From positions 28,559 through 92,558 of the forward strand of contig CAZJWJ010000002.1 in assembly GCA_964549495.1 (NCBI GenBank): a DNA stretch of 64,000 nucleotides, given 5' to 3'. The notes beneath the pieces were generated by a model. It did not search any database. It was not told where the DNA came from and worked only from the letters and a program-made list of their open reading frames with translations. Below, piece after piece: positions 1 to 64,000 of the stretch. Made by a program: the position numbers and the translations under genes. Each line of letters starts with the position of its first letter. The first letter of the stretch is position 1. The DNA comes from an uncultured Anaerolineales bacterium (lineage in GTDB: Bacteria > Chloroflexota > Anaerolineae > Epilineales > Epilineaceae).

Positions 1-160
1 GATCGTGCAGCATCAGCGTTGTCAAGTAGGCCCAGAGGACCAGGATGCCGATGGCGCTGGCCTTGCGCCCTCGGAGGGACGAGCGGATCACGATCTCCAT
101 GGCCAGATAGACCGCGGCGACGATGATCGCGAGGTTGGCCAAGGCGACCAAGAGGCTCAC
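1..160 (-). CDS. Membrane protein, 5' part only (runs off window start)
   Basis: Read manually: GTG at 160 opens VSLLVALANLAIIVAAVYLAMEIVIRSSLRGRKASAIGILVLWAYLTTLMLHD..., two hydrophobic helices; directly downstream of the hydrolase on the same strand. Confidence 0.55.
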   Translation of the reverse strand, partial: MSLLVALANLAIIVAAVYLAMEIVIRSSLRGRKASAIGILVLWAYLTTLMLHD

Positions 161-193
161 GATGCGTCCCGTATCCTCGCTGGGCGCCCGAAT

Positions 194-1243
194 CTAACCT
201 CGCTGCAGGAGTGGAAGGTAAACTTCCTCGGGCGGCGCGATGGTCGGGCTCGCGGTCGCCGGCGGGCTGGGGCTCGCCGATGGCTCCGGGAACCGGGTCG
301 GCTCGCCCGTCGCGGTCGAGGTCTCCGTCGGCTCGGGCTCGTCGGTCGCGGTCGGGTTCGGTTCCGCGGTGGGGCTGGGGATCGGCGATTGGAGCCAGAG
401 GCGGTCGTAGGCGTATTCGGCGAAGACCGACATCAGCGCGTCCGGCATGAAGGGGGCGTGGCCTTCGCCCTGCAAGGGGTGGAAGAGGTAAGGGATGTCG
501 ACCTGCTCGGCTCGGTCGCGCAGGTTCTCGGCTTCGCTGAAGGGCACCACGGTATCTCGAGTTCCATGGATGATGGCCAGCGGCGGCTCGCCGGCCTCCA
601 TCTGCCCCACTTCGTTGTAGAGCCCGCCCCAGAGGTCGAGCACCAGCGCGACCTCCTGGGAGCGGTCCGCCGGGCCGGCCAGCTCGTAGTCGGTGTAGGT
701 GCTGAAGAGCGCGGTGATGGCGCCGGCCGAGGAGCCGCCGATGACGATGCGGCCGGTGTCCAGCCGGTGTTCATCGGCATGTTCGATCAACCAGTTCACC
801 GATTGGCGCGCGTCGCTGACGGCGGCGGGGATGCCCTGGGTGACGATGTTGCCCTGGTTGATGCGGTAGCTGGGCGCGACGGCCACGTAGCCCCGGCGGG
901 CCATCAGCTCGCAGTAGAAGCGGGGCTCGAAGTCCTTGGTGCCGCCGACGAAGCCGCCGCCGAAGAAGAAGATGAAGACCGGCCGCTCGGTCTCGGTGTC
1001 GCCGGCCGGTTCGTAGATGTCCAGCTTCAGCTCGACCTCGCGGCCGCTCGGGATGTCGATGGCGCGACCGTAGGTCACATCGTTGGTCCGCTCGATCTCG
1101 TCGAAGACCAGATCGACATAACGCTGAGGTTCGCCTTGGGCGGCGGCGGATCGCGTGCCGGAGCCCTGAAGCCAGACGGCGATCAGGCTGGCGCAGGCCA
1201 GGCAGCCAAGCGTGGCCAGCGGCGACGAGTTCGGACGGTCCAT
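194..1243 (-). CDS. Secreted alpha/beta-hydrolase (carboxylesterase, BD-FAE-like) with Pro/Thr linker and C-terminal YLP tail
   Basis: FFGGGF oxyanion motif, GGSSAG nucleophile elbow, IIHGTRD and GEGH; N-terminal signal-like segment; ends PTIAPPEEVYLPLLQRG. ATG 1243 preceded by GAGGTG. Confidence 0.85.
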   Translation of the reverse strand: MDRPNSSPLATLGCLACASLIAVWLQGSGTRSAAAQGEPQRYVDLVFDEIERTNDVTYGRAIDIPSGREVELKLDIYEPAGDTETERPVFIFFFGGGFVGGTKDFEPRFYCELMARRGYVAVAPSYRINQGNIVTQGIPAAVSDARQSVNWLIEHADEHRLDTGRIVIGGSSAGAITALFSTYTDYELAGPADRSQEVALVLDLWGGLYNEVGQMEAGEPPLAIIHGTRDTVVPFSEAENLRDRAEQVDIPYLFHPLQGEGHAPFMPDALMSVFAEYAYDRLWLQSPIPSPTAEPNPTATDEPEPTETSTATGEPTRFPEPSASPSPPATASPTIAPPEEVYLPLLQRG

Positions 1244-1615
1244 CCTGGCACCTCGATTCGGTGGGGGCGGAGGCCTGCCGGCCACGGAGACTTCGACTTG
1301 CGATGATAGCAGTCCTCGCCCTCCTCGAGCCGCGGTGGTCCGGACAGGCTATCATGGGACCGGGGGCGTCAAGGCGAAGACGGAGGTCAACCGATGCCAC
1401 GCGACCAAGTTTCGACATGAACCCGATCTTCAGCGCTGCTGCCGCGCGGGGTGTCATGCGGCGGTTCCAACCGCATTGCCGGCGCTGCGGTCGACCGCTC
1501 GGTTACGGACGCTGGCGCCAGTGGTCGACTCGGCGCTGCCGGAACTGCCGTCGGATCGACTCGAAGTCGGATTCCTCGTGCGGTACCAAGAAGCGGGCTT
1601 GATGACTCCTCCGGC

Positions 1616-3322
1616 TCAGAGCGCCCCCGAGCCGATGCGCCCCAGATAGCCCTGGCGTCGCTGCGAGTCCTCGACGTAGTCCAGCACCGTAGCTGCCTCG
1701 AAGTCGCATTGCTCCAGGGTCAGCCGCAGCATGGCCAGGCCGGCTTCGAGCTCGGGCTGGACCACGGCCAAGGCGCGCGGGTCGGCCTGCAAACGCTCCA
1801 GCTCCGCGATGCTCGTGGCGCGCAGGATGATCGAGGGCCCCTCGCCATCGGCCCCCTGGTGTGACATGATCGCCCGGTTCACCTCCGGCGCCGGGACGGT
1901 GCTCACCAGCAGCCGGGCGCGTTGCAGGCCGGCAGCTTCGAGGACCGCGTGGCTTCGGGCATCGCCGAAGAGGACCGGGAAGCCCGCCTCCACGGCGCGA
2001 TCGAAAGCCCGATGGTCGAGCTCGATGGCGACGAAATCGATCTCGGCCTCGCGCAGCGCCTCGGCCAGGAGCCAGCCGGCTCGGCCGCAGCCGGCCAGGA
2101 TCACATGTTCCTGCAGCCCTTGCTCGGGCAAGTTGGCCGATAGTGGTTCTTGCTCCGGCCGGCGCGAGCGGACTCGGGCGTAGATCGGCGCCGTGGCCGA
2201 GGCCGCCAGCGGAGTCAGCGCCATGCTGATGACGGCCGTGACCAGCACCAGGCTGTAGAGCTCCTGCGAGATCGAGCCGCTCTGCAAGCCCACGCGGGCC
2301 AGGACGAAGGAGAACTCGCCGACCTGGAAGAGCGTCAGCCCGACGGCCAAGGGGATCACGCTGTGATAGCCCATCAGGCGCGCCAGCAGGCTCAAGACCA
2401 GGCCCTTGCCCAGGGCGACCAGCGCGACGACCTGCAAGACCAAGGCCAGGTTCTCCAGCAGGAAGCCCGGATCGAAGAGCATGCCGGCCGAGGCGAAGAA
2501 GATCAGCCCGAAGAGATCGCGCAGCGGGATCATGTCGCCCAGGGCCTGATGGCTGTAGGGGGACTCGCTGAGCACGATGCCGGCCACGAAGGCGCCCAGT
2601 GCGAAGGACAGGCCGGCCAGGTAGGTGGCGTAGGCCAGCCCCAGCGCGATGGCCACGTGGAAGAGCAGGAAGAGCTCGCGCGAGTTGCTGCGCGCGACCC
2701 AGGCCAGGAGGCGCGGGATCCAGCGCGTGCCCAGGAGCAGCATGCCGGCCAGGAACAGCGCCGCCACCAGGGCCACCCGCAGCAGCGTCGCTCCGCTGCC
2801 CTGCAGATCCGTCAAGCGCGGCAAGATGATGATCATCGGCACGAAGATCAGATCCTGCACCAGCAGCATGCCGATCATCACCCGCGAGCTCAAGGTACCC
2901 ATCAATCCCTGATGCTGAAGCGTCTTGAGGGTCACCATGGTGCTCGAGAGCGCGATCATCGCGCCGAACCACAGGCTCTGGGCGCCGCCCAGGCCCAGGC
3001 CGAGCAGGGCGGCGATGCCGGCGCCGAGGCCCATGCAGAGCAGGATCTGCAGCGGCGTGCCCACCAGCGCAATCCAACGCACCGGCCGCAGGTCCTTGAT
3101 CGACAGCTCGAGCCCCAGGGTGAAGAGCAGGAGCGCCACGCCGAGCTCGGCCAGGAGCTCGATGTCATGCACGTCGGCCACCGTCACGCCACCGGTGTAG
3201 GGACCCACCAGCACGCCGGCCAGGATGTAACCCAGGATCAAGGGCTGGCGCAGCGCCTGGGCCAGTGCGCCGCCGATGAGACCGGCCACTACGATGATGG
3301 CGACGTCCGCCGCGATGCCCAT
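1616..3322 (-). CDS. CPA2-family cation:proton antiporter with C-terminal TrkA-N (KTN) domain (KefB/YbaL-like)
   Basis: Many TM helices, [11 protein letters not shown] and [10 protein letters not shown] motifs, C-terminal ILAGCGRAG Rossmann and VLFGDA. Confidence 0.9.
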
Positions 3323-3548
3323 GTCTTCCGATCGCCTCGAAGAACTCAGATGATGACGTTGCGTCCGATCCACTGACCGAATACGAAGCATACCATGGCC
3401 CCCGTCGGCAGGAAGCTGGATGCCCTGGAAGCCGGACATGTCTCCGGCGTCGGAACGCTACAATGGTGGCGATGATACCGATATCCGAGTTCGTGTCACT
3501 ACGACCCACGAGCACGATCCCGGAGACGTCAAGCCGCAGGAGAGACCC

Positions 3549-4343
3549 ATGGACTCGGACGACCGAACGATCGGCAAGATCCTGACCCGACGGGAAGTGC
3601 TGCGCATCCTCGGCGCGACCGGCGTTGCCGCGGTCGCCGGTTGCAGGACCGAGGCCGGCGATCCGACGACGACCTCGCAGTTAGAACAGCCGACCCCGAG
3701 CGTCGCGACCAGCCCGGCCTCGCTGGCGAGGGAGCCGGGTGCGGCCGAAGCGGTCGACACCGCGATCCCCGAAATGCTGGACTGTGTCGTACGGCCCGAA
3801 ATGACCGAAGGACCCTACTACATCGACGTCGGCATGCTCCGATCGGAGATCACCGAAGGCAAGGCGGGCCGGCCGCTCTCGCTGACCTTCCGTGTCTTGG
3901 AGGTGGATGAAGCTGGTTGCCGGCCGATGCCGGATGCCCTGGTCGAGATCTGGCATTGCGACAAGGACGGCGTCTATTCCGGCGTCAGCGATTTTCGCTT
4001 CGACACCAGCGGCCAGACCTGGCTCCGCGGCGCGCAGCGCAGCGATGACGCTGGCGAGGTCACCTTCCAGACCATCTACCCAGGTTGGTATCCCGGCCGC
4101 TGCGTCCACATACACTTCAGGGTCCTTCCGACCGAGGACACGATCTTCACCTCGCAGCTCTTCTTCCCAGATCAGTTCAACGAAGAGGTGATCGCGCAGG
4201 CCCCTTACGACAAGGGTCTGCCGGATCGAAGCAACCGCCAGGATGGGATATTCGATGACTCGCTCGTGGTCCAGCCGAACATGACCAACACAGGCGTCGA
4301 GGCCACCTTCGCGCTCGGCATCGACCTGAGCACGATCCGGTAG
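3549..4343 (+). CDS. Tat-exported intradiol ring-cleavage dioxygenase-like protein
   Basis: LTRREVL twin-Arg signal, EGPYY, VEIWHCDKDGVYSG, PGWYPGRCVHIH iron-ligand motifs; AGGAGA RBS before ATG 3549. Confidence 0.85.
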   Translation: MDSDDRTIGKILTRREVLRILGATGVAAVAGCRTEAGDPTTTSQLEQPTPSVATSPASLAREPGAAEAVDTAIPEMLDCVVRPEMTEGPYYIDVGMLRSEITEGKAGRPLSLTFRVLEVDEAGCRPMPDALVEIWHCDKDGVYSGVSDFRFDTSGQTWLRGAQRSDDAGEVTFQTIYPGWYPGRCVHIHFRVLPTEDTIFTSQLFFPDQFNEEVIAQAPYDKGLPDRSNRQDGIFDDSLVVQPNMTNTGVEATFALGIDLSTIR

Positions 4344-4598
4344 GGCCGAATTCGACCGGATCGCGGTGGACGACGAGCTCGAGTCGTGGTGATCTGGCCG
4401 ACGATCCGAGCTCGTCAGGTGGGCGTCAGCGGCCGGGGAGCTGCGGGCGAGGATCGCGTCCGCGGTTGGGGATGCGGGGGTCAAGCAGGGTTCGAGATCG
4501 GCGATTAGACTGGTGTCACGATCGATGAACGCAGTGATGCGAGCGACGCGACACCCGCGCCAAGCCAAACCCGAACCCCAACCCGTGGAGGACACGAC

Positions 4599-5057
4599 AT
4601 GAAGCGCATGAGCACCCTGATCGCCGGCCTGCTGACCCTGATCGCCTTTACCGCCACCGCCAACACCGCTTCGGCCGACATGGGCGACTACGCCTGGGGC
4701 ATGGAGCCTTTCGCTCCGGTCATCGAGCGCTGGGCCACCGAAGCGCAAGAGTTGACGACGGCCGCACTGGCCAAGCCCGAGTTGGCCTGCTCGGCGGAGA
4801 TGGCCGAGATGACCCTGCGCGGCCGGTCCATTGCCGACGACTTGGACGGGATGACGCGTCTGGCGCCCGAGCCCATCGTTCTGACCCACGTTCAACTGTC
4901 GCGAAGTGTTCGCGTGATGGCCGCCGCTGCCGGCCACAGCTGTGAGGACGCGGCGGCTGCCGTGGCCGAGATGGAAGTGGGCCACGAGCGCTTCGCCGGT
5001 CCGATGAGCCAGATCCACGCCTTCGTCAACGACGCCCGCGGCATCGTCGTCCGCTGA
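4599..5057 (+). CDS. Secreted hypothetical protein (152 aa, helical, two Cys)
   Basis: GGAGG RBS, Sec signal MKRMSTLIAGLLTLIAFTATANTASA, gene-like codon usage, followed by a hairpin. Confidence 0.75.
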   Translation: MKRMSTLIAGLLTLIAFTATANTASADMGDYAWGMEPFAPVIERWATEAQELTTAALAKPELACSAEMAEMTLRGRSIADDLDGMTRLAPEPIVLTHVQLSRSVRVMAAAAGHSCEDAAAAVAEMEVGHERFAGPMSQIHAFVNDARGIVVR

Positions 5058-5122
5058 GCCGGGACGACCACGACCCGGCCAGCCGGTGCCGGGTGATTCC
5101 AAACCGGCGCATCCACGGGTGA

Positions 5123-5152
5123 ACGACGGGCGGCCCAAAGGCCGCCCGTCGT
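5123..5152. terminator. Perfect 13-bp hairpin between convergent genes
   Basis: ACGACGGGCGGCC-CAAA-GGCCGCCCGTCGT; no U-tract. Confidence 0.6.
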
Positions 5153-5239
5153 CACGTCTGTCACCGATTCGAGTCGGGTCCGGAAGGGTATCGCTCTGAT
5201 GCGCCGCCGCAGTGCATCAACGAGTCTTGCGAACGCGCC

Positions 5240-7231
5240 CTAGAACAGGCGCATCAAGAGCGAGGTCAGGGGCACGCCGATGATCAGCAGCAGGACGAAG
5301 CCGCCGATGCCCAGGAGCAAGGTCGTGCCGGCGCCCAGCGGCCGGCTGGGCTCGACCTCGGCACCGGCGGCGATCTGGCCCACCGCCGACACCACCTGAT
5401 CGACCAGATCATCTTCGCTCCAGCGATCGACCCCCGCCCATTCGACATCCGCGTTTCGGGTTGGCAGGAGCAGCTTGAGCGCCTCACTTTCCGCGATGGC
5501 GGTCGCGATCTCGGGCCGGTCGCCACCCACCTCCAGGGTGTCCCAGGGCAGCACCAGCAGCTTGGCCTCCGAGATGGCCCGCAGTGCATCTCGACTGCTT
5601 ACGGCTTCGGCCGGCCCCGCATCCTCCTCGCCCGAATCGCCCAGCCGATCGCGGGCATCGCGGGTCAAGCCCACGGCAGCCACCGGCAAGCCCTCCAGCT
5701 CCTCGCCGAAGGCATGCAGCAGGGCATGACCCAGATGGCCGTCCGCGGCGTCGACGATGAGGGTCGGCCAGGCCGACAGCCGGCGCCGGAGGGCCGCCTC
5801 GTCGAGGTGGCCGTCACCGCGCAGCACCCGGAAGTGCATGGCCCAGCCGCCGGCGGCGATGCTGGCGATGGACAGGGCCTGGGCCAAGTCGAAGCCCAGG
5901 TCGTTCTCCGGATCCGGCTCGCCCAGCGCCGTGCTGACCAGCCTGAAGACGATGTAGACGCCGCTGACGATCAAGGCCACCGAGCTCACCAAGAGGAAGA
6001 AGTAGAGATAGGCCTTGCGCGAGAGGGCGTCGCGAGCCTGCTCGCCGGCCTCCCCCTCGGCCAGAGCTTCTCCCTGGGCGCGCCGCCAGGGCAAGAGCCA
6101 GACCGGTAGGCCGGCCAGCAGGCCGGCGGCCGAGAAGGCCAGGAGCTCGCGCTGCGCATCCCCGATCTCCGCCGGGCCGACCATGCGGATCAAGACGCTG
6201 ACCAGGCCGGCCAGTCCGGCCCCGAAGGCGGCCAATCCGACCGCCGCCACCAGGTAGTCGTAGAGCCGGCGGATGCCCGACTGCCGCGGCGCCTCCGGCG
6301 CGGCCGATGCGTCACGGTCCAGGACCCGATGGTGGTAGGTCCAGATCAGTCCGTTGACCGCCATCACCGACAGCGCAGCCAAGAGGTCGCCCTGGCGCTC
6401 CAAGCCCAGCTGCTCGCGGAAGAAGCCGGCCAAGAGCAGGGCGGCCTGGGTGACCGTGGTCAAGACCGTGACCAGCACGACCCCGTAGAGGTAGAGCTTG
6501 CGCAGGGTCGAGCGCTCCTCGTCGCGCCGGCCCGAATCGAAGGCCGCTTGGGCCTTGCGCCAGCTCCAACCCCAGAAGAGCGTGCCGACGATGGCGCCGG
6601 CGGACAGATCGGCCAGGCCGCGACCGCCCATGGCCACGCTGACCGCCGCGGCGTCGAGGGAGACCAACAGCAGGCGCAAGAGGCCGATGATCGCATTGGC
6701 CGCGAGGGTCAGCCCCACCGCAGCCAGGACCAGGTCCGCGAGCCGCCGGAAGGCCGGCGCTCGACCCGGTTCGCCGACCGCTTGCCGATCGGAGATCAGA
6801 AGACGCCGGTTGTACACGGCGACGACCAAGAGCACCAGGATGCCCACCGAGGCGCGCACGAGCTCGCTGGCCGTCGAGCTGCCACCGACCGGACTGGCTC
6901 CGGCCAGCGGCGTCAACAGGGCGCGTAGCAGCATCTGCCCGTGGGCCAGGATGCCCAGGCAGAAGAGCAGGTCCATCGCATGGAGGTAGAAGCGTCGGGC
7001 GTCGGCACTCCGCTCGGCCGGCTGTCGCGCTATCCGCTCCGCCCAGCGCCAGTGGAGCAGATGGATCGGTACCAGAATGACCAAGACCGCGATCTGGAAC
7101 GACAGGTCGGGAATCGAGAAGGCGCGATCGGGATCTACCAGTGAGCGCAGCAGGAAGATGCCGGCCCAGGTAGCCGCCTGGAGGGTCAGCGCAGAGGTGA
7201 TCAGGATGTAGGCGCGGCGTAGCGAGCGCAT
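5240..7231 (-). CDS. Polytopic membrane protein, DUF5671-like repeats plus C-terminal soluble domain
   Basis: Repeated helical-hairpin units (RRFYLH, STLRKLYLY, IRRLYDYLV, LSRKAYLY); ATG 7231 after GGAAAGGGAAG. Confidence 0.7.
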   Translation of the reverse strand: MRSLRRAYILITSALTLQAATWAGIFLLRSLVDPDRAFSIPDLSFQIAVLVILVPIHLLHWRWAERIARQPAERSADARRFYLHAMDLLFCLGILAHGQMLLRALLTPLAGASPVGGSSTASELVRASVGILVLLVVAVYNRRLLISDRQAVGEPGRAPAFRRLADLVLAAVGLTLAANAIIGLLRLLLVSLDAAAVSVAMGGRGLADLSAGAIVGTLFWGWSWRKAQAAFDSGRRDEERSTLRKLYLYGVVLVTVLTTVTQAALLLAGFFREQLGLERQGDLLAALSVMAVNGLIWTYHHRVLDRDASAAPEAPRQSGIRRLYDYLVAAVGLAAFGAGLAGLVSVLIRMVGPAEIGDAQRELLAFSAAGLLAGLPVWLLPWRRAQGEALAEGEAGEQARDALSRKAYLYFFLLVSSVALIVSGVYIVFRLVSTALGEPDPENDLGFDLAQALSIASIAAGGWAMHFRVLRGDGHLDEAALRRRLSAWPTLIVDAADGHLGHALLHAFGEELEGLPVAAVGLTRDARDRLGDSGEEDAGPAEAVSSRDALRAISEAKLLVLPWDTLEVGGDRPEIATAIAESEALKLLLPTRNADVEWAGVDRWSEDDLVDQVVSAVGQIAAGAEVEPSRPLGAGTTLLLGIGGFVLLLIIGVPLTSLLMRLF

Positions 7232-7251
7232 GGGGCTTCCCTTTCCCGCCA

Positions 7252-7785
7252 TCAGGGCTGGATGGGCCGTGGATCGACCACACCGTCGCGACGACAGCCC
7301 TCGGGCGGCGGATCGCTCCACATCCACCACCAGTAGCTGTCCGACTGCGCGAGGCGCCAGGTACCCGCCTCGCGGACCAGCTTCATCTCGAAGTCGCGGC
7401 TGCTCTGCCCGCTGTCGAAGAGCCCGCCGGTCCAGAAGCGCGTCTCACGCACCGTGACCAGGGCCACATCGCCCTCGACGCTGGAGGACTCGACCTGCAG
7501 CTCCAAATTGTCGAAATCGCGCAGCCAGCGGTTGCCCTCGCTGAGATCGTCCAGCAACACTTCGGGCGACTCGGGATAGCAGGGCAAGGACGGCGACAGA
7601 AGCGCCTGCGCGCGCTCCCAGTCCTCGCGCTGCAGCGCGAGGAGGTAGTTGTGAGCCGCCGCCTCGGGGCTGTCGTCCGAGCGGTACTCCGGTTCAGGCC
7701 GCAGGCGGGCCGCGGCGAAGGCCACGACCACCAGCACCAGGACGCCGGCTACGATGGCGGCGAGGAAACGATCGTTGGAAGACAT
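7252..7785 (-). CDS. Membrane-anchored NTF2-like hypothetical protein
   Basis: MSSNDRFLAAIVAGVLVLVVVAF anchor, SPEAAAHNYLLAL...DWERAQALLS and LVREAGTWRL pattern typical of NTF2-like lipoprotein folds. Confidence 0.65.
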   Translation of the reverse strand: MSSNDRFLAAIVAGVLVLVVVAFAAARLRPEPEYRSDDSPEAAAHNYLLALQREDWERAQALLSPSLPCYPESPEVLLDDLSEGNRWLRDFDNLELQVESSSVEGDVALVTVRETRFWTGGLFDSGQSSRDFEMKLVREAGTWRLAQSDSYWWWMWSDPPPEGCRRDGVVDPRPIQP

Positions 7786-8003
7786 GGGCTGCTTGCTCCC
7801 TGGTCGTGTGGTGACGAAACGAGCGGCGACGGCCACGACGTCGACCGTCGGATCGATACCGCCCGGCCAGTGTACATCGGCGATGCCGATGACGAAACCG
7901 CCAAGTGGCCAGTTTCCGGGCCGGTCGACGGGCGAGCCTCGAACCCGCGTTGGCGCAGGTGAGCGAGGTGACGGAGGTGCCGTCGATCGTCGGGCCGGCC
8001 ATC

Positions 8004-8012
8004 TGCTACAAT
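8004..8012 (+). promoter_or_regulatory. Extended -10 promoter (TGcTACAAT)
   Basis: TGCTACAAT 8 nt upstream of GTG 8021; no Shine-Dalgarno in between. Confidence 0.55.
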
Positions 8013-8020
8013 GCCGGCTC

Positions 8021-9508
8021 GTGACCACCCCCATCCGCCTCCTGGCGCTGGCCGTCCCGATCCTCTGCCTTCCCCTCGTGCTCGGGGTCTTATCGTCGGC
8101 GCGTCCGGTCCTCGCGCAGGATGCGAGCTGGCAGGAGCGCAGCGTCGGCTCCTTCGTCCTGGTCCATCCGCCAGGGACCGAAGCGGTGGTCGGGCATTAC
8201 GAGGCCCGGTCCGAGTCGATCTATCAGGCCTTGTCGACGGCTTTCGACGGCCAGCTCGAGCTGCCGGTCACCTTGCGGCTCTACGCGGACGACGATGCCT
8301 ATCTGCGGGCCAATCCGCTCTTCGTCGAACTGGGCGGGGTGCTGGCCCAGGCCCGGCGCGGGCGTCGCGAGCTGGCCATCTCTTTGCCTCGCGTCCTGGA
8401 GGGTGCGGAGCTCGGCGAGGCGGCAGTCGAGGCCGACACGCGGCGGCGGCTGGACAATGCCCTGCGCCTGGAGTTGGGTCAGCTCTTCGTGGCACGGCTG
8501 AGCGCGGAGCGGATGCCGGCCGGCTTCCGCAACGGCATCGCCGCCTACATGCAGCAGCCGGGTGGCGAGATGCAGGCCGGCGTCGCGCGCCTGCGCGAGG
8601 CGCGCGACGCCGGCCTGCTCATCGCCTGGACGGCCTTGAACGCGCCCGGCGCCGAATACCTCGACCCGCCCCTGGCCCAGCCGCAGAGCCTCTCGATCGC
8701 CCACTTCCTGGTCGAGCTGGAAGGTTTTGCCGGCCTGCGGGAACTCCTTCGGCAGAGCGCCACAAGCCAGGGCTGGCGCGAGGCGCTAGAGCGGAGCTAC
8801 GGCCGGCCACCCTCGGCAATCGAGCAGGCTTGGCTGGAGTGGCTGCCGCGCTATCTGGACGGCGGCTGGCGACAGCACGCGCTCTATCGGAGCGACCTGG
8901 CGCCGGCCGAAGCCCTGATGCGCCAGGGCCGCTTCGAAGCCGCCGTCGCCCAGCTGGCGGGCAGCATCTCGATGTTGGAGGGAACCGATGCCGAGGCCCT
9001 CGCCCCGGCGCGCCGAGCGCTGGCCCGGGCCGAGGCAGGACTCCAGGCGCGCCAGCAGGCCGAGCAGGCCGCAGAGGCCTTGGCCGACGGCCGCTACCGC
9101 GAGGCCCTCGACCTGGCCGCCGAGGCCCGCAGCCGCCTGGCCGAGGCCGGCGATGCGGCGGGCCGGGACTACGCGGCCGCCATCGCCGAGCGGGCCGCCG
9201 AAGGGGCCGAGGCGGAGGCCGAGCTGGCCCGAGCCGAGGCCCTCCCGCTCTGGCGCGCGGCCGAGGCGCGGCTGGCCGGATACCGCGCCATGCAGGGCCT
9301 GGCGCGGGTGGGCAATCAGGCCGCCGCCGACCGCGCCCGTGCCCTCGTCGAGCGCCTCGACCGGCGCCAGGCGCCCCTGGGTTGGCTGCTCTTGGGCGCC
9401 GGGCTCTGCCTGGTCGGATGGAGCATGCGCCAGCGCTGGGTGGCTGGCGATCCGCGCTCGCCGGCCCCTCGAGGCGAGGTCGGCGGCCCGCTCGGCGGCC
9501 GACCGTGA
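8021..9508 (+). CDS. Secreted/membrane-anchored peptidase-MA-like protein with degenerate zinc motif and helical TPR-like C-terminal half
   Basis: Signal peptide; LRLELGQ...MPAGFRNGIAAY aligns by eye with the HExxH...PxWFxEGxAxY pattern; C-terminal TM helix. Confidence 0.6.
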   Translation: MTTPIRLLALAVPILCLPLVLGVLSSARPVLAQDASWQERSVGSFVLVHPPGTEAVVGHYEARSESIYQALSTAFDGQLELPVTLRLYADDDAYLRANPLFVELGGVLAQARRGRRELAISLPRVLEGAELGEAAVEADTRRRLDNALRLELGQLFVARLSAERMPAGFRNGIAAYMQQPGGEMQAGVARLREARDAGLLIAWTALNAPGAEYLDPPLAQPQSLSIAHFLVELEGFAGLRELLRQSATSQGWREALERSYGRPPSAIEQAWLEWLPRYLDGGWRQHALYRSDLAPAEALMRQGRFEAAVAQLAGSISMLEGTDAEALAPARRALARAEAGLQARQQAEQAAEALADGRYREALDLAAEARSRLAEAGDAAGRDYAAAIAERAAEGAEAEAELARAEALPLWRAAEARLAGYRAMQGLARVGNQAAADRARALVERLDRRQAPLGWLLLGAGLCLVGWSMRQRWVAGDPRSPAPRGEVGGPLGGRP

Positions 9509-10719
9509 TCCACTTCCGACTGCGCTACGAGCGCCTCCGCGACGGGTTGGCGCGAGCCCGCCGGCGGCGGCGATGGCTGCGCGCCGCCTGGGTCGCCCTG
9601 CTCCTGCCCTTTGCCGGACTCTTGGCCCACGTGGCCTTCGGCCTGCTCCTGCGGCCCGGCCTGTGGCTGGCCGCCGCGCTCATCTGCGCCCTCCTCCTCG
9701 GCTTGCTGGGCGATCGCCGCGCCGCGCGCGCCGGGCTGGAGCGCGAACTCGATCGACGCTTCGGTCTGGACGATCTGCTGGTCACCGCCGTCGAGGTCGA
9801 TCGGCGCGGCCCGCGCGGCGGCATGGAGAGCCGTCTGCTGGATGATGCGGCCAGCGCGGTGGCCCGGCTGGGACGTCCCAGGCGCTTGGGCCGCGGCAGC
9901 GAGCAGCGCGAGTGGGAGATGCTGGCCGGCCTGGCCCTGATGCTGGCCGGCCTGTGGCTCCTGGCCGGAACCCTGGCCGGTCCGCCGCATGTCGAGCGCC
10001 TGCCCGGTCTGCCCTCGCCGGAGGGCCAGCTGGCTGGACCGGATGCCGAGGGCGGCGATCTGGACGGTGCCGGCATGGCCAGCGCGGCCGGCGCCCATTT
10101 GGCTTCGACGCTGGGTGACCACGCCGCGGCGCGCGAGATCGCACGCGCCCTGGCCTCCGGCGACCCGGCAGCGGCGGCCCGTGCGGCCCGCAGCCTGGCC
10201 GATCGTGCCGGCGGTTTGTCCGAGGCCGGCCGCCAGGCCCTGGGCGACGCCCTGGCCCGGGCCGCGCGCGAATTGAGCGGTCTGGATCCGGAGCTGGCCG
10301 AAGCGCTGGAGGCGGCGCGCCAGGCCCTGGACAGCGAGTCGGCCGAGGCGCGTGCCGCGGGGATCGAGGGATTGGCCGAGGCCATGGACGCCATGGCCCG
10401 GGAGGGGCCGCGGGCCACGCCGCCGCCGATGGCCGCCGAACTGCGCAGCCGACCGCCTTCCGACCTGCTGGCGCCCGATGCCGCGCGTTTGTCGCTGACC
10501 GCTTCGGGCCAGGACTCGGCCCCACGCGCTCGCGGCCGCTCCATCGAGGATGGGGAGGCGGGCGAGCGTCGGCTCGAGCCGACTCCGACCTCCGGCGACA
10601 TCGCGGCCGGCGGCCTGCAGGTCGGCCCGCTGGAGCTGGGCAGTGACCCCTTGCGCGTGCCCTGGGCTCAGCGCGACCTGGTCCGCGAATACTTCGATCC
10701 GCGGGGGCGCGCGCCATGA
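9505..10719 (+). CDS. Membrane-anchored helical protein of MoxR/VWA cluster
   Basis: GTGA overlap with upstream stop; N-terminal TMs, LDRRFGLDDLLVTAVE, C-terminal VPWAQRDLVREYF. Only the 3' part of the listed 902-aa ORF. Confidence 0.7.
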   Translation: MIHFRLRYERLRDGLARARRRRRWLRAAWVALLLPFAGLLAHVAFGLLLRPGLWLAAALICALLLGLLGDRRAARAGLERELDRRFGLDDLLVTAVEVDRRGPRGGMESRLLDDAASAVARLGRPRRLGRGSEQREWEMLAGLALMLAGLWLLAGTLAGPPHVERLPGLPSPEGQLAGPDAEGGDLDGAGMASAAGAHLASTLGDHAAAREIARALASGDPAAAARAARSLADRAGGLSEAGRQALGDALARAARELSGLDPELAEALEAARQALDSESAEARAAGIEGLAEAMDAMAREGPRATPPPMAAELRSRPPSDLLAPDAARLSLTASGQDSAPRARGRSIEDGEAGERRLEPTPTSGDIAAGGLQVGPLELGSDPLRVPWAQRDLVREYFDPRGRAP

Positions 10720-11645
10720 GTTGGTGGAGGCGGGAGGCCGCCGGCGAGCCGGATGCCAGCGCAGGCGGTGATCTGGCCTTCGACGAGGCCTTTCTCCGAC
10801 GCCTGGAACGCATGAGCCTGCGCCTGAAGCGGGTTTCGGAAGGTGTCGGGGGGCGGCCGGGCAGCCGGCGCATGCCAGCGGCCGATTTCATCGACCATCG
10901 GCCCTACAGTCCGGGGGACGATCAGCGTCACATCGACTGGAACGCGGCCGCCCGCCACGAGGAGGTCTTCGTCAAGGTCGGGCGGGTGCTGCAGTCGGCC
11001 GATCTGCAGCTGCTCTTGGATGCCAGCCCGAGCATGGCCGCCAGCGCGCGCAAGTGGCGCAGCGCGCGCCAGCTGGCCGCCGCCCTGAGCTGGATGTCGC
11101 TGGCGCGGGGCGACCGGGTCTCGTTGCACATCTTTCCCGACGGCCAGGACGCGGCACCCGCCGCTCCGCGGCGCGGTACGGCGCCCGGCCGCGAGATCCT
11201 GCGCCAGCTGGCCGGCCTCGAGCCGCGAGCCAGCGAGGCCACGGAGCTCGCGCCCTGTCTCGAGCGCATCGCCCGCGGCCGGCGCGGTGGCCTGGTGGTG
11301 GTCATCAGCGACCTCTGGCTGGTCGACGACCTCGATCGGGCCCTGGCGCGGCTGCCGGCTCCACGCTGGGAGCTGATGCTCCTGCAGCTGCTCGACCCGG
11401 CCGAGCTGCGCCCGGACCTGGACGGCCCAGTCGAGCTGATCGACAGCGAGTCCGGCCAAAGCCTGCGCCTGCAGGTCGACGCGGATCTGCGCCGCGCGTA
11501 CCGGCGGCAGTTGTTGGCCGGCCTGGAGGCCGTCCGGGCCAGCGCGCTGCGGCGCGGCGCCAGCCATGCCCTGCTGCCGGCCGACTGGCCCATCGAGCAG
11601 GCCGTCATCCCCTACCTGCAGCGCCGCGCGCTGCTGGAAGCCTGA
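10716..11645 (+). CDS. DUF58 domain protein (MoxR partner, VWA-like)
   Basis: DFIDHRPYSPGDDQRHIDWNAAAR, LLLDASPSM, VVISDLW; ATGA overlap. Confidence 0.9.
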   Translation: MSWWRREAAGEPDASAGGDLAFDEAFLRRLERMSLRLKRVSEGVGGRPGSRRMPAADFIDHRPYSPGDDQRHIDWNAAARHEEVFVKVGRVLQSADLQLLLDASPSMAASARKWRSARQLAAALSWMSLARGDRVSLHIFPDGQDAAPAAPRRGTAPGREILRQLAGLEPRASEATELAPCLERIARGRRGGLVVVISDLWLVDDLDRALARLPAPRWELMLLQLLDPAELRPDLDGPVELIDSESGQSLRLQVDADLRRAYRRQLLAGLEAVRASALRRGASHALLPADWPIEQAVIPYLQRRALLEA

Positions 11646-11667
11646 TCGCGCCCGGTTCGGTCCTTCG

Positions 11668-13275
11668 ATGAGCATCGGCAGCCCGCTGGGCGCGCTCCTG
11701 TTGCTCGGCCTGCCCCTCGTATTGTGGCTGCATCTGCGGCGGCGCCGGCCGCGTCGCATCCGGGTGCCCAGCCTGACGCCCTGGGCCCGGCTGGCCGCCC
11801 GAACCTTGCCCCGCCGGCGGCGCATCCCGCCCGGCCTCTTGCTCTGGCTCCACTTGGCTGCCGTGGCCGCGATCGGCCTGGCCGCGACCGACCCGCGCCT
11901 GCCGGGTGACGCGGCGCTCGCCCGCCACCGCGCGGTGGTTCTGGACGCCTCGGCCAGCATGGCGGCCGGTGAGCGCTGGGACGAGGCCACCGAGCGCGCC
12001 CGAAGCCTGCTCGACGCCACGCTCGGCGAGCGCACGCTGCTCGTCGCCGACGACGCCCCCAGGGTCCTGGTGGCCCGCGACCCCGACGGACGCGCCGCCC
12101 GCGCTGCCCTGACCGGCCTGGCGCCCAGCCCGAGCGCCGGCATTCGGCTCGACGAAGCCCTCGACCTGGCGCGGGCGGCGGCGGGCGAGGAGGCCGAGAT
12201 CGTGCTGATCTCCGATGGCGGCCTCCCGCTTCCGGACGCGGACGCGCCAGCGGCCCGGCTCGAGGTGGTCGGCGAAGCCATGGACAACCTGGCCATCTCG
12301 CGCGCCGCATTGCGCATCGCTGGCGGCCGGGCGAGCCTCTTCGCGCGGGTGGTCGACTTCGGGCAGACGCCCCGATCCACCGCGCTCCAGCTGCGCGCCG
12401 ACGAGCGCCTGCTCGAGTCCATCCCGCTCGATTGGGAGCGCGGCGGGATCCACGAAGCCGTCTGGCGCCTGCCGGCCGGCACGCGGCAGGTCGAGCTGGC
12501 GCTCGAGCCGGCCGACGCCTGGCCGGAGGACGACCGCCGCCAGCTCGAACTCCGCGCCGATCCGCGCCGGGTTCAGCTGGTCGGCCAGTCCGATCGGCTG
12601 GCCCGGGCCGTGGAGGCCATCCCCGAGCTGCGCCTGGATCGGCCCGGCCTGGCCGACTTCCGCACCGACGGCAGCCCGGATGTCAGCATCTTCGTCGGCG
12701 CCTTGCCCGACCGGCTCCCTCCAGGCGGCGTCCTGGTCGCCGCACCGGAGCCCGGCGGAGCGCTCGAGGTCGGCGCGGTCGAAGCCGGAGGGCCGGCCTC
12801 GAGCGTCGATCGCGTCGCCGACCACCCCCTGCTGGAGGGTCTGGACCTCTTGGGGACCCGCATCGGGGGCCTGCGGGACATCGAGGCTCCGCCCGGCGCC
12901 TCGATCCTGCTCGAGGCCGGCGGCCGGCCGGCCATCCTGAGCTGGAACCGCGCCGATGGGCGCCTCCTGGTCCTGGCCTTCGATCCCGAGGCGGCCGGAC
13001 TGCCCGATCGTCTGGCTTTTCCCCTGCTCGTCGCCCGTGCCGCAGCGTGGTTGGCGGCGCCGACCGAGCGGGCCGAGCCGACCGAGCGCCATGCGCCCGT
13101 CACCGAGCACGACCTGCGGACCCGCGTCGACTGGCCTCGGTCGCCCGCCGCATCCGGCGGCGAGGTCCTGCCAGCCGGCCGAGCCCTCTGGCCCGCCCTG
13201 GTCCTGCTGTCCATCCTTCTGGTCCTGGCCGAGGCGGCGCTGCGCGCGGGCTGGCTGCCGAGCCCGCCCCGATGA
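11668..13275 (+). CDS. BatA-type N-terminal domain plus VWA domain membrane protein
   Basis: LLLLGLPLVLWLHLRRRRPRRIRVPSL (BatA-like), VVLDASASM MIDAS, LISDG, C-terminal TM. Confidence 0.85.
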   Translation: MSIGSPLGALLLLGLPLVLWLHLRRRRPRRIRVPSLTPWARLAARTLPRRRRIPPGLLLWLHLAAVAAIGLAATDPRLPGDAALARHRAVVLDASASMAAGERWDEATERARSLLDATLGERTLLVADDAPRVLVARDPDGRAARAALTGLAPSPSAGIRLDEALDLARAAAGEEAEIVLISDGGLPLPDADAPAARLEVVGEAMDNLAISRAALRIAGGRASLFARVVDFGQTPRSTALQLRADERLLESIPLDWERGGIHEAVWRLPAGTRQVELALEPADAWPEDDRRQLELRADPRRVQLVGQSDRLARAVEAIPELRLDRPGLADFRTDGSPDVSIFVGALPDRLPPGGVLVAAPEPGGALEVGAVEAGGPASSVDRVADHPLLEGLDLLGTRIGGLRDIEAPPGASILLEAGGRPAILSWNRADGRLLVLAFDPEAAGLPDRLAFPLLVARAAAWLAAPTERAEPTERHAPVTEHDLRTRVDWPRSPAASGGEVLPAGRALWPALVLLSILLVLAEAALRAGWLPSPPR

Positions 13276-15857
13276 GCCTCGGCGCCTGGCGCCTGCTATC
13301 GGCCTGGCCGGAGTACCTCGGCTTGGCCCTCGTCCTGGCCCTGCTCGGCGCCTGGATGGAGCGGCGCATGGGCGGATCGCGCCGCGCGGCGGCGCAGCGC
13401 GGTCTGCTGTTGGCCGTCCTCTGTCTGGCCCTGGCCCGGCCGGTCCTGGACGGCGGCGGCGGCTTGCCGCCCTTGCTCCTGGTGGATCGTTCGGCCAGCG
13501 TCGACGCCGAGTCCCGCGAGGCGCTGCTGGCCGAAGCCGGGTCCGCCTTGGCCGACTTGCCGCGCCTGGACTTCGGCAGCTCCGACGACAGCCCCCTGGC
13601 CGCGGCGCTCGATCGAGCCGGCCGGGCCCTTCCGCAAGGGGGGCGGATCTTGCTCCTCTCCGACGGGCGTTGGACCGAGCCGGTGGACTCGGGGCTGTCG
13701 GAGGGCGAGCTTGTCGATGCCCGGGGCGTCCGAGGTCTGGATGGGCGCGGTCCGTCGAGTCGCTCCCCCATCGAGGTGGCGGCGGACATGGTCGGCGCCG
13801 GAATCCACATCGACGCGGTGGCCTTGCCTTCCGTCGGCGGGCGCGACGCGGCCGTCACCGGTATCGACCTGCCGCCCAGCTTCCGCGCCGGCGAGCGGGT
13901 CGACGTCCAGCTGCGGCTGGCCGCGAGCGAGTCGCTGGCGGCCGAGCTCGTCCTCTCCCGCCTGCCCGAGGATCCCGACGACGCAGCCTTGGAGTTGGCC
14001 CGCCGTTCGCTCCGCCTCGAGCCGGGCGAGACCCTGCTGCGACTGGATCTGCGCCCCGAGGCGGCCGGCCCCCTGCGCATCGAGGCCCGCCTGGAGGTCG
14101 AGGGCGACGTCCGAGCCGGCAACGACCGGCTGCAAGCGGCCGCCTGGGTCTCGCCGCCCATGCGGGTGCTGCTGGTGGGCGAAGGCACCGGCGTCATCCG
14201 GTTGGGCGATATCCTGACCGGGGCCGGAATGCCGGCCACCATCATGGCGCCCTCGCTCCTGCCGAGTCAGCTCAGCCGCCTGGAAGCCTGGGACGCGATG
14301 GTGCTGGCCGATGTGCCGGCGGCATCCTTGGGCGTCGACCAGCAGCAGGCGGTGGCCGCCTTCGCCTCGGATCTGGGCCGCGGCCTCCTCTTGACGGCCG
14401 GCCGGCAGAGCTTCCTGCCCGGCGGATGGGAGCACACGCCCCTGGCCGAGATCGCCCCGGTGCTGCTCGACCCGCCGGATCGCGCCAGCCGCGAGGCGGT
14501 GGCCCTGGTCTTCATGATCGACCAATCGGCCTCGATGGGCTCCATCGAGGGCCGGGGCGCCATCAGCAAGCTGGCCCTGGCCCGCGAGGCGGCGCTGCTG
14601 GCCGCCGAGGTCCTCGGACCGGGCGACCAGGTCGGCGTCGTCACCTACGACGATGCCGCCCGCTGGCTGCTGCCCCCGACCGAGGTCGGCGCGGGCCGCA
14701 GCCTGGCCGAGATCGAGGCCGCGCTGGCCGGCCTGGCCACCGGCGGCGGCACCCGCATCCTGGCGGCCCTCGAACTGGCCCTGCCGGCCTTGGCCACCGA
14801 CGTCGATTTGCCCACCCGCCACGCCGTCCTCCTGACCGATGGTCGCGATTTCAACACCGACAGCAGCCAGTACCTCGAAGTGGTGCGGCGCGCCCGGGAT
14901 CGGGACATCAGCCTGTCGACCATCGCCATCGGCAGCGACGCCGACCGCGATCTCCTGGCCCAATTGGCCCGCGCCGGCCGCGGCCGCTTCCACTGGGCGG
15001 CCGAGCCGGCCGATCTGCCCCGCCTGGCCGCCCAGGAAAGCGAGATCCTGCGCGCCCAATCCCAGCAGACCGGCCGCTTCCAGCCGGCGCCCCCGCGCGC
15101 CGCCGCCTCGCCGCTCCTGGCGGGCATCGAGCTGGACGCGCTGCCGCCCGTCGAGGGCTACCTGGCGGTCCGCCCGCGGCCGGGCGCCGAGGTGGCGCTC
15201 GAGCTGCCGGCCGGCGACCCGCTGCTGGCCACCTGGCAGCTGGGCTTGGGCCGCGTGGTGGCCTGGATGAGCGACCTCGGTGAAGCCTGGGCCGTGGACT
15301 GGCCCGATCGCCCGGCCGGCCGCGATCTGTGGCTTCGAAGCCTGCGCTATGCATCCCGCCCGCCGGACGCCGGGCCGCCGGGTTTGAGCATCGAGCGCGC
15401 TCCCGGCTCGGCCCGCATCGAGATCGACCTCTTGACCTCCGGCGGCCAGCCCATCGACCTGGCCGACGCCCGGCTGGTCATGAGCACCACGCCCGCGATC
15501 CTGCACCAGCTGCCCCAGACCGCGCCGGGCCGCTACGCCGCCACCATCCCCCTCCCGCCGACGCCCGGGGCCTGGCCGGCCGCCATCCAGGTCGAGTCGC
15601 CGCAGACCGTCGCCACCCTGCCCCTGGCGCTGTCCCGCCCCTACCCGCCCGAGCTGGTTCCCGTCCCCGCCGATCGGGGCCAGCAAGCGCTGGAGGCCCT
15701 CGTCGCGCTCACGTCCGGCCGGCGCTACACCAGCCTCCCCAGCTTCGACGATCTCGCCGACGGGTCGCGACCGCGCATTCCGCTCTGGCCCTACCTGCTG
15801 GCCATCGCGCTGGCCCTGCTCCTGCTGGAGGTCGCCCGCATCACCCGCTCCCGCTGA
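13272..15857 (+). CDS. Double-VWA protein with Ig-like and glutamine-amidotransferase-like domains
   Basis: LLVDRSASV/LLSDG and FMIDQSASM/LLTDG MIDAS motifs, WDAMVLADVPAASL GATase1-like segment, LWPYLLAIAL C-terminal TM; ATGA overlap. Confidence 0.85.
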   Translation: MSLGAWRLLSAWPEYLGLALVLALLGAWMERRMGGSRRAAAQRGLLLAVLCLALARPVLDGGGGLPPLLLVDRSASVDAESREALLAEAGSALADLPRLDFGSSDDSPLAAALDRAGRALPQGGRILLLSDGRWTEPVDSGLSEGELVDARGVRGLDGRGPSSRSPIEVAADMVGAGIHIDAVALPSVGGRDAAVTGIDLPPSFRAGERVDVQLRLAASESLAAELVLSRLPEDPDDAALELARRSLRLEPGETLLRLDLRPEAAGPLRIEARLEVEGDVRAGNDRLQAAAWVSPPMRVLLVGEGTGVIRLGDILTGAGMPATIMAPSLLPSQLSRLEAWDAMVLADVPAASLGVDQQQAVAAFASDLGRGLLLTAGRQSFLPGGWEHTPLAEIAPVLLDPPDRASREAVALVFMIDQSASMGSIEGRGAISKLALAREAALLAAEVLGPGDQVGVVTYDDAARWLLPPTEVGAGRSLAEIEAALAGLATGGGTRILAALELALPALATDVDLPTRHAVLLTDGRDFNTDSSQYLEVVRRARDRDISLSTIAIGSDADRDLLAQLARAGRGRFHWAAEPADLPRLAAQESEILRAQSQQTGRFQPAPPRAAASPLLAGIELDALPPVEGYLAVRPRPGAEVALELPAGDPLLATWQLGLGRVVAWMSDLGEAWAVDWPDRPAGRDLWLRSLRYASRPPDAGPPGLSIERAPGSARIEIDLLTSGGQPIDLADARLVMSTTPAILHQLPQTAPGRYAATIPLPPTPGAWPAAIQVESPQTVATLPLALSRPYPPELVPVPADRGQQALEALVALTSGRRYTSLPSFDDLADGSRPRIPLWPYLLAIALALLLLEVARITRSR

Positions 15858-15910
15858 GGTGAAGGCTCCGAGAGGAGTGCGACAGCCAACCGAAGTCGGC
15901 CTGCGTTCGA

Positions 15911-15938
15911 TTGCCCGGCCCTACCTTCCCGCTACAAT
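15911..15938 (+). promoter_or_regulatory. sigma70-like promoter TTGCCC-N16-TACAAT
   Basis: -35 at 15911-15916, -10 at 15933-15938; predicted start site coincides with the 5' arm of the hairpin element. Confidence 0.6.
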
Positions 15939-15941
15939 CCC

Positions 15942-16107
15942 TAGTACTCTGTCAAGGAGATGCTTGCGGGCTCGAGCACCGCTGCGTCCGCTGCTGCGGC
16001 CCGCTGCTCCTCGGCAATGGCGCTGCCATTCCCTCGTCACATCGAACCACATCAGCGGCGCTTCGGCGCTCGAGCTACCCGCAAGCATCTCCCTGACAGA
16101 GTACTGG
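15942..16107. ncRNA. ~165-nt rod-shaped structured element; 6S-RNA-like ncRNA candidate (alternative: MITE)
   Basis: Arms TAGTACTCTGTCAAGGAGATGCTTGCGGGCTCGAGC (15942-15977) and GCTCGAGCTACCCGCAAGCATCTCCCTGACAGAGTACTG (16068-16106) are near-perfect complements; inner stems CCGCTG/CAGCGG and AATGGC/GCCATT. Confidence 0.5.
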
Positions 16108-16209
16108 TACACCGCCGCTGTGAATCTTGGGGGTAGCGAGATCGCCGAAGCGCCATGCAGCCCCGGATTCACGACCCCGTCCCGGCCTCGACCACTCCGG
16201 AGCCCTGCC

Positions 16210-17238
<1,029 letters not shown>

Positions 17239-17473
17239 ATGAGCCTCGAGTCGGAATCAGACGCCGGGCCCGCCCCGGGATCCGGCTGGACATCGACGCC
17301 CGCTTCGGCATATCCTGACGCCCGGGGCTGTCAGCCGCGTCAGGACGGATGTCAGCCAAGCGCCGCTCAGGGGTTAAAGAGGTCGACGGGATCCATCCGA
17401 AGCCCCCAAGCCTCGCGCGCCGGCAGGATCGCGACGATCTCACGCGCCCATCGAACTGCAAGGAGCTCGACCG

Positions 17474-20287
17474 ATGTCCACGATCACGCGCCGCCTTTCC
17501 CTGAGCCTAGTTCTCCTCTTGACCACCTTCACCGCTGGAGATCGATCCGGCCACGCGATGCCAGCGGATGAGGCTGGCGACCTGCTCGAAGCCCTCGAGG
17601 CATCGCCCGAACTCGACATGGAGACCGCGATCGCCCGACCCGATGCCAAGTCGGGGTCGCGCATCGGCGATCCGCTCGCGACCGATGTTCCCGCAGCCAA
17701 GGTCTTCGCATTGGGATCGGGAGCGGATTCGCTCCGCAGGATCGAGGAAGGCGCCGGCTTCTCCGCCGAGGCGGTCCCTGGCACGCTTCCCACCCTGAAA
17801 GGCTCGGGCGCCGGCGCTGCGCTCGCCGCATCCGGGCTGCAAGACCATGGCGATGGTCCGCAGTCCCTGCTGCGTCTGCTGGAGGTCACCTGCCCGCCGG
17901 AGTCGATCGACCTGGCCGGCGGCGCCGCGCTCGAAGGCATTCTCGATGCCGGCGACTGCCGCCTGCCCCAGTTCCTGGGCGAGGATACGGATCACGCGCT
18001 GGCCGACAGCTACCGATTCCGGGTGCCGGAGCGCAGCCGCGTGAGCATCGACCATGAGTCGAGTGACTTCGCGCTGGGCGTGGTGCTCTTGGGCGGCCAG
18101 GGGCTCATCCTGATCGACGCGCCCCTGGGCGGTGGCGGCCAGCTCGGCGGCGTCGCTCCGATCCTGCCGCCGGGCGACTACTTCCTCTTCGTCACCTCCG
18201 GCGAGGGCGACAGTAGTGCCAGCGGAGCCTACCGCCTGAACGCGAGCATGTCGGCCCAGGCGCCGCCGGCGCCCTGCACCGCGAGCCCGCTCGTGCCGGG
18301 CGAGACGACCGGGACCACCGACCCGGCCGACTGCCGCTTCTTCGACTACGTGCCGGGCCTCACCCTGCAGTCGCGCACGGATGCCTACGCGCTGGAGATG
18401 GACGCGTCCGGGCGGCTTTCCCTGGGCGTCACGTCGGGCGACTTCTTCCCGGCGGTAGCGGTGGCCTCGAATGGCCGCCTGGTCGACTTCGCCGACGGGG
18501 CCGGGCCCGGGGTGGCGCTCGACATCGCCTTGCCGGCCGGCGCCTATCAGGTGCTGGTCTTCTCCCTGAGCCCGGATACGGGCGCCTACCGGCTGACCAC
18601 CGAGGTCCAGCCCGCGGGCGATGGACGCTGCGAGCCGGAGCCGGCCCTGATCGACGAGGAGATGTCGGGCAGCCTGGCCGAGGGCGACTGCCAGATGGCC
18701 TGGATTGGCGGCGGCGGCGATCAATCCTGGGTGGATCTGTATGCCGTGGTGGTCCCGCAGTTCCTGGATACCTGGAGCATCAGCTTGCAAGCCGACGGCT
18801 TCCACCCGGCGATGCGCTTCTTGGACCTGCAGTTGAATCCCGTCCTGCAGGGCGTCGAGAGCCCGGAGGGATCGCGCATCGACCTGCGCATCGAGAGCGT
18901 CGCGGCCAGCACCTACATCCTGGCGGTCGAGTCCGCCGGACCCGGGATGAGCGAGGGGGATTACGAGCTCGAGGTCGACCTGATTCCGGTGGCCGAGCCG
19001 GTCTGCACGGTGGAGGCGCTGGCGCCAAACGGCAATGCCTCGGGCAGCCTGAGCGACACCGACTGCTACCTGGCCAACAGCTACGGTCAGATCGATACCG
19101 GCTCGCAGATCAGCGATCTCGACGCCAGGCTCGACCAGTACCGGGTGGAGGTCGATCGGCGAGGCCGGCTGAGCGCGAACCTGGGCTCGGCGGAAGTCGA
19201 CATGGCCCTGGTCTTCTACGATGCCGCGGTGACCTACCCCACCATCTACGAGGATCCGGCCAGCATGGACGCCAGCGGATCGGTGATCGTGCAGCCGGGC
19301 ACCTACATCGTCCTGGTCAGCTCGCTGACGCCCGATCTGGGCGACTACCAGCTGCAGCTGGGCTTCGAGCCCCAAGCTGCGCCCGACTGCGGCCCGACGC
19401 CGCTGGGCTTCGGCGCGCCGATGGACGGCGCGCTCACCGAGGGCGACTGCTACTTCGGGGACATCCTGGACGGCGACTTCCTGCAGCGCCGGGCCGACGC
19501 TTACCGGATCAGCCTTCCGGAGCGCGGCCGATTGACGCTGGAGATGTCCTCCGACGAGATCGATGCCTACCTGGAGCTCTATCCCGCCGACGGCGAGGGA
19601 TTGCTCGACTTCGGGCGCGACATCGTTCCGGGCTTCGACCTGGATGCCGCCATCGAGATCCAGCTGCCCGCGGGCGATTACCTGCTGGTGGCCTCCAGCG
19701 ACATCGGCATCGAGTCCGGGAGCTATCGGGTCGAGGCCGACTTCGAAGCCCTGACGGCCGACTGCTCGGCGGCGGACTTGGCCGTGGACGAGACGCGCGA
19801 GGGCAGCCTGACGGAGGAGAGCTGCCGGACCTCCGATCTGCCCGGCGGCGGCTCTCGGGGCGTGGCGACCGACGTCTACCGGCTGATCGTGCCGCAGCTG
19901 GGCCGGCTGGAGATCGAGATGAACAGCGAAGATCCCGCCGGCGGGGTCGACCCGGCGCTCTTCCTCTACAGCAGCGACTGGCAGCTATTGGCCAGCAACG
20001 ACGATCTGGTGTCCGGCATCCTCTTCGACGCCTACCTGCCGCTGGAGATCATCACCGGCGCCTACTACCTGGTGGCGGCGACCAGCACCGGTCTGACCGG
20101 TGGCTACGAGCTGGTGACCAGCTTCGAGCCGGCGGACTACGAGTTCGTCCCGTCGACGCCCGGCACGCCGCGCCCGACGGCCACCGGCGGGCCCATCGAG
20201 CCGACGGCCACGCCGCTGCCGCCCACGACCGAGACGCCGGCGGGACCCGGCGGGGAGATCTACCTGCCGGTGCTGCGCAAGGACTGA
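17474..20287 (+). CDS. Large secreted protein with six tandem PPC-like beta-sandwich modules, PT linker and YLP tail
   Basis: AAGGAG RBS, signal peptide, six ~120-aa repeats each with C...GxLxxxDC...D.Y...G.Y; ends GEIYLPVLRKD. Confidence 0.8.
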   Translation: MSTITRRLSLSLVLLLTTFTAGDRSGHAMPADEAGDLLEALEASPELDMETAIARPDAKSGSRIGDPLATDVPAAKVFALGSGADSLRRIEEGAGFSAEAVPGTLPTLKGSGAGAALAASGLQDHGDGPQSLLRLLEVTCPPESIDLAGGAALEGILDAGDCRLPQFLGEDTDHALADSYRFRVPERSRVSIDHESSDFALGVVLLGGQGLILIDAPLGGGGQLGGVAPILPPGDYFLFVTSGEGDSSASGAYRLNASMSAQAPPAPCTASPLVPGETTGTTDPADCRFFDYVPGLTLQSRTDAYALEMDASGRLSLGVTSGDFFPAVAVASNGRLVDFADGAGPGVALDIALPAGAYQVLVFSLSPDTGAYRLTTEVQPAGDGRCEPEPALIDEEMSGSLAEGDCQMAWIGGGGDQSWVDLYAVVVPQFLDTWSISLQADGFHPAMRFLDLQLNPVLQGVESPEGSRIDLRIESVAASTYILAVESAGPGMSEGDYELEVDLIPVAEPVCTVEALAPNGNASGSLSDTDCYLANSYGQIDTGSQISDLDARLDQYRVEVDRRGRLSANLGSAEVDMALVFYDAAVTYPTIYEDPASMDASGSVIVQPGTYIVLVSSLTPDLGDYQLQLGFEPQAAPDCGPTPLGFGAPMDGALTEGDCYFGDILDGDFLQRRADAYRISLPERGRLTLEMSSDEIDAYLELYPADGEGLLDFGRDIVPGFDLDAAIEIQLPAGDYLLVASSDIGIESGSYRVEADFEALTADCSAADLAVDETREGSLTEESCRTSDLPGGGSRGVATDVYRLIVPQLGRLEIEMNSEDPAGGVDPALFLYSSDWQLLASNDDLVSGILFDAYLPLEIITGAYYLVAATSTGLTGGYELVTSFEPADYEFVPSTPGTPRPTATGGPIEPTATPLPPTTETPAGPGGEIYLPVLRKD

Positions 20288-20309
20288 TCCCCGGGACCCC
20301 CACAAAGAT

Positions 20310-20340
20310 GGCGCCCCTCGCCACGCGGGCGAGGGGCGCC
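20310..20340. terminator. Perfect 13-bp hairpin between convergent genes
   Basis: GGCGCCCCTCGCC-ACGCG-GGCGAGGGGCGCC, 22 nt after the stop at 20287. Confidence 0.65.
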
Positions 20341-20491
20341 GTAGGGGAGGGCCGCGCCGATGCCTATCGCAAGGGCCGGCAGCGGACGCGGATGCGCCCG
20401 CGGGCTTCAAGGGTGTCGTGCAGGTCGAAGGCGTTCAAGGATCCGGTCGGCAAGGCTCTCTGTTGCACTTAACCCCGCGCTGGCGGAGAAG

Positions 20492-22270
20492 TTAGATCGA
20501 GTCGAGTTCAGCCGCCCAAAGCCTCCGCATCAGCTCCGAGCGCTCGAGCAGCGCCTCCAGCCGGCCCTGGTCGACCAGCCGGCCCTCGTCGAGCAGCAGG
20601 ATCTGGTCGGCGCGCCGCAGCGCCGGCCGGCGGTGGGAGACGACCAGGCAGGTCGGTCGCGCTTCCGACCCCTCGCCCGACGACCACTGGTCGAAGAGCC
20701 GGCGCCAGAGCTCGGCCTCGGTCTCGACGTCCAGGGCGCTGGAGAGGTCGTCGAAGACCAGCAGCTGGGGGCGGCGGACGAACATGCGGGCCGCGGCGGC
20801 GCGCTGGACCTGGCCGCCGGAGAGCCGCGTGCCGCGCGGGCCGACCAGGCTGTCCAGGCCTTCGGGCATCTCGGCGAGGTCCCGCTCGAGGACGGCGGCG
20901 TGGACGGCCGACGCCAGCCCGTCTTCACCGGCCGGCCAGCCCAGGAGGATGTTCTCGCGCAGGCTCTGGCTGAAGAGACGCGGCACCTGGGGCGTGTAGG
21001 CGCAGCGCGGCGGCACCAGGAAGGCGGCCGGATCCTCGACCGGGCGGCCGTTGAAGAGAATCTGGCCCTCCGAGCGCGGCAACAGGCCGAGGAGCGCGCG
21101 CAGCAGGCTGGTCTTGCCGGCGCCGACCGGACCGGTGACGACGGTGAAGCTGCCGGCCGGCAGGGCGAAGGAGACCTGCCGGATGCCGGCCCCGCTCGGA
21201 TGCCGCAGGCCGAGCCCCCGAACCTCGAGGCCGGTAAAGGGCTCGCCGGGCACCGGCGGCGGCGAGGGCTCCGGCATCGGGCCGAAGAGGTGGATCGGCC
21301 GGTGCCGGACCAGGTCGGAGGCCGGGGCGTCGGGCAGCAGCTCGACCAGGCGGTCCAGCGAGACGCTGGTCTGGCGGTACTGGGTCAGGTAATGCCCGAA
21401 CATGCCGATGACCGTGGCGATCCAGTCCAGGTAGGAGGCGAAGAGCGCGAAGTCGCCGATGCCGAAGCGCCCCTGGCGGATGGCCTCGGCCCCGATCAAG
21501 AGCAGCAGGGCGCGGCTGATGCCCGATGCGTAGAAGGAGACCGAGCGCAGGGCGTTGCCCAGGAGGGCATCGCGCAGGGCCGTGCTCCGGCGCAGGGCAT
21601 TCCTTTGTTGCAGGCGGCGCAGGACCCGGGACTCGGCGCCGGCTACCTGGACCGCCGTGACGGCGCCCAGCACCTCGCCGATCAGGCCGCTGACCTCGGC
21701 CGCCGCGCCGCGGGCCTCGCGCCGCAGATGCCGCAGCCGGCGCGAAGCGGCGTTGACCAGGGCCAGGACGAAGACCAGGGGCAGGAAGACGGCCAGCGTG
21801 AAGCGCGCGTCGACCCGGGCCAGGACCAGCAGGGCCACCAGGAGCACGGCGCCCTGGCCGATGGGGTCGAGGGTCCAGGTGAGGAAGCGGTAGACGGCCT
21901 CGACGTCGTCGCGCAGCCGGCTCTGCGCCTCACCGGTCGAGGAGGGCAGGGGGCGGGCGCCGGGGCGATGGAGGATGTGCTCGAGCAGGTTGGCCCGCAT
22001 CAGGCCGCCGACCCATTGGTGGACCCCGTTCTCGACCAGGACCGCCATGGCCAGTTGGATCATGCGGGCGACGGCGATGCCGGCCAGCAGGGCCAAGAGC
22101 GGCCCCACCGGGGATTGCGGGTCCAATTGCAGTCGGTCGAAGAGCCGCTGCACGACCAGGCCCGGCGCCAAGGGGATCAGGTAGAAGAGGACGCTGGCCA
22201 TCAGGCCGCTGGCCAGCCAGAGCCAGAAGCGGTAGCGGGCCAGGCGCCAGAGCAGTCGGGCGTGGCTCAC
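20492..22270 (-). CDS. ABC exporter half-transporter (TMD+NBD), degenerate Walker B
   Basis: GPVGAGKT, LSGGQ, LLVFDDLSS (Glu to Asp), VSHRR. Confidence 0.92.
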   Translation of the reverse strand: MSHARLLWRLARYRFWLWLASGLMASVLFYLIPLAPGLVVQRLFDRLQLDPQSPVGPLLALLAGIAVARMIQLAMAVLVENGVHQWVGGLMRANLLEHILHRPGARPLPSSTGEAQSRLRDDVEAVYRFLTWTLDPIGQGAVLLVALLVLARVDARFTLAVFLPLVFVLALVNAASRRLRHLRREARGAAAEVSGLIGEVLGAVTAVQVAGAESRVLRRLQQRNALRRSTALRDALLGNALRSVSFYASGISRALLLLIGAEAIRQGRFGIGDFALFASYLDWIATVIGMFGHYLTQYRQTSVSLDRLVELLPDAPASDLVRHRPIHLFGPMPEPSPPPVPGEPFTGLEVRGLGLRHPSGAGIRQVSFALPAGSFTVVTGPVGAGKTSLLRALLGLLPRSEGQILFNGRPVEDPAAFLVPPRCAYTPQVPRLFSQSLRENILLGWPAGEDGLASAVHAAVLERDLAEMPEGLDSLVGPRGTRLSGGQVQRAAAARMFVRRPQLLVFDDLSSALDVETEAELWRRLFDQWSSGEGSEARPTCLVVSHRRPALRRADQILLLDEGRLVDQGRLEALLERSELMRRLWAAELDSI

Positions 22271-24120
22271 GCGGAGGTCTCCGAACCTTCGTCCAGCCAG
22301 GCCAGTCGATCCAGCGCGGCCTGCAGGTCCTCGTCCGTCCGGCCAGCCTGCGCCATCTCGGCCGTTCGGAGCAGCTGGGCATAGCGCGAGGTGGGATCGG
22401 CCGCCAGGGCCTCGCGCGGTCCTTCTTCGACGATGCGTCCGTCGGCCAGGATGGCGATGCAGTCCACGCGCCGAAGGGTCTGCAGACGGTGGGCGATCAG
22501 GATGGCGCTGCGGCCGGCCATCAGCCGGTCGAGCGCCGCCTGGACGCGCGCCTCGGTGGCCGGATCCAGCCGCGAGGAGGCCTCGTCGAGGATGACCAGG
22601 CCGGGATCGCGCAGGAAGACGCGGGCCAAGGCCAGGAGTTGGGCCTGGCCGGCCGAGAGGTCGCTCCCGCCCGGCGCGATGGGGCTGTCGAGGCCTTCGG
22701 GGAGGCCGGAAAGCCAGGGGGACAGGCCCACCGCGTCCAGGGCTTCGACGAGGCGCGCGTCGGGCAGATCGGGATCGAAGAAGCTCAGGTTGTCGCGCAG
22801 GCTGGCGTGGAAGAGCTGGACGTCCTGGGTCACCAGCGCCACCCGGCCGCGGAGGTCGGCCAGGGCCAGCTGGCGCAGGTCGATGCCGGCCAGGCGCAGG
22901 CTGCCGGCATCGGGGTCCAGCAGCCGGAAGAGCAGGCGGGTGAGGCTGGTCTTGCCGCTGCCGGTCCGACCGACCAGCCCGAGATGGCTTCCGGCGGGCA
23001 GCTCCAGGTCGATGCCGCGCAGCACCGGCCGGTCGGGCCGGTAGCCGAAGCGCAGATCCGAGATCGAGAGCGACAGCGCGCCGGCGGGCAGGGGCCGGGG
23101 CTCGGCCGGATCGGAGACCGCCGGCTGCTGGGCCTGCAGGCGGCCGATGCGCGTCAGGGCCGCGCCGGCCTGCTGCAGGTCAGCCGCCTGGCGGGCCAGG
23201 GCGTCGATGGGCCCTTGCAGCAGCTGGCTGTAGCGGAAGATCAGGTAGATCGTGCCCACGCTGATCTGGCCGCCGGCATACAGCCAGGCACCCAGGCCCA
23301 GGGTCAGCGCCGTGCCGATGCCCAGCAGCAGGTTGGCGCTGCTGGCCGAGATCGAGGCGAAGAGGCCGGCGGTGATGCGCTTGCGGGCTGCCCGACGGGT
23401 CTGCTCGAAGAAGCCGTGCATCGCGTGCTCGGTCGCGCCGGCGGCACGCAGGTCCTCGGTGCCGGCCAGGCGTTCCTCGAGGAAGCCGAAGAGATCGGCC
23501 TGGGCCGCGCGGTCGGCGTCCCAGCGCCGGCGCCCGGGACCGGCCAGGAGCCGCAGGAAGAGGATGCCGCCGACGGCCACCAGGCCCAGCAAGGCGCCGA
23601 TCCGCCAGTCTACCCGCCAGAGCAGGGCCAGCGTGCCGGCCAGCAGCAGCAGGCTGCCGACCAATTCCAGCAGGAAGCGCGACAGGAAGTTGCCCAGCAG
23701 GGCCACGTCGCCGTCGACGCGTTCGATCAGGCTGCCGGGGCGGTGGCGGTCGTGAAAGCCGGGGCCCAGGGCGAGCAGCCTGCCCAGGAGCTCCTCGCGC
23801 AGGCGGTTGGTGCCGCTCTGGGCCAGGTCGGTGGCCAGGTAGTTGCTGGCCACGAAGAGCAGCTGCACCGCGGCGGCGATGGCCAGGAGGAGCAGGGCCA
23901 GTCGCCAGAGCTCGGCCAGGGGCGCGCCTTCCAGGGCGCGATCGATGAAGCGCCGCTCGATCTGGGGGCCCAGCAGGTCCAGGCTGATGTCGACGAGCAT
24001 CAGCAGGCCCAGGAGCAGGGCCCGGCCTCGCTGGGGGGCCAGATAGGCGCGCAGCGTGGCGCGATAGGCCGGCGCCGGCGTGGTTCTCCGGTCCTCGGCC
24101 GCGCGCGACGACGCGCTCAT
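22267..24120 (-). CDS. ABC exporter half-transporter (TMD+NBD)
   Basis: GRTGSGKT, LSAGQ, VILDEASS, IAHRL; ATG 24120 overlaps ybeY stop (ATGA). Confidence 0.92.
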   Translation of the reverse strand: MSASSRAAEDRRTTPAPAYRATLRAYLAPQRGRALLLGLLMLVDISLDLLGPQIERRFIDRALEGAPLAELWRLALLLLAIAAAVQLLFVASNYLATDLAQSGTNRLREELLGRLLALGPGFHDRHRPGSLIERVDGDVALLGNFLSRFLLELVGSLLLLAGTLALLWRVDWRIGALLGLVAVGGILFLRLLAGPGRRRWDADRAAQADLFGFLEERLAGTEDLRAAGATEHAMHGFFEQTRRAARKRITAGLFASISASSANLLLGIGTALTLGLGAWLYAGGQISVGTIYLIFRYSQLLQGPIDALARQAADLQQAGAALTRIGRLQAQQPAVSDPAEPRPLPAGALSLSISDLRFGYRPDRPVLRGIDLELPAGSHLGLVGRTGSGKTSLTRLLFRLLDPDAGSLRLAGIDLRQLALADLRGRVALVTQDVQLFHASLRDNLSFFDPDLPDARLVEALDAVGLSPWLSGLPEGLDSPIAPGGSDLSAGQAQLLALARVFLRDPGLVILDEASSRLDPATEARVQAALDRLMAGRSAILIAHRLQTLRRVDCIAILADGRIVEEGPREALAADPTSRYAQLLRTAEMAQAGRTDEDLQAALDRLAWLDEGSETSA

Positions 24121-24596
24121 GCGCCGGCAGGGCGCAGGCCCAACTGCGTCTCCAATCGGCGCATGCGCTCGGCGCCTTCTTCGCTCTCGTCCTCGTGGCC
24201 CAAGAGGTGCAGCAGGCCGTGGACGGCCAGCAGCCGCAGCTCGTCCTCCAGGGTCTGGCCTTGACGCTCCGCGCTGCGGGCCGCATAGGGCAGCGAGATC
24301 AATACGTCGCCCAGGTTGGCCGTTTCGCCGGCCGGGATGTCTGCCGGGTCGACCGGAAAGGACAGGACGTCCGTGGGACGGTCGATGCCGCGATGATCGC
24401 GGTTGAGCCGATGCAGGGTCGCATCGTCGCAGAGCACCAGCGCCATCTCGACTTCGGCCGCGACATCGAGCTCGCTCATCACCCGGTCCAGCAAGGCGCC
24501 GAGCCCATCGCACAGCGCTTCGGCCTGCAGGCACGCGTGGCCGTCCAGATTCTCGACCACGACGCGGATGGGCCGCCGCCAGGCGGGATCAGTCAT
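24117..24596 (-). CDS. ybeY: rRNA maturation endoribonuclease YbeY
   Basis: LNRDHRGIDRPTDVLSF, LGDVLIS, HGLLHLLGHED. Confidence 0.95.
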   Translation of the reverse strand: MTDPAWRRPIRVVVENLDGHACLQAEALCDGLGALLDRVMSELDVAAEVEMALVLCDDATLHRLNRDHRGIDRPTDVLSFPVDPADIPAGETANLGDVLISLPYAARSAERQGQTLEDELRLLAVHGLLHLLGHEDESEEGAERMRRLETQLGLRPAGA

Positions 24597-26787
24597 TCGA
24601 GGCCGACGACCGGGACGGCTTGCCGGCCATCGTGGGCGATCCGTCCTCGGCCCTGGTCTCCTGGCCCCGGCGCGCGCCCTCCGGATACTGGACGCGGGGA
24701 TGGTACATGCTCTGCAGGGTCGCCACGAAGCTGCGGCGGATCCGGCGCAGATCGCGCAGGGTCAGGTTGCTGTCCTCCAGCTGGCCGCCGTAGAGCCGGT
24801 CGAGGATGATCTTCTCGACCACCTCGTCGATCTCCTGATTGGACTGCGGGTTGCGGGCGCGCACCGCGGCCTCGGATCCGTCGGCCAGCATCAGGATGGC
24901 GGTCTCGCGCGACTGCGGCCGCGGACCCGGGTAGCGATAGTCGGCGATCTGGACCCGATCCTCGCCTTGCTGCTCGATGGCGCGGTGTAGGAAGTAGGCC
25001 ACCTTCATCGTGCCATGGTGCTGGCGGATGTAGTCGATGACCAGCTCGGGCAGGTGGTGTTCGTGGGCCAGTCGCTCACCCTCGGTGACGTGTTCGATGA
25101 TGATGGCCGCGCTGGTGGCGGGGTCCAGCTCGTCGTGCGGGTTGACGCCGCCCAGCTGGTTCTCGACGAAGAAGGCCGGCCGCAGGGTCTTACCCACGTC
25201 GTGGTAGTAGGCGCCGGCCCGGACCTGCAGCGGATCGGCACCGATGCTGCTGGCGGCGGCTTCGGCCAGATTGGAGAGCACCACCGAATGCTGATAGGTG
25301 CCCGGAGCGCGCATCTGGAGCTCGCGCAGGAGGGGCGCGTCCGGCCGCATCAACTCCAGGAGCTGGAAGGAGGTGGTCACGCCGAAGAGGGATCCGGCGG
25401 CCAGGACGGCCAGGGCCGTCAGGCCCGTGGCGAGGGCGGCCTGGGCTAGGGCCAGGCCGGCGATCTCTGCCAGCTGCTCGTTGGCGGCAAGAGGCTGCGT
25501 GAGCTGACTGCCCACGGCCACGGCAAGTCCGCTGCCGGCCACGGCAAGGCCGGCCCAGAGAAAGGCCTTGAGGCGCTCGATGCGATCGAGCACGATGGCG
25601 CCGGCAAGCCCGCCGAGCAGGAAGTAGAGCAGTACCTCCACGCTGGCGCCATCCAGCAAGCCGATGCTGGCGGCGACCAGGAGGGCGGAGAGCAATCCCA
25701 GCTCCAGGCCCAAGAGCACCGTGGTGGTCATGGCCACTGCGGTGGCCGGATAGACGTAGATCAAGGAAGCGGAGCCGCCGACCAGCAGCCGTCCACCGGC
25801 CACGATGACCAGCATCAAGAGCGCGGTCAGTCCCAAGGGGCGGGGATGATCGAGCAAGGCGGGCCGCCAGCGTGCCAGCAGGACGCCCAGGATGCCCACC
25901 AGGGTAAGGGCGAGGAGCAGGTCGGCCAAGGCCTGCCGCCAGCTGAAGGCGCCGGGCAGGAGACCGAATTGGGCCAGGGCCTCGTACTGGGCCGGCCCGA
26001 CGATGTCCCCCTCGCGAACGATGGTGCGCCCGGCCACGAACCGCTCCTCCACGGCCTCGGTGCTCTCGCGGGCTTCCTGGCGCCGGGCTTCGGTGGCCTC
26101 TTCGTCGACGATGCGATTGGCCACCACGAAGCCCGCGGCCAGGTCGGCCACCAGCCGCGCTTCCTCGGCGCCCATCTGCGGGTCGACTTCGTTGACCAGC
26201 TCGCGTCGCACGCCGGCCAGATCCTCGTCGCGGATGTACTGCCGCAGGGCTTGCACCACCACTCGCCGCACCTCGTCGGCCGCGTCCTGCCATTCGGCGG
26301 GAGCCAGGCGGCCATCCGGTCCGGCGCCCAGGATCAGATCGAGCTGATCCTGACTCAAGCGCTCGAACTCGGAGAAGCCTTGCACCCAGCGACGCTTGCT
26401 CTCGACGGATTCGGGAGAGCCGCGCAGCATGGTCACGTGGGACAGGATGCCCTGGGCGCGGTCGACCTGGCGGCCGCCGATGTCCGAGTCCACCCGGTAG
26501 ACCGGGGCGACCGCGGCGGCACGCCGATCGCGCTCGGCCTGTGTCGAGATCTCGCTGACGTACTGCTTGGTGAAGGGGGCGGCGAAGTCGCGCGGGCTGG
26601 GCGAGCCGATCTCGATGGGGCTGCTGCTGCTCTCGCCCGGCAAGGCGTGCACGGCAGCGATACCCAGCGCTAGGACCAAGCCGATGGCCAAAGAGATTTG
26701 ACGCTTTCGCGAAGCAAGCCAGAAGCGGGGATCGGAGAGTGTGGGGACGGCGGGGGAGGGCTCCCCGGGTCGCGGATCTGGGCTCAC
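24589..26787 (-). CDS. 7TM-HD phosphohydrolase (PgpH/YqfF-like c-di-AMP phosphodiesterase)
   Basis: Extracellular domain, TM bundle, APGTYQHS, AYYHDVGK, QHHGT, MLADGSEAA; next to ybeY as in the yqfF-ybeY arrangement. Confidence 0.9.
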   Translation of the reverse strand: MSPDPRPGEPSPAVPTLSDPRFWLASRKRQISLAIGLVLALGIAAVHALPGESSSSPIEIGSPSPRDFAAPFTKQYVSEISTQAERDRRAAAVAPVYRVDSDIGGRQVDRAQGILSHVTMLRGSPESVESKRRWVQGFSEFERLSQDQLDLILGAGPDGRLAPAEWQDAADEVRRVVVQALRQYIRDEDLAGVRRELVNEVDPQMGAEEARLVADLAAGFVVANRIVDEEATEARRQEARESTEAVEERFVAGRTIVREGDIVGPAQYEALAQFGLLPGAFSWRQALADLLLALTLVGILGVLLARWRPALLDHPRPLGLTALLMLVIVAGGRLLVGGSASLIYVYPATAVAMTTTVLLGLELGLLSALLVAASIGLLDGASVEVLLYFLLGGLAGAIVLDRIERLKAFLWAGLAVAGSGLAVAVGSQLTQPLAANEQLAEIAGLALAQAALATGLTALAVLAAGSLFGVTTSFQLLELMRPDAPLLRELQMRAPGTYQHSVVLSNLAEAAASSIGADPLQVRAGAYYHDVGKTLRPAFFVENQLGGVNPHDELDPATSAAIIIEHVTEGERLAHEHHLPELVIDYIRQHHGTMKVAYFLHRAIEQQGEDRVQIADYRYPGPRPQSRETAILMLADGSEAAVRARNPQSNQEIDEVVEKIILDRLYGGQLEDSNLTLRDLRRIRRSFVATLQSMYHPRVQYPEGARRGQETRAEDGSPTMAGKPSRSSASND

Positions 26788-26797
26788 GTCGTCGGTC

Positions 26798-27280
26798 TTA
26801 GGAAGCCAGCAGCCGTCGCACCACGGCGCTGACGAGCTTGCCGTCGGCTCGACCTTCGAGGGACTGCATCAAGGGGCCCATCACCTTGCCCATGTCCGAT
26901 GGGCCCTCGGCGCCGACGTCGGCGATCTGCTCGCGCGCGGCGGCCTCGATCTCCTCCTCGCTCATTTGTTTCGGCAGGTAGGACTCGATGATGGCCAACT
27001 CGGTCTCCTCGACGGCGACCAGATCGTCTCGTCCACCCTCGCGGTAGAGCGCGATGGACTCGCGGCGCTGTTTGGCTTGCTTCTGCAAGACGCCGAGCAC
27101 CGTGGCTTCATCCAGCGACTGTCCGCGTTGAAGCTGGCCCAGTCGAACCGCCTCCATCTCCGCCGTCTTGATGGCGGCGCGCAGCGAGCGCAGGGTGCGC
27201 TTCCGGTCCTCGTCGCCTCGGCGCATGGCCTCGGTGAGCTCGCTTGCGATGCGCGTTTCGAGCCGTTCGTTCATGATCAT
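26798..27280 (-). CDS. yqeY: GatB/YqeY domain protein
   Basis: KQAKQRRESIALYREGGRDDL, YLPKQMSEEEI, DMGKVMG, ADGKLVS. Confidence 0.92.
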   Translation of the reverse strand: MIMNERLETRIASELTEAMRRGDEDRKRTLRSLRAAIKTAEMEAVRLGQLQRGQSLDEATVLGVLQKQAKQRRESIALYREGGRDDLVAVEETELAIIESYLPKQMSEEEIEAAAREQIADVGAEGPSDMGKVMGPLMQSLEGRADGKLVSAVVRRLLAS

Positions 27281-27301
27281 GCCCTCCCAAGCAGGAAGGA
27301 C

Positions 27302-27310
27302 ATTATACCA
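27302..27310 (-). promoter_or_regulatory. Extended -10 (TGgTATAAT) for the yqeY-pgpH-ybeY-ABC run
   Basis: Plus strand CATTATACCA reads TGGTATAATG on the minus strand, ~25 nt upstream of yqeY. Confidence 0.65.
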
Positions 27311-27367
27311 TTCACGTGGGTGGGTCGCGCCTCGAGCTCGGGGGCTGGGCCTCCGCGGCCGTGCGGA

Positions 27368-28675
27368 TCAGGGGCAAGCGCCGAGGGCGCAGGGATTCTG
27401 GGGCACGCCGTTGAGTCGTACTTCCAGGTGGAGGTGGGGGCCCGTGCAGCGGCCACCGGCACCATAGGTACAGCCGATGCCGCCGATCACCTGGCCGCGC
27501 TGGACGGTCGCGCCGGGATTGACGCCGACCGAGTTCATGTGGGCATAGAGTGATTCGAAGCCGTTGCCGTGGTCGATGATCACGGCCCGGCCGGCCCATT
27601 GGTACCAGCCGGCGTACTTGACCACACCGCTGTCGATCGCGTAGATCGGCGAACCGGTGCGATTGGCGATGTCGATCGCCCGGTGCCAGCGGTGATAGCC
27701 CTGGGTAAGCCGGCCGGAGGCGCCGACGTAGAAGCTGCCCGAGCCGACCACCGTGCCCAACACGTTGCTGGCCGCCCAGCCACCGGCGCCGCGCGGCACG
27801 ATCAGGTCGCGGTAGCTGGGGATCTTGATCTCCATCTCGCCTTCGGGTACCACCAGCTCCGCGCCGACCACCAGGCCATCCCCGACCGACTGCAAGCCGT
27901 TGGCCTCGTAGGCCACGATCTGCTCCGGCGTCGACTTGTAGGTCTCGGCGATGTCGGCCAGGCTGTCGCCCTCCTGGACCACATGGACCACGGCCTTCAT
28001 CGGCAGCACCGTCAGCTCGTCACCCACCGACAGGTCGTGTGGCTTCTCGCGGATCTTGGGATTGGCGAAGAGCAACCAGATCGGTTCGATGCCGAAGCGC
28101 GCCGCGATGTTGGTGACCGTGTCCCCGCGCACCACGCGATAGGACTCCGGTTCGTCCCAGGGCAAGAGCGAGGGATGGGCCTCGACGATGGCGCCGGGCG
28201 AGACGAAGCCCGGACGGTCGTCCAGGTCCGAGATCGCCGCGACCGCAGCGCCCGAGCGGGCGCCGATCACCGAGTCGGGCACGAAGCTGCGCGCTCGTTG
28301 GGCCCAATCGCTCAAGGGTCGGTCGACGGTTACCGCCGCGGCGGACCGGCCGCTCGATGGCAGGTTGGAGACCGCGAAGACGGCCAGGGTCAGGACCAGC
28401 ACGATCGCGTGGGCCGCGAAGCGCCACATGATCGGCGAATCCAGATCGACCAGGCGGGTCAAGAGACGCCAGCGCCGGGCCAACCACTCCTCGGAGGCGG
28501 GCCGCAGCGAGGGGATGCTGGGCACCGTCACCAGGTTGGACGGGAGACCGAGGCTGGGGAGCGAACGCAGACGCTCGGCCGCCCCGAGGGGTTCGGGTGC
28601 CGGGATCCGCTCGATGATCTCGCGCGAGGGCCGTGCGCGCAGCGCGCGCCGATCCTGACTGAGATGGGTTGCCAA
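27368..28675 (-). CDS. M23 family peptidase with two LysM domains
   Basis: YRVVRGDTVTNIA and HVVQEGDSLADIA LysM; HRAIDIA, YAHM, GPHLHLEV M23 motifs; one TM; TTG start after AAGGA. Confidence 0.92.
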   Translation of the reverse strand: MATHLSQDRRALRARPSREIIERIPAPEPLGAAERLRSLPSLGLPSNLVTVPSIPSLRPASEEWLARRWRLLTRLVDLDSPIMWRFAAHAIVLVLTLAVFAVSNLPSSGRSAAAVTVDRPLSDWAQRARSFVPDSVIGARSGAAVAAISDLDDRPGFVSPGAIVEAHPSLLPWDEPESYRVVRGDTVTNIAARFGIEPIWLLFANPKIREKPHDLSVGDELTVLPMKAVVHVVQEGDSLADIAETYKSTPEQIVAYEANGLQSVGDGLVVGAELVVPEGEMEIKIPSYRDLIVPRGAGGWAASNVLGTVVGSGSFYVGASGRLTQGYHRWHRAIDIANRTGSPIYAIDSGVVKYAGWYQWAGRAVIIDHGNGFESLYAHMNSVGVNPGATVQRGQVIGGIGCTYGAGGRCTGPHLHLEVRLNGVPQNPCALGACP

Positions 28676-28862
28676 TCACATGTCCTTCGGCTCGGTACCC
28701 GATCCCCTTCGGGAGGTCGCACCGACGCGGCGCGATCTCGTAGGGCAGGCGAGGGGCTCGGGACCCGGCGGCCGGCTCGGAGGCTGGAAAGACGTCTCCA
28801 TACCGGCCGAGCACTCCGCGTCGAGATCTCGACGCGACATGCCCGGTGAACTGCGGGAGGGA

Positions 28863-28891
28863 TTTATAGGGTCGAAAGAGGGCCGAGTCAA
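28863..28891 (-). promoter_or_regulatory. sigma70-like promoter TTGACT-N17-TATAAA for the M23 gene
   Basis: Read on the minus strand; implies a ~180-nt leader. Confidence 0.5.
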
Positions 28892-29003
28892 CTTCTCGGA
28901 GCGCGATCCGGGGCTTCCCGACCGGCGCTTTCCCCACGCCCATCCTACGCTCACCCGACGCAGGCCGGGCAGCCTGGACGAACCCGCTCGTCGATCGAGG
29001 CCT

Positions 29004-30257
29004 TCAGGGCTGGTCGGCGTGAATGGTGGCCAGGAACTCTTGATTGCTCTCGGTGCGCTGCATGCGCTCGATCACCGCCTCGATGGCCTGGGCGCCGCCG
29101 CCCATCATGTCGACCATGCGCCGGACCAGCCAGACCCGCTCGAGCGTTTCCGGCTCGATGAGCAGGTCCTCGCGCCGAGTGCTGGACTTCTCGATGTCGA
29201 TGGCCGGATAGACCCGGCGCTCGGCCAGATGGCGGCTGAGAACCAGCTCCATGTTGCCGGTGCCCTTGAACTCCTCGTAGATCACGTCATCCATGCGGCT
29301 GCCGGTCTCGACCAGGCAGGTGGCGACGATGGTCAGGCTGCCCCCGTCCTCGATCTTGCGCGCCGCGCCGAAGAAATGCTTGGGCGGGAAGAGCGCGGCC
29401 GGGTCCATGCCGCCGGAGAGGGTACGGCCGCTCTGGGGTACGACCAGGTTGTAGGCCCGCGTCAGCCGGGTGATCGAGTCGAGCAAGATGACCACGTCAC
29501 GACCGTGCTCGACCAGGCGCTTGCCGCGTTCGAGGGCCATCTCGGCCACCCGCACATGATCGCTGATCGGCTCGTCGAAGGTCGAGCTGTAGACCTCGGC
29601 CTCGACGGAGCGGTCCATGTCGGTGACCTCTTCGGGCCGCTCGCCGATCAGCACCACCATCAGGTGCACGTCGAGCTCGTTCTGGCTGACGCCGTTGGCG
29701 ATGTCCTTGAGGATGGTGGTCTTGCCGGCCTTCGGCGGCGAGACGATCAGTCCTCGCTGGCCCCGCCCGATGGGCGAGAGGAGATCGATCAGCCGCGTGG
29801 AGATGTGGTCAGGCTCGGTCTCCAGGTTCAGGCGCTGGTTGGGGAAGATCGGCACCAGGTCCTCGAACTTGGGCCGTGTCTTGGTGGCATCCGGATTCAG
29901 GCCGTTGACCGCCTCGACGCGCAAGAGACCGTAGTACTTCTCGTTCTCCTTGGGGGGCCGCACCTGGCCGATGACCATGTCTCCGGTGCGCAAGGCAAAG
30001 CGCCGGATCTGGGACTGGCTGACGTAGACGTCCTCGTCGCCCGGCTTGACGTTCTGGGAGCGCAGGAAGCCGATTCCGTCCTGCACGATCTCCAGCACGC
30101 CGCCGCCGAAGATCAGGCCGCGCCGCTCGGCGTTGGCGCGCAGGAGACGGAAGACCAACTCGGTCTTCTTGAGCCGCTCGGCCTGGGGGATGTCGAAGTC
30201 GCCGGCCATCTGGCGCAGCTCATCGGTGCTCTTCGACTCGAGTTCGGCGATGTGCAA
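29004..30257 (-). CDS. rho: Transcription termination factor Rho
   Basis: [49 protein letters not shown]; TTG start. Confidence 0.97.
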
Positions 30258-30321
30258 GGTAGCGTGCTCCGGTCGCGTGGCGCGGGCCGGCCGCGCCTGT
30301 CGGCGGTCGATTCGGGCCCGA

Positions 30322-31317
30322 TCAGCTGGCGTCGTAGGCGACCTGGCTGATCTGCATCAGCTTGTCCCAGTGATGCCGTGCGTCGATGGTGCGCACCGTG
30401 CCCGAGCGCGAGCGCATGACCACCGATTGGGTGGTGGCGCCATTGCCATGGTAGTGAACGCCATCGAGCAGCTCGCCGTCGGTGATGCCGGTGGCGGCGA
30501 AGAAGACGTTGTCGCTGGAGACCAGATCGTCGGTGGTCAACACGCGCGAGAGGTCGTAGCCGGCCGCCTCGGCCTTGCGCGCCTCGTTCTCGTCGCGCGG
30601 CCACAGGCGACCCTGGATGCTGCCGCCGAGGCATTTCAGCGCGCAGGCGGCGATCACGCCCTCCGGCGTGCCGCCGATGCCCATCAACACGTCCACGCCG
30701 GTGCGCTCGACGGCGGCCATGATCGCGCCGGCAACGTCGCCGTCGGTGATCAGCCGGATGCGCGCCCCGGTGGCGCGGATGTCCTCGATGAGCTTGGCGT
30801 GGCGCGGTCGGTCCAGGACGACCACCGTCAGGTCATCCAGGTCCTTGCGCTTGGCCTGCGCGATGCCGCGCAGGTTGGCCTCGACCGGAGCGTTGAGGTC
30901 GATGGCGCCGGCGGCATCGGGGCCGACGGCGATCTTGTCCATGTAGAAGACCGGGCCGGGATCGAACATCGAGCCGCGTTCGGCCACGCCGACGACCGCC
31001 AGGGCGTTCGGCCGCCCCAGGGCCAGGAGCCGGGTGCCGTCGACAGGATCGACGGCCACGTCGACCTGGGGTCCGTTGCCGGTGCCCACCTGCTCGCCGT
31101 TGAAGAGCATCGGGGCCTCGTCCTTCTCGCCTTCGCCGATGACCACAACGCCATCGCAGTCGACCGTGCGCAGCATCAGGCGCATGGCGTCGACGGCCGC
31201 TTGGTCGCCGGCCTCTTTCTCGCCGCGGCCCATCCAGCGGCCGGCAGCCAGCGCGGCCGACTCGGTGACGCGGGCGAGCTCGAGGGCGAGGTTTCGATCC
31301 GGGGCGGACTGGGCCAT
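30322..31317 (-). CDS. glpX: Class II fructose-1,6-bisphosphatase
   Basis: [47 protein letters not shown]. Confidence 0.96.
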
Positions 31318-31434
31318 GGAGAGCACTCCTGTGGGGCATGCAGGCCAAACTGTGCGTCGAGGAGAGGAGCTTCGGGGGTCGTGGAATCGGGAAGCCAGAC
31401 AACGAGGGGCAGCCGGTGCCGGCCGCGAGCGGCG

Positions 31435-31443
31435 ATTATAACA
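31435..31443 (-). promoter_or_regulatory. Extended -10 (TGtTATAAT) for glpX-rho
   Basis: Plus strand ATTATAACA is a consensus TGnTATAAT on the minus strand. Confidence 0.65.
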
Positions 31444-31515
31444 GAGCTGGCGCCGGGACGTGAAGCCGGGGCGAAAGGTCGGACGGGCAAGACATCCTGG
31501 CGCAGTGCGGGGGCT

Positions 31516-32769
31516 TCAGCCTTCTTCGAGCGCGGCGGCGATCGCCTCGTCGCGGTGCAGCCGGCGCGTGGGGATGCGGTTGGCCGCCAGCGCGGCCGCC
31601 AGCGCATCGTTGCTGCCGGCCGGGCCGAAGCTGTTGGCGTCGACCAGGACCACCAGGCTGTGCACACCGCGCAGCTTCAGGGCGCGCAAGGCCTCCACCC
31701 AGCGCAGCGAGGTGGTGGCGGTGATGACCACCAGGGTGGCATGCCGCTTGAGCTCGTGGCTCTCGGCGGAGAGCACCTCCGAGAGACCCGAGCGGCCCGC
31801 GGCCCGCAGGACGGCCAGGTGGGTGAGGATCTTGGAGATCTGGCGGTCGCCGCGATCGGGCTGGGCGACGATCCGGCGCTGCCCGTGGGCGATCAAGCCC
31901 ACGCTCTTGCCGTCCTCCAGGAAATGCCGTGCCAGGCTGGCCGCCGCCACCACGGCATACTCCTCGGTGCTGGGCAGGACCTCCGGCAGGTCCTCGTCCA
32001 CCCAGGGCATGGCCGAGCCGGGCTCCGCCTCGCGATCCGCCTCGGCCGCCGCCACGTGGGCGTCCCGATCCAAATCGAGCAGGATCCAGTAGTCGGCGAT
32101 GGGGTCCAGCTCGAACTCGCGGGTGTAGAGCTGGTTGCGACGGGCCGAGGTCGGCCAGTGGATGCGCTTGAAGTCATCCCCCGGCCGGTAGCCGCGGACG
32201 CCGCGCACGTTGGTGGTGGCCAGCTCGCTGCGCCTGCGGATGACCTGACCGCCCGAGAGATAGCCGGTGGGTAGGTCCAGGGCGCGCAAGGGCAGGCTGC
32301 GCGGGTAGACCACGAAGGGAGCGGTCTGACCGTACTTGCGCTCGAGCCGGAAGATCCCCAAGGGATCGCCGCCGGCCACCGTCATCGGCCCCAGGCGGAA
32401 CATGCCGCGCCGGCGGCAGACCGTGCGCACCGTCCAGCGCCGCGTGCGGCCCGGAGCCATGGTCGACAGCACGCGGCTGGCGTGATGTCCCGGCAGATCG
32501 CTGTGGTCGCGCACCTCCAGAAAGAGCTTGGGCAGCCAGCCGCGATTGGTCAGGCCGAAGCTCTCCTCGGCCAGTCCGCCCACCTCGGCCCGGCTGGCCC
32601 GGGTCCGGCGCGAGATCTCGATCCAGCGCACCGAGCTCCAGGTGAGCAGGGCGGCCACCGCCAGCAAGCTCGAGAGGGCCCAGGTGAGCCGCCAGATCAA
32701 GGGATGGCCGAAGAGCAATGCGATGGCGGCGACCACCAGCGTGACACCGACCAGAAAGCGACCGTGCAT
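31516..32769 (-). CDS. DUF58 domain protein with N-terminal TMs
   Basis: DPLGIFR, VRGYRPGDDFKRIHWPTSAR, LYTREFE. Confidence 0.9.
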   Translation of the reverse strand: MHGRFLVGVTLVVAAIALLFGHPLIWRLTWALSSLLAVAALLTWSSVRWIEISRRTRASRAEVGGLAEESFGLTNRGWLPKLFLEVRDHSDLPGHHASRVLSTMAPGRTRRWTVRTVCRRRGMFRLGPMTVAGGDPLGIFRLERKYGQTAPFVVYPRSLPLRALDLPTGYLSGGQVIRRRSELATTNVRGVRGYRPGDDFKRIHWPTSARRNQLYTREFELDPIADYWILLDLDRDAHVAAAEADREAEPGSAMPWVDEDLPEVLPSTEEYAVVAAASLARHFLEDGKSVGLIAHGQRRIVAQPDRGDRQISKILTHLAVLRAAGRSGLSEVLSAESHELKRHATLVVITATTSLRWVEALRALKLRGVHSLVVLVDANSFGPAGSNDALAAALAANRIPTRRLHRDEAIAAALEEG

Positions 32770-32770
32770 G

Positions 32771-33718
<948 letters not shown>

Positions 33719-33946
33719 GCGGTCTCTCTCTCGTTTTGCTAGGGCGGTGCGGTCGCTCATGGAAAGTCGGTGACTTGGGGGCGAGCTAACGATAGCATTC
33801 GCGGATCGGCTGCCCATCCACCCGTGGCCCGCGCCCCATCGATGGCTCCCGGTAGCCGAGCCTTACGAGCCGAGCCCTGATCAAAACGAAGGGATCCGGC
33901 TCGGGGTTCAGACGCCTGCGCAGTCCTTGTGGTATCGTTGCCGACC

Positions 33947-35095
33947 GTGAACGACGAACGCATCGCGCTCTACGAGCTCGACCACGAGGGCCTGGAGGCC
34001 TTGATGGCCGAGCTGGGACAGCCTCGCTACCGAGCCGACCAGATCTGGCGATGGCTCTACCGCCACCTGGCCGATGACTTCGGCGCGATGAGCGACCTTC
34101 CCGCCGATCTGCGCGACCGGCTGGCCGAGAGATGCCGGCTCGAGCGGCTCCGGCCCTTGGCCCGGACCGAGAGCGAGGATGGTCTGGCGACCAAGTTCCT
34201 CTTCGGGCTGCCGGACGGCCAGCAGGTCGAGACGGTGCTGATGCACTACGTCGATCCGGCCGATGAGGACCCGGACGGGCCAAACGAAGGCGAGATCCCG
34301 GCCGGCCGGCATACCATCTGTCTGTCGACCCAGGCCGGTTGCGCGATGGGCTGCGTCTTCTGCGCCACCGGTCAGATGGGCTTGCTGCGCGACCTGAGCG
34401 TCGGCGAATGCGTCGAGCAGGTCCTGCATTGCGCTCGCTTGCTGCGCGCGGCCGGCGAGCGTCTCGACAACGTGGTCTTCATGGGCATGGGCGAGCCCCT
34501 GGCCAATTGGGAAGCCACCTGGGCTTGTGTCGAGCGCCTGATCGATCCGGAGGGCTTGGGACTCAGCCCGCGGCGCCTGACCATCTCGACCGTGGGCATC
34601 GTGCCCGGCATCCGCCGGCTGGCCGAGAGCGGCTTGCCGCTGCGCCTGGCGGTCTCGCTGCACGCGCCGGACGATGCGCTGCGCAGCCGATTGGTGGCGG
34701 TGAACCAGGTCTACGGTCTGTCGGAGATCCTGGCGGCTTGCCGCGACTACCAAGCCGCCGGGGGGCGCCGCATCACCTTCGAATACGTGCTCATCGCCGG
34801 GGTCAACGACGCGATCGAGCAGGCACGGCATCTGGCCGCGCGGCTGGGCGGCCTGGACGCGCACGTCAACCTGATCCCGCTCAACCCCACCGACGGCAGT
34901 CCGATGCGGCCCAGCCCTTATCGCGACGCGGTGGCCTTCCAGGACGCCCTGCGCGCGTCCGGGCTCGGCACGACCCTGCGCATGCGCAGGGGCATCGACG
35001 TTCAAGCCGGCTGCGGGCAGTTGCGCAGCCGCAGCCAGACCGGCCAGATGGGCCGGACCATCCCCTTGCTCGAAGACACGGGAGCCCGCTCATGA
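33947..35095 (+). CDS. rlmN: 23S rRNA m2A2503/tRNA m2A37 radical-SAM methyltransferase
   Basis: CLSTQAGCAMGCVFCATG, FMGMGEPLAN, SLHAP, ITFEYVLI, GCGQL. Start GTG 33947 or 33929. Confidence 0.95.
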   Translation: MNDERIALYELDHEGLEALMAELGQPRYRADQIWRWLYRHLADDFGAMSDLPADLRDRLAERCRLERLRPLARTESEDGLATKFLFGLPDGQQVETVLMHYVDPADEDPDGPNEGEIPAGRHTICLSTQAGCAMGCVFCATGQMGLLRDLSVGECVEQVLHCARLLRAAGERLDNVVFMGMGEPLANWEATWACVERLIDPEGLGLSPRRLTISTVGIVPGIRRLAESGLPLRLAVSLHAPDDALRSRLVAVNQVYGLSEILAACRDYQAAGGRRITFEYVLIAGVNDAIEQARHLAARLGGLDAHVNLIPLNPTDGSPMRPSPYRDAVAFQDALRASGLGTTLRMRRGIDVQAGCGQLRSRSQTGQMGRTIPLLEDTGARS

Positions 35096-35814
35096 GCCAG
35101 CCGCACCCGGACCTGGAGATCCTGCCTTCCATCCTCTCGGCCGACTTCGCCCGATTGGGCGCGGACGTGGAGGCCGTGGCCGCCGCCGGCGTGCGCAAGC
35201 TGCACGTCGACGTGATGGACGGGCGCTTCGTGCCCAACATCTCCATCGGCCTGCCGGTGCTGCGCTCCCTTCGCCAGGCCACCGATCTCTTCCTCGACTG
35301 CCACCTGATGATCGTGGAGCCGGAGCGCTATGCCCTGGAGTTCGCCCGCTACGGTGCGGACGGCGTGACGATCCACGTCGAGGCCTGCCGGCACCCCCAT
35401 CGCTTGCTGCAGCAGCTGCGCGACGCCGGGGTGGTGGCAGGCGTGGCCCTGAACCCGGGCACACCCCTGTCGAGCATCGAGGAACTCTTGCCCCTGCTCG
35501 ACCTCGTCCTGATCATGACCGTGAACCCGGGCTTCGGAGGCCAGAGCTTCATCGCGCCGATGCGCTCCAAGATCGAGCGATTGCAGGCGCTCATCGAGGA
35601 GGCGGGGGCGCCGGTGACCATTCAGGTCGACGGCGGGATCGCGCCGGGAACGGCCGGCGCGGTGGTCGCGGCCGGCGCGAGAGAGCTCGTGGCCGGCTCG
35701 GCTGTCTTCTCGACGGGCAAGCCGCCATCCGCGGCCCTGGCCGAGCTTCGCGCCGCGGCCGAGCGCGGACTGAGTGCGCCAAGCGCCGGAACTCGGGGCG
35801 GCTCCACGGATTGA
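35092..35814 (+). CDS. rpe: Ribulose-phosphate 3-epimerase
   Basis: PSILSADF, HVDVMDGRFVPN, MTVNPGFGGQ, VDGGI. Confidence 0.96.
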   Translation: MSQPHPDLEILPSILSADFARLGADVEAVAAAGVRKLHVDVMDGRFVPNISIGLPVLRSLRQATDLFLDCHLMIVEPERYALEFARYGADGVTIHVEACRHPHRLLQQLRDAGVVAGVALNPGTPLSSIEELLPLLDLVLIMTVNPGFGGQSFIAPMRSKIERLQALIEEAGAPVTIQVDGGIAPGTAGAVVAAGARELVAGSAVFSTGKPPSAALAELRAAAERGLSAPSAGTRGGSTD

Positions 35815-35903
35815 GACCGGTTCGTGGCGCGGGCGAGTTACATTAGGGGCGGCTGAGCTCAGAGATCCGGCCCGGGCTCATCCACCCCGGCCTCGGCGAA
35901 AGC

Positions 35904-36086
35904 TCAGCCGGACTTGCTCATCGTGCGCAAACAGCGGGTGCAGACCTTGACCCGCTTCTTCTTGCCGTCCTCGTAGACCGTGGCGCTCTGCACGTTGATG
36001 CTGAAGCGTCGCTTGGTCGCCTTGAGCGAGAAGGGGCGGCTCTGGCCGAACATCGGCGACTTTCCGCACTTGTAGCACTTGGCCAT
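35904..36086 (-). CDS. rpmB: 50S ribosomal protein L28 (Zn-binding Cys type)
   Basis: MAKCYKCGK...TKRRFSINVQ...VCTRCLRT. Confidence 0.95.
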   Translation of the reverse strand: MAKCYKCGKSPMFGQSRPFSLKATKRRFSINVQSATVYEDGKKKRVKVCTRCLRTMSKSG

Positions 36087-36228
36087 CGGTTCACCTCGAA
36101 GTGATGCGTCGATCGATGGTTACCTAAGGTATGGGCCGGTCACGGCCGCGGGGCTCCATCGATTGAAGTCGAGCGTACGAATCCAATAGACTAGCAGCCG
36201 GGCGATGGCCGAGCAAGGCGCGGCATCC

Positions 36229-36257
36229 TTGACCCTCCCGAGGGCGCCCGCTATGCT
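36229..36257 (+). promoter_or_regulatory. sigma70 promoter TTGACC-N17-TATGCT of recG (leaderless)
   Basis: Near-consensus hexamers; ATG 36265 lies 7 nt after the -10. Confidence 0.7.
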
Positions 36258-36264
36258 CGCCGGC

Positions 36265-38829
36265 ATGCATCCCGACATCGAGCGCATGGTCAAGATCCTC
36301 GAGCTCGAGCGAGAACAGGGCTGCCGCGATCGGGCCGTCCAAGGCGGGCTCGAGGCCTTCGCCGAGCGCTGGGGCGAGGCCGCGGCCAGCTCCCTACCCG
36401 ATCTCAAGATCGATCGGGTGACCTCGGCCCTCGAGGGCTACGGCGAACAGCAGGAGACCGAACGCGAGAAGGGCGTCATCAACGCTCTCCGCGCGCTGCG
36501 CGGCACCCGCGGCGGGGGCAAGCAGCGCGACCGGGGTCGGTCCGCCGGTGCATCGGCCGCCCGCTCCGATCGGCCGGTTGCCCGCTCGGCGGCCAAGCCC
36601 CCCGCCCCGGCGGCCCTGGACCCCGGCCGCGAGCACCCTCCGCGCGATCGCCCGGAGCTCGACCTCCCCGTACGCGACTTGCGGGGCATCGGCGACAAGG
36701 CCGCGGGCCATCTGGCGCGACTGGAGCTGCACAGCATTCGCGACCTCCTCCTGCACCTGCCGGCCCGCTACCGCGATTTCCGCGACATGCCGCGCATCGA
36801 TCAGCTGGAGGTGGGCCAGGATGCCACGGTGGCCGCGACCATCTGGCGCGTCAGCGGCCGGCGCATCGGCGGCAACCGGCATCTGCTGAGCCTGATCCTC
36901 AGCGACACCACGGGGCAACTGCAGGTCAGCTACTTCAACCAGCCCTACTTGGAGAAGCGCTTCCGGCGCGGGCAGCAGATCGTGGTCAGCGGCAAGGTGG
37001 AGGTGCGGGCGGGCCGCTTGACGATGAGCTCGCCGGAATGGGAGGGCATCGACCAACAGAAGGCGCATACCGCCCGGATGGTGCCGATCTACCCCCTGAC
37101 CGAGGGGATCAAACAGCGCTGGCTGCGACGACAGATCTTGCAGGCCCTCGAGCGCTGGGTGGATGCCTTCGGCGATCCCTTGCCTGCCTCTCTGCGCGCC
37201 GAGCACGATCTATTGGCCTTCCCGGACGCCCTGCGCGAGCTCCACTTTCCGCGGGACGCGGCGCATCTGGAGCGCGCCCGCCGCCGCCTGGCCTTCGACG
37301 ACCTCTTGTTGGTGCAGCTCTGGGCCGGGCGTCGCCGGCGGGCGCGCAAGTCGCAGCCCGGCGTCAATCTGGCCGAGGGACTCCTGGAGATGCGGCGTTT
37401 CGTCGATGCCCTGCCCTACGAGCTGACCCGCGCGGAGCCCGACCGTCCAGACCGGCGGGGCCAGCGCGAGGTGATCCGCGAGATCGTCGACGATCTCTCC
37501 CGACCCGAGCCGATGAGCCGCCTCTTGCAAGGCGACGTGGGCTGTGGCAAGACGGCGGTGGCCGGCGCGGCGCTGGCCCTCTGCGTCGGCGCGGGGCATC
37601 AAGGCGCCCTGATGGCGCCGACCGAGATCCTGGCCGAGCAGCATTTCCGCAGCCTGCTGGCGAGCTTCGAGCCGCTGGGCTATCGGCCCTTCGACCCTTC
37701 GGCGCCGGATCGGGATGCCGATCGGCACCGCATCGCCCGCTTGGTCGGCAGCATGAGCGCGGGCGACAAGGACCGAACGGCCGAAGCCCTCCGAAGGGGC
37801 GAGGTGGAGCTGGTGGTGGGAACCCACGCGGTCATCCAGGACCGCGTGGCCTTCCGCTGCCTGGGCCTGGCCATCGTCGACGAGAAGCACCGCTTCGGCG
37901 TGCTGCAAAAGGCCGAGCTGCTGCTCAAGGGCAGTCGCGGTGGCGGGGCCGAGGCGGCCCAGCCGCATTTCTTGCTGATGACGGCCACGCCCATCCCGCG
38001 CAGCATGAAGCTGGCCATGCTCGGTGATGCCGACGTCAGCGTGATCGAGACCATGCCGCCGGGGCGCAAGGCCATCCGCAGCCATCTCTTGTCGCCCTCC
38101 GAGCGAGCCCGGGCGCATGCCTTCATCCGCCGGCGCGTCCTCGAGCGGGGGCAGCAAGCCTACATCGTCCATCCCCTGGTGGAGGAATCGGAGTCCATCG
38201 ATGCCCGAGCGGCGGTGGAGTCCTTCCCCGAGCTCGATCAGGAGGTCTTCGGTGACCTGGAGGTCGGCCTCTTGCACGGTCAGCTGCGGCCGGCGGAGAA
38301 GGAGGCGGTCATGCGCCGCTTCCAGGCCGGCGAGATCGACGTGCTCGTAGCCACCAGCGTCATCGAGGTGGGTGTCGACGTGCCGAACGCCACCGTCATG
38401 CTCATCGAGAACGCCGAGCGCTTCGGTCTGGCCCAACTGCACCAGTTCCGGGGGCGGGTGGGGCGAGGCTCCGAGGACAGCACCTGTCTCTTCATCTCGG
38501 AAGCGCGGTCCGAGAGCGCGCGAAAGCGCCTCGAGGCCCTGGTGGAGCCGATCACCGATCCGAAGACCGGGCAGAAGCGTCTGCGCACGGGCCTCGAGCT
38601 GGCCAAGTTCGACCTCGATCAGCGAGGTCCGGGCGATCTCTTCGGACTGCGTCAGGCCGGTTGGGAGACCGAGCTGCGCTTTGCCCACCTGGCGTCCACC
38701 GAGTCCATGATCTTGGCCTCGCGCGTGGCCGAGCGTTTGATGCGCGACGATCCATGGCTGGCCGGCGAGGGCCTGGCGGTCCTTCGGGAGCGCGTCGACG
38801 CGCTGATCGAGGCCCGCGAGCGCATTTGA
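36265..38829 (+). CDS. recG: ATP-dependent DNA helicase RecG
   Basis: OB/wedge domain, LLQGDVGCGKT, MAPTEILAEQH, DEKHRFG, MTATPIPR, GLAQLHQFRGRVGRG. Confidence 0.95.
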   Translation: MHPDIERMVKILELEREQGCRDRAVQGGLEAFAERWGEAAASSLPDLKIDRVTSALEGYGEQQETEREKGVINALRALRGTRGGGKQRDRGRSAGASAARSDRPVARSAAKPPAPAALDPGREHPPRDRPELDLPVRDLRGIGDKAAGHLARLELHSIRDLLLHLPARYRDFRDMPRIDQLEVGQDATVAATIWRVSGRRIGGNRHLLSLILSDTTGQLQVSYFNQPYLEKRFRRGQQIVVSGKVEVRAGRLTMSSPEWEGIDQQKAHTARMVPIYPLTEGIKQRWLRRQILQALERWVDAFGDPLPASLRAEHDLLAFPDALRELHFPRDAAHLERARRRLAFDDLLLVQLWAGRRRRARKSQPGVNLAEGLLEMRRFVDALPYELTRAEPDRPDRRGQREVIREIVDDLSRPEPMSRLLQGDVGCGKTAVAGAALALCVGAGHQGALMAPTEILAEQHFRSLLASFEPLGYRPFDPSAPDRDADRHRIARLVGSMSAGDKDRTAEALRRGEVELVVGTHAVIQDRVAFRCLGLAIVDEKHRFGVLQKAELLLKGSRGGGAEAAQPHFLLMTATPIPRSMKLAMLGDADVSVIETMPPGRKAIRSHLLSPSERARAHAFIRRRVLERGQQAYIVHPLVEESESIDARAAVESFPELDQEVFGDLEVGLLHGQLRPAEKEAVMRRFQAGEIDVLVATSVIEVGVDVPNATVMLIENAERFGLAQLHQFRGRVGRGSEDSTCLFISEARSESARKRLEALVEPITDPKTGQKRLRTGLELAKFDLDQRGPGDLFGLRQAGWETELRFAHLASTESMILASRVAERLMRDDPWLAGEGLAVLRERVDALIEARERI

Positions 38830-38898
38830 CCGCCGGCCGATCGGCCGGCGCATGTCGACCGACGGGCGCCGGCATGATATCATCGCCGCAGGAGGAGC

Positions 38899-39444
38899 AT
38901 GGACTCGATCGCCGTCTTTCCGGCCACCTTCGATCCGATCACCAACGGTCATCTCGCCATCGCCGAGCGCGCGGCGCGATTGTTCGACCGTCTGGTGATC
39001 GGCGTATACAATCACCCGGGCTCGGCCGGCAACGGCGCGAGCTTCAAGCAGCCGCTGTTCAGCGCGGACGAGCGCGTTTCGTTGGTCCGAGCGTCGGCGA
39101 CCCATCTGGAGAACCTATCGGTGCGCCGGTTCGACGGTCTCGCGATCGACTTCGCGCGCGAAGAGAAGGCCAGCGCCATCGTGCGCGGCCTGCGCGTGGC
39201 CGACGACTTCGAGTTCGAGCGGCAGATGGCGATGATGAACCGGCACCTGGCGCCCGAGGTGGAGACCCTCTTGCTTATCAGCGAGCCGGGGCATGCCTTC
39301 GTCAGCGCATCCATCGTCCGTGAGGTGGCCCTCATGGGCGGAGACGTGAGCCAGCTCGTGCCGCCCTTGGTGGCCGATGCCCTGGAACAGAAGACGCGCC
39401 AGTTGCGTCGCGCCGGCCGTGTGGCGCCGCGCAACCTGGCCTAG
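38899..39444 (+). CDS. coaD: Phosphopantetheine adenylyltransferase
   Basis: FPATFDPITNGH, IVRGLRVADDFEFE, VSASIVREVA; AGGAGG RBS. Confidence 0.95.
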   Translation: MDSIAVFPATFDPITNGHLAIAERAARLFDRLVIGVYNHPGSAGNGASFKQPLFSADERVSLVRASATHLENLSVRRFDGLAIDFAREEKASAIVRGLRVADDFEFERQMAMMNRHLAPEVETLLLISEPGHAFVSASIVREVALMGGDVSQLVPPLVADALEQKTRQLRRAGRVAPRNLA

Positions 39445-39483
39445 CCCCGCAAACGGGATGTCCGCCACCAAGGGAGGTGCGCC

Positions 39484-40002
39484 ATCGATCTCGAATACTT
39501 GATCGACCGGCTCGAGGAGTTGCTCGACCGAGGCGCTCGGGTGCCGATGACCACCCGGGTGATCATCGACGAGAACGAGTACCTGCGCCTCATCGACCAG
39601 ATGCGCATCAGCGTTCCGCAGGAGATCAAGAACGCGCGACAGGTCGAGAGCGAACGCGAGGCGCGCCTGGCGGCCGCCCAGGAGCAAGCCGAGTCGATCA
39701 TCGCCGCCGGCCGCGAGCAGGCCGAGTCGCTGACCGCGGAGCATGTCGTGCTGGCCCAGGCCCAGGAGCGGGCCGACGAGGTGCTGACCCAGGCCTACCA
39801 GGAGGCGGCGCAGATCCGCAGCGAGGCCGATGCCTACGCGCTGGAGGTCCTGCACCGCATCGGCGCCCAGCTGGAGGGCTTCGGTCAGACGGTCCGCAAC
39901 GGCATCCGTCTCCTGGAAGCGGGGGATCCGGTACGCGGTGAGTCCGCGGAGCCTGCCGAATCCGTCGAGCCCCAACCGGCCGGCGGTGAGCGCTCTTCCT
40001 GA
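39484..40002 (+). CDS. Coiled-coil protein (DivIVA/ATP-synthase-b-like) typical of the coaD-yceD interval
   Basis: IDRLEELL...VIIDENEYLRLIDQMRISVPQEIK followed by Ala/Glu/Gln coiled coil; probable ATC start at 39484 (first canonical start TTG 39499). Confidence 0.8.
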   Translation: MDLEYLIDRLEELLDRGARVPMTTRVIIDENEYLRLIDQMRISVPQEIKNARQVESEREARLAAAQEQAESIIAAGREQAESLTAEHVVLAQAQERADEVLTQAYQEAAQIRSEADAYALEVLHRIGAQLEGFGQTVRNGIRLLEAGDPVRGESAEPAESVEPQPAGGERSS

Positions 40003-40143
40003 TCCTTGACCTCTAGCCCATAGCGCCCAGTCCGAGGCTCTTGGTCGTGCCCCGCGCATCCACTATATTTAACGTCCTTGGCTGGATGGCAGCGTTCGCC
40101 ATCCGGCCGCATGCGTTGAGGACGAGAATGGAGGAGGGAAGCG

Positions 40144-40695
40144 ATGCGCTACCGCGTCTCCGACCTGCTCAAGTCTTCCTTGGGTCGCAGCCGGGATGTC
40201 GAGTTGGAGTCCTGGTTGGAAGGCGAAGAGTCCCAGATCGAGCTGACCGCACCCCTGACCGCCCAGCTCCGACTGGTGCGCGACCCGGCCGGCATCCTGG
40301 TCATGGGCAGGGTGAGTACGCGAATCCGAACGCACTGTGCTCGCTGCCTGGATCCGGTCGAGTTGGAGGTCGAGTTCGACCTGTCAGAGCACTTCCGGCC
40401 GACCGTCATCATCCCGGATGGGCCGCCCATCGAGCCGGACCCCGAGGAGGAGCAGGAAGACATCACCGACCTGGATGAGCAGCACGTGCTGGATCTTGGC
40501 GGCGTGCTGTGGCAAAATCTAGAGCTTGCCGTTCCCGCATTGCCGCTGTGCCGACCGGATTGTCTCGGGCTCTGTCCGAGTTGCGGGGCCAACTTGAACG
40601 TCGAGACCTGCAGCTGCGAGCCCGAGCCCGATCCGCGGTGGGCGGACCTGGCCGAGATTCGGGCTCGCATGGAGCAGGAGACGAGTGAAGACTAG
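40144..40695 (+). CDS. yceD: DUF177/YceD family protein
   Basis: CARCLDP and LCRPDCLGLCPSCGANLN...DPRWADL; upstream of rpmF. Confidence 0.92.
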   Translation: MRYRVSDLLKSSLGRSRDVELESWLEGEESQIELTAPLTAQLRLVRDPAGILVMGRVSTRIRTHCARCLDPVELEVEFDLSEHFRPTVIIPDGPPIEPDPEEEQEDITDLDEQHVLDLGGVLWQNLELAVPALPLCRPDCLGLCPSCGANLNVETCSCEPEPDPRWADLAEIRARMEQETSED

Positions 40696-40841
40696 AGAGG
40701 TCTAGTGAAGACCGGGGGTCGGCGATTCTTCGCCCCCCGAACACCGCATGGCCATCGGGCCGCGCCCCCGGCGCTCCGGTGGCCCCATCGCGCCGAGGCC
40801 CGACCGGGCCGGCCGAATCGCCGATCGCAAGGAGTCATGCC

Positions 40842-41030
40842 ATGGGTGCCGTGCCCAAGAGTCGAATCAGCAAGCGCCGCAAGCGCAACCGCCGGGGCCA
40901 CGACAAGATCCAGGCCGTCAAGCTCGTGCGCTGCCAGACCTGTGATGCCTTCCATCAACCGCATCACATGTGCCCCGAGTGCGGGTCCTTCCGCGGGATC
41001 CAAGTCGTCGACCTCGAAGAGGAATTCTGA
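40842..41030 (+). CDS. rpmF: 50S ribosomal protein L32
   Basis: MGAVPKSRISKRRKRNRRGH...CQTC...HHMCPECG; AAGGAG RBS. Confidence 0.95.
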   Translation: MGAVPKSRISKRRKRNRRGHDKIQAVKLVRCQTCDAFHQPHHMCPECGSFRGIQVVDLEEEF

Positions 41031-41073
41031 TGCCGATTACGCTCGCTGATCGGCCGTGTGGAGCCGGCCCTCG

Positions 41074-42003
41074 ATGAGCGTCGCCTGGCTCTTTCCCGGA
41101 CAGGGCTCGCAGGCGGTGGGCATGGCCGGCGCTTGGGCTCGGCGATCGTCTTGCGCTCGCGAGGCCCTGGACGAGGCGGCCGAGGTGCTGGGCTTCGACC
41201 TGCCGGGCCTCATGGCCGAGGGCCCGGAGGAGCTGCTGAGCGACACCTACAACCAGCAGCCCGCGCTGCTGGCGGCCAGTGTGGCCATCCTCCGCGCGGC
41301 CTACGAGGACTTGCCGGCACCGGCCTACGTGGCCGGCCATTCGCTGGGCGAGTACAGCGCGCTGGTGGCAGCCGGCGCGCTGTCCTATCCGGATGCCTTG
41401 GGACTGGTGCGCGAGCGTGGGCGCTTGATGCAGCAGGCCGGTCAGCGCCAGCCCGGTCGCATGGCCGCGATCCTCGGCCTCGATGACCGGATCGTCGAGG
41501 AATGCTGCGCCGCGATCGAAGGCGCCGAGGTCGCGAACTACAACGCACCGGGACAGGTGGTGATCTCGGGCAGCGATCTGGGCATCGACGCGGCCGTCGA
41601 GGCCCTGGAGCGCGCCGGCGCCAAGCGGATCGTCGTCCTTCCCATCACCATCGCTGCGCATTCGGCCTTGATGACCGAGGCGGCCGCGCCCTTCGCCCGG
41701 CAGCTGGAGGCGGTGGCCCTGGCTCCGGCTTCGGTGCCCGTGGTGGCCAATCTCAGCGCAAGCCCCATCCAGGCGGTCGACGACATCCGCCGGGAACTGG
41801 TCGAACAGCTGACTGGCTCGGTGCGCTGGAGCGAGAGCGTGACCTACATGGCCGATGCCGGGGTGACCGACTACTATGAGATCGGATCCGGTCGGGTGCT
41901 CTGCGGTCTTGCCAAGCGCATCCTCCGCGGCCGGCCGGGGTCGGCCCCGACGCTGCATCCCATGGACCAGCCCCCGCTTGCCGAAGCGGGCGCGACCGGC
42001 TAA
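41074..42003 (+). CDS. fabD: Malonyl-CoA:ACP transacylase
   Basis: FPGQGSQ, AGHSLGEYSAL, ANYNAPGQVVISG, AAHS. Confidence 0.95.
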   Translation: MSVAWLFPGQGSQAVGMAGAWARRSSCAREALDEAAEVLGFDLPGLMAEGPEELLSDTYNQQPALLAASVAILRAAYEDLPAPAYVAGHSLGEYSALVAAGALSYPDALGLVRERGRLMQQAGQRQPGRMAAILGLDDRIVEECCAAIEGAEVANYNAPGQVVISGSDLGIDAAVEALERAGAKRIVVLPITIAAHSALMTEAAAPFARQLEAVALAPASVPVVANLSASPIQAVDDIRRELVEQLTGSVRWSESVTYMADAGVTDYYEIGSGRVLCGLAKRILRGRPGSAPTLHPMDQPPLAEAGATG

Positions 42004-42080
42004 CCGCCTAGGTCGGCCGCGTTGGCGGGCTTGCCCGCCAACGGGTTCGGACCGTCCCGATTGTTCGAAGGAGTCTCGAG

Positions 42081-42827
42081 GTGAGCCAGCAGCCGAGCCC
42101 CGTCGCCCTGGTGACCGGTAGCAGCCGCGGCCTGGGCCGTGCCATCGCCGAGCGCCTGGCGGCCGATGGCCATCGCCTGGTGATCAACTGCCGCTCGCGA
42201 AGCGAGGAGGCCGAGGCGGTGGTGGACGCGATCGTCCAGGCCGGCGGCGAAGCCTTCGCCGCGCAGGCCGACGTCACCGAGCCCGGCGAGGTCGAGGGCC
42301 TGGTCGAAGCGGCCCGAGAGCGTTTCGGTCGCATCGATGTCTTGGTCAACAATGCGGGGGTGACCCGCGACGGGCTCTTGATGCGCATGAAGGACGAGGA
42401 CTGGGACCTGGTGCTGGCCACCAACCTGCGAAGCGTATTCCTCGCCTCGCGCGCCGTGCTGCGGCCCATGATGCGACAGCGCGGGGGGCGCATCATCAAC
42501 ATCACCTCCATCGCCGGCTTGGATGGAAACTTCGGGCAGTGCAACTACGCCGCGGCCAAGGCCGGCATCGTCGGCTTCACCAAGAGCCTGGCCAAGGAAG
42601 CCGGCGCGCGAGGCATCACCGTCAATGCCGTGGCGCCGGGCTACGTGCCCACCGATCTGACCAGCGAATTGCCCGAGGAGCTCTTGGAACGGGCCCGCGA
42701 GGCCACACCGCTGGGCCGCCTGGGACAGAGCGCGGACGTGGCGGCAGCCGTGTCCTTCCTGGCCGGACCGGATGCAGCCTTCATCACGGGGCAGGTCCTG
42801 CGGGTCGACGGCGGGATGGTGCTCTAG
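42081..42827 (+). CDS. fabG: 3-oxoacyl-ACP reductase
   Basis: TGSSRGLG, NNAGVTRDGLLMRM, NYAAAK, ITGQVLRVDGG. Confidence 0.95.
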   Translation: MSQQPSPVALVTGSSRGLGRAIAERLAADGHRLVINCRSRSEEAEAVVDAIVQAGGEAFAAQADVTEPGEVEGLVEAARERFGRIDVLVNNAGVTRDGLLMRMKDEDWDLVLATNLRSVFLASRAVLRPMMRQRGGRIINITSIAGLDGNFGQCNYAAAKAGIVGFTKSLAKEAGARGITVNAVAPGYVPTDLTSELPEELLERAREATPLGRLGQSADVAAAVSFLAGPDAAFITGQVLRVDGGMVL

Positions 42828-42892
42828 GGCCCGCTCGGTCTCCGCGATCTCGCGGGCTGGGCGTCCGGGGCGATGGTCTTGGTGAGGAGAGC

Positions 42893-43510
42893 ATGAAGGG
42901 TCGTCGCCGCGCGCGCCAGCTGGCCTTGCAGGCGCTCTACGAGCTGGATCAGAGCCAGCACCCGGTCGCCGACGTCTTGGCCTGGCGCCTGGACGACTAC
43001 TATCGCAGCCTGCTGCGCAACCGGCCCCAAGGACCGACACCGGCCTCCCAGGTCGATGCCCTCATGGGCGCCGCCGACCTTCGACGCGATGCCGCGGCGC
43101 CCTTTTCGGCGCTGGATGCCGCAGACCTGGCCGGTCCGCGGGGGCTCGACGCGGCGACCTTGGAGGCCTTGCTGGAGATCCTGATCGCCCATCAGAAGCT
43201 CGGCGGCTACGCGGTGGCCTTGGTCCGTGGCGTGCTGGCCAACCGCGAGGCCATCGACAGAGCGATCGCGCGCATCGCCCCGGAATGGCCGGTGGATCAG
43301 ATCGCGCCGGTCGATCGCAACTGTCTGCGCATTGCGCTTTGGGAGATCGCCAGCGAGTCCGCGCCGACCCGGGTGGCCATCAACGAAGCGGTGGAGCTGG
43401 CCCGCAAGTTCAGCGGTGAAGGGGCACGGCGCATGGTCAACGGCGCCCTCGGCGCATTCACCCAGAGCGGGCAGTCGATCGAGATCGTCGGGCATGAGCG
43501 GGCCGGCTGA
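42893..43510 (+). CDS. nusB: Transcription antitermination factor NusB (with internal insertion)
   Basis: RRRARQLALQALYE, APEWPVDQIAPVDRNCLR, AINEAVELARKFS, MVNGALG; GAGGAG RBS. Confidence 0.9.
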   Translation: MKGRRRARQLALQALYELDQSQHPVADVLAWRLDDYYRSLLRNRPQGPTPASQVDALMGAADLRRDAAAPFSALDAADLAGPRGLDAATLEALLEILIAHQKLGGYAVALVRGVLANREAIDRAIARIAPEWPVDQIAPVDRNCLRIALWEIASESAPTRVAINEAVELARKFSGEGARRMVNGALGAFTQSGQSIEIVGHERAG

Positions 43511-44219
43511 GCCGGATCCGGAGCTTCGCGCGGTCTTGGCCGAGCGCCTGGCCGGCATCCGCCGGCGCATGGAGGAAGCCGCCCGGCGGGCTGGGCGCGA
43601 TCCGGCGCTGCCGCGGTTGGTGGTGGTCAGCAAGACGGCCACCGCCGTGCAGGCCGCGGCTGCGGTGATGGCCGGTGCCGATCATCTGGGCGAGAATCGG
43701 ATCCAGGACGCGCTGCCGCGGATCGAGGCCTTGTCGGCCTTGGGCTTGCAGCCCACCTGGCACATGATCGGCCACCTGCAGCGGAACAAGGTGCGCTCCG
43801 CCCTGGAGGGCTTCGACCGCATCGACAGCATCGACAGCCTGCGGCTGGCCCGACGGGTCGATCGCTTGGCCGCCGATCTGGGTCGGACCGTTCCCCTGCT
43901 GTTGCAGGTCAACGCCTCGGAGGATCCGGCCAAGCACGGCATCCTCCCCGAGGACCTGCCGGAGCTTGCTGGTCGGGTGGCCGCGCTGCGAAACTTGCGG
44001 ATCGAGGGCTTGATGACCATCCTATTCCAGACCCGGGACGAGGCCCGGTTGCGCGCCGACTTCGCGCGGATGCGCAATCTGCGGGATCGCATGCGACGAG
44101 CGCATCCCGGCCTTTCTTGGGAGGTCCTGTCGATGGGCATGACCGCCGACTTCGAGTTGGCCATCGAAGAGGGGGCTACCGAGGTGCGCGTAGGCCGTGC
44201 GATCTTCGAGGACCTGTGA
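43494..44219 (+). CDS. yggS: PLP homeostasis protein YggS/PLPBP
   Basis: LVVVSK, LGENRIQD, WHMIGHLQRNK, LSMGMTADFELAIEEGATEVRVG. Confidence 0.95.
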   Translation: MSGPAEPDPELRAVLAERLAGIRRRMEEAARRAGRDPALPRLVVVSKTATAVQAAAAVMAGADHLGENRIQDALPRIEALSALGLQPTWHMIGHLQRNKVRSALEGFDRIDSIDSLRLARRVDRLAADLGRTVPLLLQVNASEDPAKHGILPEDLPELAGRVAALRNLRIEGLMTILFQTRDEARLRADFARMRNLRDRMRRAHPGLSWEVLSMGMTADFELAIEEGATEVRVGRAIFEDL

Positions 44220-44244
44220 TCCAACCAGCGAATATGGAGGCTGG

Positions 44245-44547
44245 ATGAACGCGCTATTCTGTCCACTGCTCAGCTTGCTCTCCTTCTTGGCGGGCTTTCT
44301 GAACCTCGCGATCCTGATCCGCGTGCTGCTCTCCTGGGTCGATCAGAATCCCTACCCGGACAGCCGGTGGAAGGAGCTGCTCTACCAAGTTACCGATCCC
44401 ATCCTGGAGCCCCTGCGCCGCAACATCCCCCCGATGGGGATGTTCGACATCTCGCCCATCGTCGCATTCTTGATCCTGGGTGTGATCGTACAGGTCGTCC
44501 GCGAACTCCAGCTCTCCTCCGGCTGCATCTTCACCTTCGGATTCTGA
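44245..44547 (+). CDS. yggT: YggT family membrane protein
   Basis: ILIRVLLSWV, TDPILEPLRRNIPPMGMFDISPIV; GGAGG RBS. Confidence 0.92.
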   Translation: MNALFCPLLSLLSFLAGFLNLAILIRVLLSWVDQNPYPDSRWKELLYQVTDPILEPLRRNIPPMGMFDISPIVAFLILGVIVQVVRELQLSSGCIFTFGF

Positions 44548-44624
44548 GCCTTGCCCGGCCGCTCTGGGCCGGCGGCGGGCTCGCGATCCGCTCGCGTATG
44601 CACTCCGGGCCTGAGTCGCATCGG

Positions 44625-44972
44625 TCAGCTCCCCGCGGCCGGCCGATCCGCTCCCTCCGGTGGCCGCAGGACGTAGCCCACGCTGCGCACGGTATGGATC
44701 AGACGCGGCTGGTCGTCCGACTCGATCTTCTGGCGCAACCAGTGGACGTGCACCTCGAGCGTGCGCGTGTCGGCCACGTAGTCGGTGAGCCAGACTTCCT
44801 TCATCAGGAACTGCCGGCTTAGGACCTGGCCGGCGTGCGTCAGGAAGACCTCGAGCAGCCGGCATTCCTTGGGTGTGAGGTGGTGCTCCGAGCGCCCGCA
44901 GTGCAAGCGGCGCGCGTCTCGATCGAGCGAGACATGTGCGCAGGAGAGGGGCTCTTCGGCCGCCGTGTCCAC
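44625..44972 (-). CDS. Stand-alone OmpR/PhoB-type winged-helix DNA-binding domain
   Basis: LTPKECRLL, VLSRQFLMKEVW, RTLEVHVHWLRQKIE, IHTVRSVGY; no receiver domain; start GTG 44972 uncertain. Confidence 0.75.
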   Translation of the reverse strand: MDTAAEEPLSCAHVSLDRDARRLHCGRSEHHLTPKECRLLEVFLTHAGQVLSRQFLMKEVWLTDYVADTRTLEVHVHWLRQKIESDDQPRLIHTVRSVGYVLRPPEGADRPAAGS

Positions 44973-44977
44973 GGAAC

Positions 44978-45676
44978 TCAGGCGTGGAGGATGCGACCGC
45001 AGCCGCGGCAATAACACAGTTCGCGGCTCCCGCGAATCCCGTGTCGTTCCTCGATGGGCAACTCCATGCCGCAGACTCCGCAGGCATCGCCCCGCACCGG
45101 GCTGACCGCGCGTCCGGACTTCTGAGCGATCAGCCGATCATAAGTCGCTAGATCTGCCGGGGCCACGGCCTCTCGAAGCTTGGCTCGCTGCAATCGCAGC
45201 GCCTTGGCGGCCGAGTCGAGCTTCTTCAGTTCGCTGCTGAGGGCGCGCTGCTGTTGATCCTGGCGTGCCTCCAGATTCTCCAGCGCGTGCTGGGCGCCGT
45301 CCTTTCGCTCGACAGCTTGGTCCCGGCGCAGCATCAAGTCCAGGGTCTGGTCGTCGAGTTGCGCTAGGCGACGCTCGAGCGATTCCACCTCGAGCTGCAG
45401 GTTCTGGACCTCGCGGGCACCCTTGACCTTGCCGCCGTACATGGCCTGCTTGTCGGCCTCGATCCTGGCCTTGACCTTCTCGCGCTCGTCGCGGCTGGTC
45501 TGTAGCTCGCGTTGTAGCGAGTCCAAGGCCAGCTGGCTCTCTTCGAGCTCTTCTCGAGCCTCGCGAATGGCCTTGCCGCCGCGGAGGGCGGCTTGCACCT
45601 TCTCGCGCTTGGCCGCGATGGCAGCGGCCGTGCTGTCATTCTGCTGGAGTTGGTGGAGCAGTTGGGAGCGCGACAT
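44978..45676 (-). CDS. Coiled-coil protein with C4 zinc ribbon (CT398/DUF164-like)
   Basis: Long coiled coil then CGVCGMEL...CRGCGRIL. Confidence 0.88.
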   Translation of the reverse strand: MSRSQLLHQLQQNDSTAAAIAAKREKVQAALRGGKAIREAREELEESQLALDSLQRELQTSRDEREKVKARIEADKQAMYGGKVKGAREVQNLQLEVESLERRLAQLDDQTLDLMLRRDQAVERKDGAQHALENLEARQDQQQRALSSELKKLDSAAKALRLQRAKLREAVAPADLATYDRLIAQKSGRAVSPVRGDACGVCGMELPIEERHGIRGSRELCYCRGCGRILHA

Positions 45677-45834
45677 GGCGGGGCTTTCGGTGGCGGCCGG
45701 CGCCAGGGTCCGGCCGAGGCTGGCGGCGAATTGTACCGAAGGGCCATGGCCGGCGCAATCGCGCCGAGGAGGGATGGCTCCGGATGGGCTCGGCCGGGCT
45801 TGGGCGATCGCGCGGCGGGGGCTACCATCCGGAT

Positions 45835-46011
45835 ATGCAGCCATTCGATCCCCGCGAGCCCCAGGAGCTCGACCACAGCGGACGAGGCGGCGGCCGCTTG
45901 GGCGACCTGGCCGCCATCGCGCTGGCGACGATCACCGTGATCATGGTCTTGACCGCGCTGGCCGACGATATCTATCGGCTCTACCTGGCCATATTCGTCG
46001 GGGCGCGCTGA
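45835..46011 (+). CDS. Small single-TM protein (58 aa)
   Basis: MQPFDPREPQ...LGDLAAIALATITVIMVLTALADDIYRLYLAIF; TACCAT -10 lies 6 nt upstream of ATG. Confidence 0.55.
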   Translation: MQPFDPREPQELDHSGRGGGRLGDLAAIALATITVIMVLTALADDIYRLYLAIFVGAR

Positions 46012-46089
46012 GTTCCGCTTGTCCGGCCGGAGTTGGCGGGCTATCGTCCAGGGGCCCGGTGCCGACCTTCGATCTCGGAGGTCGCCAGC

Positions 46090-46878
46090 GTGTTCGATCC
46101 CTTCAGCCGATGGCGAAGCATCCCTTGGTTGCGCGCCCTATCCGACTTGGTCTATCCGCCGCGCTGCCTTGCCGATAGCTGTGGCCGGCCCGGAGCCTGG
46201 CTCTGCAGCCCATGCGCCGCAGGCGTAGAGCGCCTGCGGCCACCGCTTTGTCCGCGCTGCGCCTTGCCGGCAGCGACCACCGGCGAGGCCGATGGATGCC
46301 CCGACTGCCTGCGCGCTCCACCGGCCTTCGATCGCTGCTTCGCTGCCGCGAGCTACGCACCCCCGGTGGATGCTCTGATCCGCGCCATGAAGTACCGCCG
46401 CGCCGCCGCCGCGGCCGGCCCTCTCGCGCGGCTGCTGGAGGAGGCGATCGGGGATCCTCGGCCGGGAATCGATGGGCTGTTGGCCGTACCCTCCCATCGC
46501 TCGCGCATCGCCGAGCGGGGACTGGACCACGCCGGCTGCTTGGCCGAGGCCTTGGCCGATGGACTCGGAATGCCCCTGGCCCGCAACCTGCTGGAGCGAA
46601 GCCGGGCCACCGGACGCCAGGTCGGGCGGAGCGCTCGGCAGCGTGTGGCCAACGTGGCCGATGCCTTCGTGCTGCCGCGGGGATCCGGGATGTGGCGGGG
46701 CCGGCACCTATTGCTGGTCGATGACGTGATGACCACCGGAGCCACCGCCGGACAAGCCGCCGCGGCCTTGTTGGAGGCCGGCGTGGACCGGGTCAGCGTG
46801 GCAGTGGTCGCGCGTGCGCTGCCACCCGAGCAGCGAGCCGGCCCGGGAATTGACCGGCCTGCGGCCGGCTCACTATAA
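46090..46878 (+). CDS. comF: ComF family protein (zinc ribbon plus PRTase-like)
   Basis: YPPRCL..C, CSPC, CPRC, CPDC; ERGLDHA; LLVDDVMTTGAT. Start uncertain. Confidence 0.9.
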   Translation: MFDPFSRWRSIPWLRALSDLVYPPRCLADSCGRPGAWLCSPCAAGVERLRPPLCPRCALPAATTGEADGCPDCLRAPPAFDRCFAAASYAPPVDALIRAMKYRRAAAAAGPLARLLEEAIGDPRPGIDGLLAVPSHRSRIAERGLDHAGCLAEALADGLGMPLARNLLERSRATGRQVGRSARQRVANVADAFVLPRGSGMWRGRHLLLVDDVMTTGATAGQAAAALLEAGVDRVSVAVVARALPPEQRAGPGIDRPAAGSL

Positions 46879-46879
46879 T
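46850..46879 (+). promoter_or_regulatory. sigma70 promoter TTGACC-N18-TATAAT for hpf
   Basis: Consensus -10 at 46874-46879, inside the comF 3' end. Confidence 0.7.
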
Positions 46880-46954
46880 CGTCCTTCCCGATCGGCCGGG
46901 ACGAGAAGCCGATACCGAATCCAAACCGCCGGCATGATTGAAGCGAGGATAAGC

Positions 46955-47500
46955 ATGGAGATCGAGCTGCTCGGGCGCCACGTCGAGCTCAGCGATAAGG
47001 TCCGGGACTATGTCGACAAGAAGATCGGTCGCCTCGACCGCTATCTGCCCGACATCAAGGCCACGCGCGTAGAGCTGTCACACGGTATCCGGCGGAGCCG
47101 CGGCGAGATCTACAAGGCACAGATCACCATCTGGGTGGACTCGGCCGTCCTGCGCGCCGAGGAGATGGAGGACGATCTCTTCGCCGCCATCGACCTGGCC
47201 AGCGACAAGCTGCATCGTCAGATCGAGCGATTCCGTGGCAAGCGCCTGGATCGCTGGCACGAGGGTGAGCCCCCGCCCCATCCGGAGCCGGTCCTCGTAA
47301 GTGAGTCGGAGGATCGTGGCGGCGTGGTGCGGCGCAAGCGCTTTGCCATGCATCCCATGGACGAGCTGGAGGCCATCGAGCAACTGGATCTGCTCGGCCA
47401 CGACTTCTACCTCTTCATGAACGGCGAGAGCGGCGAGGTCAACGTCATCTACCGCCGCAAGGACGGCGGCTACGGCTTGATCGAGCCGGTCTTGGCTTGA
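46955..47500 (+). CDS. hpf: Ribosome hibernation promoting factor (long HPF)
   Basis: VRDYVDKKIGRLDRY, DLFAAID, RQIERF; C-terminal PMDELEAIEQLDLLGHDFYLF...VIYRRKDGGYGLI. Confidence 0.95.
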   Translation: MEIELLGRHVELSDKVRDYVDKKIGRLDRYLPDIKATRVELSHGIRRSRGEIYKAQITIWVDSAVLRAEEMEDDLFAAIDLASDKLHRQIERFRGKRLDRWHEGEPPPHPEPVLVSESEDRGGVVRRKRFAMHPMDELEAIEQLDLLGHDFYLFMNGESGEVNVIYRRKDGGYGLIEPVLA

Positions 47501-47970
47501 GCCAGTCGCAGCGCCCCCGTCACATCCTGGTCGTCTGTACCGCCAATCAATGCCGCTCGCCGATGGCCGAGGGCCTGATCCGGGCCCGGCTCGCGGCGGA
47601 GTCGCGCCGGGACGTCGAGGTGGCCTCGGCCGGCACCTGGGCCCGGCCGGGCATCCCTGCCACCGACCACGCTCGGGCCACGATGGCCGAACGGGGCATC
47701 GACATCGGGGCCCATCGCTCGCGTGAGCTGAGCCGCGAGATACTCGAGCGAGCCGACCTGGTCCTGGTCATGACCCGCTCGCATCGAGAAGGCATCCTGG
47801 CCGAGTTCCCGGACGTCGCCTCGCGCCTGCACCTGATCAGCAGCCTCGAGGGCGGGGACTGGGATCTGGTCGACCCGGTCGGCCAGCCGATGGAGGCCTA
47901 CCGGGCCACCGCGCGCGAGCTGGACGGCTTGATCGGCGCCGGTTGGGAATCCCTGATCGGATCGGCATAG
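47497..47970 (+). CDS. Low-molecular-weight protein Tyr/Arg phosphatase
   Basis: VCTANQCRSPMAE P-loop, ADLVLVM, DLVDPVG; TTGA overlap with hpf stop. Confidence 0.88.
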   Translation: MSQSQRPRHILVVCTANQCRSPMAEGLIRARLAAESRRDVEVASAGTWARPGIPATDHARATMAERGIDIGAHRSRELSREILERADLVLVMTRSHREGILAEFPDVASRLHLISSLEGGDWDLVDPVGQPMEAYRATARELDGLIGAGWESLIGSA

Positions 47971-48006
47971 GAGCGCGCCACCTCCGAGATTCGCAGCGGT
48001 GGTGCA

Positions 48007-48774
48007 TCAGGCCTCGGACCGAGACCGAAACATCCGCCAGAGCACCCGCAGCTCGAATCGGGCCATTCGCAAGGCCAATTCGAGCCCCAGCAGGCCGTCG
48101 CGCCAGCCCTCCAGGCCGACGAAGCGGCGCCAGGCCTCGCGAGCCGGTTGCAGCAGGAAGTTGCGCGGCCGCAGGCGCCAGCCCTCGGCCAGCCTGCGGC
48201 GGGCCTCCAGCCCGGCATAGGCGCGTTGCTTGGCCTCGAACTCGTCGCGCCGCTCGTAGTTGATGTGCAGCAAGGGCGATTCGAGCAGGCCTTCGCGGCC
48301 GTCGACCTCGGCCCGCTCGTGTACCGCCCGATCTGGGTCGTAGCGAGCGCGTTCGGGCCGCAGGAGCCTTAGCTGCCGGTCGGGCCACCAGCCGCCACCG
48401 GAGAGCTCGCGGCCGAAGACGCGATTGCGCCGCGGGATCCACCAGGCCGCGTAGTCCTCGCTGCCGGCCCGCGCCCGGATCTCGGCGGCCAGCTCCGGCG
48501 TCACGCGCTCGTCGGCATCGACGAAGAGCAGCCAGGGGCTGTCGACCAGACCCAGGGCGTATTGCCGCTGTCGCGAGTAATTCTCGAAGTCGTGATGGAC
48601 GAGCTCGGCGCCGGTCTCGCGCGCGATCCGCGGTGTGGCATCCCGGCTGCCCGAATCCAGCACCAGCAGGCGGTCGCACCAGGCCAGGCTGGCCAGACAA
48701 TCCGGCAGGTGACGCTCCTCGTCGAGGGTCAAGACCACCGCCGTGATGGCCGGCCCCTCGAGACTAGCGTTCAC
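48007..48774 (-). CDS. Glycosyltransferase family 2 (WaaE/KdtX-like)
   Basis: VVLTLDEE, LDSGSRDAT, LFVDADE, WWPDRQLRL. Confidence 0.9.
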   Translation of the reverse strand: MNASLEGPAITAVVLTLDEERHLPDCLASLAWCDRLLVLDSGSRDATPRIARETGAELVHHDFENYSRQRQYALGLVDSPWLLFVDADERVTPELAAEIRARAGSEDYAAWWIPRRNRVFGRELSGGGWWPDRQLRLLRPERARYDPDRAVHERAEVDGREGLLESPLLHINYERRDEFEAKQRAYAGLEARRRLAEGWRLRPRNFLLQPAREAWRRFVGLEGWRDGLLGLELALRMARFELRVLWRMFRSRSEA

Positions 48775-49765
48775 GAACCCGTCCGCGTCGCCATCCGCGC
48801 AGCTCCGGCTCCAGCGGGCGCAAGACCACGCGATAGGCGGTGACGCGGTCGGCCAGGTCGCCCGCGTCGATGCGACCCCGCCGCGCGGCCCACCAGTCGC
48901 CCAGCGCCCGCCAGGCCAGGCCGAGGCGGATCAGCCCTTCGATCAGCAGGCGCCGCCAGGCCGGCGCGTGGATCGCGAAGTAGCGCCGGCGGCTGCGCCA
49001 GAGGTTGATGAAGGCCGCAGATCGAAAGGCCGGCTGTCCGGTCGAGGCGCCGGCGTGGTGCTGGACTCGCGCCGCGGGCACGCAGAGGCGTCGCCAACCA
49101 GCCTCTGCCGCGCGCCGGCACCAGTCGATCTCCTCGCAGTACATGAAGTAGCCCTCGTCCAGCGCGCCCAGCTGGCGAAGCGCCCGCCCGCGGATCAGCA
49201 TGCAGGCGCCCAGCACGAAGTCCACCTCGAAGGGTGCGCCCTCGGCATATCGGGCGCGGGGGTAGCGGCCGTTGATGGACCGATCCTGCAGGCGCCCGAT
49301 CGGAAAGAGGTCCAAGGCCGTCTGCAAGAGGCCCGGAAAGCGGAAGGCCGCATGTTGAAAGCGGCCATCCGGATAGTAGAGGCTCGGTCCGACCACCGCC
49401 ACGTCCGGCGCCCCGGCCAGCACCTCCAACATGGCCGCCAGCGCGCCGGGCTCGAGCGCCGCATCCGGGTTCAACAGCAGCACCCGATCCGGGCAGCCGG
49501 CCTCCGCGCGCGACCAGGGCTCGAGGATCAGGTTGTTGGCCGTGGTGAAGCCGTGGTTGCAGTCCTCGGCCCGCAGTCGCAGCGTCGGAAAGTCTCGCGC
49601 GACCATCTCCGCCGAGCCGTCGGCCGAGTCGTTGTCGACCACCCAGACCTCGGCATCCAGGCCCAGGCGCTCGATCTCGTCCCGCAGGCTGTTCAGGCAC
49701 GCCGCCAGCAGCTCGCGGGTGTTGTAGCTGACCACCACGGCCCCGAGCGTCGCCGACCGGCTCAC
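48764..49765 (-). CDS. Glycosyltransferase family 2 (WbbL-like)
   Basis: VVVSYNT, VVDNDSADGS, LLLNPDA, GACMLIR, YFMYCEEIDWC. Confidence 0.9.
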   Translation of the reverse strand: MSRSATLGAVVVSYNTRELLAACLNSLRDEIERLGLDAEVWVVDNDSADGSAEMVARDFPTLRLRAEDCNHGFTTANNLILEPWSRAEAGCPDRVLLLNPDAALEPGALAAMLEVLAGAPDVAVVGPSLYYPDGRFQHAAFRFPGLLQTALDLFPIGRLQDRSINGRYPRARYAEGAPFEVDFVLGACMLIRGRALRQLGALDEGYFMYCEEIDWCRRAAEAGWRRLCVPAARVQHHAGASTGQPAFRSAAFINLWRSRRRYFAIHAPAWRRLLIEGLIRLGLAWRALGDWWAARRGRIDAGDLADRVTAYRVVLRPLEPELRGWRRGRVRER

Positions 49766-51405
49766 GGGGACTCGACCTGGATGCGGGTCGGGTCGTAGGG
49801 GCCCTGGATGCTCCGCACGTCCTCGTGCTCCAAGGCCAGGTAGATGGTCGAGCTGCGCCGGAAGGGCGGCTCGTCGAAGCGGAGGCCGCCCCAGACCGGG
49901 CGCAGCGCGCCCGGCGGCAGGCAGAGGTAGAGCCGCTGGCCGGCATCGCAGACGTCCAGCCGGGCCGTGGGCCCCAACTGCCAGCGCCAGGGATAGCCCA
50001 GATCGGTCCGCTTCTCGTCATACTCCAAGCCCAAGCGCATCGCGCCGGGACTCCGGGCCCAGCTGCGCTCGACCTCGCCGCCGGTCGGCAGGCCCTCGAA
50101 GCAGAAGCGGCCGTCCTCCGCGACCTCGGCCGCCCGGCCCCGGTCGCCATCCATGAAGAAGAGAAAGGCTTCGGCCTCGGTGGCTGCTCGTCCGTCGACG
50201 GTCAGCCGTCCGCAGACATCCCTGACCGACGTCCCATCGCCCGCCTCGTCGTCGTCGCCCAGACGCAGACTCGTTGCGTATTCCTCCGGCTCCTCGAGGG
50301 CGATCGAACCCAGGTCGAGCCGGCCGTCGGGCGCCTCCGATCGCGCCATCACGCGGGCGCTCACCGCCCGATAGTCATCCTGGTCGGGCCGGCCGCGCCG
50401 CGCCAGCAAGAGCCAGGCCATCGGCGCTGTTTGGTTGAAGCTCTCGCGGTTGCCGTAGACGAAGCCCGGCTCCGGGCCGAAGCTCCGCAGCGGTGTGTCG
50501 CCGCTGTTCTCGACCGTGGTGGTGAACCACAGGGTCTGGCCCAGCTCGACCACGCTGTCGCTCCACTCGACATCGCCCAGTAGGTTGGCGATGACCAGCC
50601 CCCGATCTTGGATCCGCAGCTCGGTCTCCTCCCGGGTCAGGTTGCCGCTGGCGTCGCGGGCCTCGACGATGATGCGATAGTCGCCGTCCGGCGGGGGTTC
50701 GGCGCCGGCGTCGATCCCGGCATCGAAGTCGTACTGATGGGGCCCCGGCTCACCGGCATGCCGCGCCGAGTCCACCGTCTCGAGGATGTCGGTGACGTGG
50801 TCGCCATCCGCCTCGGCCAGCCACACCCGGACCTCGGCCGGCTCGCTGAGGCGATAGCTGATCGTGACCCGGTCGCCCAGTCCATCCTGGTTGGGGCTGA
50901 AGACCTCCGGCTGCACGGCCAGGCCCTCGATGCGCGGCGGATCGACATCGCCGCCCCGTACCTCCAAGCTGCGCTCGACGACCTGGGGCTCGGCCTGGCC
51001 GGCCGGCTCGCCATCCACGGGTCGCGGACGTGCCGTCAGGCGCACGGTGTAGCGATCGTCGGGCAGCATCCGCCCGTCGATGACGCCGCCGAAGAGGGCC
51101 TCGTAGTCGCCGGCCGATCGGCGGCGCGCCTCGCGCAGCACATGCACCTCACCATCCGAGCCGATCAGCTCGATGTCCAGCAGCGCCGGCCGGCCGATGC
51201 GATAGGCGATCCGGGCCACGTCCACCTGGCCGTCCATGTCCGGCGTGATCCGATCGGGCTCGATGACGACCTGCGAGAGCAAGGGCTCCGGAGCGCAGGC
51301 GCCCAGTACAAGCAGGATGGCCAGTCCGGCGGCGGAGCGCAGGATCGCACGGAGGCCGGGCTGAATGCAGGTCCGCTGCAGGCTGGAAGGCTGGTCGATG
51401 CTCAT
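49762..51405 (-). CDS. Putative lipoprotein with two FlgD-like Ig modules
   Basis: Lipobox-like LVLGAC; ITPDMDGQVD and FSPNQDGLGD repeats followed by YRI/YRL...DG.Y. Start uncertain. Confidence 0.65.
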   Translation of the reverse strand: MSIDQPSSLQRTCIQPGLRAILRSAAGLAILLVLGACAPEPLLSQVVIEPDRITPDMDGQVDVARIAYRIGRPALLDIELIGSDGEVHVLREARRRSAGDYEALFGGVIDGRMLPDDRYTVRLTARPRPVDGEPAGQAEPQVVERSLEVRGGDVDPPRIEGLAVQPEVFSPNQDGLGDRVTISYRLSEPAEVRVWLAEADGDHVTDILETVDSARHAGEPGPHQYDFDAGIDAGAEPPPDGDYRIIVEARDASGNLTREETELRIQDRGLVIANLLGDVEWSDSVVELGQTLWFTTTVENSGDTPLRSFGPEPGFVYGNRESFNQTAPMAWLLLARRGRPDQDDYRAVSARVMARSEAPDGRLDLGSIALEEPEEYATSLRLGDDDEAGDGTSVRDVCGRLTVDGRAATEAEAFLFFMDGDRGRAAEVAEDGRFCFEGLPTGGEVERSWARSPGAMRLGLEYDEKRTDLGYPWRWQLGPTARLDVCDAGQRLYLCLPPGALRPVWGGLRFDEPPFRRSSTIYLALEHEDVRSIQGPYDPTRIQVESP

Positions 51406-51690
51406 GGGTCTGGGGTCGAGTGTCCGGGATCGGGGCTTGCTCGAAGCGAGAACGGCACCTCGCGAGGGAGACGTCCGGCCGATCGCCATGGCCGAGGAAT
51501 GTCGCAGTGTAGCCTAGCGAAAATGGGCTCACAAGCGCCGTGGCCGCGAGCTGGGGAGGCTCGGGACTTGATGCCGCGCTCCGCGGGACGCACAATCCTC
51601 GCCCGATCGCTCGCATCTATGCCATCGAGTCACGGCGGTCGAAGCCTGGTGATCCATCGCTCGACAGCCCTTCTCCGGGACAAGACCCTC

Positions 51691-53118
51691 ATGCGCATCC
51701 GAAGCTGGCAAGACGCGCTGGACCGACTCTACGGCTTGGCCAACTGGGAGACCCGCCCGCCGGGTACCGAGCTCAGCTTCGAGCTGAATCGCATCCGGCG
51801 CATCCTGGCGGCCCTCGGCGATCCGCATCGGATGTGGCCGGCGGTTCACGTGGCCGGCACCAACGGCAAGGGCTCCACCTGCGCCATGCTGGCCGCGGCC
51901 ATCGGAGCGGCGGGCTATCGGGTCGGCTTCTTCAGCTCGCCCCATCTGCACAGCGTCCGCGAGCGGATCCAGGTGGACGGGCAGATGATCGGCGAGGGCG
52001 AGGCCATGGCCTGGCTCGAACGCAACGAGGCGATCTTCGAGGCGGAGCCGACCATGACGACCTTCGAGGCCCTCACCGCCCTGGCCTTCGACCACTTCGC
52101 GTCCCGCGGCGTCGAGGTGGCGGTCGTCGAGGTGGGCCTGGGCGGTCGGCTGGACACGACCAATGTCGTGCTGCCCGCCGCCTGTGCCATCACGGCCATC
52201 GGCTTGGACCATGTGGCGGTCTTGGGCGGCAGCCTGCGGTCCATCGCGCGCGACAAGGCCGGCATCCTGAAGCCCGGCGTGCCGGCGGTCATCGCGCCCC
52301 AGGAGCCCGAGGCCCTGGAAGAGATCCGTTCGGAGGCCGAGCGGGTGGGCTGTCCCTTGATCGAGCTCGCAGATCGCTGGCGCTGGTCGACCGGAAGGGC
52401 CTCGGATGCCGGCCAAGCCTTCACCTTGAGCCCGTTTGATCGGCCCGCCGAGGCCTTCGAGATCGAGATCGGGCTGCTCGGCGCGCATCAGCGGGTGAAC
52501 GCCGCCACGGCGGTCGCCCTGCTCGAGCAGCTGGCCGAGCGAGGCTTCGAGCGCATCGACCGCGCGGCCATCGTGCGCGGCTTGGCGCTCGCGCGATGGC
52601 CGGCGCGATTCGAGCGAATGGCCTGGCCCGCGCATCGACTCGCCGCGGACGACTCCGTCTCGGGCGTCGACGACGGCGGGAGCCGGCCGCTGGTGATCAT
52701 AGACGGTGCCCACAACGAAGCGGCGGCGCGCGTCCTGCTCGAGGCCTTGGAGGAGCGCTACCCGGGCCGGCCGCGTGCCTGGATCCTGGGCTTCTCGCGC
52801 GACAAGGACATCGGCGCGATCTTGGACACGCTCCTCGCCGAGGCCGAGCCGGTCTGGGCGGTGCATTCCGCCCACCCTCGCGCGCGATCGGCCGAGGAGG
52901 TCGCGGCGCTGGTCACCGAGCGTGGGCGGCCCGCCCAGGCTTGCGCCAGCCCGGCCGATGCGCTGCGCCTGGCCATGGATTCCGTGCCGGCCGATAGCCT
53001 CGTGGTGGCCACCGGCTCGATCTTCGCTGCCGCGGATCTGCGCAAAGCTTGGCTGGGCATGGCCGGCCTACCGCTACCGCCCTCCGATCCGGAGCTGCCG
53101 GAGCCAGGCGGCGGGTAA
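51691..53118 (+). CDS. folC: Folylpolyglutamate synthase/dihydrofolate synthase
   Basis: [47 protein letters not shown]. Confidence 0.95.
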
Positions 53119-53167
53119 GAGCCAGGGGCGCGCGTCGTCCAAGCTCCACCGGACTCTCGGCCGGCAT

Positions 53168-53196
53168 GTGCACTGCCGATCGGTCTGGTGTATACT
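53168..53196 (+). promoter_or_regulatory. Probable promoter (GTGCAC-N17-TATACT) ahead of folE
   Basis: TATACT at 53191-53196 in an AT-rich patch, ~220 nt upstream of folE. Confidence 0.5.
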
Positions 53197-53416
53197 AAAT
53201 GAAGAGCTATTGTTCAGCTATTGTGCTGATCGACCTCACCGCACGGCCGGACCGGTCGCGATCGGGCAGCAAGGCCCCGACCGACGGTCCAGCGGGCCAC
53301 GTCGAAGGGCGTGGGGCCGAACCGGTGTCCAGAAAACCATGCGGTCGTGCCCGTCGATGATCGTGTCGCGGGTTCGGGGGCGCCGGCGCCGCTACAAGCA
53401 GGAAGGAAGAGTTACC

Positions 53417-54151
53417 GTGACGATCTACTTTGAACGAGACGCGGAAGGCCTGCAGCGCGACCGGCGGTCCAACGGCCATGGACCCGGATCGAAAGCCGCC
53501 GATGTCCACGTGGCCGAGGCCGATTTGCTCATCGGCCGCCCGCCCGGTCGAGATCGCAGCGATTCCGAGGGCCAGCTCTACGACCCGCGAGCCCAGCAGC
53601 GCATCGAAGCCGCCGTGCGCCAGATCCTGGATGCCGTCGGCGAGGACAGCCAGCGCGATGGACTCGTGGGCACGCCGGGGCGCGTGGCGCGCATGTACCA
53701 CGAGCTGTTGGAGGGCTACGCCTTGGACCTGGACCAGGTGATCAACGGCGCGCTCTTCGACGTCGACTACGACGACGGCGAGATGGTCACTGTGGCCGGC
53801 ATCCCCTATACCTCGCTCTGCGAGCATCACATGCTGCCCTTCGTCGGCACGGCCCATGTGGCCTACATCCCGCGCGATCGGGTGGTCGGCCTCAGCAAGA
53901 TCCCGCGCATCGTCGACATGTTCGCCCGGCGCCTGCAGATCCAGGAGCGGCTGACCAACCAGATTGCCGAAGCCATCGGACAGGCGCTCGACCCGGCCGG
54001 CATCATGGTGGTGGTCGAAGGCCAGCACAGCTGTGCGGCCTTGCGCGGCGTCAAGAAGCAGGGCGTGAACATGGTCACCACCGCCCGGCGCGGTCTGTTT
54101 CGCCAGGACGCCGCGCTGCGCGAGGACTTCTACCGTCAGATCGGCCGCTGA
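53417..54151 (+). CDS. folE: GTP cyclohydrolase I
   Basis: [42 protein letters not shown]; GGAAGGAAG RBS before GTG. Confidence 0.95.
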
Positions 54152-54157
54152 TCGCGC

Positions 54158-54925
54158 ATGGAGCTAACGGGCAAGACGGCGCTGGTCACCGGCGGCGCGC
54201 ATCGGGTCGGTCGGGCTATCGCCATCGGCTTGGCCGAGATGGGGGCCGACCTCGTCGTGCACTACGGCGGCTCGGAAGGCGCGGCGGTGGACACCGCCGC
54301 CGAGATCCGGGCCATGGGGCGTCGGGCTTGGCCCGTGCAAGCCGATCTGGCCAGCCCCGAGGCCATCGATGCGCTCTTCGCAGAAGTCGATCGGCTCGCG
54401 GGCCGGCTGGACGTGCTGGTCAACAGCGCGGCCAGCTTCCGCAAGCAGTCCTGGGACCGGATCGGGCCCGAGGATTGGGATGCCGCTCTGGCGGTCAACC
54501 TGCGCGCGCCCTTTCTGTGCATGCAGGCGGCTGCCGCGCGCATGCGCCGAGTCGAGCGGCCCGAGGACCAGCCGGCCCTGATCGTCAATATCTGCGATCT
54601 GAGCGGCGTCCACCCCTGGCGCGGCTACGTGCAGCATGGCGTCTCCAAGGCGGGCTTGCTCCATCTCAGCCGCATCGCGGCCCGCGAGCTGGCACCTCGG
54701 ATTCGCGTCAACGCGATACTGCCGGGTGCCATCCTGCCGCCTCCGGACGTCGATCCCGACAGCGAGCTCTGGCGGGAGCTGGGCTCGGCCTCGCCCCTTG
54801 GCCGGCCCGGCGATCCCGGCAAGATCCAGCAGACCATCCGCTACCTGGTCCAGAACGACTACGTCAGCGGCGCCGTCATCCCGGTGGACGGCGGCGAGCA
54901 TTTGCTGGGGCCGGTGAACCATTGA
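54158..54925 (+). CDS. SDR family oxidoreductase, pteridine-reductase/FolM-like
   Basis: TGGAHRVGRAIA, VVHYGGS, VNSAASF, RVNAILPG; located between folE and folB. Confidence 0.8.
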   Translation: MELTGKTALVTGGAHRVGRAIAIGLAEMGADLVVHYGGSEGAAVDTAAEIRAMGRRAWPVQADLASPEAIDALFAEVDRLAGRLDVLVNSAASFRKQSWDRIGPEDWDAALAVNLRAPFLCMQAAAARMRRVERPEDQPALIVNICDLSGVHPWRGYVQHGVSKAGLLHLSRIAARELAPRIRVNAILPGAILPPPDVDPDSELWRELGSASPLGRPGDPGKIQQTIRYLVQNDYVSGAVIPVDGGEHLLGPVNH

Positions 54926-55016
54926 TCTCCCAGATGGCGCCATGAGCCGCCGCCCTCCACCCGGCCGCTCCCCCATCCCCACGCGCGCCGACGCCGGCGC
55001 CGAAAGGCAGATCCGA

Positions 55017-55397
55017 ATGGCCGTCCACGACCGCATCATCATCCGCGACCTGCTCCTGCGCGGCATCATCGGCATCAACGAGTGGGAGCGCGAGAAGCAC
55101 CAGGACATCCTGATCAACCTGGTGATCTACACCGACATGCGCCGGGCCGGCCGCTCGGACGAGATGGCCGACTCGATCAACTACCGCACCCTGACCAAGG
55201 ACATCATCGCCCACGTCGAGGGATCGGCCCACTACCTGGTCGAAAAGCTGGCCACCGAGGTGGCGCGGATCTGCGTGGTCGAGCACGGTGCCGACCGGGT
55301 GACGGTGCGGGTCGAGAAGCCCGGTGCGCTGCGTTTCGCCGCCTCGACCGGCGTCGAGATCGAGCGCAAGCGGGCCGACTTCGAGGCCGAGCTCTGA
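55017..55397 (+). CDS. folB: Dihydroneopterin aldolase
   Basis: DRIIIRDL..GIIGINEWER, SINYRTL, LVEKLA, VRVEKPGA. Confidence 0.93.
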   Translation: MAVHDRIIIRDLLLRGIIGINEWEREKHQDILINLVIYTDMRRAGRSDEMADSINYRTLTKDIIAHVEGSAHYLVEKLATEVARICVVEHGADRVTVRVEKPGALRFAASTGVEIERKRADFEAEL

Positions 55398-55945
55398 AGG
55401 CGGCAGCGACGACGAAGCCGGTCTTGCTCGCCCTGGGCTCGAACATCGATCCCGAGCGCAACCTGCCGGCCGCCCTCGACCGACTGTCCCGACGCCTAGA
55501 CCTGCAGTCCGTCTCGAGAGCTTTCGAGACGCGGCCGGCCCAAGGCGCGCGCGGCCCGGTCTTCTGGAACGCCGCCGCCCGGATCGAGACCTCGCTGGCG
55601 CCGGCCGAGCTCAAGGCGGTCCTGCGCGCAATCGAGGCCGAGCTTGGGCGCGTGCGGGGCCAGAATCGGAACGCGCCGCGGACCATCGACTTGGACATCA
55701 CGCTCTACGGTCAGGATCGCATCGTTGCGCCGGAGGTCGGCCTCCGAATCCCCGATCCGGATCTCGAGCGATGGCCCCACGTCGCCTTGCCAGCAGCCGA
55801 CCTCGCGCCCGATTGGATCCACCCTGTATCCGGACGTGCCCTCCGCGATATCGCCTTAGCCATGGCCCGAGCCGAAGGCGTGCGCCGACTCCCGAGGGCC
55901 GAATTCGATCCGGCCGATTTCGCCTCCGAGCCACACGGCATGTGA
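55394..55945 (+). CDS. folK: 6-hydroxymethyl-7,8-dihydropterin pyrophosphokinase
   Basis: LALGSNI, FWNAA, LRAIEAELGRVR, PRTIDLDI, IPDPD; start probably CTG overlapping folB stop. Confidence 0.9.
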   Translation: MKAAATTKPVLLALGSNIDPERNLPAALDRLSRRLDLQSVSRAFETRPAQGARGPVFWNAAARIETSLAPAELKAVLRAIEAELGRVRGQNRNAPRTIDLDITLYGQDRIVAPEVGLRIPDPDLERWPHVALPAADLAPDWIHPVSGRALRDIALAMARAEGVRRLPRAEFDPADFASEPHGM

Positions 55946-55986
55946 TTCGACTCGGCCGGGTCCGAGGGTCATCCCGGCAAAGTGAT

Positions 55987-56015
55987 TTGTCGAAAAGCGA
56001 ATCAGCGTCCATAAT
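55987..56015 (+). promoter_or_regulatory. sigma70 promoter TTGTCG-N17-CATAAT
   Basis: Immediately followed by an imperfect palindrome at 56016-56039. Confidence 0.6.
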
Positions 56016-56057
56016 CTGATTCGATAATCGAGAAATCAGTACTGAGGGGGTGTGAGG

Positions 56058-56318
56058 ATGCAGCAGGAAGGCGAGACGAATCCCGCCGAGATCGTGGACG
56101 GGCGGTCGCTGAGGCGATTGGCCGATCGCTTCGACGAGCTCTCCGGCGGCTTCACGCGCGAAGCCGAGTGCAAGCTCGAACTCGCGCGGGCCATGGCGGA
56201 CGAGGAGGCGGTGCGGCGCGAGCACATCAAGATCCAGGTGATGCGCGCGGCGCGCAAGATGTTTGCCGGCAGCTATCGCGAGGTCACCGGGGAGCGCGGC
56301 CTGAAGGTGGACTCGTGA
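56058..56318 (+). CDS. Small helical hypothetical protein (86 aa)
   Basis: GAGG RBS; GTGA overlap with the downstream regulator. Confidence 0.65.
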   Translation: MQQEGETNPAEIVDGRSLRRLADRFDELSGGFTREAECKLELARAMADEEAVRREHIKIQVMRAARKMFAGSYREVTGERGLKVDS

Positions 56319-56890
56319 GCGATAAGCAAGGAAGTGCCGCGCGCGAACTGGAGGCCCGCGCTGCGCTATTCAAGGCGCTGGGTCACCCGACGCGCCTGCT
56401 CCTGGTCAACCTGATCGACCGTCAGCCGCGACATACCGAGGAGCTGGCCGAGATCCTCTCGCTCAGCCCCGGCACGGTCTCGCACCATCTGGGCCAGCTG
56501 TCCAAAGCCGGCCTCCTGCGCAGCGAGCGCGAGCAGTACTATCAGGTCTATCGCCTGTCCGGCGAGGCCCTCGGTCGGCGGCTGGGCGATCTGGTTCGCC
56601 TGGAGCAGCCCGGTTTGGAGCTGGAGACCGAAACCGACGCCTGGCGCGAGCGGGTTCTGTCGACCTTTCTGGTTCGTGGCCGGCTGACCCACATCCCGGC
56701 CCAACGCAAGAAGCGGCGTGTGGTCCTCGAACGCCTGGTCGAGGAGTTCGAGCCCGAGCGGGAGTACCTGGAGCCGGAAGTCAACCGGATCCTGGTCGAC
56801 TACCACGACGATGTGGCGACATTGCGACGCGAGATGGTGGCCGAGAAGCTGTTCACGCGCAGCGGCGGGTTTTACCGTCGCCTGCAATAG
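56315..56890 (+). CDS. ArsR/SmtB-family regulator fused to DUF2087
   Basis: FKALGHPTRL, VSHHLGQLSKAG HTH; C-terminal IPAQRKKR...YLEPEVN...DDVATLRREMV DUF2087-like. Confidence 0.85.
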   Translation: MSDKQGSAARELEARAALFKALGHPTRLLLVNLIDRQPRHTEELAEILSLSPGTVSHHLGQLSKAGLLRSEREQYYQVYRLSGEALGRRLGDLVRLEQPGLELETETDAWRERVLSTFLVRGRLTHIPAQRKKRRVVLERLVEEFEPEREYLEPEVNRILVDYHDDVATLRREMVAEKLFTRSGGFYRRLQ

Positions 56891-56957
56891 CATCGCCGCT
56901 CGGGCCGAGCTCCGGCGCCTGCAACCATCGAATCCATGAAAGACTGGGAGCACTGAG

Positions 56958-57884
56958 GTGATAGTAGAGCAGAAGAGGCCCGACTTTCTCGATCATTGGG
57001 ATTTCGGAGATCCCGCGGCGAGCGAGCGGCGATTCCGCGAGGTCCTCGATGATCTCGGCCCGGATGGTGATCGCTCGCTGCGTGCACAGCTGCTCTCGCA
57101 GATCGCGCGCACCCACGGGCTGCGACGGGACCTCGAGGCGGCGCATGAAACGCTCGACGAGGCGGAAGCGATACTAGAGGGGCGGGATCTACCCGTGGCG
57201 CGACTCCGCTGCACGCTGGAGCGCGGTCGCACGCTGGACAGTCCGGTCCATCGGCCGAAAGACAAGCGCACCGATGAAGCCCGCGCTCGCTACCTCGAGG
57301 TCTTCGAGGACGGTCGGCGCCTGGGTCTGCACGGCTTGGCGGTGGACGCGGCGCACATGTTGGGCATCATCGAGCCAGCCGACGAAGGCTTGGCCTGGAA
57401 CCTGCGCGCCATCGAGCTGGCCGAGGCCAGCCAGGACGAGGAGGCGCGCTCCTGGCTCGGCTCGCTCTACAACAATACCGGCTGGACCTACCACGAAGGG
57501 GGCGAGTTCGAGCGGGCCTTGGCGATCTTCGAGAAGGCGCTGGCCTGGCGCGAGGCGCAGCGGCAGCCGGCCCAGGCTCGCATCGCGCGCTGGTGCGTCG
57601 GCCGCTGCCTCCGTTCCCTCGGCCGGCTCGACGAGGCCCTGGCGATCCAGGAAGCGCTGCTTGCCGACTACGAAGAGACCGGCGAAACCGAGGTCGGCTA
57701 TACCTCGGAGGAAGTGGCCGAGTGCCTGCTTGCCCTCGGCCGCTCCGACGAAGCCCGCCCCTGGTTCGACCAGGCCCATCAGCGCCTGAGCCAGCACGAG
57801 TCCTGGCTACTGGAAGTCGAGCCGCAGCGCATGGCGCGTCTCGCCGAGCTCGGTGCAGCTACTAAGGGCTCATCAAGCGATTAG
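56958..57884 (+). CDS. Tetratricopeptide-repeat protein
   Basis: DHWDFGDPAASERRF, LLSQIARTHGL, SLYNNTGWTY, ARWCVGRCLRSLGR. Confidence 0.8.
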   Translation: MIVEQKRPDFLDHWDFGDPAASERRFREVLDDLGPDGDRSLRAQLLSQIARTHGLRRDLEAAHETLDEAEAILEGRDLPVARLRCTLERGRTLDSPVHRPKDKRTDEARARYLEVFEDGRRLGLHGLAVDAAHMLGIIEPADEGLAWNLRAIELAEASQDEEARSWLGSLYNNTGWTYHEGGEFERALAIFEKALAWREAQRQPAQARIARWCVGRCLRSLGRLDEALAIQEALLADYEETGETEVGYTSEEVAECLLALGRSDEARPWFDQAHQRLSQHESWLLEVEPQRMARLAELGAATKGSSSD

Positions 57885-57930
57885 AGGCGCAGCAACGCCC
57901 TCTGTTGTACCTCCAACTGCTTAACGGGCC

Positions 57931-57960
57931 CTAATCGTGAACGGTGCACTAATCGTGAAC
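57931..57960. repeat. 12-bp direct repeat CTAATCGTGAAC x2 (18-bp period)
   Basis: Copies at 57931-57942 and 57949-57960; the second encodes the last codons and stop of the toxin. Confidence 0.8.
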
Positions 57961-58302
57961 AATGATCTCCGACCGCGTGATCTCGACGAAATGAGACAGC
58001 GCGATGCACTCCTCGATGATTGCCCGATTCGTGCTGAAGATGTCCAGTAGCCGATCGTTCGAAATGTCGCCTGTTGCGACGAGCAAGAGCTTCTCGGGCC
58101 GCCCGCGAATGAGGTGAGACTCGACGAAGTCAGCGTCCTTCGTGACGACGATGCGAGCCTCGATACCCGCAATCCGGAGGATCTCACCGTCAGGCGTTCG
58201 ATTCCCGAGCGGTAGCGACTTGGTATGAACGACATCGTGACCATCTGCTTCGAGGAGATCGGCGAGACGCTGGGGCAGTTGCGCATCCACCAGGAACTTC
58301 AC
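57949..58302 (-). CDS. DUF5615 family PIN-like toxin
   Basis: MKFLVDAQLP, PDGEIL, RIVVTKDADF. Confidence 0.88.
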   Translation of the reverse strand: MKFLVDAQLPQRLADLLEADGHDVVHTKSLPLGNRTPDGEILRIAGIEARIVVTKDADFVESHLIRGRPEKLLLVATGDISNDRLLDIFSTNRAIIEECIALSHFVEITRSEIIVHD

Positions 58303-58532
58303 GCCGAGAGGGCTCGCACCTGCTTCACGCGAGACAGTCGCGCTGCGTAACTCAAGGCGGCCAGGATGTCCTCGTGCTCTAGATCCGGATAGTCTTCTAG
58401 GATCTCTTCGATTGACATGCCCCCACCAAGAAGCTCCAGCAAATTCTCGACCGGGTAGCGAAGCCCGCGAATGACAGGCTTTCCATGGCAGATGTCCGGA
58501 TCGATGGTGATACGCTCATCAATTGCGATCAT
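58299..58532 (-). CDS. DUF433 family antitoxin
   Basis: RITIDPDICHGKPVIRGLRYPV, EEILEDYPDLEHEDILAALSYA; GTGA overlap with toxin. Confidence 0.92.
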   Translation of the reverse strand: MIAIDERITIDPDICHGKPVIRGLRYPVENLLELLGGGMSIEEILEDYPDLEHEDILAALSYAARLSRVKQVRALSA

Positions 58533-58584
58533 GGCTGAACGCTCCCTGCGCAGGGTATCGTGTGACGGCCGCCGTCGGCACAAG

Positions 58585-58614
58585 CGACCCTAGGCCCATG
58601 ATAGGCCTGGGTCG
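58585..58614. terminator. Hairpin after the glutamate-synthase-like gene
   Basis: CGACCCTAGGCC-CATGATA-GGCCTGGGTCG (one bulge). Confidence 0.5.
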
Positions 58615-58640
58615 ACACCATACCAAGCGACCTGCAACGC

Positions 58641-60287
58641 TCAATCCAAGGGCGTGACGCCACCATAGGCGACGCCCGACAGGTGGGAGATGTCACGCTT
58701 CCAGGTGGTCAGGTCGCTCGGCGAGAAGCCCGACAGGTGATCGTGGCCGCAGGCGCGGGCCAGGACCTGCATCAGATGGGTCGTGGCATCGAGGAAGCTG
58801 GCGAGTTGGCGGGCCGACTGCTCGATGACCAGCCGCGCGCGCAGATCTTCCTTCTGGGTGGCGATGCCGACCGGGCAGTTGTTGGTGTGGCAGGCGCGCA
58901 TGCCCAGGCAGCCGATGGCCTGAATGGCGCTGTTGGCCACCGCCACGCCGTCGGCGCCCAGGGCCATGGCCTTGACGAAGTCCGACTCGGTGCGCAGCCC
59001 GCCGGTGACGATCAGGGTCACGTCCCGGGCGCCGACCTCGTCCAGATGCCGCCGCGCGCGGGCCAAGGCGGCGATGCTGGGCACCGAGATGTTCTGCTTG
59101 AAGATCTCGGGCGCCGCGCCGGTGCCGCCGCCGCGACCATCCAGGATGATGTAGTCGGCGCTGGCGGCCAGCGCGAAGTCGATGTCGTCCTCGATGTGCT
59201 GGGCCGAGAGCTTGAAGCCGATGGGGATGCCGCCGCTGGCCTCGCGCACCCGATCGGCCAGCCGGCGAAAGTCGTCGACGCCCTCCAGATCCGGGAAGGT
59301 GGCCGGACTGACGGCCGGCGTGCCCGGCTCCAGCCCGCGCACCTCGGCGATCTTGCCCTGCACCTTCTCACCTGGCAGGTGGCCGCCGGTACCGGTCTTG
59401 GCCCCCTGGCCGCCCTTGAAGTGGAAGGCCTGCACGTCGCGCACCTTCTCGATGTCCCAGCCGAAGCGGGCCGAAGCCAGCTCGTAGAAGTAGCGGCTAC
59501 AGGCGGCCTGCTCCTCTGGCAGCATGCCACCCTCGCCCGAGGCGATGCCGGTGCCGGCCAATTCGGCGCCGCGTGCCAAGGCCACCTTGGCCTCCTGGCT
59601 GAGCGCGCCGAAGCTCATGTCGCTGACGAAGATGGGGATCTCGAGGCGCAGCGGCTTGTCGGCCCGCGGCCCGATGACCAGTTCGGTGCCCACGGGCTGG
59701 TCGTCGAGCAGCGGCCGGCGCGCCAGCTGGGCGGTCACGATCTGGATGTCGTCCCAGCTCGGCAGCTCGCGCGCCGGAACCCCCATCGCCGAGACGGCCC
59801 CATGATGTCCCCACCGCTTCAGTCCGTTCTTGGCCAGGTTGCGGATGTAACGGTTGTGCGGCTCGTCGGCCGTCCCGCTCGGGTCGGCATAGAGCCCAAG
59901 GTAGGCCTGGCGGTTGTAGGGTTGAGGATGCTCGCGCTGCCAGGCCTTTACCTCGGCCGCATCGACGTAGACCGCGTCGTCGGCCTCGTCCACCCAGGCC
60001 GAGAACTTCTTCAGGGCTTCGGCGTTGTTGTATTCGCTGACCCCGGTGTCCAATCGATAGTCCCAGTCGTGCAGACCGCAGATCAGGTTCTGCCCGCGCA
60101 CGTAGCCATCGGACAGGAGCGCGCCCCGGTGCAGGCAGCGTCCGTAGAAGACCGACACCCGATCGTCGTAGCGCAGCACGACCAAGTCGACCTCGGCCAC
60201 CAGCGCGTACTGCGGGTCGCGATCGGGCAATTCGCTCCAGGTGGCCACGCGTTCGGGCTCGCGCCGCGCGCTCCCGTTCTGACTCAT
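58641..60287 (-). CDS. FMN-binding glutamate-synthase-related protein with N-terminal Rieske domain
   Basis: CLHRG...CGLH Rieske; SDMSFGALS, SGEGG, KGGQGAKTGTGG, LDGRGGGTGAA, CLGMRACHTNNCPVG. Confidence 0.9.
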   Translation of the reverse strand: MSQNGSARREPERVATWSELPDRDPQYALVAEVDLVVLRYDDRVSVFYGRCLHRGALLSDGYVRGQNLICGLHDWDYRLDTGVSEYNNAEALKKFSAWVDEADDAVYVDAAEVKAWQREHPQPYNRQAYLGLYADPSGTADEPHNRYIRNLAKNGLKRWGHHGAVSAMGVPARELPSWDDIQIVTAQLARRPLLDDQPVGTELVIGPRADKPLRLEIPIFVSDMSFGALSQEAKVALARGAELAGTGIASGEGGMLPEEQAACSRYFYELASARFGWDIEKVRDVQAFHFKGGQGAKTGTGGHLPGEKVQGKIAEVRGLEPGTPAVSPATFPDLEGVDDFRRLADRVREASGGIPIGFKLSAQHIEDDIDFALAASADYIILDGRGGGTGAAPEIFKQNISVPSIAALARARRHLDEVGARDVTLIVTGGLRTESDFVKAMALGADGVAVANSAIQAIGCLGMRACHTNNCPVGIATQKEDLRARLVIEQSARQLASFLDATTHLMQVLARACGHDHLSGFSPSDLTTWKRDISHLSGVAYGGVTPLD

Positions 60288-60358
60288 GCTCGGCATCTCC
60301 TCGGTATCTCTTCGGGATATCTCGTCCGTCTCGTGATCGGTTGCGGTCTAGTCGGATA

Positions 60359-61186
60359 TCAGTCCCGCATCCGTTCGGCGCCCGCCCCATGTACCGCGCG
60401 CAAGATCCGCATGAGTCCCTCCAGCGGCCGATCGAGCTCGATCAGCCGGCCGTAGCGGACCAGACCGCCTTTCCAGTCTGCCAGATGCCACTCGGCCGGC
60501 GCGGGCAGCTCCGCATCGGCCAGATCATCGGGCCAGGGGTAGGCCGTCAGGTAGAGGTAGGGCTCGGGAATGCCGGCGTCGCCGGTCGAGAAGCCAAAGC
60601 CCATCTGTTCCTGGCTCGACTCCTCGTCGGCCGGGTCTTGGCCGGGAACCAGTCGGCCCGAGAACCAGTTCAGCGACAGGTCGAAGTGATGGGGCCAGAG
60701 CTGCACCGGGCTGGTCTTGCCCGGTAGCTCTGCCGCGAAGGCGGTCAGCGCGCCGGCCACGAGGCGGGCCGCCTGCCACCATGCGGTTGCAGCGATGGGA
60801 TCGTGGGCCGGCGCGACCCCGTCGTCGAGCTTGCTCAGGTCGATGGCGGGCCGGCTGCCGGCCGCATCGAGTCGGTCGAGGAGCCAGCCGGCCAGCGCGC
60901 TGCCGCCGAGGTTGCCCAGGGGCCGGCTCCAGCGGCGGCCATCGCTCAGCTGAAGACCGACGCCATGGTGGACCAGGTCCATGCTCAACTCGGCCGCGAG
61001 ACCACCTGGCATGGGCAGCCAGCCGGTGCTCAAGCCCTCGGGCCGCGGCAAGAGGCTGACATGCCACCAATGCGGCTGGGCCGGCGCCAGCGTGCGCCGG
61101 ATAGCACCGAGGACCTTGGCTTGCTGGTGGAGGCTGTCGCGGGTGGCGCGCCAGACGTCCAGCGGCAGCCGCGGGAAGTCGTACAT
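60359..61186 (-). CDS. DUF5996-like protein
   Basis: W..TRDSLH, PHWWHVSL, PVQLWPHHFDL, GFSTGDAGIPEPYLY. Start 61186 or 61195. Confidence 0.7.
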   Translation of the reverse strand: MYDFPRLPLDVWRATRDSLHQQAKVLGAIRRTLAPAQPHWWHVSLLPRPEGLSTGWLPMPGGLAAELSMDLVHHGVGLQLSDGRRWSRPLGNLGGSALAGWLLDRLDAAGSRPAIDLSKLDDGVAPAHDPIAATAWWQAARLVAGALTAFAAELPGKTSPVQLWPHHFDLSLNWFSGRLVPGQDPADEESSQEQMGFGFSTGDAGIPEPYLYLTAYPWPDDLADAELPAPAEWHLADWKGGLVRYGRLIELDRPLEGLMRILRAVHGAGAERMRD

Positions 61187-61337
61187 GTGCTGCATCTCCG
61201 AGTCGAGGGATATGGATCGCGCCGCGGGTCCGCGTCCACCAGGGGCGCATGACATCCTAGCTTGCTCTACAATTGACGTGACGGCGAACCGGAATCCTAC
61301 CGTGCAGGTTGCTGCAGAAGGGGCGATAGGCCACATC

Positions 61338-62558
61338 GTGGACGAGGCGCAGCGCTGGAGCCGGGCGCTCAAGTACTCCATCGTCATCGCGACCGGGCTG
61401 GCCATGATCTGGCTGGCGGTGGTCGCGCGCGAGTTGGTCGGCTCCTTGATCATCGCCGCGCTCTTGGCCTACCTGCTCAAGCCGGTGGTCGACCGTCTGC
61501 AGCGCCTGCCCCGGATCTCGCATGAGTTGGCGGTGATCCTGACCTACTCGCTCTTCCTCTTGGTGACCATCGCCCTGCCGATCACGGCCGCGCCGGGCGT
61601 GACCGAGCGCTTCACCCGGCGCCTGAGCTCGCTGGCCGAGCTCTCGGCCCAGGCCCTCGATCGGGCCGACGTGCCCTTGACGCTCGGCGACATCGAGATC
61701 CTGCCGGCCGGCTGGGTCGACGAGCTGATCGAGCCCTTGCGCGGCGCCCTGCCATCCCAGATCTGGGGTTCCTTCGACCTGCTCTACAACATCGGCGCCA
61801 ACGTCATTTGGGTCTTGGTCATCCTGGTCAGCATCTTCTACCTGCTGCGCGACGGGCCCCGCCTGCGCGACTGGTTCATCGCCAAGCTGCCGCCCGAATG
61901 GCGCGGCGACGGCCGGATGTTGCTCGACGAGATCGACCAGGTCTGGCGGCGCTATCTGCGCGGCCAGCTGATCCTGGGCGTGATCGTCGGCGTGATGACC
62001 GTCATCGCCATGCGCGCGGTCGGTCTGCGCGAGGCGGTGGTGCTGGGCATCGTCGCCGGCATCCTCGACTTGGTGCCCTCCTTGGGCCCGATGGTCGCCG
62101 GCCTGATCGCCACCCTGGTGGCCTTCATCGCCGGCTCGACCCTGCTGCCCCTGTCCAACACCTGGTTCGCCCTCTTGGTGCTGGGCCTCTTCCTGCTCAT
62201 CCAGCAGGTCGAGAACGTCTGGCTCCGACCGCAAATCCTGGGCTCCAGCCTGCGCCTGCACCCGGGCCTGGTCTTCGTGGGCGTATTCGGCGCCCTGGCC
62301 ACCTTCGGTGTGCTGGGCGCCCTGATCGTGGTGCCGGTCATCGGCTCGCTGGCCATCCTGGGCCGCTACGCCCACCCGCGCATGCTCGGCTTGCCCGTCG
62401 AGCCTTTGGTCTCGTCCTCGGCGAGGTCCAGCGCGGTGACGTCCTCGGACTCCGCAGCCGCCGCCGAGCGCGTCGAGGATGCCGGCACCTCCGATGCGAT
62501 CGCACCGACCGCCGACGATCATCCGCGGGCCGGCATCGAGTCCGGTCCGGCCGACTGA
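61338..62558 (+). CDS. AI-2E/PerM family transporter
   Basis: LLAYLLKPVV, SIFYLLRDG, YLRGQL, LVPSLGP, IQQVENVWLRP, LHPGLV. Start uncertain; TACAAT at 61268. Confidence 0.9.
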   Translation: MDEAQRWSRALKYSIVIATGLAMIWLAVVARELVGSLIIAALLAYLLKPVVDRLQRLPRISHELAVILTYSLFLLVTIALPITAAPGVTERFTRRLSSLAELSAQALDRADVPLTLGDIEILPAGWVDELIEPLRGALPSQIWGSFDLLYNIGANVIWVLVILVSIFYLLRDGPRLRDWFIAKLPPEWRGDGRMLLDEIDQVWRRYLRGQLILGVIVGVMTVIAMRAVGLREAVVLGIVAGILDLVPSLGPMVAGLIATLVAFIAGSTLLPLSNTWFALLVLGLFLLIQQVENVWLRPQILGSSLRLHPGLVFVGVFGALATFGVLGALIVVPVIGSLAILGRYAHPRMLGLPVEPLVSSSARSSAVTSSDSAAAAERVEDAGTSDAIAPTADDHPRAGIESGPAD

Positions 62559-62568
62559 GGCATTCGGG

Positions 62569-63702
62569 ATGAGCGAACCAAGCCTCTCGTCGGGCGCCAT
62601 GGCCCCGACCCATTTGCGGTGCGGCCCGGGCTTGCGCCCACGCCTGCTGTGCGCCGACAATCTGACCCCGGCGACGCGAACGCCCTGGGGCGGGCATCGC
62701 ATCGCCCAGCGCTACAAGGCAGGACTCGGCCTGCCGCGCGAGATCCCGCTGGGCGAGGCCTGGGAGATCTCGGTCGAGCCCAGCTTCCCCAGCCGGCTTG
62801 CCGACTCGGGCCGATCGCTGGAGGCCGAGATCGCCGGCGATCCGGTGGGCTGGCTCGGGCCGGCCGTCGCAGCGCGCTACGGAGGCGAGCTCCCGCTGCT
62901 GGTCAAGATCCTGGACGCTGGCGCCGACCTTTCGGTCCAGGTGCATCCCGCCGCGGACGATCCCGATCTCGCGCCCGGCGAGAGCGGCAAGCCCGAGGCC
63001 TGGATCATCCTGGAGGCCGACCCGGGCTCGGGCATCTACCTGGGCTTTCGCCAAGGGGTGACCCGCGCGCGCGTCGCCGCGGCCCTGGAGTCGGGTCAGC
63101 CCCTGGACGCGCTCCTAAACTTCGTGCCCGTCGCGCCGGGCCAGGTCTACGAAGTGACGGCCGGAACGGTGCACGCCATCGGTGCCGGCGTGACCCTGGT
63201 CGAGCCGCAGCACGTCACGCCCGGCCTGCGCGGGGTGACCTACCGCCTCTGGGACTGGGGCCGGCGCTATGACGAGGCGGGTCGCCAGGACCCGGCCGGC
63301 CGGCCCCGCCCGCTGCACATCACGCGGGCGCTGGCCGTCACGAACTGGGATGCCCCGCGTGGCCAGGCCTTCGTCGACGCCTGCCGGCGGGAGCCGCAGC
63401 GCCTGGACGGGGCGGGCGGCGGTCTGGAGGGCTGGCATCTGATGCGCAATCCCTACTTCTCCGCCGAGCGCTGGTGCGGTACGGGCCGCGCCAGCCTCGC
63501 GATGCGCGAGCTGCTGGGCCTGGTCTGCATCGCAGGTGAGGCGCGCTTGAACACGGCCGCCGGCGAGCTGAGGCTGCCGGCCGGCCAGAGCGCGGTCGTG
63601 CCGGCTGCCTGTGACCGGGTCGATCTGGAAGGCATGGACCTGGATCTCTATGTTTGCCGTCCGGTCGCGGGCCAGGGCGGAGCCGGCGCCTTCGAGACGT
63701 AG
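62569..63702 (+). CDS. manA: Class I mannose-6-phosphate isomerase (cupin)
   Basis: PWGG, GEAWEIS, PLLVKILDA, LSVQVHP, GKPEAW, GTVHAIG, TYRLWDWGR. Confidence 0.85.
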   Translation: MSEPSLSSGAMAPTHLRCGPGLRPRLLCADNLTPATRTPWGGHRIAQRYKAGLGLPREIPLGEAWEISVEPSFPSRLADSGRSLEAEIAGDPVGWLGPAVAARYGGELPLLVKILDAGADLSVQVHPAADDPDLAPGESGKPEAWIILEADPGSGIYLGFRQGVTRARVAAALESGQPLDALLNFVPVAPGQVYEVTAGTVHAIGAGVTLVEPQHVTPGLRGVTYRLWDWGRRYDEAGRQDPAGRPRPLHITRALAVTNWDAPRGQAFVDACRREPQRLDGAGGGLEGWHLMRNPYFSAERWCGTGRASLAMRELLGLVCIAGEARLNTAAGELRLPAGQSAVVPAACDRVDLEGMDLDLYVCRPVAGQGGAGAFET

Positions 63703-64000
63703 GACCTCGGGCGTCGGTGCGGTGGCGGTGCCGGTAGCGGACTCGGTGGCCGCCATGGTGGCCGCGACAGCGGTGGCCGGCGGCTGACCCTCGGGGCCGG
63801 GCAGCTGGGTGAAGACGAAGAAGGCCAGAACGCCGAGGGCGCCGGCCAATGCCAACGCCGGTAGCTTGGCCAGCCGGCCCGAGAGTCCCAGGCGCCGCCG
63901 GGGCATGGCCTCGGCCACCCGCTCGTCGAAGGCCTGGAGCACCCGGCCTTCCAGCGCTCGCTGGAAGCCGGGCTCCGGCAGCGGCGGCTGCGGTGGCTGG
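63115..64000 (-). CDS. Single-TM protein, 5' end outside window (anti-sigma-like N-terminus); true 3' end uncertain
   Basis: PEPGFQRALEGRV...LPALALAGALGVLAFFVF then an Ala/Thr/Pro linker; the frame stays open antisense to manA down to 63115. Confidence 0.45.
   Translation of the reverse strand, partial: QPPQPPLPEPGFQRALEGRVLQAFDERVAEAMPRRRLGLSGRLAKLPALALAGALGVLAFFVFTQLPGPEGQPPATAVAATMAATESATGTATAPTPEVLRLEGAGSALARDRTANIEIQVHAFQIDPVTGSRHDRALAGRQPQLAGGRVQARLTCDADQAQQLAHREAGAARTAPALGGEVGIAHQMPALQTAARPVQALRLPPAGVDEGLATRGIPVRDGQRPRDVQRAGPAGRVLATRLVIAPAPVPEAVGHPAQAGRDVLRLDQGHAGTDGVHRSGRHFVDLARRDGHEV

Follow-up and report, generated by a model that had tools for sequence, protein, structure and literature searches.

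A palindromic, probably MITE-like insertion directly behind the moxR promoter of an uncultured Chloroflexota bacterium

The window analysed here (the whole stretch of 64,000 nucleotides from an uncultured Anaerolineales bacterium) contains a single long near-perfect inverted repeat. The long hairpin that it forms, at 15941-16107, is a real feature of the sequence and lies directly behind the promoter-like site of a moxR gene. Together with a degenerate third arm, the hairpin makes up exactly the ~219 nt of extra DNA that this locus carries when compared with its closest relatives. The feature is probably a MITE-like or palindromic-repeat insertion that would be transcribed together with moxR and form a stem-loop at the 5' terminus of its mRNA, a reading given moderate confidence; it is not a stand-alone RNA gene. 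The element is of an ordinary kind, and occurs only in this Chloroflexota lineage among those compared.

The palindrome is imperfect, ~167 nt in length, and the promoter-like site ends 2 nt upstream of it. The terminal arms, 28 nt each, are 96% complementary, and their pairing reaches across 15941-15977 and 16068-16107, interrupted by a single A.C mismatch and a bulge of 3 nt. The minimum-energy fold also features the inner stems and an apical AATGGC-GCT-GCCATT hairpin, so that the arms, stems and apical hairpin described in the initial annotation were all recovered in place. Alignment of the left half (A1) with the complement of the right half (A2) shows 81% identity over 77 aligned nt, the outer 27 nt matching at 26 positions. 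The plus-strand RNA (15940-16108) folds at -108.4 kcal/mol, compared with a shuffle mean of -59.8 (z -11.4), and the minus-strand RNA at -132.3 kcal/mol (z -15.4); on either strand, 0 of 200 shuffles was as good. Folding with DNA energy parameters agrees with the RNA folds (-59.4 and -74.0). The plus-strand fold has 64 base pairs, with internal loops of only 1-3 nt apart from a symmetric 6x6 loop near the apex, while the minus-strand fold, with 71 base pairs, is almost fully paired.

Table 1. Coordinates of the insert, its parts and the neighbouring genes in the 64-kb window.
Feature	Position	Strand	Details
DUF58 gene	10716-11645		locus upstream of element
BatA/VWA gene	11566-13275		locus upstream of element
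VWA-domain gene, last before the interval	~13272-15857 (start approximate)	+	Pfam VWA_2, VWA, VWA_3, GATase1_like; GC3 0.92
Ancestral moxR promoter-like site	15911-15938	+	-35 TTGCCC 15911-15916, 16-nt spacer, -10 TACAAT 15933-15938
Lineage-specific extra DNA, ~219 nt	15939-16157 (boundaries within a few nt)	none	by comparison with closest relatives
Imperfect palindrome (hairpin)	15941-16107	none	folds, half-to-half alignment
Left half A1	15941-16022		part of hairpin
Left terminal inverted repeat	15943-15970		AGTACTCTGTCAAGGAGATGCTTGCGGG; inverted-repeat search
Apical loop	16023-16025		part of hairpin
Right half A2	16026-16107		part of hairpin
Right terminal inverted repeat	16078-16105		CCCGCAAGCATCTCCCTGACAGAGTACT; one mismatch vs left arm
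Degenerate third arm A3	16107-16154	none	partial inverted copy of right half
Ancestral moxR leader	16158-16209	+	conserved GCCTCGACCAC motif; GGAG Shine-Dalgarno 16199-16202; aligns to L007 and L008 leaders
moxR, AAA_3 ATPase, 342 aa, GTG start	16210-17238	+	Pfam AAA_3 1.6e-59 and AAA_lid_2; GC3 0.92
PPC-domain protein gene	17474-20287		downstream of moxR

The hairpin is followed by a partial third arm, A3, which was absent from the initial annotation. Over its 48 nt, A3 is 73% complementary to positions 16057-16104 of the right arm (35/48 matches to the reverse complement), and its Smith-Waterman score against the right-half complement is 22; among 3,180 other windows, the null scores average 8.4 and do not exceed 17. 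The insert as a whole thus consists of three arms in alternating orientation. The motif GTAC forms the start of every arm, that of A3 lying 2 nt past the end of A2 and of the hairpin. The similarity between the arms is a mosaic: the outer 27 nt of A2 match A1, as given above, and its inner 22 nt match A3. Correspondingly, the inner part of A3, GTAGC..CGCCGAAGCGCC, matches the complement of A2 at 19 of 22 positions, the outer part matches it poorly, and A3 and A1 are barely alike (alignment score 7). A2 can also be folded with A3 into a hairpin of -55.6 kcal/mol (z -4.9). The presence of an adjacent, decayed arm indicates repeated or nested events within one sequence family. Dimers and trimers whose units alternate in orientation are on record for REP-type and MITE-type elements (PMC3733652). 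The mosaic arms fit either nested or adjacent insertions of one repeat family, with decay and conversion, or in-situ fold-back duplications. An origin of the insert from a tRNA or from a tandem repeat was ruled out. The window contains no tRNA.

The genes that adjoin the element are all on the plus strand. No sigma-70-like site other than TTGCCC-16-TACAAT occurs on the two strands of 15500-16600 (0.1 in shuffles), which bears out the sigma-70 promoter proposed in the initial annotation. The last gene upstream, encoding a VWA-domain protein, has syntenic counterparts of 826-865 aa in the relatives, and the order DUF58, BatA, VWA, MoxR is common to all five related lineages wherever upstream DNA is present. 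The MoxR-VWA module looks like a conserved six-gene unit, of which moxR is the last gene and has its own promoter. Two conserved Pfam-less genes (~500 and ~400 aa) are located 5' of the DUF58 gene (7655-10719 in the window, 1990-4703 in L006), both here and in all relatives with enough flank, and a divergently transcribed DUF5671/DUF3842 gene lies upstream of these. A second MoxR gene (AAA_3, 6.8e-65) is paired with a DUF58 gene at 31516-33862 on the minus strand, so that the genome holds at least two MoxR-DUF58 modules within 20 kb. The remaining window is chromosomal housekeeping DNA, including rho, glpX, recG, coaD, fabD/fabG, rlmN and hpf.

Open reading frames of 459 aa (15859-17238), 103 aa (15924-16232, minus strand) and 61 aa (15911-16096) run across the element. 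None of them matches a Pfam family, and they are not coding, since their GC3 is 0.63-0.67 as against 0.92 in the flanking genes; the element is non-coding, and the crossing reading frames are artefacts of high GC content. The possibility that the in-frame ORF from 15859 represents an N-terminal extension of MoxR by 117 aa was rejected on its GC3 of 0.65 and on the N-termini of the homologues.

The orthologous interval was compared in the loci (L006 to L017) of the five closest MoxR clusters, all of them Chloroflexota with MoxR proteins 73-82% identical to that of the window. By its MoxR homologues, the host belongs to Chloroflexota, close to Anaerolineae and Ardenticatenia, and the nearest non-self protein is only 82% identical. 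The gap between the VWA gene and moxR is 352 nt in the window; it is 132 nt in L007 and L008 (MoxR identity 82%), 131 nt in L006 (80%), 134 nt in L012-L014 (75%) and 67 nt in L009-L011 (73%), and in L015-L017 (76%) the two genes overlap by 4 nt. A promoter just 5' of moxR is kept in four of the five related lineages. In L006, L007 and L008 it reads TTGCAC-16-TACAAT and is followed by CAGCCC, the GCCTCGACCAC motif, GGGAG and a GTG start codon; in L009, L012 and L013 an extended -10 sequence, TGATACGAT, lies upstream of moxR. The promoters in L006-L009, L012 and L013 indicate that moxR has an ancestral promoter and short leader of its own.

In the window, these conserved anchors are split by the extra DNA. 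The -10 box is followed by CC, the insert, and then CAGCCCC, the GCCTCGACCAC motif, GGAG and GTG, whereas in the relatives TACAAT runs directly into CAGCCC. Excision of 15939-16157 or of 15940-16158 is among the best restorations of the alignment to L007. None of L006, L007, L008, L009, L012, L013, L015 and L016 has the element in its syntenic interval, so that the insert is present here and absent from the orthologous site in five lineages, these being different genera or species rather than strains. The comparison of the VWA-moxR interval, which the initial annotation had singled out as informative, therefore gave an empty site in every relative examined, which speaks for an insertion and against a conserved non-coding RNA. 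The insertion could be old, as the nearest relative's MoxR is only 82% identical.

Two of the relatives contain other additional sequences at this locus. In L012 (9870-9965) and L013 (2257-2350), the VWA-moxR interval includes, 5' of the promoter, ~65 nt that L009 is without. This segment features a ~24-bp stem with a perfect 16-nt arm pair (-75.7 kcal/mol, z -2.9), and has two collinear words, GCTTGCGGGC and GCGCCGAAG, in common with the element of the window. Its alignment score with the element is 19, a value reached by 19 of 1,802 null windows (p ~0.01, for a post hoc choice of segment). It could terminate transcription of the VWA gene, or be distantly related to the element's repeat, a kinship that is unproven. 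The same two loci also carry genes for a NACHT-domain protein and an S8 peptidase between moxR and the PPC-domain gene (L012 11084-15045, L013 3471-7432), which the window, L006 and L007 are without.

The insert has several of the features expected of a MITE. Its terminal inverted repeats extend over ~37 nt, it is small and non-coding (167 nt, or 219 nt with the third arm), and it is present here and absent at the orthologous sites of five syntenic lineages. The initial annotation had entertained a miniature inverted-repeat element inserted at the moxR start site, and of the readings considered this is the best supported, owing to the empty orthologous site; it is unproven in that no second copy was found and that the CTAG/CTGG duplication at the ends is imperfect. 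The palindromic AGTACT/GTAC termini are moreover inseparable from an extension of the repeat itself.

Dispersed copies, which the initial annotation took as a mark of a MITE, were sought in the window itself and in sequence collections that exclude the source genome. There is no second copy in the 64-kb window, either for the 28-mer at up to 3 mismatches or by sensitive blastn, and in ~103 kb of the relatives' loci neither a similar sequence nor a similar long hairpin was detected. Scans with exact 21-mers of the arms returned 1 match in the genome collection, 4 in the metagenome collection and 0 in the viral collection; these are chance matches only, each to a single arm, on contigs of 51-57% GC and with no extension past 21-22 nt. 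A blastn search of plasmids and phages gave no match. A concatenated six-frame translation of the element was also compared with 5.8 billion proteins, as copies might have been miscalled as ORFs, and gave nothing at E≤10; a phmmer search of the 103-aa minus-strand ORF against 1.84 billion representatives returned two matches, both tandem-repeat translation artefacts. The absence of other copies is weak evidence, because the source genome is outside the searched collections and the lineage is poorly sampled. Among prokaryotic MITE families, copy numbers down to one per genome are documented (PMC10969869). As to a parent element, the 64-kb window contains no transposase, integrase or RAYT gene, no other occurrence of the 12-nt terminus at ≤1 mismatch, and no IS with matching terminal repeats.

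The hairpin had also been considered as a 6S-like RNA. At the gathering score, Rfam 15 gives no family match in the whole 64-kb window, and at E≤10 the region 15700-16350 shows only three chance matches (mir-718, MIR1437 and a trypanosomatid snoRNA), all with E>1 and none of them 6S; the search of RF00013 and all other families thus came out empty. The central bubble is the defining feature of the 6S fold. The element resembles 6S RNA in its size (~165 nt) and rod-like shape, but has no match to the RF00013 covariance model and no large central bubble, and it is not conserved as a single-copy sequence in the relatives, where the sequence is absent from the site. That it encodes a 6S RNA, or a predicted 6S-like RNA that binds RNA polymerase, has a negligible probability. 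A known riboswitch or cis-regulatory leader was likewise rejected, as there is no Rfam match and the relatives hold no homologous sequence for covariation.

The suggestion of a novel stand-alone RNA fared no better, as the sequence is not conserved, there is no minus-strand promoter-like site in 15500-16600, and no T-run follows the hairpin on either strand that would make it an intrinsic terminator. It had been noted that plus-strand A.C mismatches become G.U pairs on the minus strand, and this was taken to favour an almost fully paired minus-strand RNA. The direction of the asymmetry was confirmed, with six such oppositions instead of the five that had been counted, and one G.U the other way. 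The 6:1 split is weak, however (p ~0.13, two-sided binomial), and it is the reason why the minus strand folds 24 kcal/mol better than the plus strand. The asymmetry could reflect strand-biased mutation, or descent from a master copy that matters in single-stranded form. With neighbouring genes all on the plus strand, and neither promoter nor terminator on the minus strand, a small minus-strand RNA antisense to the moxR leader is highly improbable in spite of its better fold.

The main rival of a MITE-like insertion is the formation of the palindrome in place, where an ~80-nt unit was acquired once and then underwent fold-back or template-switch inverted duplications with gene conversion, so that no dispersed family exists. 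Three adjacent arms in alternating orientation, the mosaic of similarity (26/27 between the outer parts of A1 and A2, 19/22 between the inner parts of A2 and A3), the lack of other copies and the lack of a clear target-site duplication would all be accounted for. The mosaic is predicted equally by nested insertions of a repeat family, however, and no source of the ~80-nt unit was detected in the ancestral interval, the window or the relatives, so that at least one import of foreign DNA is still needed; an origin in place is accordingly unlikely, although it deserves more credit than any of the remaining alternatives. One of these is a REP/BIME-type cluster, in which a dimer and a singleton of a GTAG-tagged palindromic unit would have been mobilised by a RAYT tyrosine transposase. 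REP/BIME dimers and trimers consist of units 1-5 bp apart in alternating orientation that can fold into one large stem-loop, much like the arrangement seen here, and the genome of Thermomicrobium roseum, one of the Chloroflexi, contains GTAG REP families (PMC3733652). A3 and the complement of A2 share a GTAG at matching positions (GGGTAGC). REPs are, however, imperfect palindromes of 20-40 bp with a terminal GTAG/CGTC tag (PMC3733652), whereas the unit here is ~80 nt, the stem after GTAG is only 3-4 bp, and A1 is without the tag, which leaves GTAG in two of the three arms. The window moreover contains no RAYT gene and no further repetition of the inner motif, and membership of the REP class was rejected; a REP/BIME origin is improbable.

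Other readings concern the role of the structure or its authenticity. As A2 can pair with either A1 (-108 kcal/mol) or A3 (-55.6 kcal/mol, z -4.9) directly behind a promoter, the insert could be read as a lineage-specific cis-regulatory leader in which the alternative pairings are predicted to form a switch for moxR. Such a switch is implausible given that A1:A2 forms first during transcription and is ~50 kcal/mol more stable; it is followed by no terminator, the ribosome-binding site is not clearly sequestered, and the absence of an Rfam match and of conservation in any relative also makes it a doubtful, low-ranking candidate. Little credence, too, is given to the broader idea that the three-arm structure at the moxR start is a recently domesticated, lineage-specific RNA device, predicted to act as a 5'-terminal dsRNA stability or processing module or as a minus-strand antisense RNA, and to adjust the amount of MoxR ATPase independently of the VWA and DUF58 partners in its operon. 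Finally, multiple-displacement amplification and long-read adapter artefacts can both create palindromes, and the element might be a chimeric inverted duplication of this kind. Its arms, however, are imperfect (81% overall), with a bulge and a distinct apical region, the flanks are not duplicated, and the element fits neatly between the promoter and the leader beside a decayed third arm, so that an assembly or amplification artefact is very hard to credit.

Under the preferred reading of a MITE-like insertion, the ~219-bp non-coding palindrome, with its two ~80-nt inverted arms and degenerate partial third arm, most likely goes back to a small mobile element, non-autonomous and of the MITE or palindromic-repeat type, which would have inserted 2 bp past the -10 box of a moxR promoter already in place. 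Since the -35 and -10 boxes are intact, transcription should start at ~15943-15946, presumably at A15943, G15944 or A15946, 5-8 nt past the -10 box and within the left arm; the initial annotation, which also placed the start site in the 5' arm, agrees with this promoter geometry. The element would then represent the first ~165 nt of the moxR mRNA and form a 64-bp imperfect stem-loop at its very 5' end. A fold of 15945-16230 leaves the hairpin intact (-141.8 kcal/mol).

In bacterial mRNA decay, a base-paired 5' end hinders RNases that depend on the 5' end, and duplexes longer than ~20 bp are substrates of RNase III. The base-paired 5' end may thus shield the moxR mRNA from 5'-end-dependent decay, and by analogy with the Correia elements of Neisseria the long duplex is a potential RNase III substrate. 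The consequence for moxR would most likely be post-transcriptional. It has been reported that prokaryotic MITEs act on mRNA via RNase III or RNase E (PMC10969869, PMC2649163).

Among described systems, Correia elements (CREE; PMC2649163, PMC10969869) offer a close parallel: they are ~100-200 bp, non-coding, with long terminal inverted repeats that form a hairpin in mRNA, they are intergenic and adjoin a promoter or gene start, and one lineage has them where others are empty at the same site. Their expected action, on mRNA processing and stability via RNase III, may by analogy extend to the element described here. Unlike CREE-type MITEs, it has no similarity to any described family, no TA target duplication and no sign of more than one copy; its host is an uncultured Chloroflexota, and the promoter predates the element instead of being supplied by it. 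ERIC, RUP and BOX elements are also imperfect palindromes of ~100-170 bp that are transcribed within mRNAs and can alter transcript stability (PMC10969869, PMC2229807), but they form families of tens to hundreds of copies, in contrast with the single documented copy here, and have no sequence relationship to it.

If the element is indeed MITE-like, a poorly sampled lineage of uncultured Chloroflexota has yielded a further small palindromic repeat, as yet unnamed, and with it a natural example of an insertion between a -10 box and the start site that spares the promoter and converts a short leader into one headed by a 64-bp hairpin. It opens no new class of system, though it is a possible test case for the effects of a 5'-terminal duplex on the fate of mRNAs in non-model bacteria. 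The 459-aa, 103-aa and 61-aa ORFs across the element should not be annotated as genes.

Two smaller inverted repeats were noted elsewhere in the window. One, at 8564-8626, has 29-nt arms (90%) and a 5-nt loop, and lies within a 617-aa ORF (7655-9508) without a Pfam match. The other is a 40-nt palindrome at 28807-28846 with overlapping 25-nt arms (84%), situated in the gap between two minus-strand genes, one for an M23 peptidase and the other rho, where it may serve as a terminator or regulatory site.
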